From assembly GCA_965153455.1 (NCBI GenBank), contig OZ234493.1, positions 35,454,213 to 35,518,212 on the forward strand: 64,000 nucleotides of DNA. The letters run 5' to 3'. Positions 1-64,000 of the stretch are shown one piece after another. A model generated the notes under the pieces. The model did not search any database and was not told the origin of the DNA. It worked only from the letters and a program-made list of their open reading frames with translations. Positions within the stretch are counted from its first letter, which is position 1, and each line of letters opens with the position of its first letter. The stretch comes from Sphagnum compactum. Its lineage: Eukaryota. The translations under genes and the position numbers were made by a program.

Positions 1-161
1 TTAACATATTAAAGATGTGTACATCATGGAAAAATCTTCTAGATTGAAGTTTTAAAATTTTCATTGACTAGTATCATCTATATCATAAATATAGATTCTT
101 CCTGATGCTTGTCATCCTTATCATCCATCTTGATATCTTTTTGTCCTTCCCAATACATTGG

Positions 162-245
162 TTAAGGTTGATATGTAATATGTGCTTCTTCATCTAGGAA
201 TTGATAGGGTTTTAAATTGTTCACATTCAAGGGATTGTTATTTGG
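162..245 (-). pseudogene. Remnant of a Ty3/Gypsy integrase C-terminal tail
   Basis: The minus-strand frame reads NNNPLNVNNLKPYQFLDEE. This resembles the VNVNKLKPY motif at the end of the Gypsy integrase at ~7765-7792 in this window. Confidence 0.5.
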
Positions 246-1050
246 TGAGTGTGTGAACATGAACATGAGCAGGGGAACATGAGCAGGTGAGCAAGATTGA
301 ATTTTTTGGAATATTCCATTGACACATGGCATAAAATATTGCATGATGTGGAGGAATGTCACATGTCCAAGGATGAAAAATAAAAATGAATGAAAGGGTA
401 AAATGGATGAAAAATAAAAACAAATGAACAAAAAAAGGATGAACACAACATGTTCATAATAAAAAGTTATGTGTTAATCCAAACTTTACTTGTTCACAAC
501 CGAAAGATATGTGGTAATCGAAACACCACTTGTTTATCCCCAAGAAGTATGTTCCCATTAGATATTGAGACAATATGAGACCACATACTCCCTATACCAT
601 TTCAACCTATTTTTTATTTGAATTTAGTCTTTCAAACCTCTTGTGTCTAGGAGCATTCATGTTACTTGAAGAATCAAACTGCATTCTTTCCCCCTCTCCA
701 CCAGAACTGCCTAACTCCATCTTTTCTATGGCTATAACCCATTTGTAATTTATATTTTACAATGGCAAAAAGAAAATCACAACAATGGTCACACCAAACA
801 TCTTGGAAACTATGATTGAATACACTTTAAACTCAAGCATACTAGATAAAATATGTGAAATGATAAAACACCTTTGGAATATCCAAGAGATCCCACCCTC
901 CTAGACCTTTTCAAACAGTTGTTAGAAATTAAAACATGGGGAACAAAACGAAAAAAACAAATTGACAAAGAAATGGGTGCACTAATAGAAATCTTGTCAT
1001 TTGCAATTAATCATTATGCAACTCTGTGTAGTGCATGCAACTAGCATGCA

Positions 1051-1166
1051 CTAGTCCCTATTCACTGGGGGGTTGACTAGTTCATTCTGTGTTTCACTAG
1101 ATTTTGAATGAATTTAGACTTTTTACCATGGTGAAACTAGTCAAACCCCTAGTGAATAGGGACTAG
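1051..1166. repeat. 32-bp inverted repeat (hairpin)
   Basis: ctagtccctattcactggggggttgactagtt (1051-1082) matches the reverse complement of aactagtcaaacccctagtgaatagggactag (1135-1166) with 2 mismatches. Confidence 0.9.
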
Positions 1167-1859
1167 GTGCTACGGACAATGAATTGATCCACTACCACCT
1201 AGTGAAATACAAATTTACCAAGCCATTTCACTTACTAATTAATTAACTAAGCAACATGGAAATCAATTAAATTTAAATTATTTAATATTTAATGTAATAT
1301 TTAATATTATCAATAATTTCATGATTTTCAACCTATGACTTATTGACATGTGTCTACCTATGCTAGGTTCAAAACCTAGATTAAATACATAGGCCACGTA
1401 ATCAACCTAAGTAGGCAACTACTCTAGGGAACTACATAAGAGAATATTCAGTCAAACACATTGTTGACCTTAAACACATCGTTTGTGAGGTTTAATCCTT
1501 TGACCTGTAGGATCGAGGCAAACACCCCTACCATAAAGCCACCACACTTGTTGTGATAATGTGTTACATTACAATTCTATTTATCAAATACTTCAGTTTA
1601 AACATTACAAAAACATAAACTTTGAAAATTCATATCTTATTGAGATTTTGTGCAAATGAAATGATTAAAGTTTAATTTATTTTTTTTCAATAATGTACAT
1701 AATTATATTTATTTCCTTTTGAAAGTGTAAAATCATTTGAATAATTTTTTTTAATTATCACTATTCAATAGCATTTCAATGACCATTCTTTTGAAAAAGA
1801 AAATGTTTAATAAATGGATAAGATTTTTGCTAATATAATAACACTACCTGTGTTAGGCT

Positions 1860-2950
1860 ACTTTAAGTTATTTTAGGGTTACTTTTCGTTGTTCTAAGAT
1901 ATTTCACCCTACATTATTTACAGTTTTTATGGTTATTTTTAGTTATTTCACCCTAGGTTATTTTTAGTTAATCTAAGTTATTTTAGCTATTTTAGGCTAT
2001 TTCACTTTATGTTATTTTCGACTATTGTATGTTATTTTGGCTATTGTAAGCTATTTACAATAGGTTATTTGCAGCTATTATAAGTTTTTTTGTTTATTCC
2101 AAGTTATTTCATCTTAGGTTATTTTCGATTATGTGAGGTTATTGTTGGTTAGTATATTGCTAGTTATTAGTGCCTATATATTATATTGGTGGCTATTGTT
2201 GGTTATTATATTGGTGGTTGTTGGTGGTTATTTTATTGGTGGTTATTACATTGGTGGTTGTTGGTGGTTGTTGGTGGTTATTATATTGCTGGCTATTGGT
2301 GCCCATATATTTTATTGGTGGCTACTGGTGGTTATTCTATTGGTCATTATTGGTGGTTATTTTATTAGTGATTATTGGTTGTTCTTTTATTAGTGGCTAT
2401 TAATGGTTATTTTATTGGTGACTATTAGTAGCTATTCTATTAATGGCTATTGGTGGAATTATTTTATTAATGGTTATTGGTGGATATTTTATTAATGGAT
2501 ATTGGTGGTTATTTTAGGTTAAATTATCATGGGCTATTGGTGGTTATTAATGATTATTATATTAGTGGCTATTGGTGGATATTCTATTAATGGATATTGG
2601 TGGTTATTTTAGGTTAAATTATCATGGGCTATTGGTGGTTATTAATGACTATTATATTAGTGGCTATTAGTGGATATTCTATTAATGGATATTGGTGGTA
2701 TTTTAGGTTAAATTATCATGGGCTATTGGTGGTTATTAATGACTATTATATTAGTGGCTATTGGTGGTTATTTTATTAATGACTATTGGTGGATATTTTA
2801 TTAGTGAATATTATTGGTTATTTAATTGTAGGCCAGTGGTGGTTATTTTATTGGTGGCTATTCAATTGGTGGTTATTATATCATAAACTATTATTGGATA
2901 TTTTAAGTTATATTATCATAAATTATTATTGATTATTTAAGTTATTTTAC
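1860..2950. repeat. Low-complexity (ggttatt/tattggtgg) array containing three ~95-bp tandem units
   Basis: Near-identical units start at 2491, 2586 and 2681 (attaatggatattggtggt...). Overlapping hydrophobic ORFs in all three + frames are by-products of the repeat. Confidence 0.9.
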
Positions 2951-3639
2951 TTGAAGTCATTATATTTTATTTAAAATTATTTAAAATTGTTATACTTATG
3001 ATAAAATAACTTAAAATAAAGAACTTATAATAAGCTAGTTAGGATACTTTAAAGTATAATAACATATACTAGTTTATGGTATAATAATTTATAATAGCCT
3101 ATAATAACTTATAATAACTTAAGGTATAAATTAGAATAATTAAGGTAACCTAAAATAATATAAGATATATCATAAAGTAGCATAGGGTACTGAAAACAAC
3201 AACATAAAAATAAACCTAATTACCATAGTAAATTATAATAGTGAATTATGTGAACTAGCAGTGAAACACAATGTTTGCATAGTGATATTATAGTGAAATA
3301 ACTTTAAGCAGGGTGAAATGTAATGAACTTATTTCACTTTAAGGTCCCATAGTGATTTAAGCTAATGAATTACATTTCACTTTTGTACTAGTGATGCGAT
3401 TGCTTGTCGTTTGCAACTATATCGATCATGTTTGTAACTACAAATTTAGTATTGTATAATTTGTGGGTGATATGGTTGTGTGTAACTAACATGCAATTAA
3501 ATGTGTACAACATGAACACGTGTCATAAAAATAATGACCTAAACTAATACATACTTAAATTAATATACTTAACATATGTACATAAGATATGTATAATAGT
3601 TTTATGTACCTTTAGTACTAAGGTTAAACCCATGTTAAC

Positions 3640-3955
3640 TGAAACTAGTCTAAACTAACCATGGCCAGATTAACTTAGGCTAAAATAATTATGGTTAAAT
3701 TAAATTAAGCTGAGTTAAATTATGTTAAACTAACTATACTTAAATTAAATAAGGCTAAACTAATTATGGCTAAATTACATTAAGCTAAATTAAATTATGT
3801 TAAATTAACCATAGCTAAATTAAATTAATTAAAACTAACTATGGCTAAATTAAGTTAGACTAAACTAATTATGGCCAAATTAAATTAAGCTAAAACTAAC
3901 CATGGTTAAATTAAGTTAAGCTAAATTAAATTAAATTAAATTAAACTAACTATTG
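3640..3955. repeat. AT-rich degenerate tandem array (aaattaag/ctaaactaa..atgg units)
   Basis: Repeated aactaa(c/t)(c/t)atgg(c/t)taaattaa motifs. The same motif resumes at 4781-4840. Confidence 0.8.
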
Positions 3956-5699
3956 TTAAAAGGTGCAAGCAAGGTAAAGTAAATGACTCACTACTCCTTG
4001 TCAAAAAAAGTTTTACATGTAGCCATGAAAAAGTTTTAATGTATTGAAAGTAGAAATCATTTTTGGTACAATATATAACATGATGATAATATTTCATTTT
4101 ATCCATATTCGGTTACTTCGAAGATTTTGTCTTATTTTTTATTTAATAAAATATAAAGAATTTCCCTGAATAGATATAAGATCACCGTTGGATACTTGAA
4201 AACCAGGAATATTGACCATTTTATAATTAACATAAATCTTTTTATGACTTATTAGCTACCTTGCTTGAAAAATAGTTGAATAGAAATTAAGACGAACCAA
4301 AATAAGGTCCAATCTTTTTTCTATATCGAATATTAAAAAACCCCATCTTGAAAGTAGAATTAAGTAAAAATATTTAAAATATTTTTACTTGCACAAAATA
4401 TCCAATTTTACAAAATGAGCTACATGTAGATGAAATATTGATTTTTTAAAAATTTGAACTTAGTGGAGTCCTTAAAACTATTTATGTATTATCAAATTAT
4501 GAATGTTATAATCATAATATGTCAAATTTTTAATATGAAATAGGTTTGAACACCATTTTGACCCAATTAGTTTCAAACATATTTTCAATTTACTTTTATG
4601 ATACCAAAGTTCAAACTTTGTATCCAACTTCCCATAAACTAAATGTAAGGCCCTATGGTTTCATATTTTTACTTCAAAATATTTTGAATCTACTTTCTTG
4701 TGTCCATTTTAAAAACTATTTCATTTTTTAAATGGACTTTGGGCGGACTACTCTTTTTGTCTACTTTACTTTGTCAACATCCTAAATTAAGTTAGGCCAA
4801 ACTAATAATGGCTAAATTAAGTTATGTTAAACTAAATTAAAGTATGGACACCTCCTAGATTAAAATGTTGATGGGAATACTGAAGGTTGATCCTAAGACA
4901 AATATCTACCATTCAACATTAGTCATTGAAATATTGATGCAATATTTCTTCCCTAACATAGATCAACAGATTCTACTAGAAGCTATACCTACTAGAATAC
5001 ATGATGCTTTTACATCAAGAATAAACACTTCAAAGTTGAGGGAAAGACTGCATCAAACTAAATCACCTTTGGCATCATCTAGCAAATCACCAAGATAGAT
5101 GTGGGCCAGGGACCAAAGAACTATAGAAGATATAACTACAGAAGCTATAGTTAGATGCAAATGCCTACAAGAAAGCCAACTCTAGAGCTAGAGAATACAT
5201 GACAGAAAAAGGTGATCATAAAAGAAGAGATCGTATATATTACAAACGAAGATGGATTAAAAAATTTATGCCACTCCACATTGTCAAAATTTCAACCAAC
5301 TGATAGAAAAAATTAATGGTCATGTTAATAGAAAATACAAAAATAATGATGGAATGAAACAAATGCATTCCCTCCAAACTGGAGCAAAACAACAAAATAA
5401 CTTAAATTTGTTTGAGTGATTAAAAGTTCGCACCTTTGACGTTTGTGCGGCTACCTTTTTGTGTGTGGCTACCTTCTATTTCTAATGCATGGCTGCATTC
5501 TGCACAGTAATGGATGGGCACTTTGCAGGCATTGCAACAATATCACTAGTTGTAGGCAACTCCTTAATGCGATACATAGTCAAACTTCTGTCTCCATATG
5601 AAAAAGACGACTTACTCTTGCTAGAGCTTTGCGTTGCTTCAATTGACTCCCCAAATTCATCGACAGATGATTCATAACAACCAAGTCCTTCCATCGAAA

Positions 5700-7032
5700 T
5701 GTGTTCAACATATAGGCACAAACAAATACTGAAAGATTTTTGCCAATGCCAAGGCAAATTAACAGGTATCTTTCTTATCCCCCTTATCTCCTTAACATAT
5801 TTATACCGCCTATTTAGCTCACTACACAAGTTATTGAATATAATTTGTGCCCAATCTACTTGCTGCCCCTTCTCTGCTCTCACTAATGTAATAACATTTT
5901 TGTTGCAAAAATATTTTACCCTCTCCTTTTGATAAATAACAGATTTAATGGCAAGATATCTAACAGAGTATGGCAGACCCGGACTCTTTGCATTCCATTG
6001 ATCTGTAGAAGAATTTGCAGGTGCAAGTTTACAACTCTGTAATGCTTGGATTATTAGTGACTTACTGACCTACCCTTTCGATTCTTCTACATACCCTTCC
6101 GCACACACTCCGAAGACATCTACAATCAGTTGTTTGTTGATTACATACTTCTTATCCTTATGCCCAAAGTAGATATCTACCCCCTTGATCAAGAATGTGT
6201 TTAGAAATTCCAACATTACATTGGGCATCAGTGCTTCCCACCCCATCGGAAACAAAGGCACAAGCCCTGTTTTAGAAGCCTAATCTTCTTTTGTAGCAAT
6301 ATCCTTCGAGTTCTCCATCCATTCTATATGTTTGTCATAGTTGTGTTTTGTGTGTGTCCACATAAAATGCTTAGGATTTGGAATTTTAATACCTTTCTCT
6401 AGAAGTGGAGCTTTGTCCAGGATTGCACGTCTTCTTTTCGCTACTGCTTCCCCTTTACGTTGCTCCATCTCCATCAACCTTCATTGTGTTTCTACCATTC
6501 TTTGCACCTCTGTGGCTTGTTGTACTTTCAACTACACTTCTATGAATAACTGTTCTTCCTATGCAACAACGTTCTCCTCCCTTGCGTCCTTCTGCATTGT
6601 CTACGCCTCCACAAAATGATTCTCCTCAACTTTGTTTTCTTCTGATTCTTCAATACACACCGGATCTAGTGATTTAACTTTTGGTCTTGTCTACTCTCTT
6701 ACATGCCAACGTTGTTTGCTTTTACGCAAAAAGTAACTATAGATGTTCCAATTGTATCTATGTTCTAAATTATTGTCTGTGCAAACTGTATCTTCACATT
6801 ATACGCTTTCCTTTCTGCACATTCTGAAGATGATAATGAATGCGACGACAACCTTATAGCCAACAGCTGAATATTCAACACTCCTTCTCTTTCTACTCTT
6901 CTCAACTCTTCTTCTACTTCTATTCTTTTCAACAATTCCGCTTCCTCCTCCTACCTTTGTCTATGTTCACTCCTCTACACTTCCTTTTCCTTGCTATTCA
7001 TTGTAATTTTTCAATTGTACTCTTTGCACTCA
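5700..7032 (-). pseudogene. Extra ORF downstream of the integrase (charged coiled-coil N-terminus plus 'plant transposon protein'-like domain)
   Basis: Track ORFs 6280-6477, 6070-6261 and 5482-5883 join in one frame across single TAG stops: ...MLEFLNTFLIKG...KQLIVDVFGV...DQWNAK...ITLVRAEKGQQVDWAQIIFNNL. An E/K/R-rich segment lies at 6400-7030. Confidence 0.65.
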
Positions 7033-7759
7033 TACTGCTATGACCTTCAAAATTTCGTAAACAAGCACAACTTCCAATAACAAACGCAAATTATTTTTGA
7101 TGGATACCCCGTTTTTTTCATCCTTAAACATCTCGCCCGTCACATTCATTTTTTCATCTACCCGCCATCTTTTAATTAACACATGACCCTTGAAATTAAT
7201 GTGACCCATCACTACAAGTTTATGTGCCCCTTATATCGCCACGTGTTAGCGTTTAACATCATTATTATGAATGAACATTGCAAATTTCATCTTCTGATCA
7301 CTCCACATCCATAATCGCGCTACATTATCTATAATGACTCCACTTTGTTGGCACTGTACACCTTCTGCTGATTGTGCCCATTTATTTGGTGACTATGAAA
7401 ACACATTTGGTGACTGTATCGATTTCTCTGATGATTGTGCCCACAATTTTGATGATTATGCGAATACTCTAGATGACCTAGCGATTCAGCCGATGCTCTT
7501 AACATATCATATGTAGATGTCTGTATCCCAAATCCCGCACTGTTACAATTATTACTTTTTTGGAGATTGAAAATAAAAATTGTGTTCACTGTTGGATCTA
7601 TGATCTGTTCTTTATCTTCATCATTCATCTATGGTTTCTATAGTTGACATCCTTCATTGTCCTCCTCTATGTTAGAATTCACCTCCTGAACTCCACTTGC
7701 ACTTTTTTCCCAATATATTAGCATCTGTTGTTATTTTTTTTGAATTTCAGATTCCATCT

Positions 7760-8912
7760 ATTTATAAGGTTTGAGCTTATTCACGTTGACCAACATAGGG
7801 TTAGTTTCAAACTTCTCAATGGTCACCAATAACATAATGTTATTTGGCAACACATATTGTAGTTTGTATAGTCCAAACCATTTCCTAGTAAACTTCAATA
7901 GGTGTGACTTATTGCCCTTTGGAAACCACAAAACATAATCACTAAAACTAAACTATTTTTCTGGATTCTTTTGTTGACTCCACAATGCTCTATTCCACTA
8001 CTGAATTCTTGTAGTTTCTGTAGCTTGTATTCTAGTTTCCTGCAACTTCTCGAGCTCTATAATTCTACTAGTTAAAACTCTCACTAGAGTACTATCTTTC
8101 TCATCTCCACCAACAAATGGAACGATGTATTCTGTGGGGATTAATGGATGTAATCCATACACTAATTGATATGGTGTATACCATGTTGTTACTTTGTATG
8201 CAGTTCTGTATGAAAATAACACTGCAGACAGATGCTCATCCCAATTTGTTCTATTTTCATTAACTAACTTGGTCAATAGTGTCCCAAATACTTGTCAGTA
8301 GATTCAACCTGCCCATTCCCTTGAGGATAATAAGTTGTAGAACTCACATGTTTCATCAGAAAATGATCTATCAAATACTTGATGGCATCATTAATAAAAT
8401 GAATTCCTTAATCTATGACTATAGTCAAAGGACATCCAAACCTGGTTAATATGCACTCATACATAAATTTTGTTGTGACTATTGTTATATTGGTTTTTAA
8501 TGCTCTTGCTTCCACCCACTTAGTAGCATAGTTTGTGGTAACAAGAATATATTTGTTCCTCGTATATCTCCATGTTGGCTTAATTGGCCCCACAAAATTA
8601 AGTCCCCATTTCATAAATGGTTCCTCTGGAAGACTTGTGACCAGCTTTTTACAAGACTTTGAATTGCCAATCCTCTTGTTATTTGATATGCATCACAAGA
8701 TTTGCAGTAATCATGCACGTCCCTTTACATAGTTGGCCACTAATATCTAGCATCCAATATTTTCCTTTGTGTTATTTCCATTACAAAATGTTTTCCTAAA
8801 CTTCCTTCATGTAATTCATTCATCACCATCTATGCTCTTATTATTGTCAAACATCGTCATAGTTTGTTGTCTTGGCCCATTCTGTACAATTCACCATTCT
8901 TTAATGTAAAAG
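7760..8912 (-). pseudogene. Gypsy integrase (HHCC zinc finger, catalytic core, GPY-like tail), disrupted
   Basis: ELHEGSLGKHF...KSCDA zinc-finger region, [46 protein letters not shown] and VNVNKLKPY. Confidence 0.9.
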
Positions 8913-9732
8913 TGTCGCAACCCCACTTTGTCCAAGTGTGGGGGTGAAGCCCAACACTTGGAAAAGTTGGAGGTTTAGAGTCCTCCGGGACTCCCGAATG
9001 TTCATAGCTCGACAGCAAGGCCCAAAACACCTCGCATTGAGGTGTTCTTGGTGTCATTGGAAAGGTCTTGAAATTTAGATATCGAAAATGGCCTCGCATT
9101 GGTCATTTGGGCTTCTGCAACCCAAGTTATGGGCAAAAGAAGGGCTGGGAGTCAAACTGGCAGTTTGACTCCCGACCACTAAAAGTCGGGAATCGACCTC
9201 TTCCCGACATCCGATTTGAGAGTGCGACAGGGCGTTGGAAAGATCTCGACGAGGGCTACAACTTTGGTTTAGACCTCGTCACGATCGGACTCTGTAGTCG
9301 GGAGTTATGGCCGTTCAAAGTTCCGGGAGTCCAGCCGGGACAATTTCGGGACTCCATTTCGGGAGTCCCAACAAAATGTGCCATTTGGATGTAGCCTCCA
9401 CGGCGAGCTGCAGAGATAACTATATGGGGGAAGGTGGTGGCTTCCCCCGAGTCCGGGCCATGGTGAGTCTTGTGTGTCCAAGTGCCCGTGGCTTGTCCCA
9501 ACACCCAAGGGTGTCCCGAATGCTAAACTAACCTCCCGTGGTTGGTTTTTGGATGCAGATTCACACAAGCTAAGCTAGTCCCTCTTCCTAGTCTAATCCC
9601 TAGGCTCCCAACTCGACCCTCTACCCCTTTCTAGAGTTGGAAGCCGGGAGCGTGCCCTTCGGTCCCAACTTTCCACAACTTCACATTGGTGAACCTTCAA
9701 GTGGGTTCACCCCGGGACCAAGGAGCGCGTCA
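8913..9732. mobile_element. Solo LTR (820 bp) inserted in Gypsy pol
   Basis: Begins TGTCGC and ends GCGTCA, flanked by a perfect 5-bp direct repeat AAAAG (8908-8912, 9733-9737). GC- and CpG-rich relative to the host. Excision restores the - strand frame LVKRAEPF|TLKNGELYRMGQD. Confidence 0.92.
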
Positions 9733-9899
9733 AAAAGGCTCTGCTCTCTTAACCAATCTTTGCTTTTGCTGCACCGATAACGTGCCCTCAATCTGTCTTA
9801 TTTTTAAAAATTATATTACATTGTTTAGCCACTCAGGCCCAATATATAAAACAAATTTGCATCTATGGTTTAATCAAGCACACCTATGGGTTCTATACT

Positions 9900-11290
9900 A
9901 TCCAGTAAACTTGACAATGCATCTATAACTACATGAGTTCTGCCTTGCTTATACACTACTATGAAATCATATTCAAAGAACAATAACAACCATTTAGTTA
10001 GTCTCCTTAAAAGCTATGGTTTGTTGACCAAAGAGACCAATGCCATATGATCTACATAAAAGACAAACTTATTGCCTAGCAAATAATGTCTGAACTTGTG
10101 CAAAGAAAAAACCATTGTTAAAGCCTATTTCTATGTTGTGTTATAATTATGTTATGCTCTACTTAAAAACTTAGAAGCATACACTATTGGTTGATCACTT
10201 TTCCCTATGACATTCTGAGACAACATAACCCCCATAGCTAACAAGGACACATTTGTATGAACATAAAATTCCACCTACCAGTTTGGTGATATCAGTATCG
10301 GTGCTTCAATATACTTCTATTTAATCAATTCCCAGGCCTTTTGACATTCCTCTGTCCAAAGAAAAGTCTCTATCTTTCTAGTCAATTTAGTGATAGGTGC
10401 CATAATCGCAACAATTTTTTTAATAAAACATTTGTAAAACTATGCCATCCCATTGAATACTTGAACTTGTTGGGGATTCTTAGGTGGTGGCATGTTTACA
10501 ATTGCCTATATTTCTTTTAGATTTGGTAGTTTCTCTTCCTTGGACATAATAAAACCCAAGATCATCCCTGAAAATACCATAAATGCACATTTGTTTGGAT
10601 TCAGATTAATGCCATATTCTTTGCACTTTTGAAAACATAGTCTAAGCTTTTGCAAATAACTCTCCATGTCACTATACACTGTAAAGTCATCCATGAATAT
10701 CTTCATAAAATTGTCCAAATACTCCTTTAATGCTTTGGTCATGGTTCTTTGATATGTTGGAGGTCCATTTTCAACTCCAAACAACATCACCTTCCATATA
10801 AAAGCCCCCAGTCTGTAACAAATGCAGTCTTGTATATGTCCTTTCGAGCTATAAATATTTGATGATATCTTGAATATCCATCTAAAAAGGAATATGCCTC
10901 ATACCCTGCTACTGTGTTCAGCACTTCTTCTGTGAAAGGTAATGGGTATGGATCCTAATTTGTGGCTGCATTTAATTTTCTGAAATCTATACAAATTTTT
11001 AGCTTGCCATTTTTCTTGGGTACTATTACTATGGGTGACAACCATGTAGCTTCTACAGATTCAATGAATCAGCTGCTAACAACTTATCTATATTTTGTTT
11101 GACCACTATAACATAGTTTAGATTTAATTTGTACTTGGCCTGATGTGCCAACGGTATAGTAGTGTCCAACTCTGGTGGAATCCCTTTCAGATATTTGTAT
11201 GTCCATGCAAAAACATCTTTGAATTCCTTCAACAGCTGCTTCACTTCGAGCACCTTGCCTATTTCCAGCTGTGCATTAATCTTCACCATT
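9900..11290 (-). pseudogene. Gypsy reverse transcriptase and RNase H, disrupted
   Basis: LLKEFKDVFAW, KKNGKLKICIDFRKLN, FLDGYSRYHQI, FGVENGPPTYQR, IFMDDF, LNPNKCAF, then RNase H-like FYVHTNVS...YASK...HKFRHYLLGNKF. Confidence 0.92.
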
Positions 11291-11699
11291 TGTGGTTTGC
11301 ATTAGTTCTTAGATTGAGCTTCATCAATTGTTGATCTTTAGTTAACGTCCATCTAGTTATTTACAATCCCTGTGCTTTGATGTTTTGCTAGAGTTTCATC
11401 CACTACAACATTCCTTGGTTGATGTTTGTAGTATGTCTCTAGATACACCTTATCCTCCAAAACTACTTTTGGCTCATATTTATTACCAAGTATCTTTTTC
11501 TCTATGCTCTAGACTTTAGATCCCTATTCTAAAATATTCATCTTCACATCTATATCCATGATCCCCACATATGTGGTTTTCATAAATTGAATTGTCTCAA
11601 GTAAACTGATTGTTCCTATGGAGAACAATTTTGGATCTATAGCAAAGATGATATCTTCATTTTCATTTGTGATGCCATTCTGATAATTGTAACACAGTA

Positions 11700-13600
11700 A
11701 CACTTCTGGTCTTCTTATTTCACTTCCTAAATGTTTGGTACTGTAATTATTCGGACTGTCCCATTCCCTTGTATGGTAAGAGTGTTACTTCCCCAATCAT
11801 GTGCCACTTTAGCATCCCTCAACCATGGTCTCCCCAACAACATGGAATAACTAGAATCTACCACACTATTCTGAAGTATAGTAAACGTAATTATGTAAGG
11901 AATGCCATGATATATCTTCCGATCTTTGATCAACCCCACTAGTTTTGTGATTGTTTAATTTGCAATCCTCAAATTATATGGTACAGGTTTAGGCCTTGGA
12001 AGCCCCAACCTCAATCTCACCTTTTCTATGATAATATTAATTCCAAAACCTCCATCTAGTAACACTCCTATTGTATTCTTCCCAATCTATACTTGGATAA
12101 CTACCATATGGTTATCTATTACTACAGTAGCTGACCCTACATCTGGTACTGAAGAACCAACTTCTTTCTCTGTGGTTGCTTTATTTATATTCTGAGTTTT
12201 CTCTGGTTTCAATTCCTACCAAAGATATTTTTTTAATTAGGAGCTATTTTAAGCAATTGTCCTAAGTTCAAAGTATAACATATTTCTAACATCTTATTAC
12301 TAATGTCGAAAAAAAAATTTCTATTGTGATTAATTTCCCTTGTGAATTCACTACTTTTGAGATTTTTGTGCATCCACAAAAGTAGTATGTGGCATATTCG
12401 GCCAGGTTGTGTTCCATCCTTCCATGGATGTGGATGGCACTTTGATTTGGGTTTATGTTTTCTGATTCTGTTGAATTGTCTCCACCATAGACTGCTTCAA
12501 CCACTCTTCTTTCTCCCAATTAGCAACATTCTTTGCTTTTCTTAGCTCTCTATCCTTGAATAATTGTTTTTCAATTACTTTATTCCTTGTGGTAACATTA
12601 ACATGCACCACATTCACATCCGCAATGACTGTTTGTGTCTTAGCAATAGGTTGAACCTTTATTACTGTCACAAATTTCCCATGAAACATTTTTTGCATCT
12701 CCACAAACTTTGGACAATCTATCATTTTATGGCCATTCAAACCACAAATGTGACATGCATATGAAGATGTCTTCTATGCTTTTTGATTTGGTTGTGCCGC
12801 CTCTGTGGTTGCCATCGTGCTATGCTCTTTCTTCTTTCTGCATGTCTCCACCTTGTGATTTGTCATCCCATAATTTGTGTAATGTTTGTCAATATTCCTT
12901 GTACTACTTTGTGTTTTTACTAATACTACTTGCTTGATATTCTGTGGTATTGATAATGCACTCCTTGCTTTTGTAATCGTCATACCTTCTTCACACAACA
13001 TTGTCACCTCCTTCTGCTATTGTAATGTTGATTGCTTCATTCATGTAGTCGCAATTCTGAGGTATGATTGCAAACCTGCTCTAAACACAATAGTTAGAAA
13101 ATTGTTTGTGGTTGGTACTTGTAAACCATGGGCTAGCTTCTGAATCTACTCATAGTAAACCTCCACCCATTTAGTCTCCTCTTGCTTTGTGTTCTTCAAC
13201 CCTATGTATATTTGCTCATCATTTTGAGTCTTCCGATGACGTTTGTAAATTGCTTGTGTAAGCTCTGAAAAAGTACAGTCAAGAAATTCTAACATGTAAT
13301 CATGGCACTAGTCTGATGTCGTATCACTTAGCATATAGCTAAATGAATTGATGATATACTCTTTAGAAGTCTCTGCATTTGCTTTTACTGCAAAATTGAA
13401 CACTCTGACATGAACATTTGGATCATCATCTTTTTTGAAATTAGGATACTTAAGAGCTACCATGTTTGGCCTAAAATAATGGCCATCTCTGTGATCAAGA
13501 ATTGGTGCAATTACAACAATTGGTTCTTGGTATCCTCCTCTTGAATGCATGGCATTTGCACTTTTGCACCCTCTAGCAACCATTGAACTCATTTGTGGTC
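11700..13600 (-). pseudogene. Gypsy gag and aspartic-protease region, disrupted
   Basis: LKYPNFKKDDDPNVHVRVF gag-like start, two CCHC-type knuckles, VLLDGGFGINII and YSMLLGRPWLRDAKV. Homologous to 58380-60190 (+). Confidence 0.85.
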
Positions 13601-14264
13601 AATTTGCAGTCCTATTCCCATGAAAAGCCATTATCAGATTAGCAAATACCATTTCAAGTATGCCAACAACTCCAATAGTAGCTGCTGGTAGCGCCAAACT
13701 TCGATTCAGATTCCTTCTTGTTGAGATTCCACCTAATCCGTTACCTAATTTTGTTGTAGATCCAATTAGTACGCCCCTTTTGACAACATTTATGCTAGGT
13801 GTAGTAATTGTTTCCACTCCTATGGTTGTTATACTTGCATTAAGTGATCGAGTAACTCTTACTCTAGCATGTTGTCTTCGGGTTTCAACAACTACCGCTT
13901 TTGACACTATTGGTGAAGATTTGTTGATTCAAGATCGATGTTGTTCCAGTCCGTGGTTACCCATTGGTATCCTCTATGGTGCAGTATGTGGATGCGAATA
14001 CCCCTTTAGTTTTTTGCTCCTGGTTTGAATAGATGAACAAATATGTCAACTTTGTAATCCCAATTGGCTTCCCAACTCCATGCTTCTAAATCTGTTCTAG
14101 ATGGCAAGAATTCCTGATTCGTGTTCTTGTGGTTGATCTATTAATGTTCTTGCCACATTCTATAACCCCACATGCCTAGCAATACCTGCTCTGATGTGAA
14201 AACGCACAAAAGGATAATCCATGATACATGTCCTTCTTCCTCACAAAATGCACCGCCAAGTGTA

Positions 14265-15335
14265 ATAGGAAACCCATGTGGCATAGGCACTAGTGATATA
14301 TTACACCTTAGACATAGGTTGAATGACACATGTCGTAGTGATATAGACTTATGTTGAAGTGATAGAGGATGGGTGATAGCGTCTTGTTGTGAGAAATTGT
14401 AAAACGTCACTACATGTTGTGATTGATAGGGGTTCAAAGGAGTAGCACATGAGGCGGAGAAAGAGGTGAAATGTGCAAGCGTGTATATCAAAGGTACCAT
14501 TTGATCTGAAAAGTCCATGTGTATGTTTGAACATCTTTTTAGCAAATTTCAGAATATAGGGCTAACGTATATGACAAGTAGAGTCTATGGCATTGAGACT
14601 AGGTGTAAAATGATTAGACTTTAATGATACAAGCCTAAATGATGCACAAACCTCAAGCCCTAGAGTGAAATAAACTTGGTTTAAGTGACATAAACTTGAA
14701 ATAAACTTAGTGAAACATGTTTGATTAACACAAGCCCTAATGACATAGACATGAATGACATATGTTAAGTGACACATGTGAGGTTTTATTGGCATACACC
14801 CTAGTGACATATAACACTAGTCAAACCCAAGTGACAATATAAACTTGAGTGACATAGGTGGAGTGAAATGGGCATTATTGGCATAGGCCATAATGACTTA
14901 TTATAGTAAGCCCAAATGTGGTCGGAAACCCATTTGGCATAGGCCTTAGTGGCAGAGGCACTAGCGATGTATTACACCTTAGTGACATAGGTTGAGTGAC
15001 ACATGTAGTGATATAAACCTATGTCTCAGTGATAGAGTATGAATGAAAGAAGACCTAATGATATAAATTTAGTTCCTAGTGATAGAGGTCGAATGACACA
15101 TGCCATAGTGATATAGACCTATGTGCTAGTCAGAAAGGATGATTGAAAGAGGACCTAATGATATAGACCTTGATTGTAGTGATAAAGGTTGAGTATTACA
15201 TGTTACTGACATAGGCCTTAGTGATTTATTACACTTTAGTGACATAGGTTGTAGTGATGTAGACCTAGGTCCTAGTGATAGAAGATGAGTGACATAGGAC
15301 CTAGGTCCTAGTGATAGAGGTTGAATGACACATTG
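14265..15335. repeat. Degenerate short-unit array (tagtgata/gacataggt/gaatgacaca) with a ~100-bp direct repeat
   Basis: ggaaacccat(g/t)tggcatagg...ttacacctta..gacataggttga occurs at ~14268-14368 and again at ~14924-15036. Many agtgatag/gacatagg copies in between and after. Confidence 0.75.
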
Positions 15336-15432
15336 TTAAAGGTATAATTATTGGACCCTTGGTTGGTTTTTTACTATTTATCGTAGTCTAATAGTTACTA
15401 TTTTACTATTTTTTCTACTATATATTATGTAG

Positions 15433-18180
15433 GGTTGGCAACCAAAGGGTATTGAGGGTACCCCATTTGTTCTACACACATAATACCCCGCAAGTCTAAG
15501 GCACTACAAAAGAATGTGTACAGATGCCAACATAGGAGATGGTTGCCTAAAGATCATGAGTTTCATAGGGACTTGGTAGCGTTTGATGGGGTTCGAAAGA
15601 TGGGCCAACCTCCACCAAAGGTGACAATTGTTGACATTTTTAGGGAAGCTGAATTAAAGGCGCAATGGCTTGTTGGTGGGGGCCGTCCAGCAAAAGAAGA
15701 CCCTGCCAAGAGGACTAGGATCAAGAGAGTATCCATCCTATTTGAACTAGAGTATTGGAAGGTACTAGAATTATTGAAACTTTTGAAATTCCTTCATGAA
15801 TTGAAATTTCATTCAACTTGAACAATATTTAAACAAGGCCATTCAATTTTGCTCACATAATTGTCCCCATTATATAATAGCCATGATTGTGCAATGTCAA
15901 GCTTCCAAGATGAAAATTTAGTAATAGGCCCATGAAACAGATCACTTCAACATATTGTCAACAACTAGCAACACAATCATTGGAATGTTAATCCCTGGAA
16001 AGTCAATCCCTGGAAAGTCAACCAAATGACTTAGATGTCACTAAAGAATCACCAAAACTTGCATCTATGGGTGCACCCAATGATGAACACTCAAGGGCTA
16101 TCATATGGTCACTTGTATTGTTTATGGACATGCTACAAAATAATGTTGTGGGTGATAATAAATGAAGAGAGGGCAATGAGTCCATAGAAATAGCAAGTTG
16201 CACAAAGTAACTTAGATGGAGTTAAATGTAATGGGTGCATCTATTGTGGGCAATGTAGGAACTACCTATTTGAAACACTTTGGATGTGATGCATGTGGAG
16301 CAAAATGTTTTAAATAACCTCTTGAAATATTTAATTGGGGAAAATGACACAATGGACGTGCGAAAGGACATGCAAGAGGCTAGTGTACACCAACATTTGT
16401 GGTTACAATCAAGGCTTGGATCATTTAACTATTTCAAACTGGCAACCCTTTATGTCTTTACAAGGAGGAGAACAAGTCTTTCCTAGAATTTGTTTCTAAT
16501 ATTCGAGCTCCAATAGGATATGTTATTGCTTTTAGGAAACATGTGGGCCCAAAGAGGTTGTATGCCATGAAGAGCCATGACCACCATGTTATGGTTCAAC
16601 AAATATTACCAGTGAGTGTGCGGGATTTGTTACAAACATGCTTGAGAATGGCAATCATACAACTTGAAAAATTATTTCAAAGAATTTGTGCTAAGGTGTT
16701 GAACCCAAAAGACCTTGTGGCATTGCGAACATATGTAACGGAAATAATATGTTTGTTTGAAATATGGTTTTCACCAGGGTTCTTTGACATGATGACCCAC
16801 TTGATTATCCGTCTTGTAGATGAACTAAAAATATGTGGGCTAGTAGGTGCTAGGTGGTGCTACCCAATGGAGGGATATATATCAATCTTAAAAAAAAGTG
16901 AGGAACAAGGCTAGGCCAGAAGCTTGCATGGCATTTGGTTACATGTACGACGAAGCTCTAGGGTTTTGCACATAATATTTTGCATTGTATTTGCACATGC
17001 GTCATCGCATTTGGGACGTTAATGAAAAGGAGGTAGACATTGATGAGGTGTTGAAAGGGCATGTTCAGTTTAAGAGATTGAATGCAATGGAGCTAGAAGC
17101 AATACATGAACATGTCATCACAAATTATGTGGCAGCAGATGCATTATACATATATACATTTCAAACATCAACATGTTGGTGGATTTGTGGTGGATTTTTT
17201 GTCCATAAGATTATAGTGCAAATGACATAATAATATAACATATGCATAGTGGAACATGGTGCTAAAAGGTTCCTAAAGTGGAATTATATAGTTTAACTTT
17301 AATTAGTGGGAGTGATTGTTTAGTGGAATGTGTTAGTGGTGGGAGTGATTTGCATAGGTGGCATGGGCATGGGCCCATTGTGTGGCCACTTCATTTGGCA
17401 CAAGAAATCCCAACATTTGCAAGGTGGTTGTTGGATCATGTTAGGACACAAATGACAAATGGAAGGCAATAGACCCCAAAGTGGTGGTTTATTCTCACCC
17501 ACCATCAACATTGGCATATACATACAACAATATGTGGGCATATGGAAACCACTACAGGGTTGATGTGAGACAAGGCCAACACATGCCACATATGACAATG
17601 GTGTTGCATGCATATTCAGGCAAGCTAGCTGCAATTCTATACAAGATAAGAACATTGTAATGGCCAATTTGCATTATGTGGGTGTGTTAAAAGAAATAAT
17701 TGTAATGTCCTACACTGGCCAACGTGTAACATTGATGAAATATTCATGGATACTTGTCCACATGTAAGGGAATTCAAAAACCATGCAAAAAGATGAACAT
17801 GGATTTTGGGTAGTGTACCACAGGTGATGGGTGAATGCAAACCTAGAATCTCATGTGTTCCTAACAGTGGTCTCACAAGTACAGTTCAGCCATGACCACA
17901 ATGCTTGTAAAATATATTCTATTGGATAAGAAATATCCAAAATTGTGTATATATGAAGGCTGGCCCCACTTGGTGTAATGATGACCTAAACAATACATGG
18001 GTCTTAAATGGGGGCATGTCAATATCTTTACCATGCACACATCTTCCATTGTCTACCCATTAATTAATTGTTTAATCATTGTAATTTGTAGGTGTTTTTA
18101 TAAAGGATAAGGTGAATGGTGGAGACTGGTGGGTAGTTGTGCAAAAGGAACCTCATGTTTGACATGTAGTAGCTATGGTG
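15433..18180 (+). pseudogene. CACTA (En/Spm) TNPD/Tnp2-type transposase pseudogene with spliceosomal introns
   Basis: After tgtag| the frame reads GLATKGY..G.PIC, HRRWLPKDHEFHRD...FDG and SILFELEYWK|gt (donor 15762). It resumes at ag|ELPI*NTLDVMHVEQN (16259), then AMKSHDHHVMVQQILP and FFDMMTHLIIRLVDELKICG...RWCYPME. These are conserved Tnp2/DUF4218-type motifs. Confidence 0.9.
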
Positions 18181-19029
18181 GAGGACATCACGCTTGGGGC
18201 AGACACATATGGGCAAGGCATTATGGCATTTGCAGACCTTCAAGTTGATGCTGAAGATCATGATCCAAGTAATGCAAATGAAGGGGAAGAGGTTGCTACA
18301 ATAGAGGTGGAATGTGTGGACGCTTTAGTTGAGGGGGGGGTTCCAATTTGGATGATGTTGTCACTGAAAGGTGTGAGTTGTATGCAAGTTGGTTCATTAT
18401 TTTTTCAAGTTTGCAATGTAGGGAGGTTATAGTTATGACTTAACTATATGATGTACATAATTCCACTAGGCATTGTGGGAAAGTCGAACAATGATTAATC
18501 CACATATGGATCAATTAATGTGTATGTGCATATTTGGGGTATAAAATGATACAAATTATATTTATCCACTCATTTTGTACCAATTGTCATTGCTGCAAAT
18601 GATCCTTGAGTTGTCATCTAATGCATGCATGACCCAATAATCCATACTTGAATATTGGCAATGAAGGTAGTTGGTGACATGTCCTTGTTGGTTGTTTTGA
18701 ATAAATGGGGTTGGATACATGTAAATGACCACACTTAAATGACCACATGGCTACCTACATGGGGAACCATATTTGGAACATGTATGTAAATGGATAAATG
18801 TAGATGAACATGTATGTTCCATCACAATGCATATGAATGTAAGTGGGATTGGTCATATGAATGGAGTATTCCATTCATCTCAATATGTACATACATGAGC
18901 AAGGCAAGTGGTCTTTTCATAGGTTACTGCCCTGTAAGGAAAAAGGTAATACTAGTGTAGACCAAAAAATTTAATAAATTAGAACATATTTTAAAATATA
19001 TATGCATGTGAATACATGAAGAAATTGAA

Positions 19030-19295
19030 TGGAGTGGCAAGGTCTAGTGGGATCCCAGTAAAATCCAACAATGGTGGGATTAGAGTGGAAGGCATGGTGA
19101 TGTCTGTACGAAGTCTGGTGAAAAAATGGACGTAGTGACAACCATTGGGATCCCATTAAAATCCAATAGTAAGTGGGATAAGAGTGGAAGGTGGTCACTT
19201 CTGTCCACGTGTAGTGATTTGTGGCATGTCCAATTCCATTAGAATTGAAATTGGGTGGAATCATGTTGTGGTTTCAACCACAATTTGTTGTAGTG
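19030..19295 (+). mobile_element. Right end of the CACTA element (subterminal repeats plus TIR)
   Basis: Ends ...caatttgttgTAGTG (19295), whose reverse complement is CACTACAACAAA. It is preceded by repeated tgggatccca/aaaatccaa/gagtggaagg motifs and lies ~1.1 kb past the transposase. No matching left end was found. Confidence 0.7.
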
Positions 19296-22200
19296 TTTGT
19301 TATGGTGTTACATTAACTTTGCACATCATGTTGATGTTGTTGATGATTCCTTGTGACCTAATTCCATTATTTCAAAAACCCTATGAAATAATTCACAAAG
19401 ATATATGAGTTTACTTGATAATTGATTGATTATTAAACTAAACAAAAAAAGGTATTTAAGTTATGAATGATAGTTAGAAATTATTCAAGATAGGCACATG
19501 AATCAAAATATAATTATCATCCTAGGACAAGGTTGACCAAACTTGTTTTCTAAGAAAATAATTAGCAATTAAATAGGTTTCCATTGATAATAGATAAAGA
19601 TGCATGATTTAACAGAAAAATGGAAAACAATACAAAACCTCCTTAATTTAAACCTCCTAATTTAGTAATTGAACATACTAACATCTTATACATAAATTTT
19701 TATTCTATTTTTTGAATACCATGGGCTAACATATACCTTTCATTAATTGTATTTTAATTTTCATAATAAACATAAGGCTACTAAAGAATTAATTAAATTA
19801 TAATTTTTACCCAAAATTTAACATATGGGACTTTATCATTATGAAAAAATAGGTGTTTTATAATTAGGCTTGTAATTGGGTTTAAATTGTAATTTTGAAT
19901 TCTAATGACCACTTGCAATTGAATGTATTTTTATAATTTTAGTGCTATCGAATGAATTGCAAGAGTTGTAACAACACAACTCAATGTATATGAAACTATA
20001 TACATATGCAATTCGTGCAACTATGTTGCAATTAAATCATTACAACTATCGTGTTAATATGTTATAAATATTATGCCACTACTTGCAACTTATGTGTCAT
20101 TACATTGTAATTACTATGTCATTATGTTGCAATTATTGTGCCACTATGTTGTAACTGTTGTGCAATTACATAAGCAACAATGTGTGGACGTGGTAATGAT
20201 GTGCTAACAAATCATCAATGGGCACATAACAATTCTAAATTTATTTTGATATTTTTTTAATAGTTTAATTTTAATCATTCAGTTTAAGGTTGATAAGATG
20301 TTGACATGTGGCACTTAAGTCAATAAATAAGTAGGCTTAAAATAGGTAGACATTACTACCTACCATTCTTAGGTTGGGTAGGTAGGTAGGCAAGCTTAGT
20401 TAAGTAAGTAGGTCATTTGGGATAATCCTATGTTATTTTGGGTTTAATGTTTAAGGCCAAACCTTTTTTTATTGGCTTATTCCAAATGTTATTTGTTTAA
20501 AAAAATTCCTAATGCATTTAATTACATATTTTAGAAATTTGAAGGTAGGACAAAAAAATATGGGATAAAACATTATCGTATCTTAGTCACAACTCATTTA
20601 CATCAGAAGGAATTTTGTCCTTTGCAACCAAGAAATCAATGATTAGATGTCTTAAACAACTATATAATTAACTATAGTCATAGGATATTACTTCAAATCC
20701 TACGTGGGAAAAGTTGTAATCATATATCAACGGTGTATTTGATTAATAGATGATGACGTGGTAAAAAGAATGATGACATCATTTTTTTATTACAAATTTT
20801 CATCCATATGGCATCCATGATTGATGACAAAGTGACATGGATGTCCAAGATATCATTTGAAAATGTGAATAATATAAAATCATTTCAAGTATGACTAAAC
20901 AATAACTATGCAAATGACATGGAAAAAATGATGTGTCATGACATAGACAATGTGGCCATACCATTATTTTACAATGATTTAAAAATAAAATCGAAGTGTA
21001 AAATGTGGGAAATATATAATTTATTTTACATGTGTAAAAAAAACTACTACTTAATTATATTAGATTATATAAATAAAAATTATAATTTCAGATTTTTAAA
21101 ATATTCTAGTATTTATTATTATTATTCAAATTAAATTTAAAATAAGTAAATTATATATTTGTGTACAATATTGAAAGAAATTTAGGAATAAAAATTTTCA
21201 ATTTTTTCATTTGGAAAAATTATCAATAAGATATCAATTATCAAATTTGAGGTTTTATGAAATGGGATGTTTGCACACTATAATGACCTTATATGGACAT
21301 CACAATGGCAATTTTTCTTATATTTTTAGAATAAAATAAAATAAAATAAATTGAAATAATAAAAAAATGATTCATTTATCTAAAGCTATCATAATCAACC
21401 TTTTAAGAATGAAAATCAAATCAAAATCATGGATAGCCAATAAGTAATGGACTTTGGATTTTGCCTAAACTTTTTGTCACACTTGCAAAATTCATGATAT
21501 GGACTCTTATATTATAATGTGTTAGTCTTATGTATTTAAAACTTTGGGATATTGGATGAACAATGTTGAAAAAATTAAAGATCCATTGAATGAATGGAAT
21601 GTGATTTTCATTTATTATGTTATGGATTTTTCCAAATCCCAAAAACTAAAATTATTTAAAAATTTTAAGCACTTAAAAATAATTATTTTAAAAAAATTAT
21701 TTTATGATATTTTTTATATGTCATATAACATCATGACTTGAAATTGGAAATGGAAAAAAATGTTACTTACAATATCATCTAAATATTTATATTTTAAGCT
21801 AGTTTTCAACTACATTGAAAAATGACTTTGAAAAGGAACTTTAATTTGCTGAAATTGAAACACCTTAGTGTGTTTTTTCCCAATTTTTAAATGAAGTATG
21901 GTTTAAATAAAATAAATTATTTACACAACAAATAAAATGGATTGGTGGTAAAAAAATTGAACTCCATCCTTACAGTCCAAGGATCAAATTTCACAAGTGA
22001 CATTTGTTGTGGTCACATTGAAATATTGATTGAATACTTTTTACCTACCTAGATTACCTAGGTTAGGTGGTGATACATGTCAATAATTGATAGGATGAAA
22101 AATAATGAAATGAAAAATAAGTCAAATAAAAATATATCTTATTATTATATATAAATAAATCTATAAAATTAAATATTATAAATTTAAATAATAATGTTGC

Positions 22201-22315
22201 CCAAGTTTTTGGGTCCAATTTGTAATAATAAAAAATAATTTAAAATGACAAAATTATCACTAATGATTTCATATATGTCCTTTATAACTAAAATAATAGT
22301 CATAAATTTAATCAT

Positions 22316-22445
22316 CACTACTACAAAATGTGGGTGTACTTCATTAGTCCCCATTCATTAAACCAGTGAATTCACTGTTTTCCCACTAGGTCCTGTGCAT
22401 TGCGACTAATGAATTCACTCGAAATCTAGTGAAATCACTTGGCAT
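22316..22445 (+). mobile_element. Orphan CACTA-type terminus
   Basis: CACTACTACAAAA followed by attagtccccattca and agtgaattcact subterminal motifs similar to those at 1049-1210. Confidence 0.5.
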
Positions 22446-25400
22446 ACAGGGACACCTTTGTTGTAATGCATATATTTGAAGATTAATATTAATGTTACAC
22501 TTACTACAAGATAGGCTAATGAATGAACATTTAAGCTTTCAAAGAAGTTTCGACCTTTATACATTGTCTTTTTACTTTTCAAATGCAAAAGATTTTTTTT
22601 AATGTCGACTTGGCGCACCTATAGCCATTTAAGTAACTCAAAAAGGACACAAAATGAAAAAGATATGGTTGTCAAAAGTAAACAAGGTCAATGTTTGGTC
22701 ACTAACTTAATTCACATTTTGAAATTCAACACATTTTTTTTTTTCATGGCTTTTTTATGTTCCTCCTTTACCTTTGGAACTCAAATAATTAAAATTGGAT
22801 TTCAACTTGACACACCCACATCACTTTTGATCATTGAAAACATACCAAAAAAAAAATATGAAATTTAAAAATAAAGGGTCATTTAAAAAAAAACACATTA
22901 TGTGATTTCGACATGTTTTATGTTTCTTTTATGTTGTTCCTTTGCCTTTGGAATTGAAACATTTCTTAGCATTCCCATGATGTTTTACATCACACAAAAT
23001 GGATTAAAAATCTAAAATTGTTCAATCACCAACCAATGATTAATGATGGGCAGTTCTACCTTAACATACTCTATTTACTAGGTATTTTAATTACTAATTT
23101 GGAATCTAGATGCTTATGTATTAAAGTGATAATCATGTTATTATTATTATTAAACCTTAAGTTAGTTATTAATTATGAATTATTAACCTTCAGTTATGTT
23201 AGGTTAGGTTATGGTAGCTTAGCCTAAAATTATTATTATTGTAGCTTATAATTGGGTAGTTGCATAAAAATCCAATATAATAGTTGTAAAGTAATTGCAA
23301 AAAAATGACTACTGAGTGTTTCATTTGTTTTAATTTATTATAGCTGTCATATGTGATTCTTGTGCAACTTGCTAACAAAATCAAACATGGTTAACCAAAT
23401 CATACATATGGCATGTGCAAATGCAAAGGTCCATTTTAAGACTAATATGCAATTGCAATATAATTCCATGAATTTTTGACATGGCATTTTATTTTTTAGT
23501 TCCATGTATTTCCATAGGATGGTTGCGATGTAATTGTAGATTAATTGGTTCAAAGTTCTAGTTGTAAAGCAGTGAAATTTCCACAGACACAATTTCTCAT
23601 GGTGTATATTTTGACTCACATATTTTGTAGATTCAAAAAAAAATGTCTTCACCACTTGGCATTTGCTCCATTTAATGTTATCAATAATCAAATCCCCCAA
23701 AAAATAAAATAAAGGTCAAAATGTGATTATATAGATGAAAGGTGAAAACACATTATGGTGACTCCCTTTACCTACAATCACATTGTATTTTTTTCTTGAG
23801 AGTTAATATAGTCTAAAATGAAAAATAAACAATATTATATTGTGTATATAAAAAATTTTCAAATGATTAAATTAATTTCTTTTTTTAAAGTAATATTAAA
23901 TAGCATTAGCTTTGTTAAAATCTAATCCGAAGGCTTGAACACTAAAACTTAAACCCAAAATTAAACGGACGATGTTTTGGGAGGTATATAATATAATATT
24001 AGACCCAAAAAGGCCCAAATGGGGGTCATTATACTGTGTTTTCATTGTGAAAGCTCTTTTCATCCATGCACAATTTCATCCACTAAAACTTTTGGCAGTC
24101 AAAGCAATGGATCTACTATAGGTAGACTTTAATTACAACTTTTAATAGATTTTTCAATCTTCAAAACTAAAATGGCATAAAGGAAATCAAAAGACATCAT
24201 AAGTGTATAGACTACATTGTTTTTTGAATGCACTACCTATTATCCTCTCTTCCCATTCCCATTGAAGATCTTGCACACTTGTTGAGCTTGTATTTTCAAC
24301 TTAAAATTGATGGAACTTGCAAGATACAAAACTTGCATATTTTCAAGGAATGATGTTTGTTCCTTTCATTTGTTGTCTCCACTATAAAACAACCACTTCC
24401 CAAGTTCCAACACCTAAACCTTAATGTTCAAATCTCACCTTTCTAAACTAATCCCATAAAAAAACTGACCTTTTTAATGAAGATGATGTATAAATGCAAG
24501 TTTACATAACTATGGGTAACGTACAAGTCTAAACTTACATTAATGTTGGTGATGGCTAATATTTTCAAAGGAGGGGAGGTGTGAATGAAAGTGATGGGTG
24601 GGGGGTCATGTGGCATCCAACAATGGTGTGGAATTGTTAATGATGGTGACAAATGCAAGACATCTTTTTGATGATTCAAGGGGGTGTGGACCATCAAAAA
24701 TTGGTAATTGTTTCAAATTTGATGATTGAAAATTGTGAAAAACCTTCACACAACAATTGTATTTGTCACAAGTAGCAAAATTTTGCTACAATTTTTTTTT
24801 TGAATATAACATGTATTTGAACAATTTTTTTCATTTCAATATAATAATAAAATCGAAATCTTGAATCATTTAAAAGTTGGATTTCCAATTTCATTTTATC
24901 TATTTTGATCAAATGGGGTCAATATTCAATAAATCTTCAAACTATTTTAATAAATAAAAAAAACAATAGGGTGAAAAACTATATGCATGATACCACTTGG
25001 CCAAATCATTATGGTGAACCAATTAAAAATAATCATTTGTTTTTATTGGGTTTTATAGGGACCATTGTGCCATTTGTAAATTTGTAGGTCTAATGTCCAA
25101 AAAAATGTTGGGCGAATATTGATATTTGATTTAGGTGACCAATTGGATCCTGAGCAATTAATTGAAAATTGATTTGTCTAATATGAATTTTGATGAAAAC
25201 CAATTAAATATCCTTTTGTTTTAATATTAGCTTTGTAAATACCCATCAAAATTTTGTTCATTTAATATCATTTTGAAAAATGGTAATAGCAAGTACCTAC
25301 ATTCAAATGTGAAGCCTTGCATTTCAAACAAGTAGGTCATCTTTAAACCTTAAACTCCTTCTGTCACCAATAACCATAGCCCACAAAAAACTTGCCTACA

Positions 25401-28400
25401 CCTTAAAGTTTACCTCGACATCAAATCAGGTGGTTTCTAAGTTGGGTCACCTCTCTCCTTCCCTCTCAATTGGTCTCACTCAATTTAAGCAATACACACA
25501 TGAAAAACATGCGCAATGCTAACGTGAGAGGAAGCTTTCCATTGAATTAATAAAAAGGGATGGGTGACCTCCACTTGGTGGGGGTAGAACTTGAATGGTG
25601 TTTTGATACTTCGGAAATGGAAAGAGGAGAGGAACATTACAATGCCACCAAATCCTCCCATGCCAAGGTGAGAAAGATTGTTAGGGTATGTACTATGGAC
25701 TCCAAAGGATTGGGAATTCTACTTTTACTTTTCAGATTTTTGAGAAGCAAAAACTTTCAAGTTTATTTTAAACAATTGCCCTTCACATGGAAGGATTGGA
25801 AAAGAAGTTGCCCTGCGCATGTGAAAGGTCCCAAAAGTTTTTTCCCTTCACTAGAAGGGCTAGGTGCCATTGAAGGGCATTGAAAGATTCAAATGTAAGG
25901 CCACACCACCCGCTCCACCATGAGGATGGGTGGTGATTGGCAGGAAACACTGTTCCATTGAGTTGCAATTGTGAAACCCTACTTAAACTTCATAAAAAGA
26001 AAGCACCCAAGAAAGGGAGAGAAAAAGAAACAAGGGGCAAAGACGAAAGTCCAGGCAAACAAACAACCCAAAAGAGGAGGGCCACAAGGAGGCAAGGGAA
26101 CCCCGAAGTACCGAAACCTCCACCAGTCACTTGAAGCATATCAAGTAAAGAAAAAGGAGGTAAACCTGATAAAACAATCAGTGTTTAAATCAGTTTTTGT
26201 TTTTGCCACCTGCGTACTAACAACGTGGTAGCATTATAGCATCCCTCACCTATGTACTAGTCATCAACATGCATTTACTTCCTAACCAGGCATTGATGAT
26301 CATACTGACCTATTTACAGGACACATCCTTTACAATATAGGTGAAATTCTAATGCACGGTGCCATCGTGGACGGTGGCTGTTGGTTCACTCGGGCCCCCT
26401 CTCTCTGGAATAACCTAACGAATTCAATGAAGAAACAGAAGCAAAGGACACAGATTCTAAGCATCTTTGGGCAGTGGATGTCCCACTTGAATGCACTTTG
26501 TATTTATATGTCCAGACGTGCCGCGCCGGATTGCTCAATAGTTTCAAAAAGAGCAGCCTTAGTAATAGTTTGTACGATCTTCTTTGTATCCCATTAAGGG
26601 CCGGCGCCTCGCATGATGTTTGGTGATGGCATCCATCCAGAATCACAATGGAATTTAACCCTATATAAGCAACCTCCTCCTTGCAAGTGACGGTTGTACC
26701 TCGTGACACCCCAAATTCCAATAGTAACTACTACACCCACAGAAGTAGGAAAAACGCAAGTCCGCTTCCTTCATTATCTGTAAGTTAAAAGGCCCTCGGT
26801 ATGGGGCATTCCCAAAATAAGGGGCCTAGAGCAATTATATAGCCTAATCCAGTGCACATTTTGTGTAGGGTAAAGGGCATTACTGAAAGAAGAGCACACG
26901 AAGTGAGAACCAAATGCAAGCTCAATTTCAGTTATTGCTCTCACCTGTGAGTTTTACTATGGTGTAGAACTCAATGCAACCTTCAAAGAGACAGTGTTTA
27001 GGGTTTTTGTAAAGCCCATTGTGAAAGCAGAACACCCACTTCCAGTGCAGATGAATAATTATGCACTATAACATGCCCTCCAATTATACAACAAAAATTC
27101 CAAGAGGTTTTTTATATGAATATCCCCAACCTATGAACCTTACCCAATGAAAAGCACAAGGTGAGGCTGACCATAAGCCTAAATATATGTAGTTCATGAG
27201 GCAGTAAGAGTAGGTTGGGTATCTTATACTTACTATGCAGGAGTGGGAGGGACCTTACCCACTTTGTTGAAGCAAGAGGCACCTTATATAATGTTGTTCT
27301 CCCCATCTGAAATAGTAGGTGTAAGATCCCTACTGTTTTTGGGAAGGCGGCAGAAGGGGCACTACAAATCCACTTTCGTGGAAATTTCTTGGAATGGTTT
27401 GCCATTGGTATTTTGAAATCTTTTACTTACTTACTTACGGCACAGGAGCAGTAGGCTTCATGATTATCATCAATGACAGTTGTAAACCTGGCAGGGAAAA
27501 GAAAAGTGCCTACAGTGGGGGTGCAATAAACGACTCCATCATCATCATGACTGCGTTTTTGCAATGAATGGATTGACGTATGATGACCAGCAGATGAAAC
27601 TTCTTGCTTATTTGCTATCCAAAAGGAGGGGGATGACTCCTCAAAGGGTGTCATGAACAAAATGACTTAATGATCCCAAAGTCTGTCGACTAAGAGTGAG
27701 AAAGCTCTATCATCATCTACCAGTAGGGTGATGTATCTATCACATTTGTTTTGTGGCAGTACTAGTCCCTGTAGTATTTATTTGTTTGTCTGTTGAAAAG
27801 TAGCTACTTTACAGGCCCACCCCTGAATGCAAACTTTTACGATTTTGCTGAACACAGATGTACAATCTACCTATCTACTTATTAGAAAGTTGTCAATGGA
27901 CAAGTGAAAACTCTATTCACATTTGACAAATTGTAGGGTTTGCCAAGATTATAATCATTCAACTACCTTCTCTACTTCATCCACGCTTAGCATCCGCTAG
28001 ATGTACAGGACAAGCTCCACGTTAGTAAATATTAGTTTTGTAAAGCTCCAGCAGAATTTTTCAGTGTATGTGGAGGGCATCCTATCAAGGTCAGATTTGG
28101 AAATGGCTCAGGGCATTCTGAGAAATGAAACGCCTGATCCAATGGGCATTTTTCCTTTTTCCTGTCACCTTACCTCTTTCTCTGTTTATTTTTCCTGTGA
28201 GACACAACAAGTATAATGGGGAAAATACTGCCAGTGATTAGTGGCCTCAGAGCAGGGACCCCAGTTCCTAAACCTGACATCTAATTCTTACCCCCAGACC
28301 TTTTCTCATTAGCCCCCAATAAAAGCCAAGATCCCAACAGCGATTCACAAGTTCATGAATGTTTCTGTTTGGTCTGTAAAGTAGATCCTACCACTACTCC

Positions 28401-31400
28401 TCGTATCTTTCTTTTCGGCCCAACACTTGACCATGGAAGGGGAGAGACTCCAGAGATAGCAAGAGAGAAACTAAAATTTGACAGTAGGCCACTAGGTATT
28501 CTTGAAAACCTTGTCCTTAGTCCATACTCAATCAAGTGAGAGAGAAACCCTGTCCCTACACCATAGAGAAGAAACGTTTTGTTTTTTTCTGGTTGGAAGG
28601 TGAGCTCTATTTGGTGGCGGCAACAGGCCTGCTGATTTATGGGTGATGAATACCTGCCACTGATGTTCGGCATTTATTTATTTCCCAACAGTTGGGAAAA
28701 ATAAATTCCTATAAACCCAGTCGCATTTTAAGGAATTGAGAACTTGTGACCTGCTTGCTATAGGTGGGACTACAAACCATGCCTTTAGCCTAGGGCATAG
28801 TTATGAGAAAACACGGTGGACCTTTTCAATTTATATTAAACTGTCAAAATCTGAAATATTAAAATTAAGGCTATCTAACCCCATTCCTTTCAGTAACTAA
28901 TTATTTCCACAAAATCCTGCCAATTATCAGTGGCAATTATGGTATTCTTCTCTGAGGTTGCTATTGTTCTAGTACACTTGATGATATGAACTGAAACATC
29001 ATGGTTGGTCATCTATGATAGCATTATTGACTCCAATGAGGTGGGTATATTGATGGCACCCTGATATATGGACTGATATTGGTCCTTGTGTTTTAAGAAC
29101 ATATCTGCATTGCAGGCTCTTCAGGCAACAACTCTCCTTACCATTACAAGCCATGTCTGAATTTTAAAAAAAAATTCAATACCAGTACCTGCTTTAATAT
29201 GAAAATTTAAAAAAGATTTGTAACCAGTTTCAAATCAAGGTGGTACAAATCTCAATATTAGATATATACACGCCTCATACTGGTCCTTAGACCCTAATAC
29301 CAGTACTGGGCTGGTATAAAACTCATAAAAGAGATTTGATACCAATATCAGGCTGGTATGAAATTTAAAAAAAGATTCAATACCAGTACCAGGCTGGTAT
29401 GAGTCTTTTTAATAAATTTGATAACACTACCAACTGGTGTGACCCAATATTGGTTGAGACCCCTGAGTGGTAACTTGTAAGTTTTTAAGTTCTGGGCATT
29501 TTGTCAACTTAACATGGATGGATAATGTAACTCAATCTGGATATTTAATACCTGAAGTTAATACTTGAGTACCAAAACTTGATATGGACCTAAATTAAGT
29601 TGTGCTTTGAAATATGCTAAAGGCACCAAATTAAGTTGTTTGTCAAAATATGTTGAAGGCATGGATGTCTTATGAGGCCTTTTATTCATCTTGTTAAGCA
29701 TTCAAGAAATTTTTTAGTGTATGACTAGGGTACCTTGTATTTGTGAATATCCTTTGCAGAAAGAGGAAAGATTTTTTAAGCTTTTATACATCATAGATAA
29801 AAATAGTGGTTATGTGAAAAAAAAATTTATCATAGGTTCATAAAATCTATTTACACAAATGTCATGCATCTAAAATGTGTATAAAAACACAAATAAATAG
29901 GATGAAATATTTTTACTCATAACAAAATATTTTATCCTATTTATATACATTTCATATGTGTTTTAAACACATAATATCTGGATGTTTAAAGTTTATGATG
30001 TAAGTGTAAAATCACTCACATGCTTAACAAGTAAATATAAAAAGCTTCTCCCTCCTATGCCTCATGATCTACATATGTTTAGGTTATAACATTTGCCAAG
30101 TGTCCTTAATGATGGATAAAGCTCACATGTGAACGACATTCCCAAAATGCAAGGCCAGATTTGGCTACCACCTTGTCCTAAGCCACTTACTTAGTCTTTA
30201 GTCACACAGAATCAGCTTATTCGGGTCACCCATGAAGACCTCACAGGGAGTCAGACTCAGTAGCAGAAACCCACTCTCTAGTACTAAAAGGTGTCTATTT
30301 TATGTGTAAGGTGAACCCAAAGAGGGGGGAGCATTTCCCCAATTTAATTAGAAGCACCCTAGAATGAGGCACTAGCGCAGTCCCAACTGCCATCTTGAGA
30401 AAGTCCCCCATCTATGGACTTTCTTCATTGTAAAGCTTGAGGTGAAGGTTATCATGAACATATGCGGATAATGAGGCATAGGCCTGCTACTCAATAGTGG
30501 GAGAGAATGTGAGGAGTTTGTGCATAATATCTCTCCTCGTGTTTAAAAGAGATATCCGTGGATATAAGCTGCCCTCCAAATACACTAAGAATTGTCTCCA
30601 AAGTGCTTCACATTCCCAAAATGTCAAGCAGTTAACTTGATGTACAAATTCCATGGCTACAAACTTGCTCATGTAGCCTTGAGGTTAGGCAACGCAACAT
30701 CATGCAGACAGAGCATATAGATTTTCACTAGATTGAAACCGCAGCCTGTTCTAGAGGCCTTATTTTCTACCTGGAGGAAAGAACAGCAAAGCATCTATTA
30801 GTCTGTTCTGAGATTCACCATTGAAATTTTATATGTACTGTGGAACAGTGTGTTGGGTAAGGTGCGAACAAGCCCATTAGGGCAACCCGGGAATTGCACC
30901 CAACATAATGGGCAAGGGTGACGCCATTCCATGGCATCAAGGTCTGGGGTGACAGATTGAACGCTTTAACACAAAATTCATATTCAAAGGACACATTTTG
31001 GTCACTATTATGAGCGTGTATGTTCACTATTTCCAGAAGATTATGTCACATAATGTGGACATAAATTACCACCCCAGACCCTTAATGAGCCGAATGACAC
31101 CCCCTGGATATTGTAGAAGCAAGAGCTGCATCAATGAGATGACAGTGGTTTGCAGCAGAAGGAGAAAAGTACATTGATTCTTACTGAATCTGCTTCTCAC
31201 AAACCATTTGATGAAATGAGAATTTGAACCAGTGGTGGTCTGGTATCCACTTTGGAATGTAGCAGCCTGCTCCTGGTATTGGGTAAGTACCTTTTAAAGT
31301 TTCCATATGAGCCTGGTCTTCATATATTGAGTCCAAGATTGATTTTTGGCTGGTATGAGACAGGTATATACTTGGCATTGAAAGTAACACAAGGCTGGTA

Positions 31401-32064
31401 TAACCTCAGGTCCTTACCAGGATGGTACTGGTAGAAGCCTGATATTGCCTTAGTTCATGTCAGCCTGTTAGGGTCCCCAGTGGTGATACCAGCCATGAAG
31501 TGTCTAGATGTACCAGACCAACACTGGTTGAACGCTGTACATCAGTGTGAGAGAAGACCATGACCCTACTAGTTTGTTGATCTAGAGCCGTAAATGCTCG
31601 TGAGATTGGTCTCTTGTCGTGGAAGATCGACAAACCCAGCTCTGGTTGACAGAAGTTTTTCAACAACAAGGAAGAGTGGACTAATTGTGTAAACTGATCA
31701 ACTTCTTCTCTTTGGTGATGGAGATCTGCCCCAGTGATTTACAATCAATGGGAGATCAGTTGGGCCATGACGTCCACTAGGTAATTTTTTTCCTCTACAA
31801 AGCATTTCAGCCCAAATTGTCCCAGCTTATAAAAAAAGCCAATTTAATTTTACACGGAATTTAAAGCTCCTCTGAACATATTCTCAGAGTTTTGTAAATG
31901 ATGATGATGTCTGATCAATCTCGAGAGCTCAGTCCAACACTAGCTTGCAGCAGAGACAATCTAAGTAGCTAGCGGGTTGCAGTTTGTTCTAATTGAGCTG
32001 CACTTGATGATCACTGGAATCTTAAAACCTAGCTCAATTTTGTTGTAACTGGATCATGGGTAAG

Positions 32065-32067
<3 letters not shown>

Positions 32068-32095
<28 letters not shown>
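32068..32095. repeat. (CT)n microsatellite
   Basis: Perfect CT run. A (GA)n run also lies at ~32359-32379, downstream of the ALOG gene. Confidence 0.95.
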
Positions 32096-32096
<1 letters not shown>

Positions 32097-32655
32097 GGTA
32101 TCCGAATTCAAACTATATGACGAATTGTTGCTCCTGGGGTTCGCCTGCAACTGATGAGCTTCGAGGAGCTGGTCTGAATTTATTCTCATCTTGAATATCA
32201 TCATCGTAACCACACGTACTTATAGCTACAGGCTGCAGCAGCCAAGGGCTTCACAACGCTAGGTACCTCTTAAGAATAGTCATACGCCCTGCACCGCGTG
32301 CAGCAGCCCGGAGCCAGACTGACGTTTGTAAATGTACCTCTTGAAATGTCAGACACGCGAGAGAGAGAGAGAGAGAGAGAAGCGGAATAGGATACCGTCG
32401 TGATTCATCAGCGATATCCTGCAGCATATATACACGTCCTCCTCCCGATATAGGAGCAGGACTGCCGTGTAGGAGTAATTACAAAGCAAGTGTTGATCAT
32501 ATTCCAGCTCCAGAATCAGGAGACTTACGCAGGCAATTGTAGTTGAACACGTTTTCGTACAGCAGCTGGGAAGTTGGACAAGAATTTTGTGGATTAAGTG
32601 GTGGAAGACGAGTCCGGATTTAGTTTGGGAGGTTGGCGTCTCGTCGACAGAAGTT

Positions 32656-33333
32656 CTACGTGCCTGGCTGCATCCCCTGCTGCACTTGCATATTATTGGC
32701 ATTCACTACATGACCGCCACCGATGGTGATGGCATGATCGGAGGTGGGAGCTGGAGGAGGCCGCTTGCGTTTCTTCTTTCCGTAAGCAATACCTCGTGCC
32801 TTGGCCTGCATTTCGCGTACCTCACGAAGGTAAAGACGCACTGTCCGAGCTCCGAACGGGTTAGACTCCGGCTTGCCGCCATTCTCCTCGAACGCGGCTC
32901 GTAATCTGCCGATGAGCGCATCCAGGGAACCCCACGCTTGGCGAAGCGGGCAAGGACAAGGGTGGGGAGGTTGTGGAAGGCCGAAGTAAGGGCACGTGGT
33001 CAGATGCACCTTCGTCTTACCAAACTGGTCCAGGTATCTCACGAAGTCCAGCACATGTGTGCCTGTACATCTCGCCAACGGCAGAGGCGGTCGATGGTTA
33101 CGCAGATACTGACCGAACGTATTCCAGTCTCGCCGCTTCTGCGCCTCGTAACGGCTAGGCGCCCTTGTCGATCCTTCATCAGCTTGCGCCTGCAGCTGCA
33201 GCTGATCATGGCCCAGTACAATACCACCACCTGCATGAAGTGCTGCTTCCCCAGCTCCTCCCATCATCGAAGTTCCTGCCCCCCCATGATCTACCAGTAT
33301 TCCTCGGCCCACCCCGGGCGGGTCACCACTCAT
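32656..33333 (-). CDS. ALOG-domain (LSH/G1/TAW1-like) nuclear transcription factor, 225 aa, single coding exon
   Basis: Intact GC-rich ORF with the canonical ALOG motifs [74 protein letters not shown] and QAKARGI, plus the basic NLS KKKRKR. Confidence 0.97.
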
Positions 33334-34084
33334 GAGTCACGAATTAACCACCTCCCCTCCCCCGCCCCCCGCCCCCACTTCGGACCACCCACCCTACGCC
33401 GCGACTTGTAAGCTAGCAGCTCGAACTTACAGCTCTGCAGCTCTCACATCCGGCCGCCGCTGTTCAAACTTCACACCTTTTTCTCCCAGAACGTGGCTTT
33501 AGACGCCTCAGGCCAAGATTTTTTTTTCTCTTTTGTTGCATCTGCTTAGCTTAGTGCAGGCACTAGAAACAAACACTAGCTCTAATCGATGATCCCTTAC
33601 ACACGAAAGAACAAGCAGATAAAACTTTTGCTGAGGATAAACTACGAATTCACGCCTGCACCGCGCCGGGAGCCTAGTTCCGCGGCCTCCTGAGAAATTG
33701 CGAGTCGACGAAACCTGCAAAGGCCACACGCTTCAGAGCTTCAGACAACTAGAGCTACTACTACTACTGTCACAACCCTTAGCGAGGGAGGTTGCTGCTG
33801 CACACCATTGGCTTGGCGATTGAGTCCCGCGAGTTAGCCTTGCGTCGACGACGAGCTCGGCCGGGAAAAAAAAAAGAGAAAACAAAAAAAAAAGCAACTA
33901 ACCGACACACCTATGCTTAGAAGTTGTTGGAAAAAGCTACTCGCGTTTGTCGGACATGACTGACTGTTCAGATGCTGCTGCAGCATAACAATAGCTACGC
34001 AGATCCGTAGCACCTTCCCGGTCTCCTCCTTTACTGTTCCACACCAACCAATGTTTTTTTTTTTTTTTTTTTTGGGGGGGGTAA

Positions 34085-34370
34085 ATTTTGGGATGTAGCC
34101 CAAAGTGGCGATGATCTTCCATAAGAAGATTTAGCCGAATTCAAGGCTACAAGCTAAATATGAAAGTCTTTTTAAAAAACTTGACATCAGGTTCTGTATT
34201 ATGGGTTACTATTTGAACCATGTATAGAAATCTGCCAGGAATTTTTCCTTTAATTGAATTGATCTAGTTTCTGGCTATTAAAAATCTCCAAAAAATTGAT
34301 ATTAACACTTTTATTTTTATTTTTCGATTTCTGGCTATATGTAGCCAGCAGAGCAAATGTTTGATATAAT
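34085..34370. repeat. Dispersed repeat family (tttagccaaatttggctac...atatgaaag)
   Basis: The core recurs at ~34128, ~34780, ~37197 and ~43993, and the reverse orientation occurs at ~44490-44560. Confidence 0.7.
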
Positions 34371-35068
34371 TACCAACCTGCCCACTCCCCTCCCCAGAGG
34401 CCCACGTCTAATCTCAGGCTACTAGGCTCTAGCGACCAATATAGTCAAGCAGTTGTCACCTCCCTCTGGCTACAAAAAGACTGCAACAGTGGGGTCCCCC
34501 GACCCTGACCAACCCCGGGCCCCGCCCCCAGTTCCCCACCTTCTGACGAGCCCACAACTACCATCAGGTGGGTAATAAAGCAGGCCGCTAATACAGCAGC
34601 ACGCGTCAAGCGGCCAGATCTACAGTGTGCTGCCGCACCTCTGAAGATGCGTCAGTGAAATTCATAAGATCTCCGCCTTGATGAATCAGGCAGCTGTTGT
34701 GGTGGACCTTGGTGCCAGGGGGGTTTTTTCATTTGAATTTTGTCAGGTAGGTGGACTGGCGATCATCCACTAGAGGACTTGGCCAAATTTGGCTACAGGG
34801 CAGAGAAGAAAGTAGAATGATTTTGGGACCCTGCTATATTTTTGCGAATTATTAGAACCCATCGGTTTAAATCTGGCGATTTTAGAATTTTAATCTAAAT
34901 CTGCTAATTTCAAATGTGCAGTTTAAATGTGGCGATTTTTAACCTCAAAATAAGATGACTTTGGGCCATTTTTCAAAATTATCGTTCGTTTGAGTCCCAG
35001 CCTTTTTTCTTTTTTTGTCGCCAAGTGGAGAAATTTCGCAAGAAGAAAAAACGATGCATGGTGGTGGA

Positions 35069-35176
35069 GATCCACGATTGCCGAGAGTCAAGACCATGTG
35101 GGTTGTGGATCCACGAGTCGACCATGTGGGGTTTAGATCCACGAGTCGACGATATGGGTTTCAGATCCACGAGTCC
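35069..35176. repeat. Short tandem repeat (~28-bp unit gatccacgagtcgaccatgtggg)
   Basis: gatccacga occurs four times with similar spacers. Confidence 0.85.
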
Positions 35177-36449
35177 GTGAAAAGAAGATAATTTCAGTCA
35201 TTAGATTTACATTATTACTAAGCATTACCGACATCCTAAATACAAGCGCTTTATTAGCTCATGTCCCTCACCTCCCCCACTATTTGCCTACATTTGTCTC
35301 ACCTGGGTTTGGGTTTGTAGAGAGCTTTAGAGCCCACATATGGATGGATGGACAATGGTGCAGCATTTCTTTTGTCCTAAGATTTCTTTTTTTTGTCTAG
35401 AGGTTTGTCATATATGGACCCTGGGAAGAGGTTCTGAGTCACATTGGCTTCATGGCATCTATCTTTTCGTTTTGTTTGTTTGTCAAGTTGAGATCTCCCA
35501 AATCACACTGTCTCCCCCGCCCCCCACCCTCCACTCTTGGTACCATTTGAAAGCCCTCGATGAGTAAAGGGGTGCATTTAGGTGGTTTTGTAATGTTTAG
35601 AACTTTGGTGTGAGAGTTTTTGAATATAGAATAATATTGTCATTCAAAATTCAATAACATCAAAATTGAATTTTGTAGAGAGATTGAGGTGCTACCCATA
35701 TTGTGAAAAAGCCTTCAATGAGTAGGATTTTATAGACTTATTTTGTAATTTTGAACCTAAGGTGCGGGAGATATTGAATTTTATAGTACTTTTGTCACGA
35801 GAAATTCAACAAAGTTACAAAAGATGGTTTTGGAAGGAAAGATTAGTTGGGTAACAAGTTCACACTTAGGCTACCAGTGCAAGCCAGATTAGTCTATCAA
35901 ATTATGAACGGTATCTCTATATAATTATTCTATATAGAGTTAGGATTGAGCACAGTTGGATAGCAAGGTTTACCTCAGATCCATTGTGACACATTCACAT
36001 TCAATAAGCCATCTTTTTTGAAGCCATGTGATGAATGGCATATTTGTGAGGTATACTTTGTGGTTTCATCAATTTCTACATGCAATATATGCCATGTTTA
36101 TCATAGTTTGACACTACTATAATCTGTGCCATTACCACAATATTCATGTGTCAAAAGCCTAAGGAAAATACTCTATTTGTAGTGATTTAAGTATTGTCTC
36201 TACCCATAAAACTTAAACCTTGGTGAAGGATTTGATCATAAAATTTTGGAACAAACTTGACCAATGGATGAGTGACACCTGGAGTATCATATGTGCACCA
36301 AATGGATGGGCATGCTCCATAAAAGTGCATGCAACTAACTAATGAGAAATCATAGATACAATAAGGGAAGTTTTTAGTTTGAACTTTACCATAAAGGACA
36401 TAGTCATCAGAGGATGAGCTGTTTTTCCTTCATAGTGCTTTCCTCCTAC

Positions 36450-36812
36450 CAGAATCAACTAAGCAATGAACCATGAAGGATGAACATTTGGTATGTGACA
36501 ACGAAACACTTTTTCATTGTATTTTTTGTTCCATAACTAACCTCAGTAGTTATCTATATAATGACCAACCTATGGTATCCACCTACCAAATGCCTTGCCT
36601 GCTTACCTTTGTACATAGTAATCACTTACACTCTCTGCCTTCTTTACTTGCATACTTACCCACTTACATACCTAGTTACCGGTATTGTGGGGTGAACTTA
36701 GGAGGTTTTACAAGATAGGTTACCTCCCACCTTGGTAACTCTGTTGTGGTTCATCCACAACTGAGTCACAATGGATTTCTAGTGGATGGTCCACTAGTGA
36801 ATACTAGGTCAC
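36450..36812 (-). repeat. Copy of the repeat family at 44770-45220, inverted
   Basis: gttgtggttcatccacaactgagtca...tttctagtggatggtc closely matches the reverse complement of gaccattcactagaaa...tgactcagttgtggatgaacctcaac (~44891-44940). Confidence 0.75.
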
Positions 36813-39800
36813 ACGATCCCTTTCCTCTTTGCCCACATCAGACTTGTTATTAGAGTCATTGGGTTGTAGGACTCTTCATTTGATTGTTTAACATCCTTCC
36901 CATCTCCTTTCTTTTTTGTTCTTGGAATAGTGTCACCCATGTTTTCTTACATTCATCAATTTTGAATCGTGTGGACATTGTGAGAGTAAGGGAGGAGGGG
37001 GTGGGGTACTTTGGGGCCCTTCTTGAGGCGGTGCTCAATAGCTATCTTCCATCACACCAACGGCTTTATTATTGTCACCTTCCACTTCACAAGTTCCAAA
37101 ATGTGAAATTTTGTTTCTCTGCATAAAATCCATCCCTATCTCTTTTTTTTTTCAATTTTGGGATGTGTTGAAAGTTGTGATTGCCCATAAGCCAACTTAG
37201 CCAAATTTGGCTATTAACAAAATATGAAAGGAAAAAAATTTAAGCATCCTTATATACTTTTGACTACTTACTTGATCTATGTAAAGAAATCTATGATTCT
37301 TTTTTATTTTTTTATTTTTTCAAATTTTAACATTCTAAAAACCCATTGGATTTGCAAAAAAAAATTCGCCCAAAAAAAAAAAGCTGATACCGTGGTGTAC
37401 AAGGTTCCACAGTTCTCATTGTCTTCTCTCCCACCCACACACATACACCCCCCAACCCAACAAAAAGAATAAGCTTTGACATGAAATACTTTCTTGGAAA
37501 TGACAAAGTCAATTAGAATATGGTAATTCTGCAACCTAAGCTTCCTAGCCTAGGCAGCGGCTATTTCATTTTTGTTTATTTTAAGGGAATCTCAACATGT
37601 TGTAACAATAAAAAATGATCTTTTTGAGACAAAACATAGAACCCACTAGAAGAGTTGCTGGCCACGTGCAACACAAACCTCCTTATTGATTACCTTACTA
37701 GCCCAAACCAAAGATCAACTCTTGTCCAATAAGACTAGTAAGTGACTGGTTGGTGATCTAGTGCATTGTCTTGACCATTGGCCCTCTTTGGATACTAAGA
37801 ATACAAGTGAATTGATTTTGGTGGTGTATAGAATTTATAGTCTCATTGGCAAGGTTTGAACATTCCAACATTCTTTTGTTGGTAGGCACAACACCTTCTT
37901 GCACTAACCCAATTGCAACTCAATTGTTTGAGTGATGCTAAGTTTGATCACAGTATTTCACTTTGCATAACTCCAGTAGAGTTGTTTCATAATTATAGGA
38001 CTCAATACAAATCCATAACTGCACTTGATTTGTTCTATGACACTGAATGAGATGTTGATCAGCAAATTTGATATTTCTAGAAAGAATCAATTGGGCAATC
38101 AATGAATCTCATTGGAACTTCACCTTCCCAAGGTCAAGAATGATTATGATGCAATTGTACCACACATAGATATACAGGCAATCACAAATATGGAAATCTG
38201 TGGTTGAATAGGTACTAAGCTTTTGAAGCAGATCAAAATAATTAACTTTCCCTGCATTTTCATGGTAAAGACACAGTGATCGAAAAGGTACAGTTTCTTT
38301 CTATTTCAACTTTTGAACACATTCAAACTGAGACAAGCAACATTTAAAGGATAGTATAGCTTACAATATGTGAAAATCTCCATGTTTTGTGTTCTCTACT
38401 AGTTTGTTTCAAAATTCCAACAATTTGAAAATCTTGCTTTCCTCAGTAATGACACCAGTCACAAAAAGGACATTAAAGTGCTTGAGTTTCCTCTTCCATT
38501 AGTTTTACTCCCTCCAGCCTCAATCTATTTGTTGCCATACCATAAATCCATCCAAATTTGTCCATACTTGGGTCCCATACACAAGTCTAGGTTCATGAAA
38601 CCTTTTAAAGCTCAAATCTCCTCATCCATCCAATATTCAGCTTTCAATTGCCGGCAAACTTCTCCTTGGATATGGTTAAAGTGCTTACAGTTTGCCTCCC
38701 ATACTTCAGCCCCCGTCTGTCACAGGGAGATGATATCAGTTGCTCTTCCAAATACTAAATCATCCAAGCTTTATTGTATCTAATGGACCCATGAAATAGC
38801 ACTTTTCCTTTAGCCAACTGAGGTTCAAGATCTGTTCAGTTCACAGCTAGAGCAATAAAGGTCTCTGATCCTCAAGTGCACAAGAATTGTCATTATCTTG
38901 AGTTTTATAATATTCTCCTCCTTTGCCTTCTAATTTTCTTGTGTATTTCCAGTCCATCTAGATTCCTAGCAGAGTTCAAATGTGCATCTCATGTCTTTCA
39001 TCTCTTCCCAATGGCCTGGCAATTGTTAATTCCCACACTGTCCAGCACTTTACACACTATTCAAAAGTTACAATATAGATGATATCCAGATGCATCATAA
39101 CCAAACATATCCAAAGGTCAGTGATAAGACAAGAAATTTCATTCTACATTTCTGATGTGGTACCCTGATTTTAGTATGAAGAGAAATCAAAGGACTGCTG
39201 CAAAAGGGGGAAGTTTTGTGACAGCTGATCTTGAGGGATTCAAGAACTTGAAAATATCAATTACAGGGATGAATCTTCAATACCTTCACTATTCTGAGAT
39301 GGAACATTCACTTCTACAGTTTACCAGCACGAAGATACCAGTGACCACCAACAGAATGGCTTTCTAGAAGAGCTTAGCCACCTGGAAAATTTTGAGACAA
39401 GTATAACCAGTACAAGATCTATAAACCTAGTAGGCCTTGTGGAGCTTTTTTGAAGGAACTTCTGAAATGCACAAAGAAAAGGAAGATGATGGACACTTTC
39501 CATTGAATTTTTCTGTAACACTGAAAAGAATTATGCAAGTTCTTAAGACAGCAGATTCTGGCAACCTTGATATATGTGCCTTGGGGAGAATTAGTCTCAT
39601 TAGTATCAGTACTAGCAAAGAGAATTTTGCAATACATCTGCTGGGACCAATACTCTAGATCACATAGATCAGTCCTCTATCAGAAACAGGAGAGATTGGT
39701 TAAAGTTTTGAGTAATTTGCATTAACCTAGTACCTAAGCCCAATTGAGGGATTTCAGTTGGAAATTAGAGAAAAGGGTGTTGATCAAAAGAATTCTAGAA

Positions 39801-40984
39801 AATGTTTCCATTGCTTAAATCATGAAACCCATCGCAGTTATCACTAGTTAGGAAAAGAACTCTTGCAATCAATAGAGCTCCAGTAAGTGTATAGACCCCA
39901 TCAAGTACACTCAGGATTTGAAAACTTCTCTCTCTTAAGCTCTACCAGTCATAAATTTAGAACAGCAGAAATACTCAACACCTGGGGACTCTTGGCTAGC
40001 AACCCTAGACTGCATTAAAGAATGCAATTGAGCAGAGGTCACAGGCTGAAGCATAGTTCAAATACATTTGGTGCAAAAACAAACAAAATATGACATAGAG
40101 AACCCAGTTTCCAGTAATGAACCTTTAGTGTGGAGGATGATAAGGAAAGTATATCTGAGATGGTGAGGAGCAGACTGCCCCATATTTACAGGTCCTGAAG
40201 ACTATGATGAGTGTTTTCTCCCGTCCCAAATTGTGCATACACCACAAGATAGCTTCATTCCACATGGACAACATTAGCCTTCCCTGCCACCAATCACCTC
40301 CAACTAAGCTCCCTAGCTTTGACTTCATTCATCCCACAGGACACCATAGGTTTTTCTCTTCATTGCTATGGATGCTTGATCAACATGCACTGCAATGACC
40401 TGATATTGCAGAACTTTGAATTTGAAGGCTTGCATATAAAGAGATGAAGACACCTAAAGGCTTGTACAATAATCATAAAACATGCAGCCTATTTCTTGTA
40501 GAACTTTTTTTTTGCTGTGACCTACTCTCTAGCAATTACATGGTTATTGCAGTCTTCATGAAACTAAGTATAAAATATGATTCCTAGCCATATGAATCCA
40601 AAAAGTCCTTTGCTCTAATGATATGTACTACAGGAGATTTATCTACACTGGAGTAGATAAAAACACATTTTCAAGCCTTCATTTGTGTTATAACATTAAA
40701 TGAGCATGGCATCACCCCCATACCCTAAAATAATAGATGAAAAAGGCGCAACACATACACACACACACACACATAAATCTTTGGCCTCAATTTGCTCTCT
40801 ACTACACACCATGCTTCAAACATCTATCGTCCTCTCTTTTGTCTGATTAGTTTTCAGATGATGTAAGAGGAAGCACAGAAGCCCACCAACTTCTGTTTGC
40901 ACTTTGCTTTCTTTATCTTGAAAATTGGTACCTACTCCCTTCCAAAAGAACCATACATGATAGTTCCCCATTATACAACTCCAT

Positions 40985-41075
40985 TCTAAGAATCTTAAGT
41001 CTCATTCCCTCTAAGCAACAACTGTTGCCCATCATCCACCTCTGTTCTAAGAATCTTAAGTCTCATTTCCTCTAA
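40985..41075. repeat. 60-bp-period direct duplication
   Basis: ttctaagaatcttaagtctcatt(c/t)cctctaa at 40985 and 41045. Confidence 0.85.
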
Positions 41076-42272
41076 CCAACACCACACCTAGGTCTTCAAA
41101 CCACTACAGCCTAACATGATTGTCAGTATATATCAAAATAGGCAAATACCTCCTATTATGTGAACATACCCAGTCACTGCTCAACTACTGTCCAACATCC
41201 TCCAATCTCCATTCTCTAACCTCCACAGCATATGCCTATGAGCTGCAACCAAAATGAACAATTGGGCAAGAGGCTGGCACATTGTAAGGTTTAGGGTAGT
41301 AGAAAGCTACTAACCTTGGGTGAGAGATTATAGGCATTGGCACAACACATGCTTATGAGCCCCAACAAGAAATGAGACAACCACAAAAGGAAATAGCAAA
41401 CACTTGGGCTTGGGGGTGGTAGAAACTAACCTACCTTGATCAAGAGATCATAAACATTCTCATAGCATATGCCAATGAGCACACACCAGCAACACAGCTC
41501 TGCTGCCACATTCACTGTCACCATGCTTCACCATGGTGCATACCTCCTGTGGTTGTCTGCTCTAAACTGTGTGCAAAAAGCTAATGCACATCTTCACAGA
41601 AGCAGATGTCCTTCCAGAAACCCGTTTTATGGCTTGTGTAGGCATTGAGAATCTAGGTGACACCTACATCCATGTTCAATTTCTGTACATATCTCCAATG
41701 TCTCCTGAATGAGTATAACCAAGCTCCAACAAACCATATAACCAAAGTCCAAAAAGCACAACTGGTAACAAGTGCCATCATGTTGATGTTTGCACTAATA
41801 TTTGTACATATACTACACCCTGACAAATAATCTATTCATGCTGGTCTGCATGTTTTGATGCTAGACACTCTGAAAATATGTTTCAATGTTAGATGCCATG
41901 GTGACACTGAAGAATTTTTGGTACAGTGATTGAGACCAGAAAACAGACTACACCTGGTCAATTTTGGACTGGACATAGACACCTAGAGTAGCAACTCTTT
42001 CACAAGTCCACACTCATTAGAACCATGCTGCATAAAACATGCTTGAATATCCTCCAAATTTTCCTGATCGTTTCTTACTGAGATTGACTCCTAATCTTGC
42101 ACCTACAATCTATCACCAACTCAGAGTTCTGACACACCATTTCCAAAAAGATTCCCCAAAAGACCTGCATTCTCAAAACATTGTGATCATTGTCAACTGC
42201 TCACAGTGCTCATGTTTCAAGAGATAGTCAATAGTCTGACATGTACTTAAAAACCCAAGATGCACATGAGTG

Positions 42273-43395
42273 TCAAGCAGTGGAGCAGCAACTAGCTTTT
42301 CTTGGCTGTGCAACATCAAGCCCTGACAACCTTTGACTGCTACCCAGAACTGTATTAGACTTCATGGAGACTGAAGAAGTGAGAGATTTCTTACTAACTA
42401 ATCTGTAGATCTCCTTCACCACTGTCTGGAAAGCATCAACCACATTGGTGGCATTCATGGCTGAAGTCTCTATGAAAGATAGGTTCTCCTTCTGCGCGAA
42501 AGCTGTAGCCTCTTCTTTTGTCACCTCCCGTATATTGTCGAGGTCACATTTGTTTCCCACAAGCATGACAACAACACTGGCATCCGAATGCACTGTAGAT
42601 GAAAAAAATTATCACCACATGAAGCCAACATGCCCCAGCACTTCATCATCAGGATCAGCTTATCATGTCATCATAGGATTCATCTACAACCCTTGCAGAG
42701 TTTGACTCATTTAAAACTTATAATGGAAGCAAAGCTGAGAGGTATTGGGGGAAAGGAGGAAAAGAGGATGTTGGAAACATGTGCCAAATTAGCCTGCACG
42801 TCCCTCCGTCTACAGCATCATGCTCAGTTGAAAATCAAAATTACATCTGGGTGTGAAGCATCCGCTAGGTCCTGCTTTCAGTGTCCTTGCTTTTTCCTTC
42901 AACCTAAAGCTTCAGTTTCAGTTGAAATTGAAAGATGCATACGTCAATGTGGTTCTCACTAATCTTTGCTCTAGGAAAAGAAATGGCAATATATATCTAT
43001 ATATATATATATATACAGGTAGATGTCTTCCACTCTTTTTTCTGATGAGAAGAAAATTTACCTCTGAGTTCGTCTAACCAGCGACCTACATTCTCGAATG
43101 TGGCTTTCCGGCTGATATCATAAACGATAAGCGCGCCAACAGCACCTCTGTAGTAAGCGGAAGTCACGGCCCGGAAGCGTTCTTGACCGGCAGTGTCCCA
43201 GATCTGTGCCTTAATCTCCTTGCCGTCAATCTCCATACTTTGTGTCTGAAACTCCACACCAATCGTGGCTTTGGAATTGAGGTTGAATTCATTGCGTGCG
43301 TACCTAGATAGCAGATTCGACTTCCCCACAGCCGAGTCCCCAATCAACACCACTTTGAACAGATAATCCTCGCTCTTGTCGTCATTGTAAGCCAT
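42273..43395 (-). CDS. RABA5: Rab11-family small GTPase, RabA5 subclass; exons 43395-43062 and 42592-42273, 217 aa
   Basis: GDSAVGKS P-loop, TIGVEFQTQ effector loop (typical of RabA5), [30 protein letters not shown] and a C-terminal CCSTA prenylation site. The GT-AG intron 43061-42593 gives 654 nt in frame. Confidence 0.95.
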
Positions 43396-43674
43396 TTTGA
43401 CCCCGACAAAATCTACGGTGCCAACTATGCGCACGCACACACACAATCAGCACTGCCTGGACCGATCTAGCAGCCACAAGCCGACGACGCTGCTGATCAC
43501 CACAAACACGTTCGAGACCAACTCTCTCTCTCTCTCTCTCGACAGATCAAATACAGAAACACTCAAAACAGGAGTATTATCCGCTCCAAGACACCAGTAC
43601 AGACAGACTCTCGGGTCCAATGTGCAGCCGAACCCGTACGAGACCTGGCGATGCAAGCAAAACAAATCCAGAAG

Positions 43675-43675
<1 letters not shown>

Positions 43676-43708
<33 letters not shown>
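43676..43708. repeat. (CT)n/(GA)n microsatellite in the Rab 5' region
   Basis: Perfect CT run; a second run lies at ~43522-43540. Confidence 0.95.
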
Positions 43709-43711
<3 letters not shown>

Positions 43712-44769
43712 TCTCTGCCAAGCGCTTCGCTTGGAGTGTGTCGCTGAAAGCGCCAGCGGCAGCGACGCGCACAACGTAGAGTGTGTTCTCGTCCCGCCGA
43801 AATCTAGAGTGTCACAAAATAGACTGTAGTGGAAGGAAAGGGTCCGGAGGATACCTGGACCGACTGACAGCCTGCCAGAGAAACGCGTGCGCCAAAATTC
43901 AGTAGTAACCTGGTAACATATAATATAAGGCTAAGCTGTGATCAGGGTTTCTTTTTGTGATGTAGCTGAAGTGGCGCTCATCTATAAATACAATTTAGCC
44001 AAATTTGGTTACAAACAGGATATGAAAGTAGGAAAGTTTAAGCATCCTTCACATTTTTGGCTACATGCTAGAACCCAATTAGAGAAATCTGATGATTTTG
44101 TTTTAATTGTTAAATTTTGGAGACTAGAAACAAATTTAAACACACTTTTAGCCATTTTGAAAAGAAAATATCCAGCTGTCTAAATTTAGCCAGAAAAAAA
44201 ATGTTGACAGTGATCGTGTTGAGTTTTTTGTGTTGAGTTTTCGCCATTTTGTGAAAAACAGTTTTGAAAAAAGAGTATTCAGTGGCAAATTCATTTTTTT
44301 CTAAAAATAGCCCAGAAAAATTAATCACCAAAAATTGTATCAATTGCCCACAATACGAAAAGGTGCTTAAGATTTTCTGCTTTCATATTTTCAATATCTC
44401 CAAATTTAGCAACATATACTTAAGAATGATTGCCACTTGAGCAAAATTGAAAAAAAACTCGCCAAAATTCTATATTTGGTTTTCAGTCTGTAGCCAAATA
44501 TATAGAAGGTCAATTAAAGATTTTTTTTAATATCTGGTTAATGGCCAGATTTGGCTACATCCTTCCAGGGTTCTACATCTTCCCATGGATGATCGCCATA
44601 TGTGATGTGACATTAAACAAACTCCCCAAAAAACACATTGCCCAGATCCTAGTTATACCCAACCACCAGGCACTATGGATAAATCCAAATTTCTAACAGC
44701 CGAGAAAAAATGGTAAGCTATTAACAATTGGAGAAATATGCAGCAGCTTTGGATTGGGTTCCAGCTTAT

Positions 44770-47217
44770 GGCCAGAGTAAACCTGCACCCACCAGTGCAC
44801 CATCCACTGGATGCTCCTTATGACTCAGTTGTGGATGAACCTCAAGTGAGTTAATATGGCCAGAGTGAACCAGCACGCACCATTCACTAAGACCATTCAC
44901 TAGAAACCCATTTATGACTCAGTTGTGGATGAACCTCAACTTAGTTAATATTTGGTTTCATGTTGGTAACCCATTTTTTGTAAGAAGTAGGTCATTTATA
45001 TATAAGGAGATAGGTACGAAATTAGGTGATTACTAAGCAAGTGGATAGTTTATATATATGTTTTACGAACTACTTACTAACAGCCTGCAAATTGTTAGTA
45101 GCAGGCAGGTAGTAAAAAAGCAACTGAGCTGACCACCATGGTTCATAAGGGAATTGGAACCCAATAAAAAATTGTTCCTTGACAACTTATGATCCATGTT
45201 TCATAGTGCACTGGTGGGTGATGCTTATCTTAGTGACCCATTGTGTAATCATGCTTTCATGCAGTTTGGGATAGCCTTCTTCTCACAATTAGAGAGATGC
45301 ACATTTTTTTTGAAAGTTTGACAGTTACTAGCGCCTTAGGTCTATAAGTATCTTTGATGGACATCCATCACAACACATCCTTTAGGTCTATCGAATGATT
45401 TCATTTTCAGAGCTTGCATTCGTTCTTATTCAAACAAGGGGATGGGGTTATGATTGATTGTTGAACCATCTATCCATTCGTTCCACATCACACACTCTAC
45501 TTTCATCTTAACAATGCGTTTTCGTCTCAGTTTGATTTAGGCCTCGACATCTAATCTTCTCATGTGTGAATGTGAACATGGGTTAAATGTGTTTGGCACA
45601 CATCTAGCACGTTGTCCATTCGGAGGTTAGTGAATAGCTACACATGACACCATTAAAAATGTCATGTATGCCCTTGCTCGAAAAAGTGGGCACGTTGTAT
45701 GAAGAGAAGAATGGTGCACCTTTATGTCAAGAGCTTCATCATGAGTTAATTTTTGTATGACTCGTGAAGACCAAGTTTTTGTTGTCAATGTTGTGGTTAT
45801 CAACTCAACACGGAGACGGTGGCTACGAATGTCATTAACTGACCAACAGGTGTAACTGTGGAATTTAACACCATTGCCAAAATTCGCAAGTATAGAAGGC
45901 TTCATGAAAGGCATCACTTTATTCCAATGGTCATAGAGGTGCACGACACACCCGAACATGATATGGATCATTTCATCAAGGAATGTGTTCTTCTTTTCCA
46001 CGATAGATGATCGAAAGATCATTTATCCTTGTCTTTTTGCATTCAATTTTTCATGCAACGTGTTAGTATAACCTTTCAATGTGCTTTAGCCTCTACTATA
46101 GAAAGGAAGATTGCTTTGGGGGGAGATGTTTATTCTAAACCTTCTATTAGATTTAAATCTCATGATTTACACGCAAGCAACATTAAAAGGGTTGTGGGTG
46201 AAATAGCTTCCAACCACGAAAGGGACTAACTTTCTCCTTTCTTTGGTTCCTACGGGTTGCACGTATGTTGGCCTTTTTTTTGTCTACCATGTGATGGTTC
46301 TAACCATCGATTTTTACTGGATTTTTTGTTTTGTTTGAGTGACCCATTCAATAAAAAGTATGACCTATATAATAGGTTAGTATGAAAATAGGTGACTACA
46401 TAAATACTAAATGGTGTATATTAATGTTAGGCAGGTATGAAACCATGGTTTAAAATTGACTTGGTTCTCAATTGATTATCAACCAAAGAATCAATCAGGT
46501 ATTTTGCGAGTGTTATTCAAGTTGATACTTGGATTTTCACATATAAAATTTGGGATACCCAGTTCATTTTAAATGAATTCTTTTTTTCCATTAAAGTTTT
46601 TGATACTTTGGTAGAATATATGAATAATCCTTGGGTTTAGTTTTTAGGGGTTTAGGAGTAAAAACTTTAAGGTTAATTAAGGTTAGGGTCTTAATGTGCA
46701 GGCAAGTTTAGTATCTATTTTGGTTTAGATGTTAGAGCTTTGTAATGAACCTTGATGAATTTTTTTGACCAATAAAATTTGAAAAAGTATTTTTTAATTT
46801 TAATCTTAAAATCTTAAAGTGAAATTTAAAAACTAGTTCAATATAACAGACTAATAATGTAAATGAGTTAAGAATCAGTTGTGAAAGGACTAGTTGGGCA
46901 TGAATAAAAGTCGAACAGGGTATGAAAAAATAAATAAATATGAGAATTGTTTCCATTCTTAAATTTAAATTTTTAGAGGATGAGAACAAATGGTTATGAA
47001 AAGAAGTTAAAACCACCCAACACTGGTTTATACTTAGGTAAGAGGTGTTTTTATTACCTACCTATTAACAATCAGCTTGCAAGTTGTTAACAGAAAAAAA
47101 CAACTAAGCTAACAACCATGGTTAGCTTAGGTAATTGGAACCCAACGGAAAATTGTTTCCTGACCACTTACCATCCATCCTTCATGGTGTGTTGGTGGGT
47201 GCTAGTTCACTCTGGCC
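44770..47217. mobile_element. Compound MITE-like region bounded by GGCCAGAGT(G/A)AAC inverted ends
   Basis: ggccagagtaaac (44770) and ggccagagtgaac (44858) are inverted relative to gttcactctggcc (47205-47217). Related internal blocks lie at 45080-45220 and 47060-47200. Confidence 0.5.
45243..46337 (+). mobile_element. 5'-truncated non-LTR retrotransposon with a restriction-like endonuclease (CRE/R2-like), decayed
   Basis: 11-bp direct repeat agtgacccatt at 45232-45242 and 46338-46348. The + frame reads MRFRLSL...CECEHGLNVFGTHLARCPFGG**IATHDTIKN...SGHVV*REE...*VNFCMTREDQVFVVNVVV, then RKYRRLH..HHFIPMVIEVH and QRVSITFQCALA. This is a zinc knuckle followed by an RHD-like motif and a degenerate PD-(D/E)xK layout. 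The 3' end is T-rich. Confidence 0.8.
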
Positions 47218-47732
47218 CCCTTTTTTTTGGGATCAAATTATGCATTAGGTTAACAAATTTTGTAGATGGGCAAGGCCTGCAGAGAGGGGCATTACAAGAA
47301 TAAGGGTGCCCATCCAATGTAGCACCACAGCCAAACATTGAATTCTGATAATGGACCCATTCAGGGGCTTTACAGGACATAATGACCTACCATAATTATA
47401 TTTCCATATTTAATGGGTAGGATCTTAAACATCTTATATACATGCTAGTGGGTACTCGTGACCTTCGGACATTGTGAAATCCCCCGGTTTCTTTAAACTA
47501 AGACACACACAAAGGCGCAAAGCAGCTAATTTTATTTTTAGTTTATTTACTTTTGTGGTGAAAATCCATTGAAAAGTCCCCCATGAAAACATACATGGTG
47601 AAGCGAGCGTTTTTAGACTTGTTGTAGAAGACAGAATTATAGAAACAGTGTCAAACTGGCTAAATTTACAGCAATATTCCTTCCATCAGAAGTGCTTTCC
47701 AATTTGCAATTCAGGAAATTTCTTCAATGCAC

Positions 47733-47840
47733 CTTGGCTGCAATGAGCTCACATTGCGTCCCCTTTCTAGACGCCGGAACTCCAGAAATCATAATCCTCA
47801 GGGCCTCCATTCCTGCCTGCTGATGCTTAAACCAATTTCG
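47733..47840 (-). pseudogene. Isolated exon of a plastid-type adenylate kinase
   Basis: ctctag|RNWFKHQQAGMEALRIMISGVPASRKGTQCELIAAK|gt, 108 bp. Matches the plastid AK P-loop IMISGAPASGKGTQCELI with a G>R change. No downstream AK exons were seen. Confidence 0.8.
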
Positions 47841-48189
47841 CTAGAGAAAAAAAAAGAAAAACCAATAAGTCGAAATAGAGCATGAATAATTGATGACAAC
47901 ATGTTATTATGATGTTGCAACAGCAGCAGCGCTTTGAAATTTTGTTAACAAAAAACTCGAATTGAATTTTCTTTTAATTTTAAAAAAAAAGTGATTATGA
48001 AATGACCCACCTTTGTGATGAAGTTGTTTGGAAACACTGGAAAATCCTCACACTGAAATCCTGACAAAAGTCTCAGAACTTCAAACCTTTCATAAAGTAC
48101 ACGCAAAGCATGTTGAGAAAGAATTTCCAAGTTCTCTAATGGCATCTTCCAGGAATTCCAAGCAAGAATTGCCTTCTAAAAACAAAATA

Positions 48190-48337
48190 GCAAGCCTATT
48201 GTCCACATCCGGATGTCCATACCGGCAGACTCGGATCATCCGTATTGGGAACTGTTAGTCTCACTTGTTCCATTGGCGACTCGTCCACGTTCCCACCCTG
48301 TATTAATGCTTTCAGTCCCTCCAGTCCCTCCCCCGGA
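48190..48337 (-). pseudogene. N-terminal fragment of an OPT-family oligopeptide transporter
   Basis: Reads DESPMEQVRLTVPNTDDPSLPVWT[1-bp deletion]RMWTIGL, the classic OPT SPxxEVRLTVxxTDDPxLPVWTFRMW motif. Truncated immediately afterwards. Confidence 0.88.
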
Positions 48338-48496
48338 CTACACAAAACCAAAACTCACATCAATCCATCTTCTTCTTCTTCTTCTTCTTGTTTTTCTTTG
48401 TCTTCTTCTTCTTCTTCCTGGCATCCCCCACTTTCCACAACAATCACAACAAAGGTGCAAATGTGTGTGACTGGCAACAGTTAAGGAAAGACATAC

Positions 48497-49116
48497 CCAG
48501 ACTGGCAGCAGCAATGGGGTCCCGGTCAAATCGATCAAATATCACATCTCTGGTTGGCCAAGCTCTGTCTCTATGATTCTCACAACTGTCTCTGACTCAA
48601 ATGGCGGCACTTGATCCTTCTCACAGGAAAAACAAACATCCAACCTTCAGCAAAAATAGAAAATTATTCCTAAATCTCTCCTCCCTGATGAAGAGGAAGA
48701 AAAAGATCATGAAGAGAAAGATCATGTGGAGCAGCTGCAAAAAGACCGTGAAGAGAACAACCATGCAGAGCTGCAGAGAAGAGCCTAAAGAGAAAGATCA
48801 TGCAGAGCTGCAGAAAGATTGTGAAGAGAAAGATGGTCATGCAAGGAAGCAGAAAAGATCATGGAGAGAGATGGTCATGCAAGGAAGCAGAAAAGATCAT
48901 GAGCTATTGCTGCTGCTACTGCAGAAAGATTGCAATTTGTACTACTGACCTGCAGCTCTGCCAATTCATCGACATACTCCTGAGCAAGAATGTCAACACG
49001 GGTGGAGAATTGTTGCCCAATTTTGATGAAAGTTGGCCCCAATCGCAGCAACCCTTCCTTCACCCATTTCGCAAGCCTCTTCCTCTTCTCCTTTTTCTTC
49101 AGCTCTGTCATACCAT
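48497..49116 (-). pseudogene. Two exons plus intron of an ABC1 atypical kinase (ABC1K8/OSA1-like)
   Basis: Exon 49116-48950 reads [55 protein letters not shown]|gt. Exon 48616-48497 reads DQVPPFESETVVRIIETELGQP[1-bp deletion]DVIFDRFDRDPIAAASL G|gt. No flanking ABC1K exons were seen. Confidence 0.9.
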
Positions 49117-49133
49117 CTGCAAAACAACCTACA

Positions 49134-49302
49134 ACCAAACTCTCCTCCTCCACCAATCTGCTGCTGCTGTTGTTGCTAATCCAAACTCCTCCTCCACCAA
49201 TCTGTTGCTGCTGTTGCTAATCCAAACTTCTCCTCCTCCACCAATCTGCTGCTGCTGTTGCTAATCCAAACTTCTCCTCCTCCACCAATCTGTTGCTGCT
49301 GC
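49134..49302. repeat. Four tandem ~42-45-bp units
   Basis: ccaaac(t)tctcctcctccaccaatctg(c/t)tgctgctgttgctaat repeated. A second degenerate array (aaagatcatg...gcag) lies within the ABC1K intron at ~48690-48930. Confidence 0.9.
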
Positions 49303-50913
49303 CATTCGTCCTCCTCCTGTTCCATCATCTTTTTCTTCCGGGATGAGGAACTTGGATGGACGGATGACGGGACGGATGGATGGAAAGGACGACCACCCAA
49401 GGATGTTATATAAGTAGATAACATGAGCACTTTGCAAAACATAAAATCCTGCCCTGAAATGCAAGATGCCCTCCCTTTTTAGAGTGTAGCATTCCCTTTT
49501 CCTAAGTTGGTGTCAAAATACACCAGGGAAAATGCTGACCAGTTCCACATTGGGTTCTGCTAATCCTATTTGTGATGTGCATCAAGGGCATGGAATACTA
49601 AAGCAATGTGAATCAACAGTGGGAACTCCACTCGGAGGCTGTTAAGTCAGCAATGGGTCTGCATCTTTTTTCCCTGACTGCCCAATTGCCCAATCAAGAG
49701 GTGTCTGGTGATGACCGGACACATCTTGGTGCTGCCCAGACACAAGTTTTGTGTTTTATTATACATGCTTTGGTTGTATATTTTGGACATTAGCAGGTAT
49801 ATCATGCCTCTTAGTGTCTATTACATGTGCAAAGCATGCATAAATGGACCCACATTTTGTGTATGGGGATTATTCATCTTTTTCTCAAGAAGATGAATTG
49901 GGCCAAAGGCAAACAAAGAAAAAAAAGAAGCAGACAGTACTGACTGCAATAAGGATCCATTGCTGATTTAACATTCTCCAACTCCAGTTATGTTCAGGAA
50001 TAGCCATGGTGAAACCCATTGCCACCTGACGGAATGAAGTCTCAGGCTCATTCCTAGTAAGAGCGGGTGCAGTATGTTCATAGTAAGGGTAATTTAGAAT
50101 TAGATGTACGATCTTGTGTGTGGTGTGAACCCAAGCTTAGCCACACCCACTTAGTCAGCACATGCATGTTATTCATTTCCATCAGTGCCTATCCTGTGGA
50201 TGGGTTCAGAATCCAGCTCAATTTTGGGCTGCAAATGGGGCTCACTCTCTCAAATAGGAATGTCTAAAGTCTATTTTGAATGGCCTCAGATTACCTCCAA
50301 CCACACAGTGCTAGAAAGTTGAAAAGTAAAATTACATAATTTTTAAGAAGCTTTTTTGAGTATTTGGTTGACATAAAACTTGTGTTAGGCATTGATTTAT
50401 AACAGGTCTGTTATAGATATCTATCTTCCCATTTTGGTCACTATCTCTCTCGAGTGTCTGATCTTCACCAGTCGATCATGTCATTTCATGTGGTCAAGAA
50501 AAGGACATAATCTGCCGCCCCAGGCCTTAATGTATGTCAGGGGTTCACGACACAGTTTCCAACATCAACACACATATCAGTCAAAACACATAGACGTCAT
50601 GCAACAAATCTCTAGGAAGGACATTAAGGAGACGATGAACTCTAAGAACACAAGAGGCTGAAACTAAATTGCTTGAAAAAGGAACATGCATGAAAAGGGA
50701 GGATGTTAAATACCCATTAAAGAGCACTGTCCGGGCACCAGTGCGTGGAGTGGCATTGCTCTGCCACAAAGGTTTGATCCATTGAACCCTATTTAGTAAG
50801 TTAAAGAGAAAACAACACTGTTTTCCTTTAGTGTTGAAAGTATGCTGATGCCAAATATCTTCACCTTCATGTCGGAAGAAGTGTTGGATTTAAAAATTGG
50901 TGTGAGACAGTAT

Positions 50914-51518
50914 AGGGTAAACTGGCCGGTGATTGAACACTTAAGCTCTCAAGGCAGGCCAGACCCAAGGGGAGGGCTAAGTTGTTTCTGATTTCCAAAC
51001 AAAACTTGAACCCCTCCAATTAGCGCATCTGGCACACTAAATGAAATAGAATCGAGAAAGTTACAGCCCCCAAAAGTAGAGGGGATTAAGAACTCAGAAA
51101 AACAAACCATCGAATGTTACAAAGGCTGATTCCCAAACACCCAAAACATTCTTTAAAAGATTCCTTGTGTGTTGCTTTGTTGCTATTAGAGTTCAAAGAT
51201 GATTTGTAGAAATTCAGGTGACACTCCTATAGCGCTTTACTAAATCGTTTAAATTGAATAAGAAATAAGAAAGTTATGAGGTTTGAAAATAAGAGCGGTC
51301 AAAATAAAGAAAATTTTTCAAAACGCATGTTACAATTTGAAAAAATGTATTTTCTTTACAGCTCCTTTTTGGCCGGTCCCTTGGCTTTGCATTTCAGAAA
51401 CGATTTGTAGAGCTTGAGAAGATGCTCCTATAAAATTTTAAATCATTCAAAATGGAGAAGAATTGAGAAACATTTGTCTAAGTGTTCGAGCATAAGCAGG
51501 CTTGAGCCAGTTTACCCT
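50914..51518. mobile_element. MITE-like element with a 13-bp perfect TIR
   Basis: agggtaaactggc (50914-50926) and gccagtttaccct (51506-51518). A second inverted pair, gaacactta and taagtgttc, lies just inside. The interior is AT-rich and non-coding. Confidence 0.8.
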
Positions 51519-54500
51519 TAGTACATGCATAATACAGATCAAGAATAATATTTGTTTAGGTTCTACTGGCAGAACAAGCAGCACCGCATAGAGCACAAAA
51601 AGGACACAAAAGACAGGCCCAAGTGAGCTTGTATGCTCCTGCACGGAATTCATTAGGGGGGTATTGAGCATATCACCCTGAAAAGTGCCTAAAACCTAGT
51701 CCAGTGAAGTTATTTTTGACTCACAATTGGCAGGTTCATTGAGTAATTCGGTGGTCTTGGATAGCAAAATTAGGTCTTTAACATCTAACGAGGCAGATTT
51801 TCTTGAAGACCATCGTTGGTCTTTTCATTTCCTCTCCCATTCATTCTTTGTTGTTGTTATTTAAGGGTAATTAAGTCTGGCAAGCCAACATAAAGAAAAT
51901 GGCTAGAGCATTTTACTCTCTCATAATGAGTTCATGCGTTCATTATATATCCGCGAGTTCCATTGTCCTCCTTGTTGTGGGGCAATGGTACATAAATGAA
52001 GATTACAATGTCTGAAGGACAGATAAACTCAATTATGATGAACACACATGAAATTGCGTGTTTCAGGACGACTGGGTCTTTAAGAATGAGCACAAAACAA
52101 GAACTACTTACTTGAATTTGAACGTGCCTGCCTGCCTGATGAGCACTGCCAAAACAAAAGTTTGTCTCATCACTTAAATACCCAAATTCCTGTGGAAAGA
52201 AAACTAACTTGTCTGCAGCACTCTCTAAGTCGATGGACACTTTCTTTTGGCATAAATAACCATTTAGGTATAACCCTACCATGGGGCCCTACCATGCTAG
52301 TAGTATATATATATTTGAACTTTATACCTTTACCTGAAAAAGGGTAATTGTTTTGAGGTGCTTTATAAGAACGTATGTGCCAAAATGAATATATGTTGCA
52401 TTAGTCGCAATGACAATGGTTATGATGGATTGGTTCAAATTTATGATGAGTAAATGATAAATATTGTTTGTTTTTGGCATTTTATTTTTGTTCATTAAAC
52501 TAATTTAACTTGGATAAGACTCATATTGTATTCTCTTGGAACCCCTTTAGACTCTTCTACCATTTGGCTTTCTAAGAAAGGCTTCAAACCTTATATACTT
52601 TTACTCACTTAATTTTTTTCTCTTGACATTTCACATTTATCTTATATTTGAAAATCAATAAAAATATCCGTGTAAAGTCATCCTGAGTATTGCACGGTGT
52701 TTGTTTGGCACCGTATTTCGTTTTTCATCCTGAGTCCAATGCATTTGTAAAGTGACCCTGAGTTACAAGATTTTTGAAAAACACAGGGTGAGTCAGGATT
52801 TCACTACTTTGACTGTCCAAAAGTTGGACTGTTCAATTTTTCGATAGTCAATTAATTGAGCATTGGGGGAGGTGGGGGCATTGGGGGTATTTCATGCATT
52901 CATAAGGCCAAGGGGGGGAGGAGGGGGCACGATTTTTTTTCAAAAAAAACATTGGGGTTGTTTGGGGGGTAGGAAGGGTTTGATTAGAAGCAACGTTTTT
53001 TACTACAAAATTTCGCCCAATGGCGACCCCAAGATTAACCCCTTGACCCTCTAAAAGAGATTCTTTATGAAAATTTTCAATAACTTCATCAAAAAAAATA
53101 GAGGAGAAAGGGGGAGTGCTCACATTTCAACTATCTTTTCCTTCAACACAATTCTAAAAAAATAATATTTCTGTGGCCAAACTTGGTGAAATCCTCCTAT
53201 AAATGGCAAAGAATGTGGTTACATTACAAAATAAAAACATTGATGTATTTTTTTCCTTTGTTCTAGCTTCCTCGGTGTTTTTGATTACGCCCTGAGTTTT
53301 TGCCAAGCGTAGGGTGAGAACCCTGAATTTTGACGACTTTACAAATAACTTTAATATCTTCATCCAACACTAGTAGAGACAATGCAATTGCATTTCAACT
53401 CATGAAACCATGTTCTAGGTTATTTGCATTAGGGCTTTAAATTGAAACCTCTTTGTTCTTCAAAAGGGTCTGACTCTTAATTTATGGGGAAAATTTTAAT
53501 AGTCTTTCAAGCCCAGAGGCCAATAATCCTTCAATTCAAAGAACATTTGGAAAAAAATAATCCTTGAAACACAAGTTACAAATGTATATGTCTAATATGA
53601 CCAATGTGGATGATGTGATAAGTCATTTTATCTCTGGCCACTTAACATCTTAGGCCACAATTAATAACATTAAGGCTTTAATTTGAAAGACAAGTGGTGA
53701 TACTTAACATCATGTTTTTCATAATAAGATCTTGGTTTGAATAATATAGGAGAACTTGAACCATCATGTTCTTAATAGTTATAAAACTTTCTAAAAACTA
53801 ATTATGGAAACCTTGGATTGTTTAATGTGTATATCACTTCTTGATCTTGATATACCAGTACTAGATTAGGATTTGGCATTTTCAAATGGAAAAGGATCCC
53901 GAAAAATAAAAATGATATATTGACAAGAATCCAAATAACTACATTTTAATACATCATACATGTTATTTTTGAATATTTACATGTAAATTCTACTTTTGAT
54001 TTCATTTATAATAACGAATTCTTGATCAAATCCTTGACTATGAAAAGGAAGGTTGACAATAGATTTTCACCATGAAAAGCAACCTTGACCTTCCCCATTA
54101 AACCTATTTCCCCCTAATCATATGGTCATTGTGCCATTGTTTTGCCCATTTCCAATGCATCGCATACCTTATTCCTTCGAAGCTCCTCACAACATAAAAA
54201 GATTCATATGGTTTGTAATTATAAAACAATGGTTTATCTCATATATAAAATTCCCATCAATTGGCTCAAAAAATTTGTGTATGCAATGGGTTGGTTGAAA
54301 TTTACAAAGCCTTATGTAATCTAACAAGCACTTTACAAAATCCTAAGACATAATATGCAATCTACTTTACCTTATGGTTAGTTTCATCAATGAATAATTT
54401 TAAAAAGCATAAAATGAATTTTTTTTTTAAATGTCCATGTGAAGGTGATGAAAAAATAAATTATTTCATCTCTCTAATGATGAAATTTGTGAACACAAAA

Positions 54501-56114
54501 TATAGGCATTTGTACAAGCAACCACCCTCTCCAAGCAATCCACTCAACACCTTTTGTCTTTCTTATGAATGAAATTGATTGCCTCGGTGATTATTTTGAT
54601 GTCATCCTTCGTTCTCTAGATGCATCAACATTGTGATAAGTGTTTGTTTTTTTTGTTTGATGAATAACTTGGATGGCCTATGTGTGTTTAATGAGGAATA
54701 GATGGGACATCCCTAGATTACAAAAGCATGAACTAATAAACATGGATGTACAACATTTGACCATGCATTCAATGCCAACATCCCTTACATACATCCAATA
54801 TTTTTGTATGTATGTCCAATATATGACAAATTTCAAGAAAATTCAAAGTTTGCATGAATGAAAAGTTGAATAATTCCATTATGCAAAAACATTGAAAATG
54901 ATTTTATTTTTTTTAAAGTTTTTACATAACAAATCTAACTCTAGGCTATGGTATTTGTCCTCCCTAAGCTAATTAAATTTTATTGGTGTTTACATATATA
55001 GTCATGAAGATTTTCAACATATATAGAATTTTGAATACCTACACAAGGTTCAAATGATCGCATGACATGCACATCATCACTATTAACAAGCAAATTGGAA
55101 GACTAGTAATATAATATTGAATTTCCACTAAATTTTACTTAATTTCAAGGTCAAATCAAATTATCCATAATAGATTAAAAAAAGTTTTAAGTAAATGGGA
55201 ATCACTTTTTTAAAGATGGTTGCCACCTCTTGTACATGATTAGGTAGGAATAACTTTCATAGTTGTAATAATTGTCAGTTTTGACATTGAAGTTGCCACT
55301 TCTCCAAAAAGTTAAAGATTGCATTCATGAAAGTTTGAAGACATGTTTTATATTTGAATATTCAATAGCCTTCTACAATTTTGTAACTTGATATTTAATA
55401 GACATATAATCCAAGAGTGTTACCAATCTACAACCCCATACTTATTAGACCATGGACATGTAAATGAATGATGTTGCCACCTTGTAACTTATAAGTTTTA
55501 TAGATCTATCATTTGTCATTGTTGATTTTTAATTCATAATAAATATTCCAGAAAATGCATAATAAGATTTTTTGGATGAAAAACCTTATGGAAACTTCCT
55601 AGCACCCCGAACACACATAAGCTAGATCCTTCAAATAGTTATTCACTTACACCCATTTCATATAGTTTGTCAACCATGGATGTCAAAGGGGGAAGGACTA
55701 TTATTTTTAACAAGCCAACATCGATAGGTTTTATTATGCACTAAATTGCCTTATTCAAATGGGGATAGTTGAAGATTTTTGAAATTGTATTTACATTGAA
55801 TCGATTTTTAAAAGTAAGTTACCTCATTTCATATGGAATTAATTTCAAGTTTGGGATACTAAAGTTAGGTTCTACATGGGGTGGTGATTAAATTTTGTCT
55901 TGGCAAATTGTTGTTGAGCTTGTCACTTGCATTGTGAGTCTTGAACTTGGTTTTGAACTTGTTGTGGGGTGGTTGTGTTTTCAATTCATGTGAAGTGTTT
56001 ATATATGAAAAAATGCCAACAATGGAGCAACAACCACAAAACAACTAATTTTGTGGCAATTCCTATGAGAGGGTAGGCATTTGGGTCCTACTTTTCCTTT
56101 TATTTTAGTCCAAG

Positions 56115-56710
56115 TGTTAGGGGAACAAGTAGGCAACATAAGGATGAAACAGGTAAGCATAATGGGATTAGAAGTAGGCTAATAATGGATAAGTAGGCAA
56201 TTTGACAATTGGTAAAAATGGGACAAGAGGTAATTTCTGAATTTTTATTGTTCCAAAGGGGGTTTTGGAAGGAAATGGGGAAAAATGTCCCCTCTTCCTT
56301 TTTTTGATTGTGTACCACTTTTCTTTGCAAGTTTGGAGGTTTTGGTAGTACAAAAATTTGTGTGGCAAAACAAGTAAAAATTGAAGAGAAATAAACTACA
56401 AGGAATTAAGGTTTGCATAACATGACTCAATCAATATCTATAAGCAGAAAACCTATCAGGACTAGTGGTGAAATTTTTTGTTGTATAAATGCAAAAATCA
56501 ATAATTTATTCATCATTTTGATACATGTTTTGTATGTGTTTTTGTATAGATTTCTAGGATTTTGTATAGGTATTGTTGCAATAATTTATGAAATAGGGTT
56601 AGGATTTGGATTTTAAATGATAAGTTTTATAAGGAATTCACTTTATAATTGGTTAAGCAAATGGGTTTAGGAATACATTATATGTAATATATCAAAAATG
56701 GTAACCAGAA
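56115..56710 (+). mobile_element. Possible 5' LTR and degenerate tRNA-Met primer-binding site of the second Gypsy copy
   Basis: Starts TGTTAG (56115), has CA at 56693-56694, then TGGTAACCAGA (56699), which resembles the TGGTATCAGA PBS. It lies upstream of the gag remnant. No partner LTR is available to confirm it. Confidence 0.3.
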
Positions 56711-58379
56711 ATTTGCAATGACAATTGGAACAAGCAAGTGAACAAGATGCGCAAGGTGTAAAAGTGATGTAAATGGAGAATAATAGCTAACAAAAAAGTT
56801 ACAAACACTCCTAGAAGTGTGCATCAAAGTATTCATGTCATACCAAGACTTGAAACAAAACCTGTAAAATATTGGGGATCTTTTGTAACAAATAATTAGC
56901 AATGTGAAATCCAATTAGTGGGTGGCAAACTAATGCAACATTACTCATAGAATGTTCCTACAAAGACAAAAAATGATATGATGAAAATGCAATAGGCAAG
57001 GGAAAAACATGTTAAAGTTACGTTTCAGCAATTTGACTCTCCACAACAATAGAATGTGATCAAATGGTTGCAAACTCAACTAGGACAAACACCAAGATTA
57101 ATAATAAGGGTATTTATTGGTTTGGAAGACTTACCAAAACATGAAAAAGAAAGGAGAATGATTGTTCCTTCTCAACTAGTTGGTAGTTTGGAATATTTTC
57201 AAGGAAAACCACATGTTTAATGGTACTTAGTGAATGAAGGCAAATTGGATGATGTAGAGATGGTAGTAGGGATGTTCAAGAAGCATGTTCTTAACAATAA
57301 AACATGTCCAAAAAATCAACCGATGCAAATTGTGCAACAACGATTAGTTGGATTAAAGTAAATGATATTTCACTAATATAATTACAACAAGGAAAACTAA
57401 CTCTAGTACTAAAAGTGTTAGTTACTTCTCATGTTGTTTTTCATGATACTTAACTTCTATAACGAACTCTGAAAATGATTTCTATAAACACATTCCTAAG
57501 AAGGTTCCAACCAACATCTATTTCAAAATTAGTTACAACACCTAACCAAGAATAATCTATCTTTTGCAAGCTAAAGGGACATCTTTTATGGACTTGCTCA
57601 TTCATATAGGATGATTTTTAATAGATGATAGTGAACAACCTAATGGAACAATTTACTAGTCATGCGGTCATGCATGATGAACCATTAGTAACAAGAATAT
57701 CAGAATAGGTACTTGCAAGGTGGGCATTCAACCAATTTTTCAATTTGAAGAGGTGTTATTCCAACCACAATTACACCACAGGTGGGTGGTGAACCAATTT
57801 TTTTTTTCACGATAACCAATGAATTTAAAAGTGGTATTTTCACAACCTAATGCACAAGCAACCCAATTAATACATGCTAAATCTTCATACATAATATGGA
57901 ATATTCAAACCAACAAAATAAGGAGGTAAAGAGTTATAGATGGAAATTTTGGGATACTAGTAAAGCCAATTCCATTATCAATAGAACAAGTATTTAGTTA
58001 AGAACTAATGATGATGATTGCCAAGGATGGACACATGCAAATGTTCAATCCTGATCTAGGTTATGTTGTAGGGATATTAAATCTGGGCAATGATTTTGGA
58101 TGTTCACATAGAATTGTTTAGTGTACCACATGGATATGTACCACATAATTAAGTATGATGTTTATACCTATTTAAAATGGGGTTGTTCTTACTATAATAA
58201 CCAATACACCAAGAACAAGACTTGGTTATACCCTAACCAATAATGGTATACCAATTACACAAGTACTTTCATAACAAGTAGTACTTGAGCCTAGGGGGAG
58301 TACTATTCCAATGCTTGCATGGACAGTACAAGTGACATGGAATGTTACACCGACAAAGGTTAAAAGGTAACATGTTAAG

Positions 58380-60190
58380 AAGCAACTTCCTTATCCACCA
58401 TCTCAAGGATACAAATCATGATTTTCATGTATGAATGTTCAAAATAGCAATATGGGCAAATGGTGAAATGAAAAATGAATACAGAATAACCTATCCATAT
58501 ACACTTTACATGATACAATCTCAAAATGGAATCAGAATTATCTTACAGACGTTCCAACTACATTTCTGCAAAATTGGAATAGGCATTTTGTAAATGATTT
58601 AGGTCCATGAAGAATGATGAACATGTATACATGCAGTTGAAGACATTCAAATAAGATCACATGAAGAGAATGGAGGTGTATTACAAGAGTTTAATGAAAT
58701 TGGCCAATAGTCTGCAAACAAATACAAATAATAGTTCTTTAACTACAATGCTAATTAGGTTTTGACTTCAACCATACCTAAGGATTACTACAATGGGTAC
58801 ACAAAAAGCTACCTTATTGCAACAAAAAGAAGTTGCGATGACATGTGAGGATGGCATCATTGAGGTGGAAGGATATAACCAATTGAGTATTCCAAAACCA
58901 ATGTCTACCATTATGACCACATCAACAATAAGTGATACTAAGACCAACCTATTTTGTACAAAATGTAATTGTACAAACCACATAGTGGAAACCTACCACA
59001 ATAAGAAAAAGGAGGAAGTAGTTATTATTATTATTGAAATAATGGTTCAAAATAACAAAAATGCAAAACCCATGAGATTTCCTTATCACGCATGTGGTCT
59101 GGTGGGGCATAGGATGGTGGAGTGTCCATGCTTTGCTAAAATGCAAAATATTTTTAAAGATAAGAATGTTAAACCAATAAAAACTTCAACTACATTAGAA
59201 TAAAAACCATTAACTATTTCAATAAACATGGTTACAGTAACAACCAGAAATTAAAAGAATGAAGAACAATTATTCAAGGAGAGGGAACCACTAAATAACA
59301 AGATGACTACAAATTGGACAAAGGAAGAAAAGGTGAAGAAAACATTTGTGGAAACAATTCAACAACTATAACTAGCTACATCGAAAGGGGAAAAACATAC
59401 ATCTCCTATTTCCTAAAACATTACCTAGGTTGAATTGCATGATATGGAGGTACAAGTTGAAATACTTGTTACGTTGAACCATGTAAGGAAAGGAGTACAT
59501 TAGTGAAGACCATGGAGGAAATAAGATGTAAGTAAAGAGATGCCAAAAACTAAGTACACTTTTGACTTAAGGCAATTGTTCAAAATAACTTTTAATGTAA
59601 AACATTACCTATTGTAGAAGATGAAATTGGTTAAGATTACATGGATGTCAAAGCCACTTTTTAAAAATACAAGTACTAAATTTAATGGAACAACACTGGA
59701 AACAAGTTTGGTTACAATAACAATCAACAATCACATGGTGGTGATACATGTATCGATGGGTAAAAACACCATTGAAAATGTTCTATTGGATGGTGGATTA
59801 GGAGTTAACTTCATTACCAAAAAAATTTGCAATAAGTTAGGGTTACCAAAACCTAAACCTGCACTTTATAACCTAAAGATGGTTGATCAAACCATTATTA
59901 AACCAGTAGGTTTAATCCAAAACATGAAGATTTTGGTGTATGGGATACCATATGTAATAACCTCTATGGTATTACAAAATAGTGTAATGGATGCCAATTA
60001 CTTGATGTTGTTGGGTAAAATGTGGAACTTATGGGATGCCAAAGTTTCACACGATTATTGCAACAACTTGGTAACTATTCAAGGTAATGGTATAATCAAA
60101 ACAATTGTTATAACCAAACATTTGGGCAATGATACTAAATGACCAAAGGTGTTAGTGAGTTATGATTTCCAACATGGAATCACATATGGG
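58380..60190 (+). mobile_element. Second, truncated Ty3/Gypsy gag-protease remnant, related to the element at 11.7-13.6 kb
   Basis: FCTKCNCTNHIVETY and HACGLVGHRMVECP knuckles, then NHMVVIHVSMGKNTIENVLLDGGLGVNFIT...KPKPALYNLKMVDQT...YLMLLG...VTIQGNG. Collinear with the - strand copy and breaks off before RT. Confidence 0.88.
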
Positions 60191-62126
60191 TGCGAATATA
60201 ATTAAAGGAGCCAAAATCTATGTTAAATAGTGATGAAAATTGTGAACTTTTTTTACATATTTTTTTCCTCAACATTTTAAAGTTATGTTAATCATTCCAA
60301 GTTGTGCTAAATGATTAATATGAATGTTGAAGAATTCAAATAAAAAATTTATTGAATTAAATTTTGGCTTTTGGTTTTAGTAAAGGATGTTTGAATTTGA
60401 ATAAGTGTTGTGTCAAATTATGGTTAATTTACCAAGAATTAAGTAAGGACTATTTTAGTAAATTTATTTTGTTGGTAAGAAATTTTAAATGAGAATAACC
60501 TACTACTCACATTCAAAGCACTCACAATTTAAAAGATGTGGAATTTGAAATGTTTAGAAATTCAAAATATTTTTTAAAAATTTAAAATTTCAAAGGTTCT
60601 TTACCATATGTAAATGGGGTGTAATGTGCATGACATACAAAACAAAGTTGTAGTTTATGATATAAGAAACAAAAAACCTAAAGTAGTTAGCATATTTTGG
60701 TATGATTCAAAATTATGAAAGGTTTTCAAAATGAAAGGAAAATTTTGGAAAAATCTACACATTTTGAAAAATTCATATTTATTCAACATGATTAATACAA
60801 AATATGTGATATATTGAGGCAACTATATGCGTTTTTAATTATAAGTTGCAAAAGATTTCATTCAAAAATTCTTTCATGTGAAAAAATGAAAAAAAACTAA
60901 AATAGATTCATAGTCCTTTTGTGAAGTAATCTTGTTGGTTCCTTTAATTGTATCCACACCTATATGTTGAAGAGGATGCGATGTTCATAACAAAAATGAC
61001 ATTGTTCCCCACTTTTATTATTGTATTATTAAAAAAATTAAAAATATTACTTGAGTCATGGGTGGAACCAGATGTTATTCCATAATCAATTTGTTCAATG
61101 CTAAGCACCAATGCAACATGTATTCTAGAGTTGGCAAGAACTTACTCGTGGTTCTAATCACACAAACACATGTGCCATACAAACACAAAGTGAAAATGAA
61201 CTATAGACTTTACAAAACAAAATGAAACAAAATTAAAATTAAAGCACACATCATTAACAAAACCCAAAAAAAATAATCACCCCAATACGCATCCTTGTAA
61301 AACATAATTATGCATGAATGTTTGTGTGGTTGCAATCACAAAAGCAAGAAATTTGCAAACAACACAAACACAGCGCAACTACGATGTGAACGTGTGAGTG
61401 ATGAGTAGGTGAGTTGAACTTTTATGAGCATAAATTAGAAACAATAACACAATCTACACAAAAAAAATCCATGGAGTAGAAAAAAATCAATGATGTAAGA
61501 ACATTCACAAGGCACATGTAGTTATAATGCAAAACAAAAAGCGATGCAAAGCTAAAATGAAAAACTCAAATGACCTTAGTGCATTATAAACTTGCAATGA
61601 AGCAATGCCAACATAAACCTTTTAAAATGTGAAAAAAGAGCGCACACAATAAAAAGAAATAGAGACAACACAATGAGAGAAATGCAAAACAAAGAGACAA
61701 TGAAAATGACAAAAAAAAGAAACGATTTGAATTTGTTTTCATCGAAACCTGGCGAATTGGGGCCATTGTTTTTTTTTCATGAAAAATCCGTAGTATAGGT
61801 CGACATCATATTTTTCAGGTCGAAACTTAGCGTAATTTCGGCCCCCAAAAAAAAACACTGCTCTAAACAGATGGTTATGTCTGGTAACCTGCGTCCTCTC
61901 GAATTTAACTTACCCCAAATGGTACACACTACGTGTGCGAATTCAAATTGAGTAATGTTACATTCGGAGTTTAAACATTGGAAGTTCGAAGCCCACCGTC
62001 TGCATTTTTGCGGGAGTGGGGCTGCGTGGACCGCACTAGGGTTCGGTGCTGGTGATGGTGGTGCGGTTCTGAGTGTGGGGGGCGAGAGAGAGGAGGAGCG
62101 AGTAGCAGGTGCGTTTGGTGGCGGCG

Positions 62127-63895
62127 ATGACGATGTCGCCAGAAACAACAACAGCTTTAGATCTTGAGGGCGGGAGCAGCGACGAAATGGCGGAGGAGGT
62201 CACCGCCAGTTCTGTGCTGCTGAACGGCAGCACTGGCCTTGTGGAAGTGAGCACAAGCGAAGCAGATCAGACCAGCTCTACTTCGCCGTCTTTCCGTCAT
62301 CACAACAGCCTCTTGGACATAGGTTTTCAATCCCCTCTGCCGAGTGTCGAGCGAGGAGGAGGGGGAGGATCGAAGTCTGCCTCGGAAATGCCTGAGATCA
62401 GCGTGGGGTACTCTCCCCAGCTCTCTGCAGTAGGCGGGGACGACGATTTTCCTCCAGAGTTGGCGGATTTCTCTGTAGGCTTGTCCGGTGGTATGGTTGC
62501 TGGTGTGAGCCATATCAAGTCGGCAGAGAAAACCAGACGGTTTCCCGTGCCATTATCGGAGGGGGATGTTGTGGGGACAATAGATATGCTGCCCACTGCC
62601 GTCTCACAAGAAAAGAACGGGGTGAAGGAAAGTTTGTCATTTGAGGCTGATAGCCATAAGGAAGAGAAGCATGCCGGTGAGCATGAGAGTGATGGGCATG
62701 TACGAGGGAGCCCCAGCGATAGCGAAGGAGAAGAAGACTGCGAGCAAGCCTCAAGCTCGGAGGCGGCGCATCTTTCTTCGGCGGCGATTGCGCGGACGAA
62801 CCTCTCCGCCAGTGACGAACCCTTGCAAGACATTCTCGAGTCGAAGATTGCGGAACTGGAGGTCGCCTGTACAGGACCCTCCAAAGTCGACGAAGAGGAG
62901 GCCAAGATTGGTACGTGGATGTCATATAACTGCTCTTTAGTCTTTTCTGTAACAAGTTCTGGCCCTAAGTTAAGTTTAGAGAGATGGAGAGTACATGACC
63001 TGTTAGGGCAAGTTCTCCGACAGTTCCGGGTAGAAGCACACAGAAAGTCTGTGCATTTAGGAAGACAGCTTATCTACTGCTGGCAGAAGTTGCTGAAACA
63101 GGAGACATTGTTCTTACAGCCGCAGGGCTTGAGGATCGGTTTCTCTTTCAACCTTCTACAGTGGAATTGGCATAGTAGTGAGAGAACAATGAACATGATG
63201 TGGAGCTTGCAGCAGGTGGAAGTATCATCATTTCAGGGGCCCAATCCGCTTGTACTGCATTTTGTGTGTGGTTGTCCAATTCTCCACAAGTTCCAATTAT
63301 GATGACTCAAAACACTAGAGTTCTGGGAGACCAGCATGAGTCTGTGATGGTATGAAGAAAGAAAGAGGTTTCAGAAGACACAGAGAAGCTTTATGAAGGC
63401 TGGGTTGTCTTGATAGCACAGAGTTGTGATAGGAATTATGGTTGATGTGAATTTAGACTGACATTATTGTGTGGACTGAATGGGGAGAGCAGCCAAGGCA
63501 CAGAAACGCCAAGTAAAGGAGGTGAGGACAATGCTGGATCGGCCAGACCGGAGTGCTGATGATAAACTGCGGCTGTTGAATACAAAGTATCTGCAGCAGG
63601 TGTATACAGCACCATCTACTGTGCAGAGAGTCACTCATATGGTTCTGAAGTCTCATATTTGCTGTTCACTGCATAGAACTGTACACCAAGGAAGTAGGGA
63701 GACTTAATTGGGTTCTTAAATTTTTTGGCTTGTCATACACTGGTTCTGGCAGCAAGTCCTCCACAGATGGATTTGAAGACAATAACATGGATCTGTTGTG
63801 GATCAAAATTCAGGTGGGAGAAACAAGGCAGCTGGAAAAGGAGTTACTGGCTTTACGGCGGAAGTGTGAGCAGGTCAACAAAGAAAAAGATACCA
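62127..63895 (+). CDS. Probable taxilin-family coiled-coil protein, 5' part; exons 62127-62910, ~63493-63599, 63814-63895; continues beyond the window
   Basis: GC-rich first exon with a long acidic, Ser-rich N-terminus. The spliced frame reads LQDILESKIAELE...EEEAKI|AKAQKRQVKEVRTML...DKLRLLNTKYLQQ|VGETRQLEKELLALRRKCEQVNKEKDT, with phase-consistent GT-AG introns, and resembles the start of the taxilin coiled coil. The start could instead be ATG 62187, and the exon-2 acceptor is uncertain by 3 nt. Confidence 0.7.
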
Positions 63896-64000
63896 GTATG
63901 TTTTCCAAGAGAATTGCAATGGCTGAGGTTGCAAACTGATGTCTGAATTGGGAAAATGTGTTTGTGATTTGTGTTGTGCAACCCACTACTGGACAAGGTG

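What the first reader, a model, noticed from the sequence alone, without database searches (positions are those of the whole stretch)
47733..49116. Co-oriented mosaic of three unrelated gene fragments: ABC1K8-like kinase, OPT transporter and plastid adenylate kinase
Seen: within ~1.4 kb on the - strand lie two ABC1K exons with their intron, an OPT N-terminal fragment behind an AG acceptor (48337), an open 165-bp phase-0 exon of unknown origin (48175-48011), and an adenylate-kinase P-loop exon. The exons keep their AG/GT borders; the OPT piece has an acceptor only. Established: Helitrons and Pack-type DNA transposons capture intron-containing host fragments, and in Helitrons these are usually co-oriented. 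Inference: this is DNA-level exon capture rather than a retrocopy. It could splice into a chimeric transcript or produce small RNAs against three donor genes, two of them plastid-protein genes. The ORF track shows only the first ABC1K exon.
Basis: partly seen in the sequence, partly recalled or inferred. Interest (0 to 1): 0.85.

Follow-up and report, generated by a model that had tools for sequence, protein, structure and literature searches.

The report
Gene-fragment-carrying transposon in peat moss
A mobile DNA element about 2 kb long in a peat-moss (Sphagnum) genome carries pieces of at least four unrelated host genes, a habit well known from transposons of flowering plants, and this particular copy is decayed and apparently silent.

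Summary
The mosaic is real. On the minus strand lie two ABC1K8-like exons with their intron, part of exon 1 of an OPT transporter, and an adenylate-kinase P-loop exon. Two details need correcting. The OPT-derived sequence runs through the supposed AG acceptor at 48337, up to about 48417. The "unknown 165-bp exon" is 163 bp that are 93% identical to intron sequence of a 2OG-oxygenase-like gene, a fourth donor.

The mosaic sits inside a 1,976-bp segment (47442-49417). A single-copy contig of a sister species joins the two flanks directly and lacks this segment. Most of the segment reads at tens of times the single-copy DNA depth. It has no terminal inverted repeats and no target-site duplication. 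It begins with TC and ends with CTAG, and other copies break exactly at that CTAG into varied AT-rich flanks that start with T.

The best reading is a non-autonomous, Helitron-like element that captured host DNA, introns included. Weak points: no 3' hairpin, a 5' end not shown to be shared by other copies, and no RepHel partner (no genome was held).

This copy carries two frameshifts, a stop codon and a broken P-loop. Only 9 of 712 laid RNA reads match it at 99% or better. RNA over the ABC1K exons comes from the donor gene. Other family copies are transcribed in sense. This is a new member of a known kind and of moderate interest.

The parts
47442..49417 (-). Whole inserted element, about 1,976 bp (boundaries good to 1-2 nt). 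It holds the complete mosaic.
   Evidence: tables 8 and 5c. Contig record 7 of organism B (586 nt, depth 35, the single-copy level) matches 47180-47441 and 49432-49745 with 15 letters between, 13 of which equal window 49418-49430. The segment is therefore absent in B.
49395..49418 (-). 5' end of the element. It reads TC TACTTATATAAC... and is preceded by A.
   Evidence: with the empty site. The 18-nt end is unique in the window. It is not shown to be shared by other copies: most copies of the leader leave the window's sequence at 49394 (64 reads).
49302..49394 (-). Leader, a high-copy part of the family.
   Evidence: DNA depth is 110 in bin 49319-49519 against a baseline of about 1.2. It is 95% identical to residues 184-202 of the S. 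compactum gene model P0121, where it lies close upstream of the OPT piece with no ABC1K between them.
49135..49301 (-). Tandem array, 44-bp unit, 3.8 copies.
   Evidence: (89% matches), family D1.
49117..49134 (-). Last ~18 nt of the ABC1K intron upstream of exon a, with its AG.
   Evidence: The read-through ORFs of the donor gene (P0002, P0003, P0163) and the window share only the residues VVGCFA before the exon. Border string.
48950..49116 (-). ABC1K8-like exon a.
   Evidence: 100% protein identity to P0006 residues about 136-192. Loose ends of RNA reads mark the same outer border in the donor mRNA.
48617..48949 (-). ABC1K intron (GT..AG), with internal 37-38-bp tandem repeats at 48694-48902.
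   Evidence: The splice that skips 333 nt is seen in 57 RNA reads from the donor gene. The start of the intron matches the donor's intron in read-through ORFs ([14 protein letters not shown]).
48497..48616 (-). ABC1K8-like exon b, with one base missing between 48550 and 48549 (frameshift).
   Evidence: In one search, table 4, 5 of 6 DNA reads and the organism B contig carry the extra base, so the frameshift is private to this copy.
48444..48496 (-). Start of the next ABC1K intron (inferred), running into family core sequence.
   Evidence: A GT follows exon b. From about 48443 downstream the sequence matches P0121, P0171 and P0176, which are copies of the OPT-bearing core.
48179..48417 (-). Piece of OPT transporter exon 1 (about residues 33-114 of a 790-aa protein). 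It has a GAA-rich stretch, a TGA at 48357-48355 and one missing base at 48212.
   Evidence: The missing base is, table 4. The end point GLLFCF is shared by P0127, P0128, P0168, P0169 and P0171.
48027..48188 (-).
   Evidence: 92.6-93.3% identity to L001, L002 and L003; position in the intron; 2OG-FeII_Oxy, E 1.4e-4, 22.5 bits against a cut-off of 23; no protein relatives.
47841..48026 (-). AT-rich spacer that ends in a polypyrimidine tract and AG before the AK exon.
   Evidence: It is shared with other copies, as shown by the read-through ORFs P0131 and P0150.
47734..47840 (-). Adenylate-kinase P-loop exon. The P-loop glycine is replaced by arginine in this copy.
   Evidence: 1zak_A, E 2.3e-5; ADK, E 0.1. 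At 47768 the family letter restores glycine (89 of 90 DNA reads; codon effect).
47614..47733 (-). 120-bp segment that starts with GT, possibly a remnant of the AK intron. It is present in only some of the copies.
   Evidence: Depth is 39 at 47639. In contrast, 50 DNA and 21 RNA reads leave the window's sequence exactly at 47734, and 107 DNA reads do so at 47613.
47445..47613 (-). 3' terminal region of the family, ending in CTAG.
   Evidence: table 7. 144 reads of X21 and 8 contigs of X11 break at 47445 into varied AT-rich sequence (agreement 0.44 and 0.56). On the minus strand that flanking sequence starts with T.

Best explanation
Positions 47442-49417 are one copy of a non-autonomous DNA transposon family of Sphagnum. 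It is most like a canonical (HLE1-type) Helitron, and it carries host DNA captured at the DNA level from at least four loci.

Inferred history:
- A common core holds the 5' part of OPT exon 1, a piece of a 2OG-oxygenase gene's intron and an adenylate-kinase exon. This core was amplified to tens of copies.
- A minority subfamily later acquired a two-exon ABC1K8-like piece, with its intron, next to a 44-bp tandem array.
- One such element inserted here after this species split from a sister species.

The copy is inert. It encodes nothing functional (frameshifts, a stop, a broken P-loop) and gives almost no RNA of its own. It would need a RepHel enzyme supplied in trans to move. Other family members are transcribed in the sense of the captured fragments and are called as genes in other Sphagnum assemblies.

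Shown: the insertion polymorphism, the multi-copy state, the lack of TIR and TSD, the TC/CTAG ends, retained introns, and the donors' identities. Inferred: rolling-circle transposition, the order of captures, and any regulatory effect.
For: 1. Empty site. Organism B's single-copy contig joins 47441 to 49418 with 2 letters between (tables 8 and 5c). Organism C's contig record 1 also stops matching at 47443 and carries 28 further letters that do not fit.
2. Multi-copy state. X21 DNA depth (both columns added) is 52-154 over 47309-48514 and 36-110 over 48917-49519. The mean is about 1.2 in the 7 flank bins 49520-50926. Of 2,576 laid reads, 107 are 99% or more alike, 687 are 95-99% and 1,782 are 90-95%.
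3. Shared 3' end. Other copies break at 47445, right after CTAG, into varied AT-rich flanks that begin with T. This is seen in Hi-C reads of organism A (144 reads) and in whole-genome contigs of organism C (8 contigs).
4. Ends. TC at the 5' end, preceded by A. The empty site in B offers an A|T step at that spot.
5. No TIRs pair the ends (35 inverted pairs found, the 25 longest shown). There is no duplicated target: B's empty site already holds both flanking halves.
6. Capture at the DNA level. The ABC1K intron is retained and intron-derived sequence of a fourth gene is present.
7. Diverged sister copies with the same junctions occur in other Sphagnum assemblies and in peat metagenomes: P0005, P0160 and P0162 for the ABC1K form; P0127, P0128, P0168, P0169 and P0171 end at the same OPT breakpoint; P0131, P0153 and P0150 cross into the intron piece.
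8. Family letters restore donor-like residues where this copy differs: G in the P-loop, V and LE in OPT.
9. The defining Helitron features are taken from passages in PMC4683698 and PMC11417382.
Against: - No GC-rich hairpin lies near the 3' end of this copy (-5 kcal/mol, z = +1.2, 186 of 200 shuffles fold at least as well).
- The base after CTAG is C here, not T. The 3' flank differs from B's by 1-2 letters, so the junction is resolved only to 1-2 nt.
- The 5'-most 23 nt are not shown to be shared. Most copies of the leader continue at 49394 into one common, different sequence (64 reads, agreement 0.89).
- No RepHel gene lies in the window, and no genome was held in which to look for a partner or collect copies.
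- The empty site rests on one 586-nt contig of another species, whose left flank is itself a high-copy repeat.
- The copy-number baseline is very low (about 1x) and the library is Hi-C. At least one strong loose end (48234) is a GATC ligation artefact.
Confidence: 0.7

Rival explanations
1. The 2-kb segment was not transposed. It was copied into a double-strand break from another family member by ectopic gap repair or template switching, or it is a small dispersed segmental duplication.
For: There is no TSD and no TIR. The 5' end is private to this copy or to a few copies (loose end at 49394). There is no 3' hairpin. The 3' flank has small mismatches against the empty site.
Against: The 3' boundary of the insertion coincides, within 3 nt, with the place where 144 reads and 8 contigs of other copies break into unrelated flanks. 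Tens of copies exist. The ends read TC and CTAG.
Confidence: 0.12
2. It is a Pack-type TIR transposon (Pack-MULE, CACTA or GingerRoot) carrying gene fragments.
For: Such elements are known to carry gene fragments (recalled for Pack-MULE and CACTA). Remnants of a CACTA-type transposase lie in the same window at 15456-16914 (Transposase_21 and DUF4218). GingerRoot occurs in bryophytes (PMC6839031 abstract).
Against: No inverted repeat pairs the two ends. There is no CACTA...TAGTG pair. There is no TSD of 3, 6 or 9 bp, because the empty site in B holds both flanks unduplicated.
Confidence: 0.04
3. The segment is ancestral and organism B lost it by deletion, so the window shows no insertion.
For: A presence/absence difference alone does not give direction. 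Imperfect short direct repeats (CATGTTAT and CATGTATAT) flank the segment.
Against: B retains both of those short repeats side by side, so it is not a recombination product between them. The boundary coincides with the family's 3' end. Organism C's contig also stops matching at the same point.
Confidence: 0.05
4. It is a retroposed copy of an unspliced chimeric transcript (reverse transcription by a LINE).
For: The constant 3' end with a variable 5' side resembles 5' truncation. Most family copies leave the window's sequence exactly at the AK exon's last base (47734) in DNA as well as RNA, which could mean one spliced junction fixed in DNA.
Against: Introns are retained. There is no poly(A) or simple-repeat tail after CTAG and no TSD.
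Confidence: 0.05
5. It is an assembly chimera.
For: Nothing was seen in favour of this reading.
Against: The same junctions are seen in independent assemblies and species: leader, ABC1K a, ABC1K b and OPT in the S. compactum model P0005; OPT to intron piece in P0131 and P0153; exon a, intron and exon b in an organism B contig, record 9.
Confidence: 0.01

Closest known systems
Non-autonomous plant Helitrons that carry gene fragments, for example the maize elements (maize passage in PMC4683698; the original maize papers are recalled, not read)
   Same: There are several co-oriented fragments of unrelated genes with introns retained. There is no TIR and no TSD. The ends read 5'-TC and CTAG-3'. 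Targets are AT-rich. Many copies share the 3' end. Family members are transcribed.
   Different: No 3' hairpin is seen in this copy. The 3' flank base is C. No RepHel partner has been identified. The host is a moss.
Mothra, a non-autonomous rice Helitron (PMC4683698, passages read)
   Same: The size is about 2 kb (Mothra consensus 1,993 bp). It has TC and CTAG ends, internal blocks of tandem repeats and gene fragments.
   Different: Mothra has a 16-bp hairpin 13 bp upstream of its 3' end, and none was found here. There is no sequence relationship.
HelenSM92, a Helitron-like element of type 2 in Sphagnum magellanicum (PMC11417382, passage read)
   Same: It is in the same genus and the same superfamily in the wide sense, and it has also captured a host domain.
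   Different: [quoted passage not shown] Neither feature is present here.
Pack-MULEs, CACTA elements with captured exons, and GingerRoot (GingerRoot abstract and passages read; the others recalled)
   Same: They form mosaics of host gene fragments inside a non-autonomous DNA transposon.
   Different: They need long TIRs and a TSD of 9-10, 3 or 6 bp. None of these is present here.

Membership tests
Helitron (HLE1, canonical) | 5' end starts with TC | tested here: met
   The element starts with TCTACTTATATAAC at 49418/49417, as fixed by the empty site. The boundary is known only to 1-2 nt.
Helitron (HLE1, canonical) | 3' end is CTRR | tested here: met
   CTAG lies at 47448-47445. Other copies break exactly there: 144 reads of X21 and 8 contigs of X11.
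Helitron (HLE1, canonical) | GC-rich hairpin of 15-20 bp about 10-12 bp upstream of the 3' end | tested here: not met
   Folding the last 96 nt gave -5 kcal/mol, z = +1.2. With the family's letter at 47456 there is only an 8-nt palindrome. The family consensus could not be folded.
Helitron (HLE1, canonical) | Insertion between A and T, without a target-site duplication | tested here: inconclusive
   There is no TSD and the 5' flank base is A. B's empty site has an A|T step at the spot. Other copies' 3' flanks start with T. This copy's 3' flank starts with C.
Helitron (HLE1, canonical) | No terminal inverted repeats | tested here: met
Helitron (HLE1, canonical) | An autonomous RepHel-encoding partner with the same termini in the genome | not testable with these tools
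   No genome is held. No RepHel-like ORF appears among the 35 ORFs of 110 aa or more (judged by eye, with Pfam run on 8 of them).
Helitron-like element 2 / Helentron | Short TIRs (12-17 nt) and insertion between T and T | tested here: not met
Pack-MULE / CACTA / GingerRoot (TIR elements that carry gene fragments) | TIRs at both ends and a TSD of fixed length | tested here: not met
Processed retrocopy | Introns lost, poly(A) tail, TSD | tested here: not met
   A 333-bp intron is retained, no A-run follows the 3' end, and there is no TSD.
ABC1K8-type atypical kinase gene (as a functional member) | A complete ABC1 kinase domain in an open frame | tested here: not met
   Only about 95 of about 700 residues are present, with a frameshift. 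Pfam ABC1 scored 14.8 bits against a cut-off of 22.9.

The most novel reading that the evidence does not exclude
Sphagnum hosts a recently mobile Helitron-type family that works without the canonical 3' hairpin. It has serially assembled a mosaic from four donors (OPT, a 2OG-oxygenase intron, AK, ABC1K8). It differs in insertion sites between sister species. Its sense-strand chimeric RNAs feed small-RNA silencing of the donor genes, two of which resemble plastid-protein genes, or seed new genes.
Probability: 0.12. Interest if true: 0.6.

Novelty: new member of a known kind. Interest (0 to 1): 0.35.

Why it matters
Capture of gene fragments by Helitrons and Pack-type elements is textbook for maize, rice and Arabidopsis. 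My five searches of the held library found no report of it in Sphagnum or other bryophytes: terms Sphagnum + Helitron; Helitron + gene fragments + moss; Sphagnum + transposable elements + chromosome-scale; Helitron + bryophyte + gene capture; Sphagnum + gene fragments + transposon. These searches cover only that library, and supplements were closed.

The practical point is annotation. Copies of this family are called as genes in several Sphagnum assemblies (P0005, P0121, P0128, P0167) and as 'ABC1/UbiB kinase' or 'hypothetical protein' in peat metagenomes. RNA reads from the true ABC1K gene map onto the fragment and mimic expression. The insertion polymorphism between sister species also offers a marker and a hint of fairly recent transposition in peat mosses.

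Tried and rejected
- Whole-genome search of the window's own assembly: no genome held.
- Earlier notes of this scan, by place and by sequence: nothing.
- Exact scans for the 3' terminal 19-mer in prokaryote genome contigs and in viral contigs: 0 matches each.
- Self-comparison of 47000-49800 against the whole window: no second copy of the element. Only a short flank repeat turned up (47094-47201, also at 45114-45220 and 25916-25970).
I used the search of solved-structure sequences instead. No Sphagnum AK donor was identified, and 'plastid' AK is not shown.
- Pfam on the leader ORF and the 3' region ORF: no families.
- Homology of the leader to the OPT N-terminus: not significant (E 0.8 or worse).
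- The strong X21 loose end at 48234 first looked like a repeat boundary. I rejected it because its consensus ends in GATC at a GATC site, which marks a Hi-C ligation junction.
- The metagenome scan returned only the 2OG-oxygenase gene (3 loci), not further copies of the mosaic. The cap then prevented a second scan with another piece.

Full report
**What the window is.** Exon a of the ABC1K piece is 100% identical in protein to a full-length 696-aa ABC1 kinase of Sphagnum balticum (P0006). The closest hits of every piece are Sphagnum proteins or ORFs from peat metagenomes. The window is therefore nuclear DNA of a peat moss. Its other contents fit that:
- an ALOG-domain gene at 32659-33336 (minus strand);
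- a Rab/Ras GTPase exon at 43000-43446 (minus strand);
- CACTA-type transposase remnants at 15456-16911;
- a reverse-transcriptase fragment at 10509-10898.

No genome is held for the window, and the scan has no earlier notes on it.

**Check of the observation.** All the pieces are there, on the minus strand, and far beyond chance.
- Exon a (48950-49116) and exon b (48497-48616) match P0006 at 93% and at 91-95% (tblastn). They are 81-85% identical to angiosperm proteins named ACTIVITY OF BC1 COMPLEX KINASE 8 (1,181 of 1,253 candidates at E 0.01 or better).
They are the donor gene's real splice sites. In poly(A) RNA of the same species, 57 reads skip exactly 333 nt between the exons. The loose ends of the reads spell the donor's neighbouring exons, LNNQKFMYRG upstream and QVHRATFRGE downstream.
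- The OPT piece matches Sphagnum OPT proteins at 85-93% (29 of 46 candidates).
- The AK exon matches maize adenylate kinase 1zak_A over 25 residues, E 2.3e-5. Pfam alone was sub-threshold.

Two points are wrong in detail.
1. The 'AG acceptor' at 48337 is not a border. With a relaxed tblastn, OPT residues 33-102 align without a break from 48417 to 48214 (64% identity, E 2e-27).
2. The 'open 165-bp exon of unknown origin' has no protein relatives among 1.84 billion representatives except two tiny metagenomic ORFs that are copies of the same repeat. Positions 48027-48188 are 92.6-93.3% identical to a stretch on three mutually orthologous peat-metagenome contigs. On those contigs it begins 50 nt inside intron 1 of a 2OG-Fe(II)-oxygenase-like gene. 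It is a fourth donor, and it is intron, not exon.

**The copy is decayed.** One base is missing in exon b. 5 of 6 DNA reads and the sister species' contig have it. One base is missing in the OPT piece at 48212. There is an in-frame TGA at 48357-48355. The P-loop glycine of AK reads arginine. At these and other sites the letters carried by nearly all other copies restore the donor-like residue.

**What surrounds it.** I laid four runs on 45500-51500 at 90% likeness or better:
- poly(A) RNA (X22) of the same species label;
- Hi-C DNA (X21) of the same species label;
- assembled contigs of sister species B (X9);
- assembled contigs of sister species C (X11).

*Empty site.* A single-copy contig of species B (record 7, 586 nt, depth 35, like the neighbouring single-copy contigs) matches 47180-47441 and 49432-49745 at about 97.6%. 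It has 15 letters between the two parts, and 13 of them equal window 49418-49430. Species B therefore has an empty site, and the window has 1,976 extra bases (47442-49417) that hold the entire mosaic. Contigs 7, 10, 11 and 12 tile B's right flank, so this is the orthologous region. Species C's contig also stops matching at 47443.

*Copy number.* DNA depth in X21 (the two strand columns added):

| Region | Depth |
|---|---|
| 7 flank bins 49520-50926 (baseline) | about 1.2 |
| 47309-48514 (3' end, AK, intron piece, OPT) | 52-154 |
| exon a | 36 |
| tandem array and leader | 51-110 |
| ABC1K intron and the start of exon b | 7-11 |

Of 2,576 reads laid, 107 are 99% or more alike (about what one locus should give), 687 are 95-99% alike and 1,782 are 90-95% alike. 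The segment is thus a member of an old family with tens of copies, and the complete ABC1K piece is in only a handful of them. Summed contig depths in B and C point the same way, but the tool warns that they are not copy numbers.

**Ends and class.** On the minus strand the junctions read ...GTTA | TCTACTTATATAAC ... CCCACTAG | CATGTATAT..., and species B reads ...CATGTTAT-AC-GTATATAAG....
- *5' end.* The element starts with TC after an A.
- *3' end.* It ends with CTAG. 144 Hi-C reads and 8 whole-genome contigs of species C from other copies break exactly after that CTAG. They run into varied AT-rich sequence that begins with T.
- *No TIR.* No inverted repeat pairs the ends.
- *No TSD.* Nothing is duplicated at the target, because B already has both flanking halves.

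By the definitions quoted in PMC4683698 and PMC11417382, these are the marks of a canonical Helitron. They exclude the TT-inserting, TIR-bearing HLE2 type reported from Sphagnum magellanicum. They also exclude Pack-MULE, CACTA and GingerRoot elements.

Three things keep me from filing it as a proven Helitron.
- I find no hairpin before the 3' end.
- The first flank base here is C, not T.
- The 5'-most 23 nt are not shown to be shared. Most copies of the leader run at 49394 into another, common sequence.

No RepHel partner could be sought.

**Order of capture (inferred).**
- ORFs from other assemblies show the OPT piece starting at OPT's own methionine and ending at the same odd breakpoint, GLLFCF. 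From there it continues straight into the intron piece (P0127, P0128, P0168, P0169, P0171, P0131, P0153).
- The S. compactum model P0121 has the leader close to the OPT piece with no ABC1K between them.
- P0005, P0160 and P0162 carry the tandem-array leader plus ABC1K.

Together with the depth profile, this suggests a widespread OPT, intron-piece and AK core, and a later, rarer acquisition of ABC1K.

**Expression.**
- Only 9 of 712 laid RNA reads are 99% or more like the window.
- All RNA over the ABC1K exons carries letters that the DNA copies lack (for example 82 of 82 reads at 48524, against 1 of 30 DNA reads), so it comes from the donor gene.
- The intron and the tandem array have RNA depth 0-1.6.
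- Over the OPT, intron-piece and AK part, sense-strand RNA depth is 21-97, but with the family's letters.
- No loose end is listed at the junction between OPT and the intron piece. I therefore infer that other copies give chimeric sense RNA.
- The junctions 48497>48337 and 48011>47840 are not among the 15 joints shown (89 were not shown).
- The S. compactum gene model P0005 does use the 48497>48337 junction and reads out of frame into a stop. That is a prediction, not evidence of splicing.

**Unexplained.**
- Most copies part from the window exactly at the last base of the AK exon, in DNA as well as RNA.
- Depth drops inside exon b.
- 70 RNA reads come from copies that lack 52 nt of the OPT piece.

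**Verdict.** The best reading is a dead copy of a Helitron-like element that carries gene fragments: probability about 0.85 for a mobile capture element, about 0.6 for a Helitron proper. This is a known kind of thing in a group where I found no report of it. Interest is moderate.

Noticed in passing
window 47094-47308 (also 45114-45220 and 25916-25970): A very high-copy short repeat lies directly beside the insertion site. Summed contig depth is about 29,800 in species B and 26,200 in C, against a single-copy level of about 35. RNA reads lie on both strands. The element inserted next to or into it.
   Followed up: partly
window 47734: 50 DNA reads and 21 RNA reads from other copies leave the window's sequence exactly at the last base of the AK exon and share one alternative continuation. 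About 39 reads follow the window's GT... segment. These are two subfamilies that split at an exon border.
   Followed up: no
window 48286-48337: 70 RNA reads come from family copies that lack these 52 nt of the OPT piece (loose end at 48285).
   Followed up: no
window 48524: The expressed ABC1K gene of this species reads TGG (Trp) in 82 of 82 RNA reads where the S. balticum protein P0006 has Arg. Four of the six listed donor-versus-copy differences are synonymous.
   Followed up: partly
L001 8188-11080 (with L002 and L003): Peat-metagenome contigs carry a Sphagnum-like 2OG-Fe(II)-oxygenase-type gene. Its first intron holds the 163-bp stretch shared with the element. The three contigs are 94-96% alike, as expected for different species or haplotypes.
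   Followed up: partly
window 15456-16911 (+) and 10509-10898 (-): Remnants of a CACTA-type transposase (Transposase_21, E 3.4e-5; DUF4218, E 3e-17) and of a reverse transcriptase (RVT_1, E 3.5e-16).
   Followed up: partly
window 32659-33336 (-) and 42273-43446 (-): An intact-looking ALOG-domain gene (E 9.5e-63) and a Rab-type small GTPase gene with introns (Ras family, E 3.5e-40). These are the nearest ordinary host genes.
   Followed up: partly
window 48234: A strong loose end in the Hi-C run (156 reads) lies on a GATC site, and its consensus ends in GATC. It is a ligation junction, not a repeat boundary. This is a caution for reading loose ends from Hi-C libraries.
   Followed up: yes
window 51128-51500 and 45902-46102: Further multi-copy stretches (X21 depth 31-44 and about 16, against a baseline of about 1.2), unrelated to the element.
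   Followed up: no
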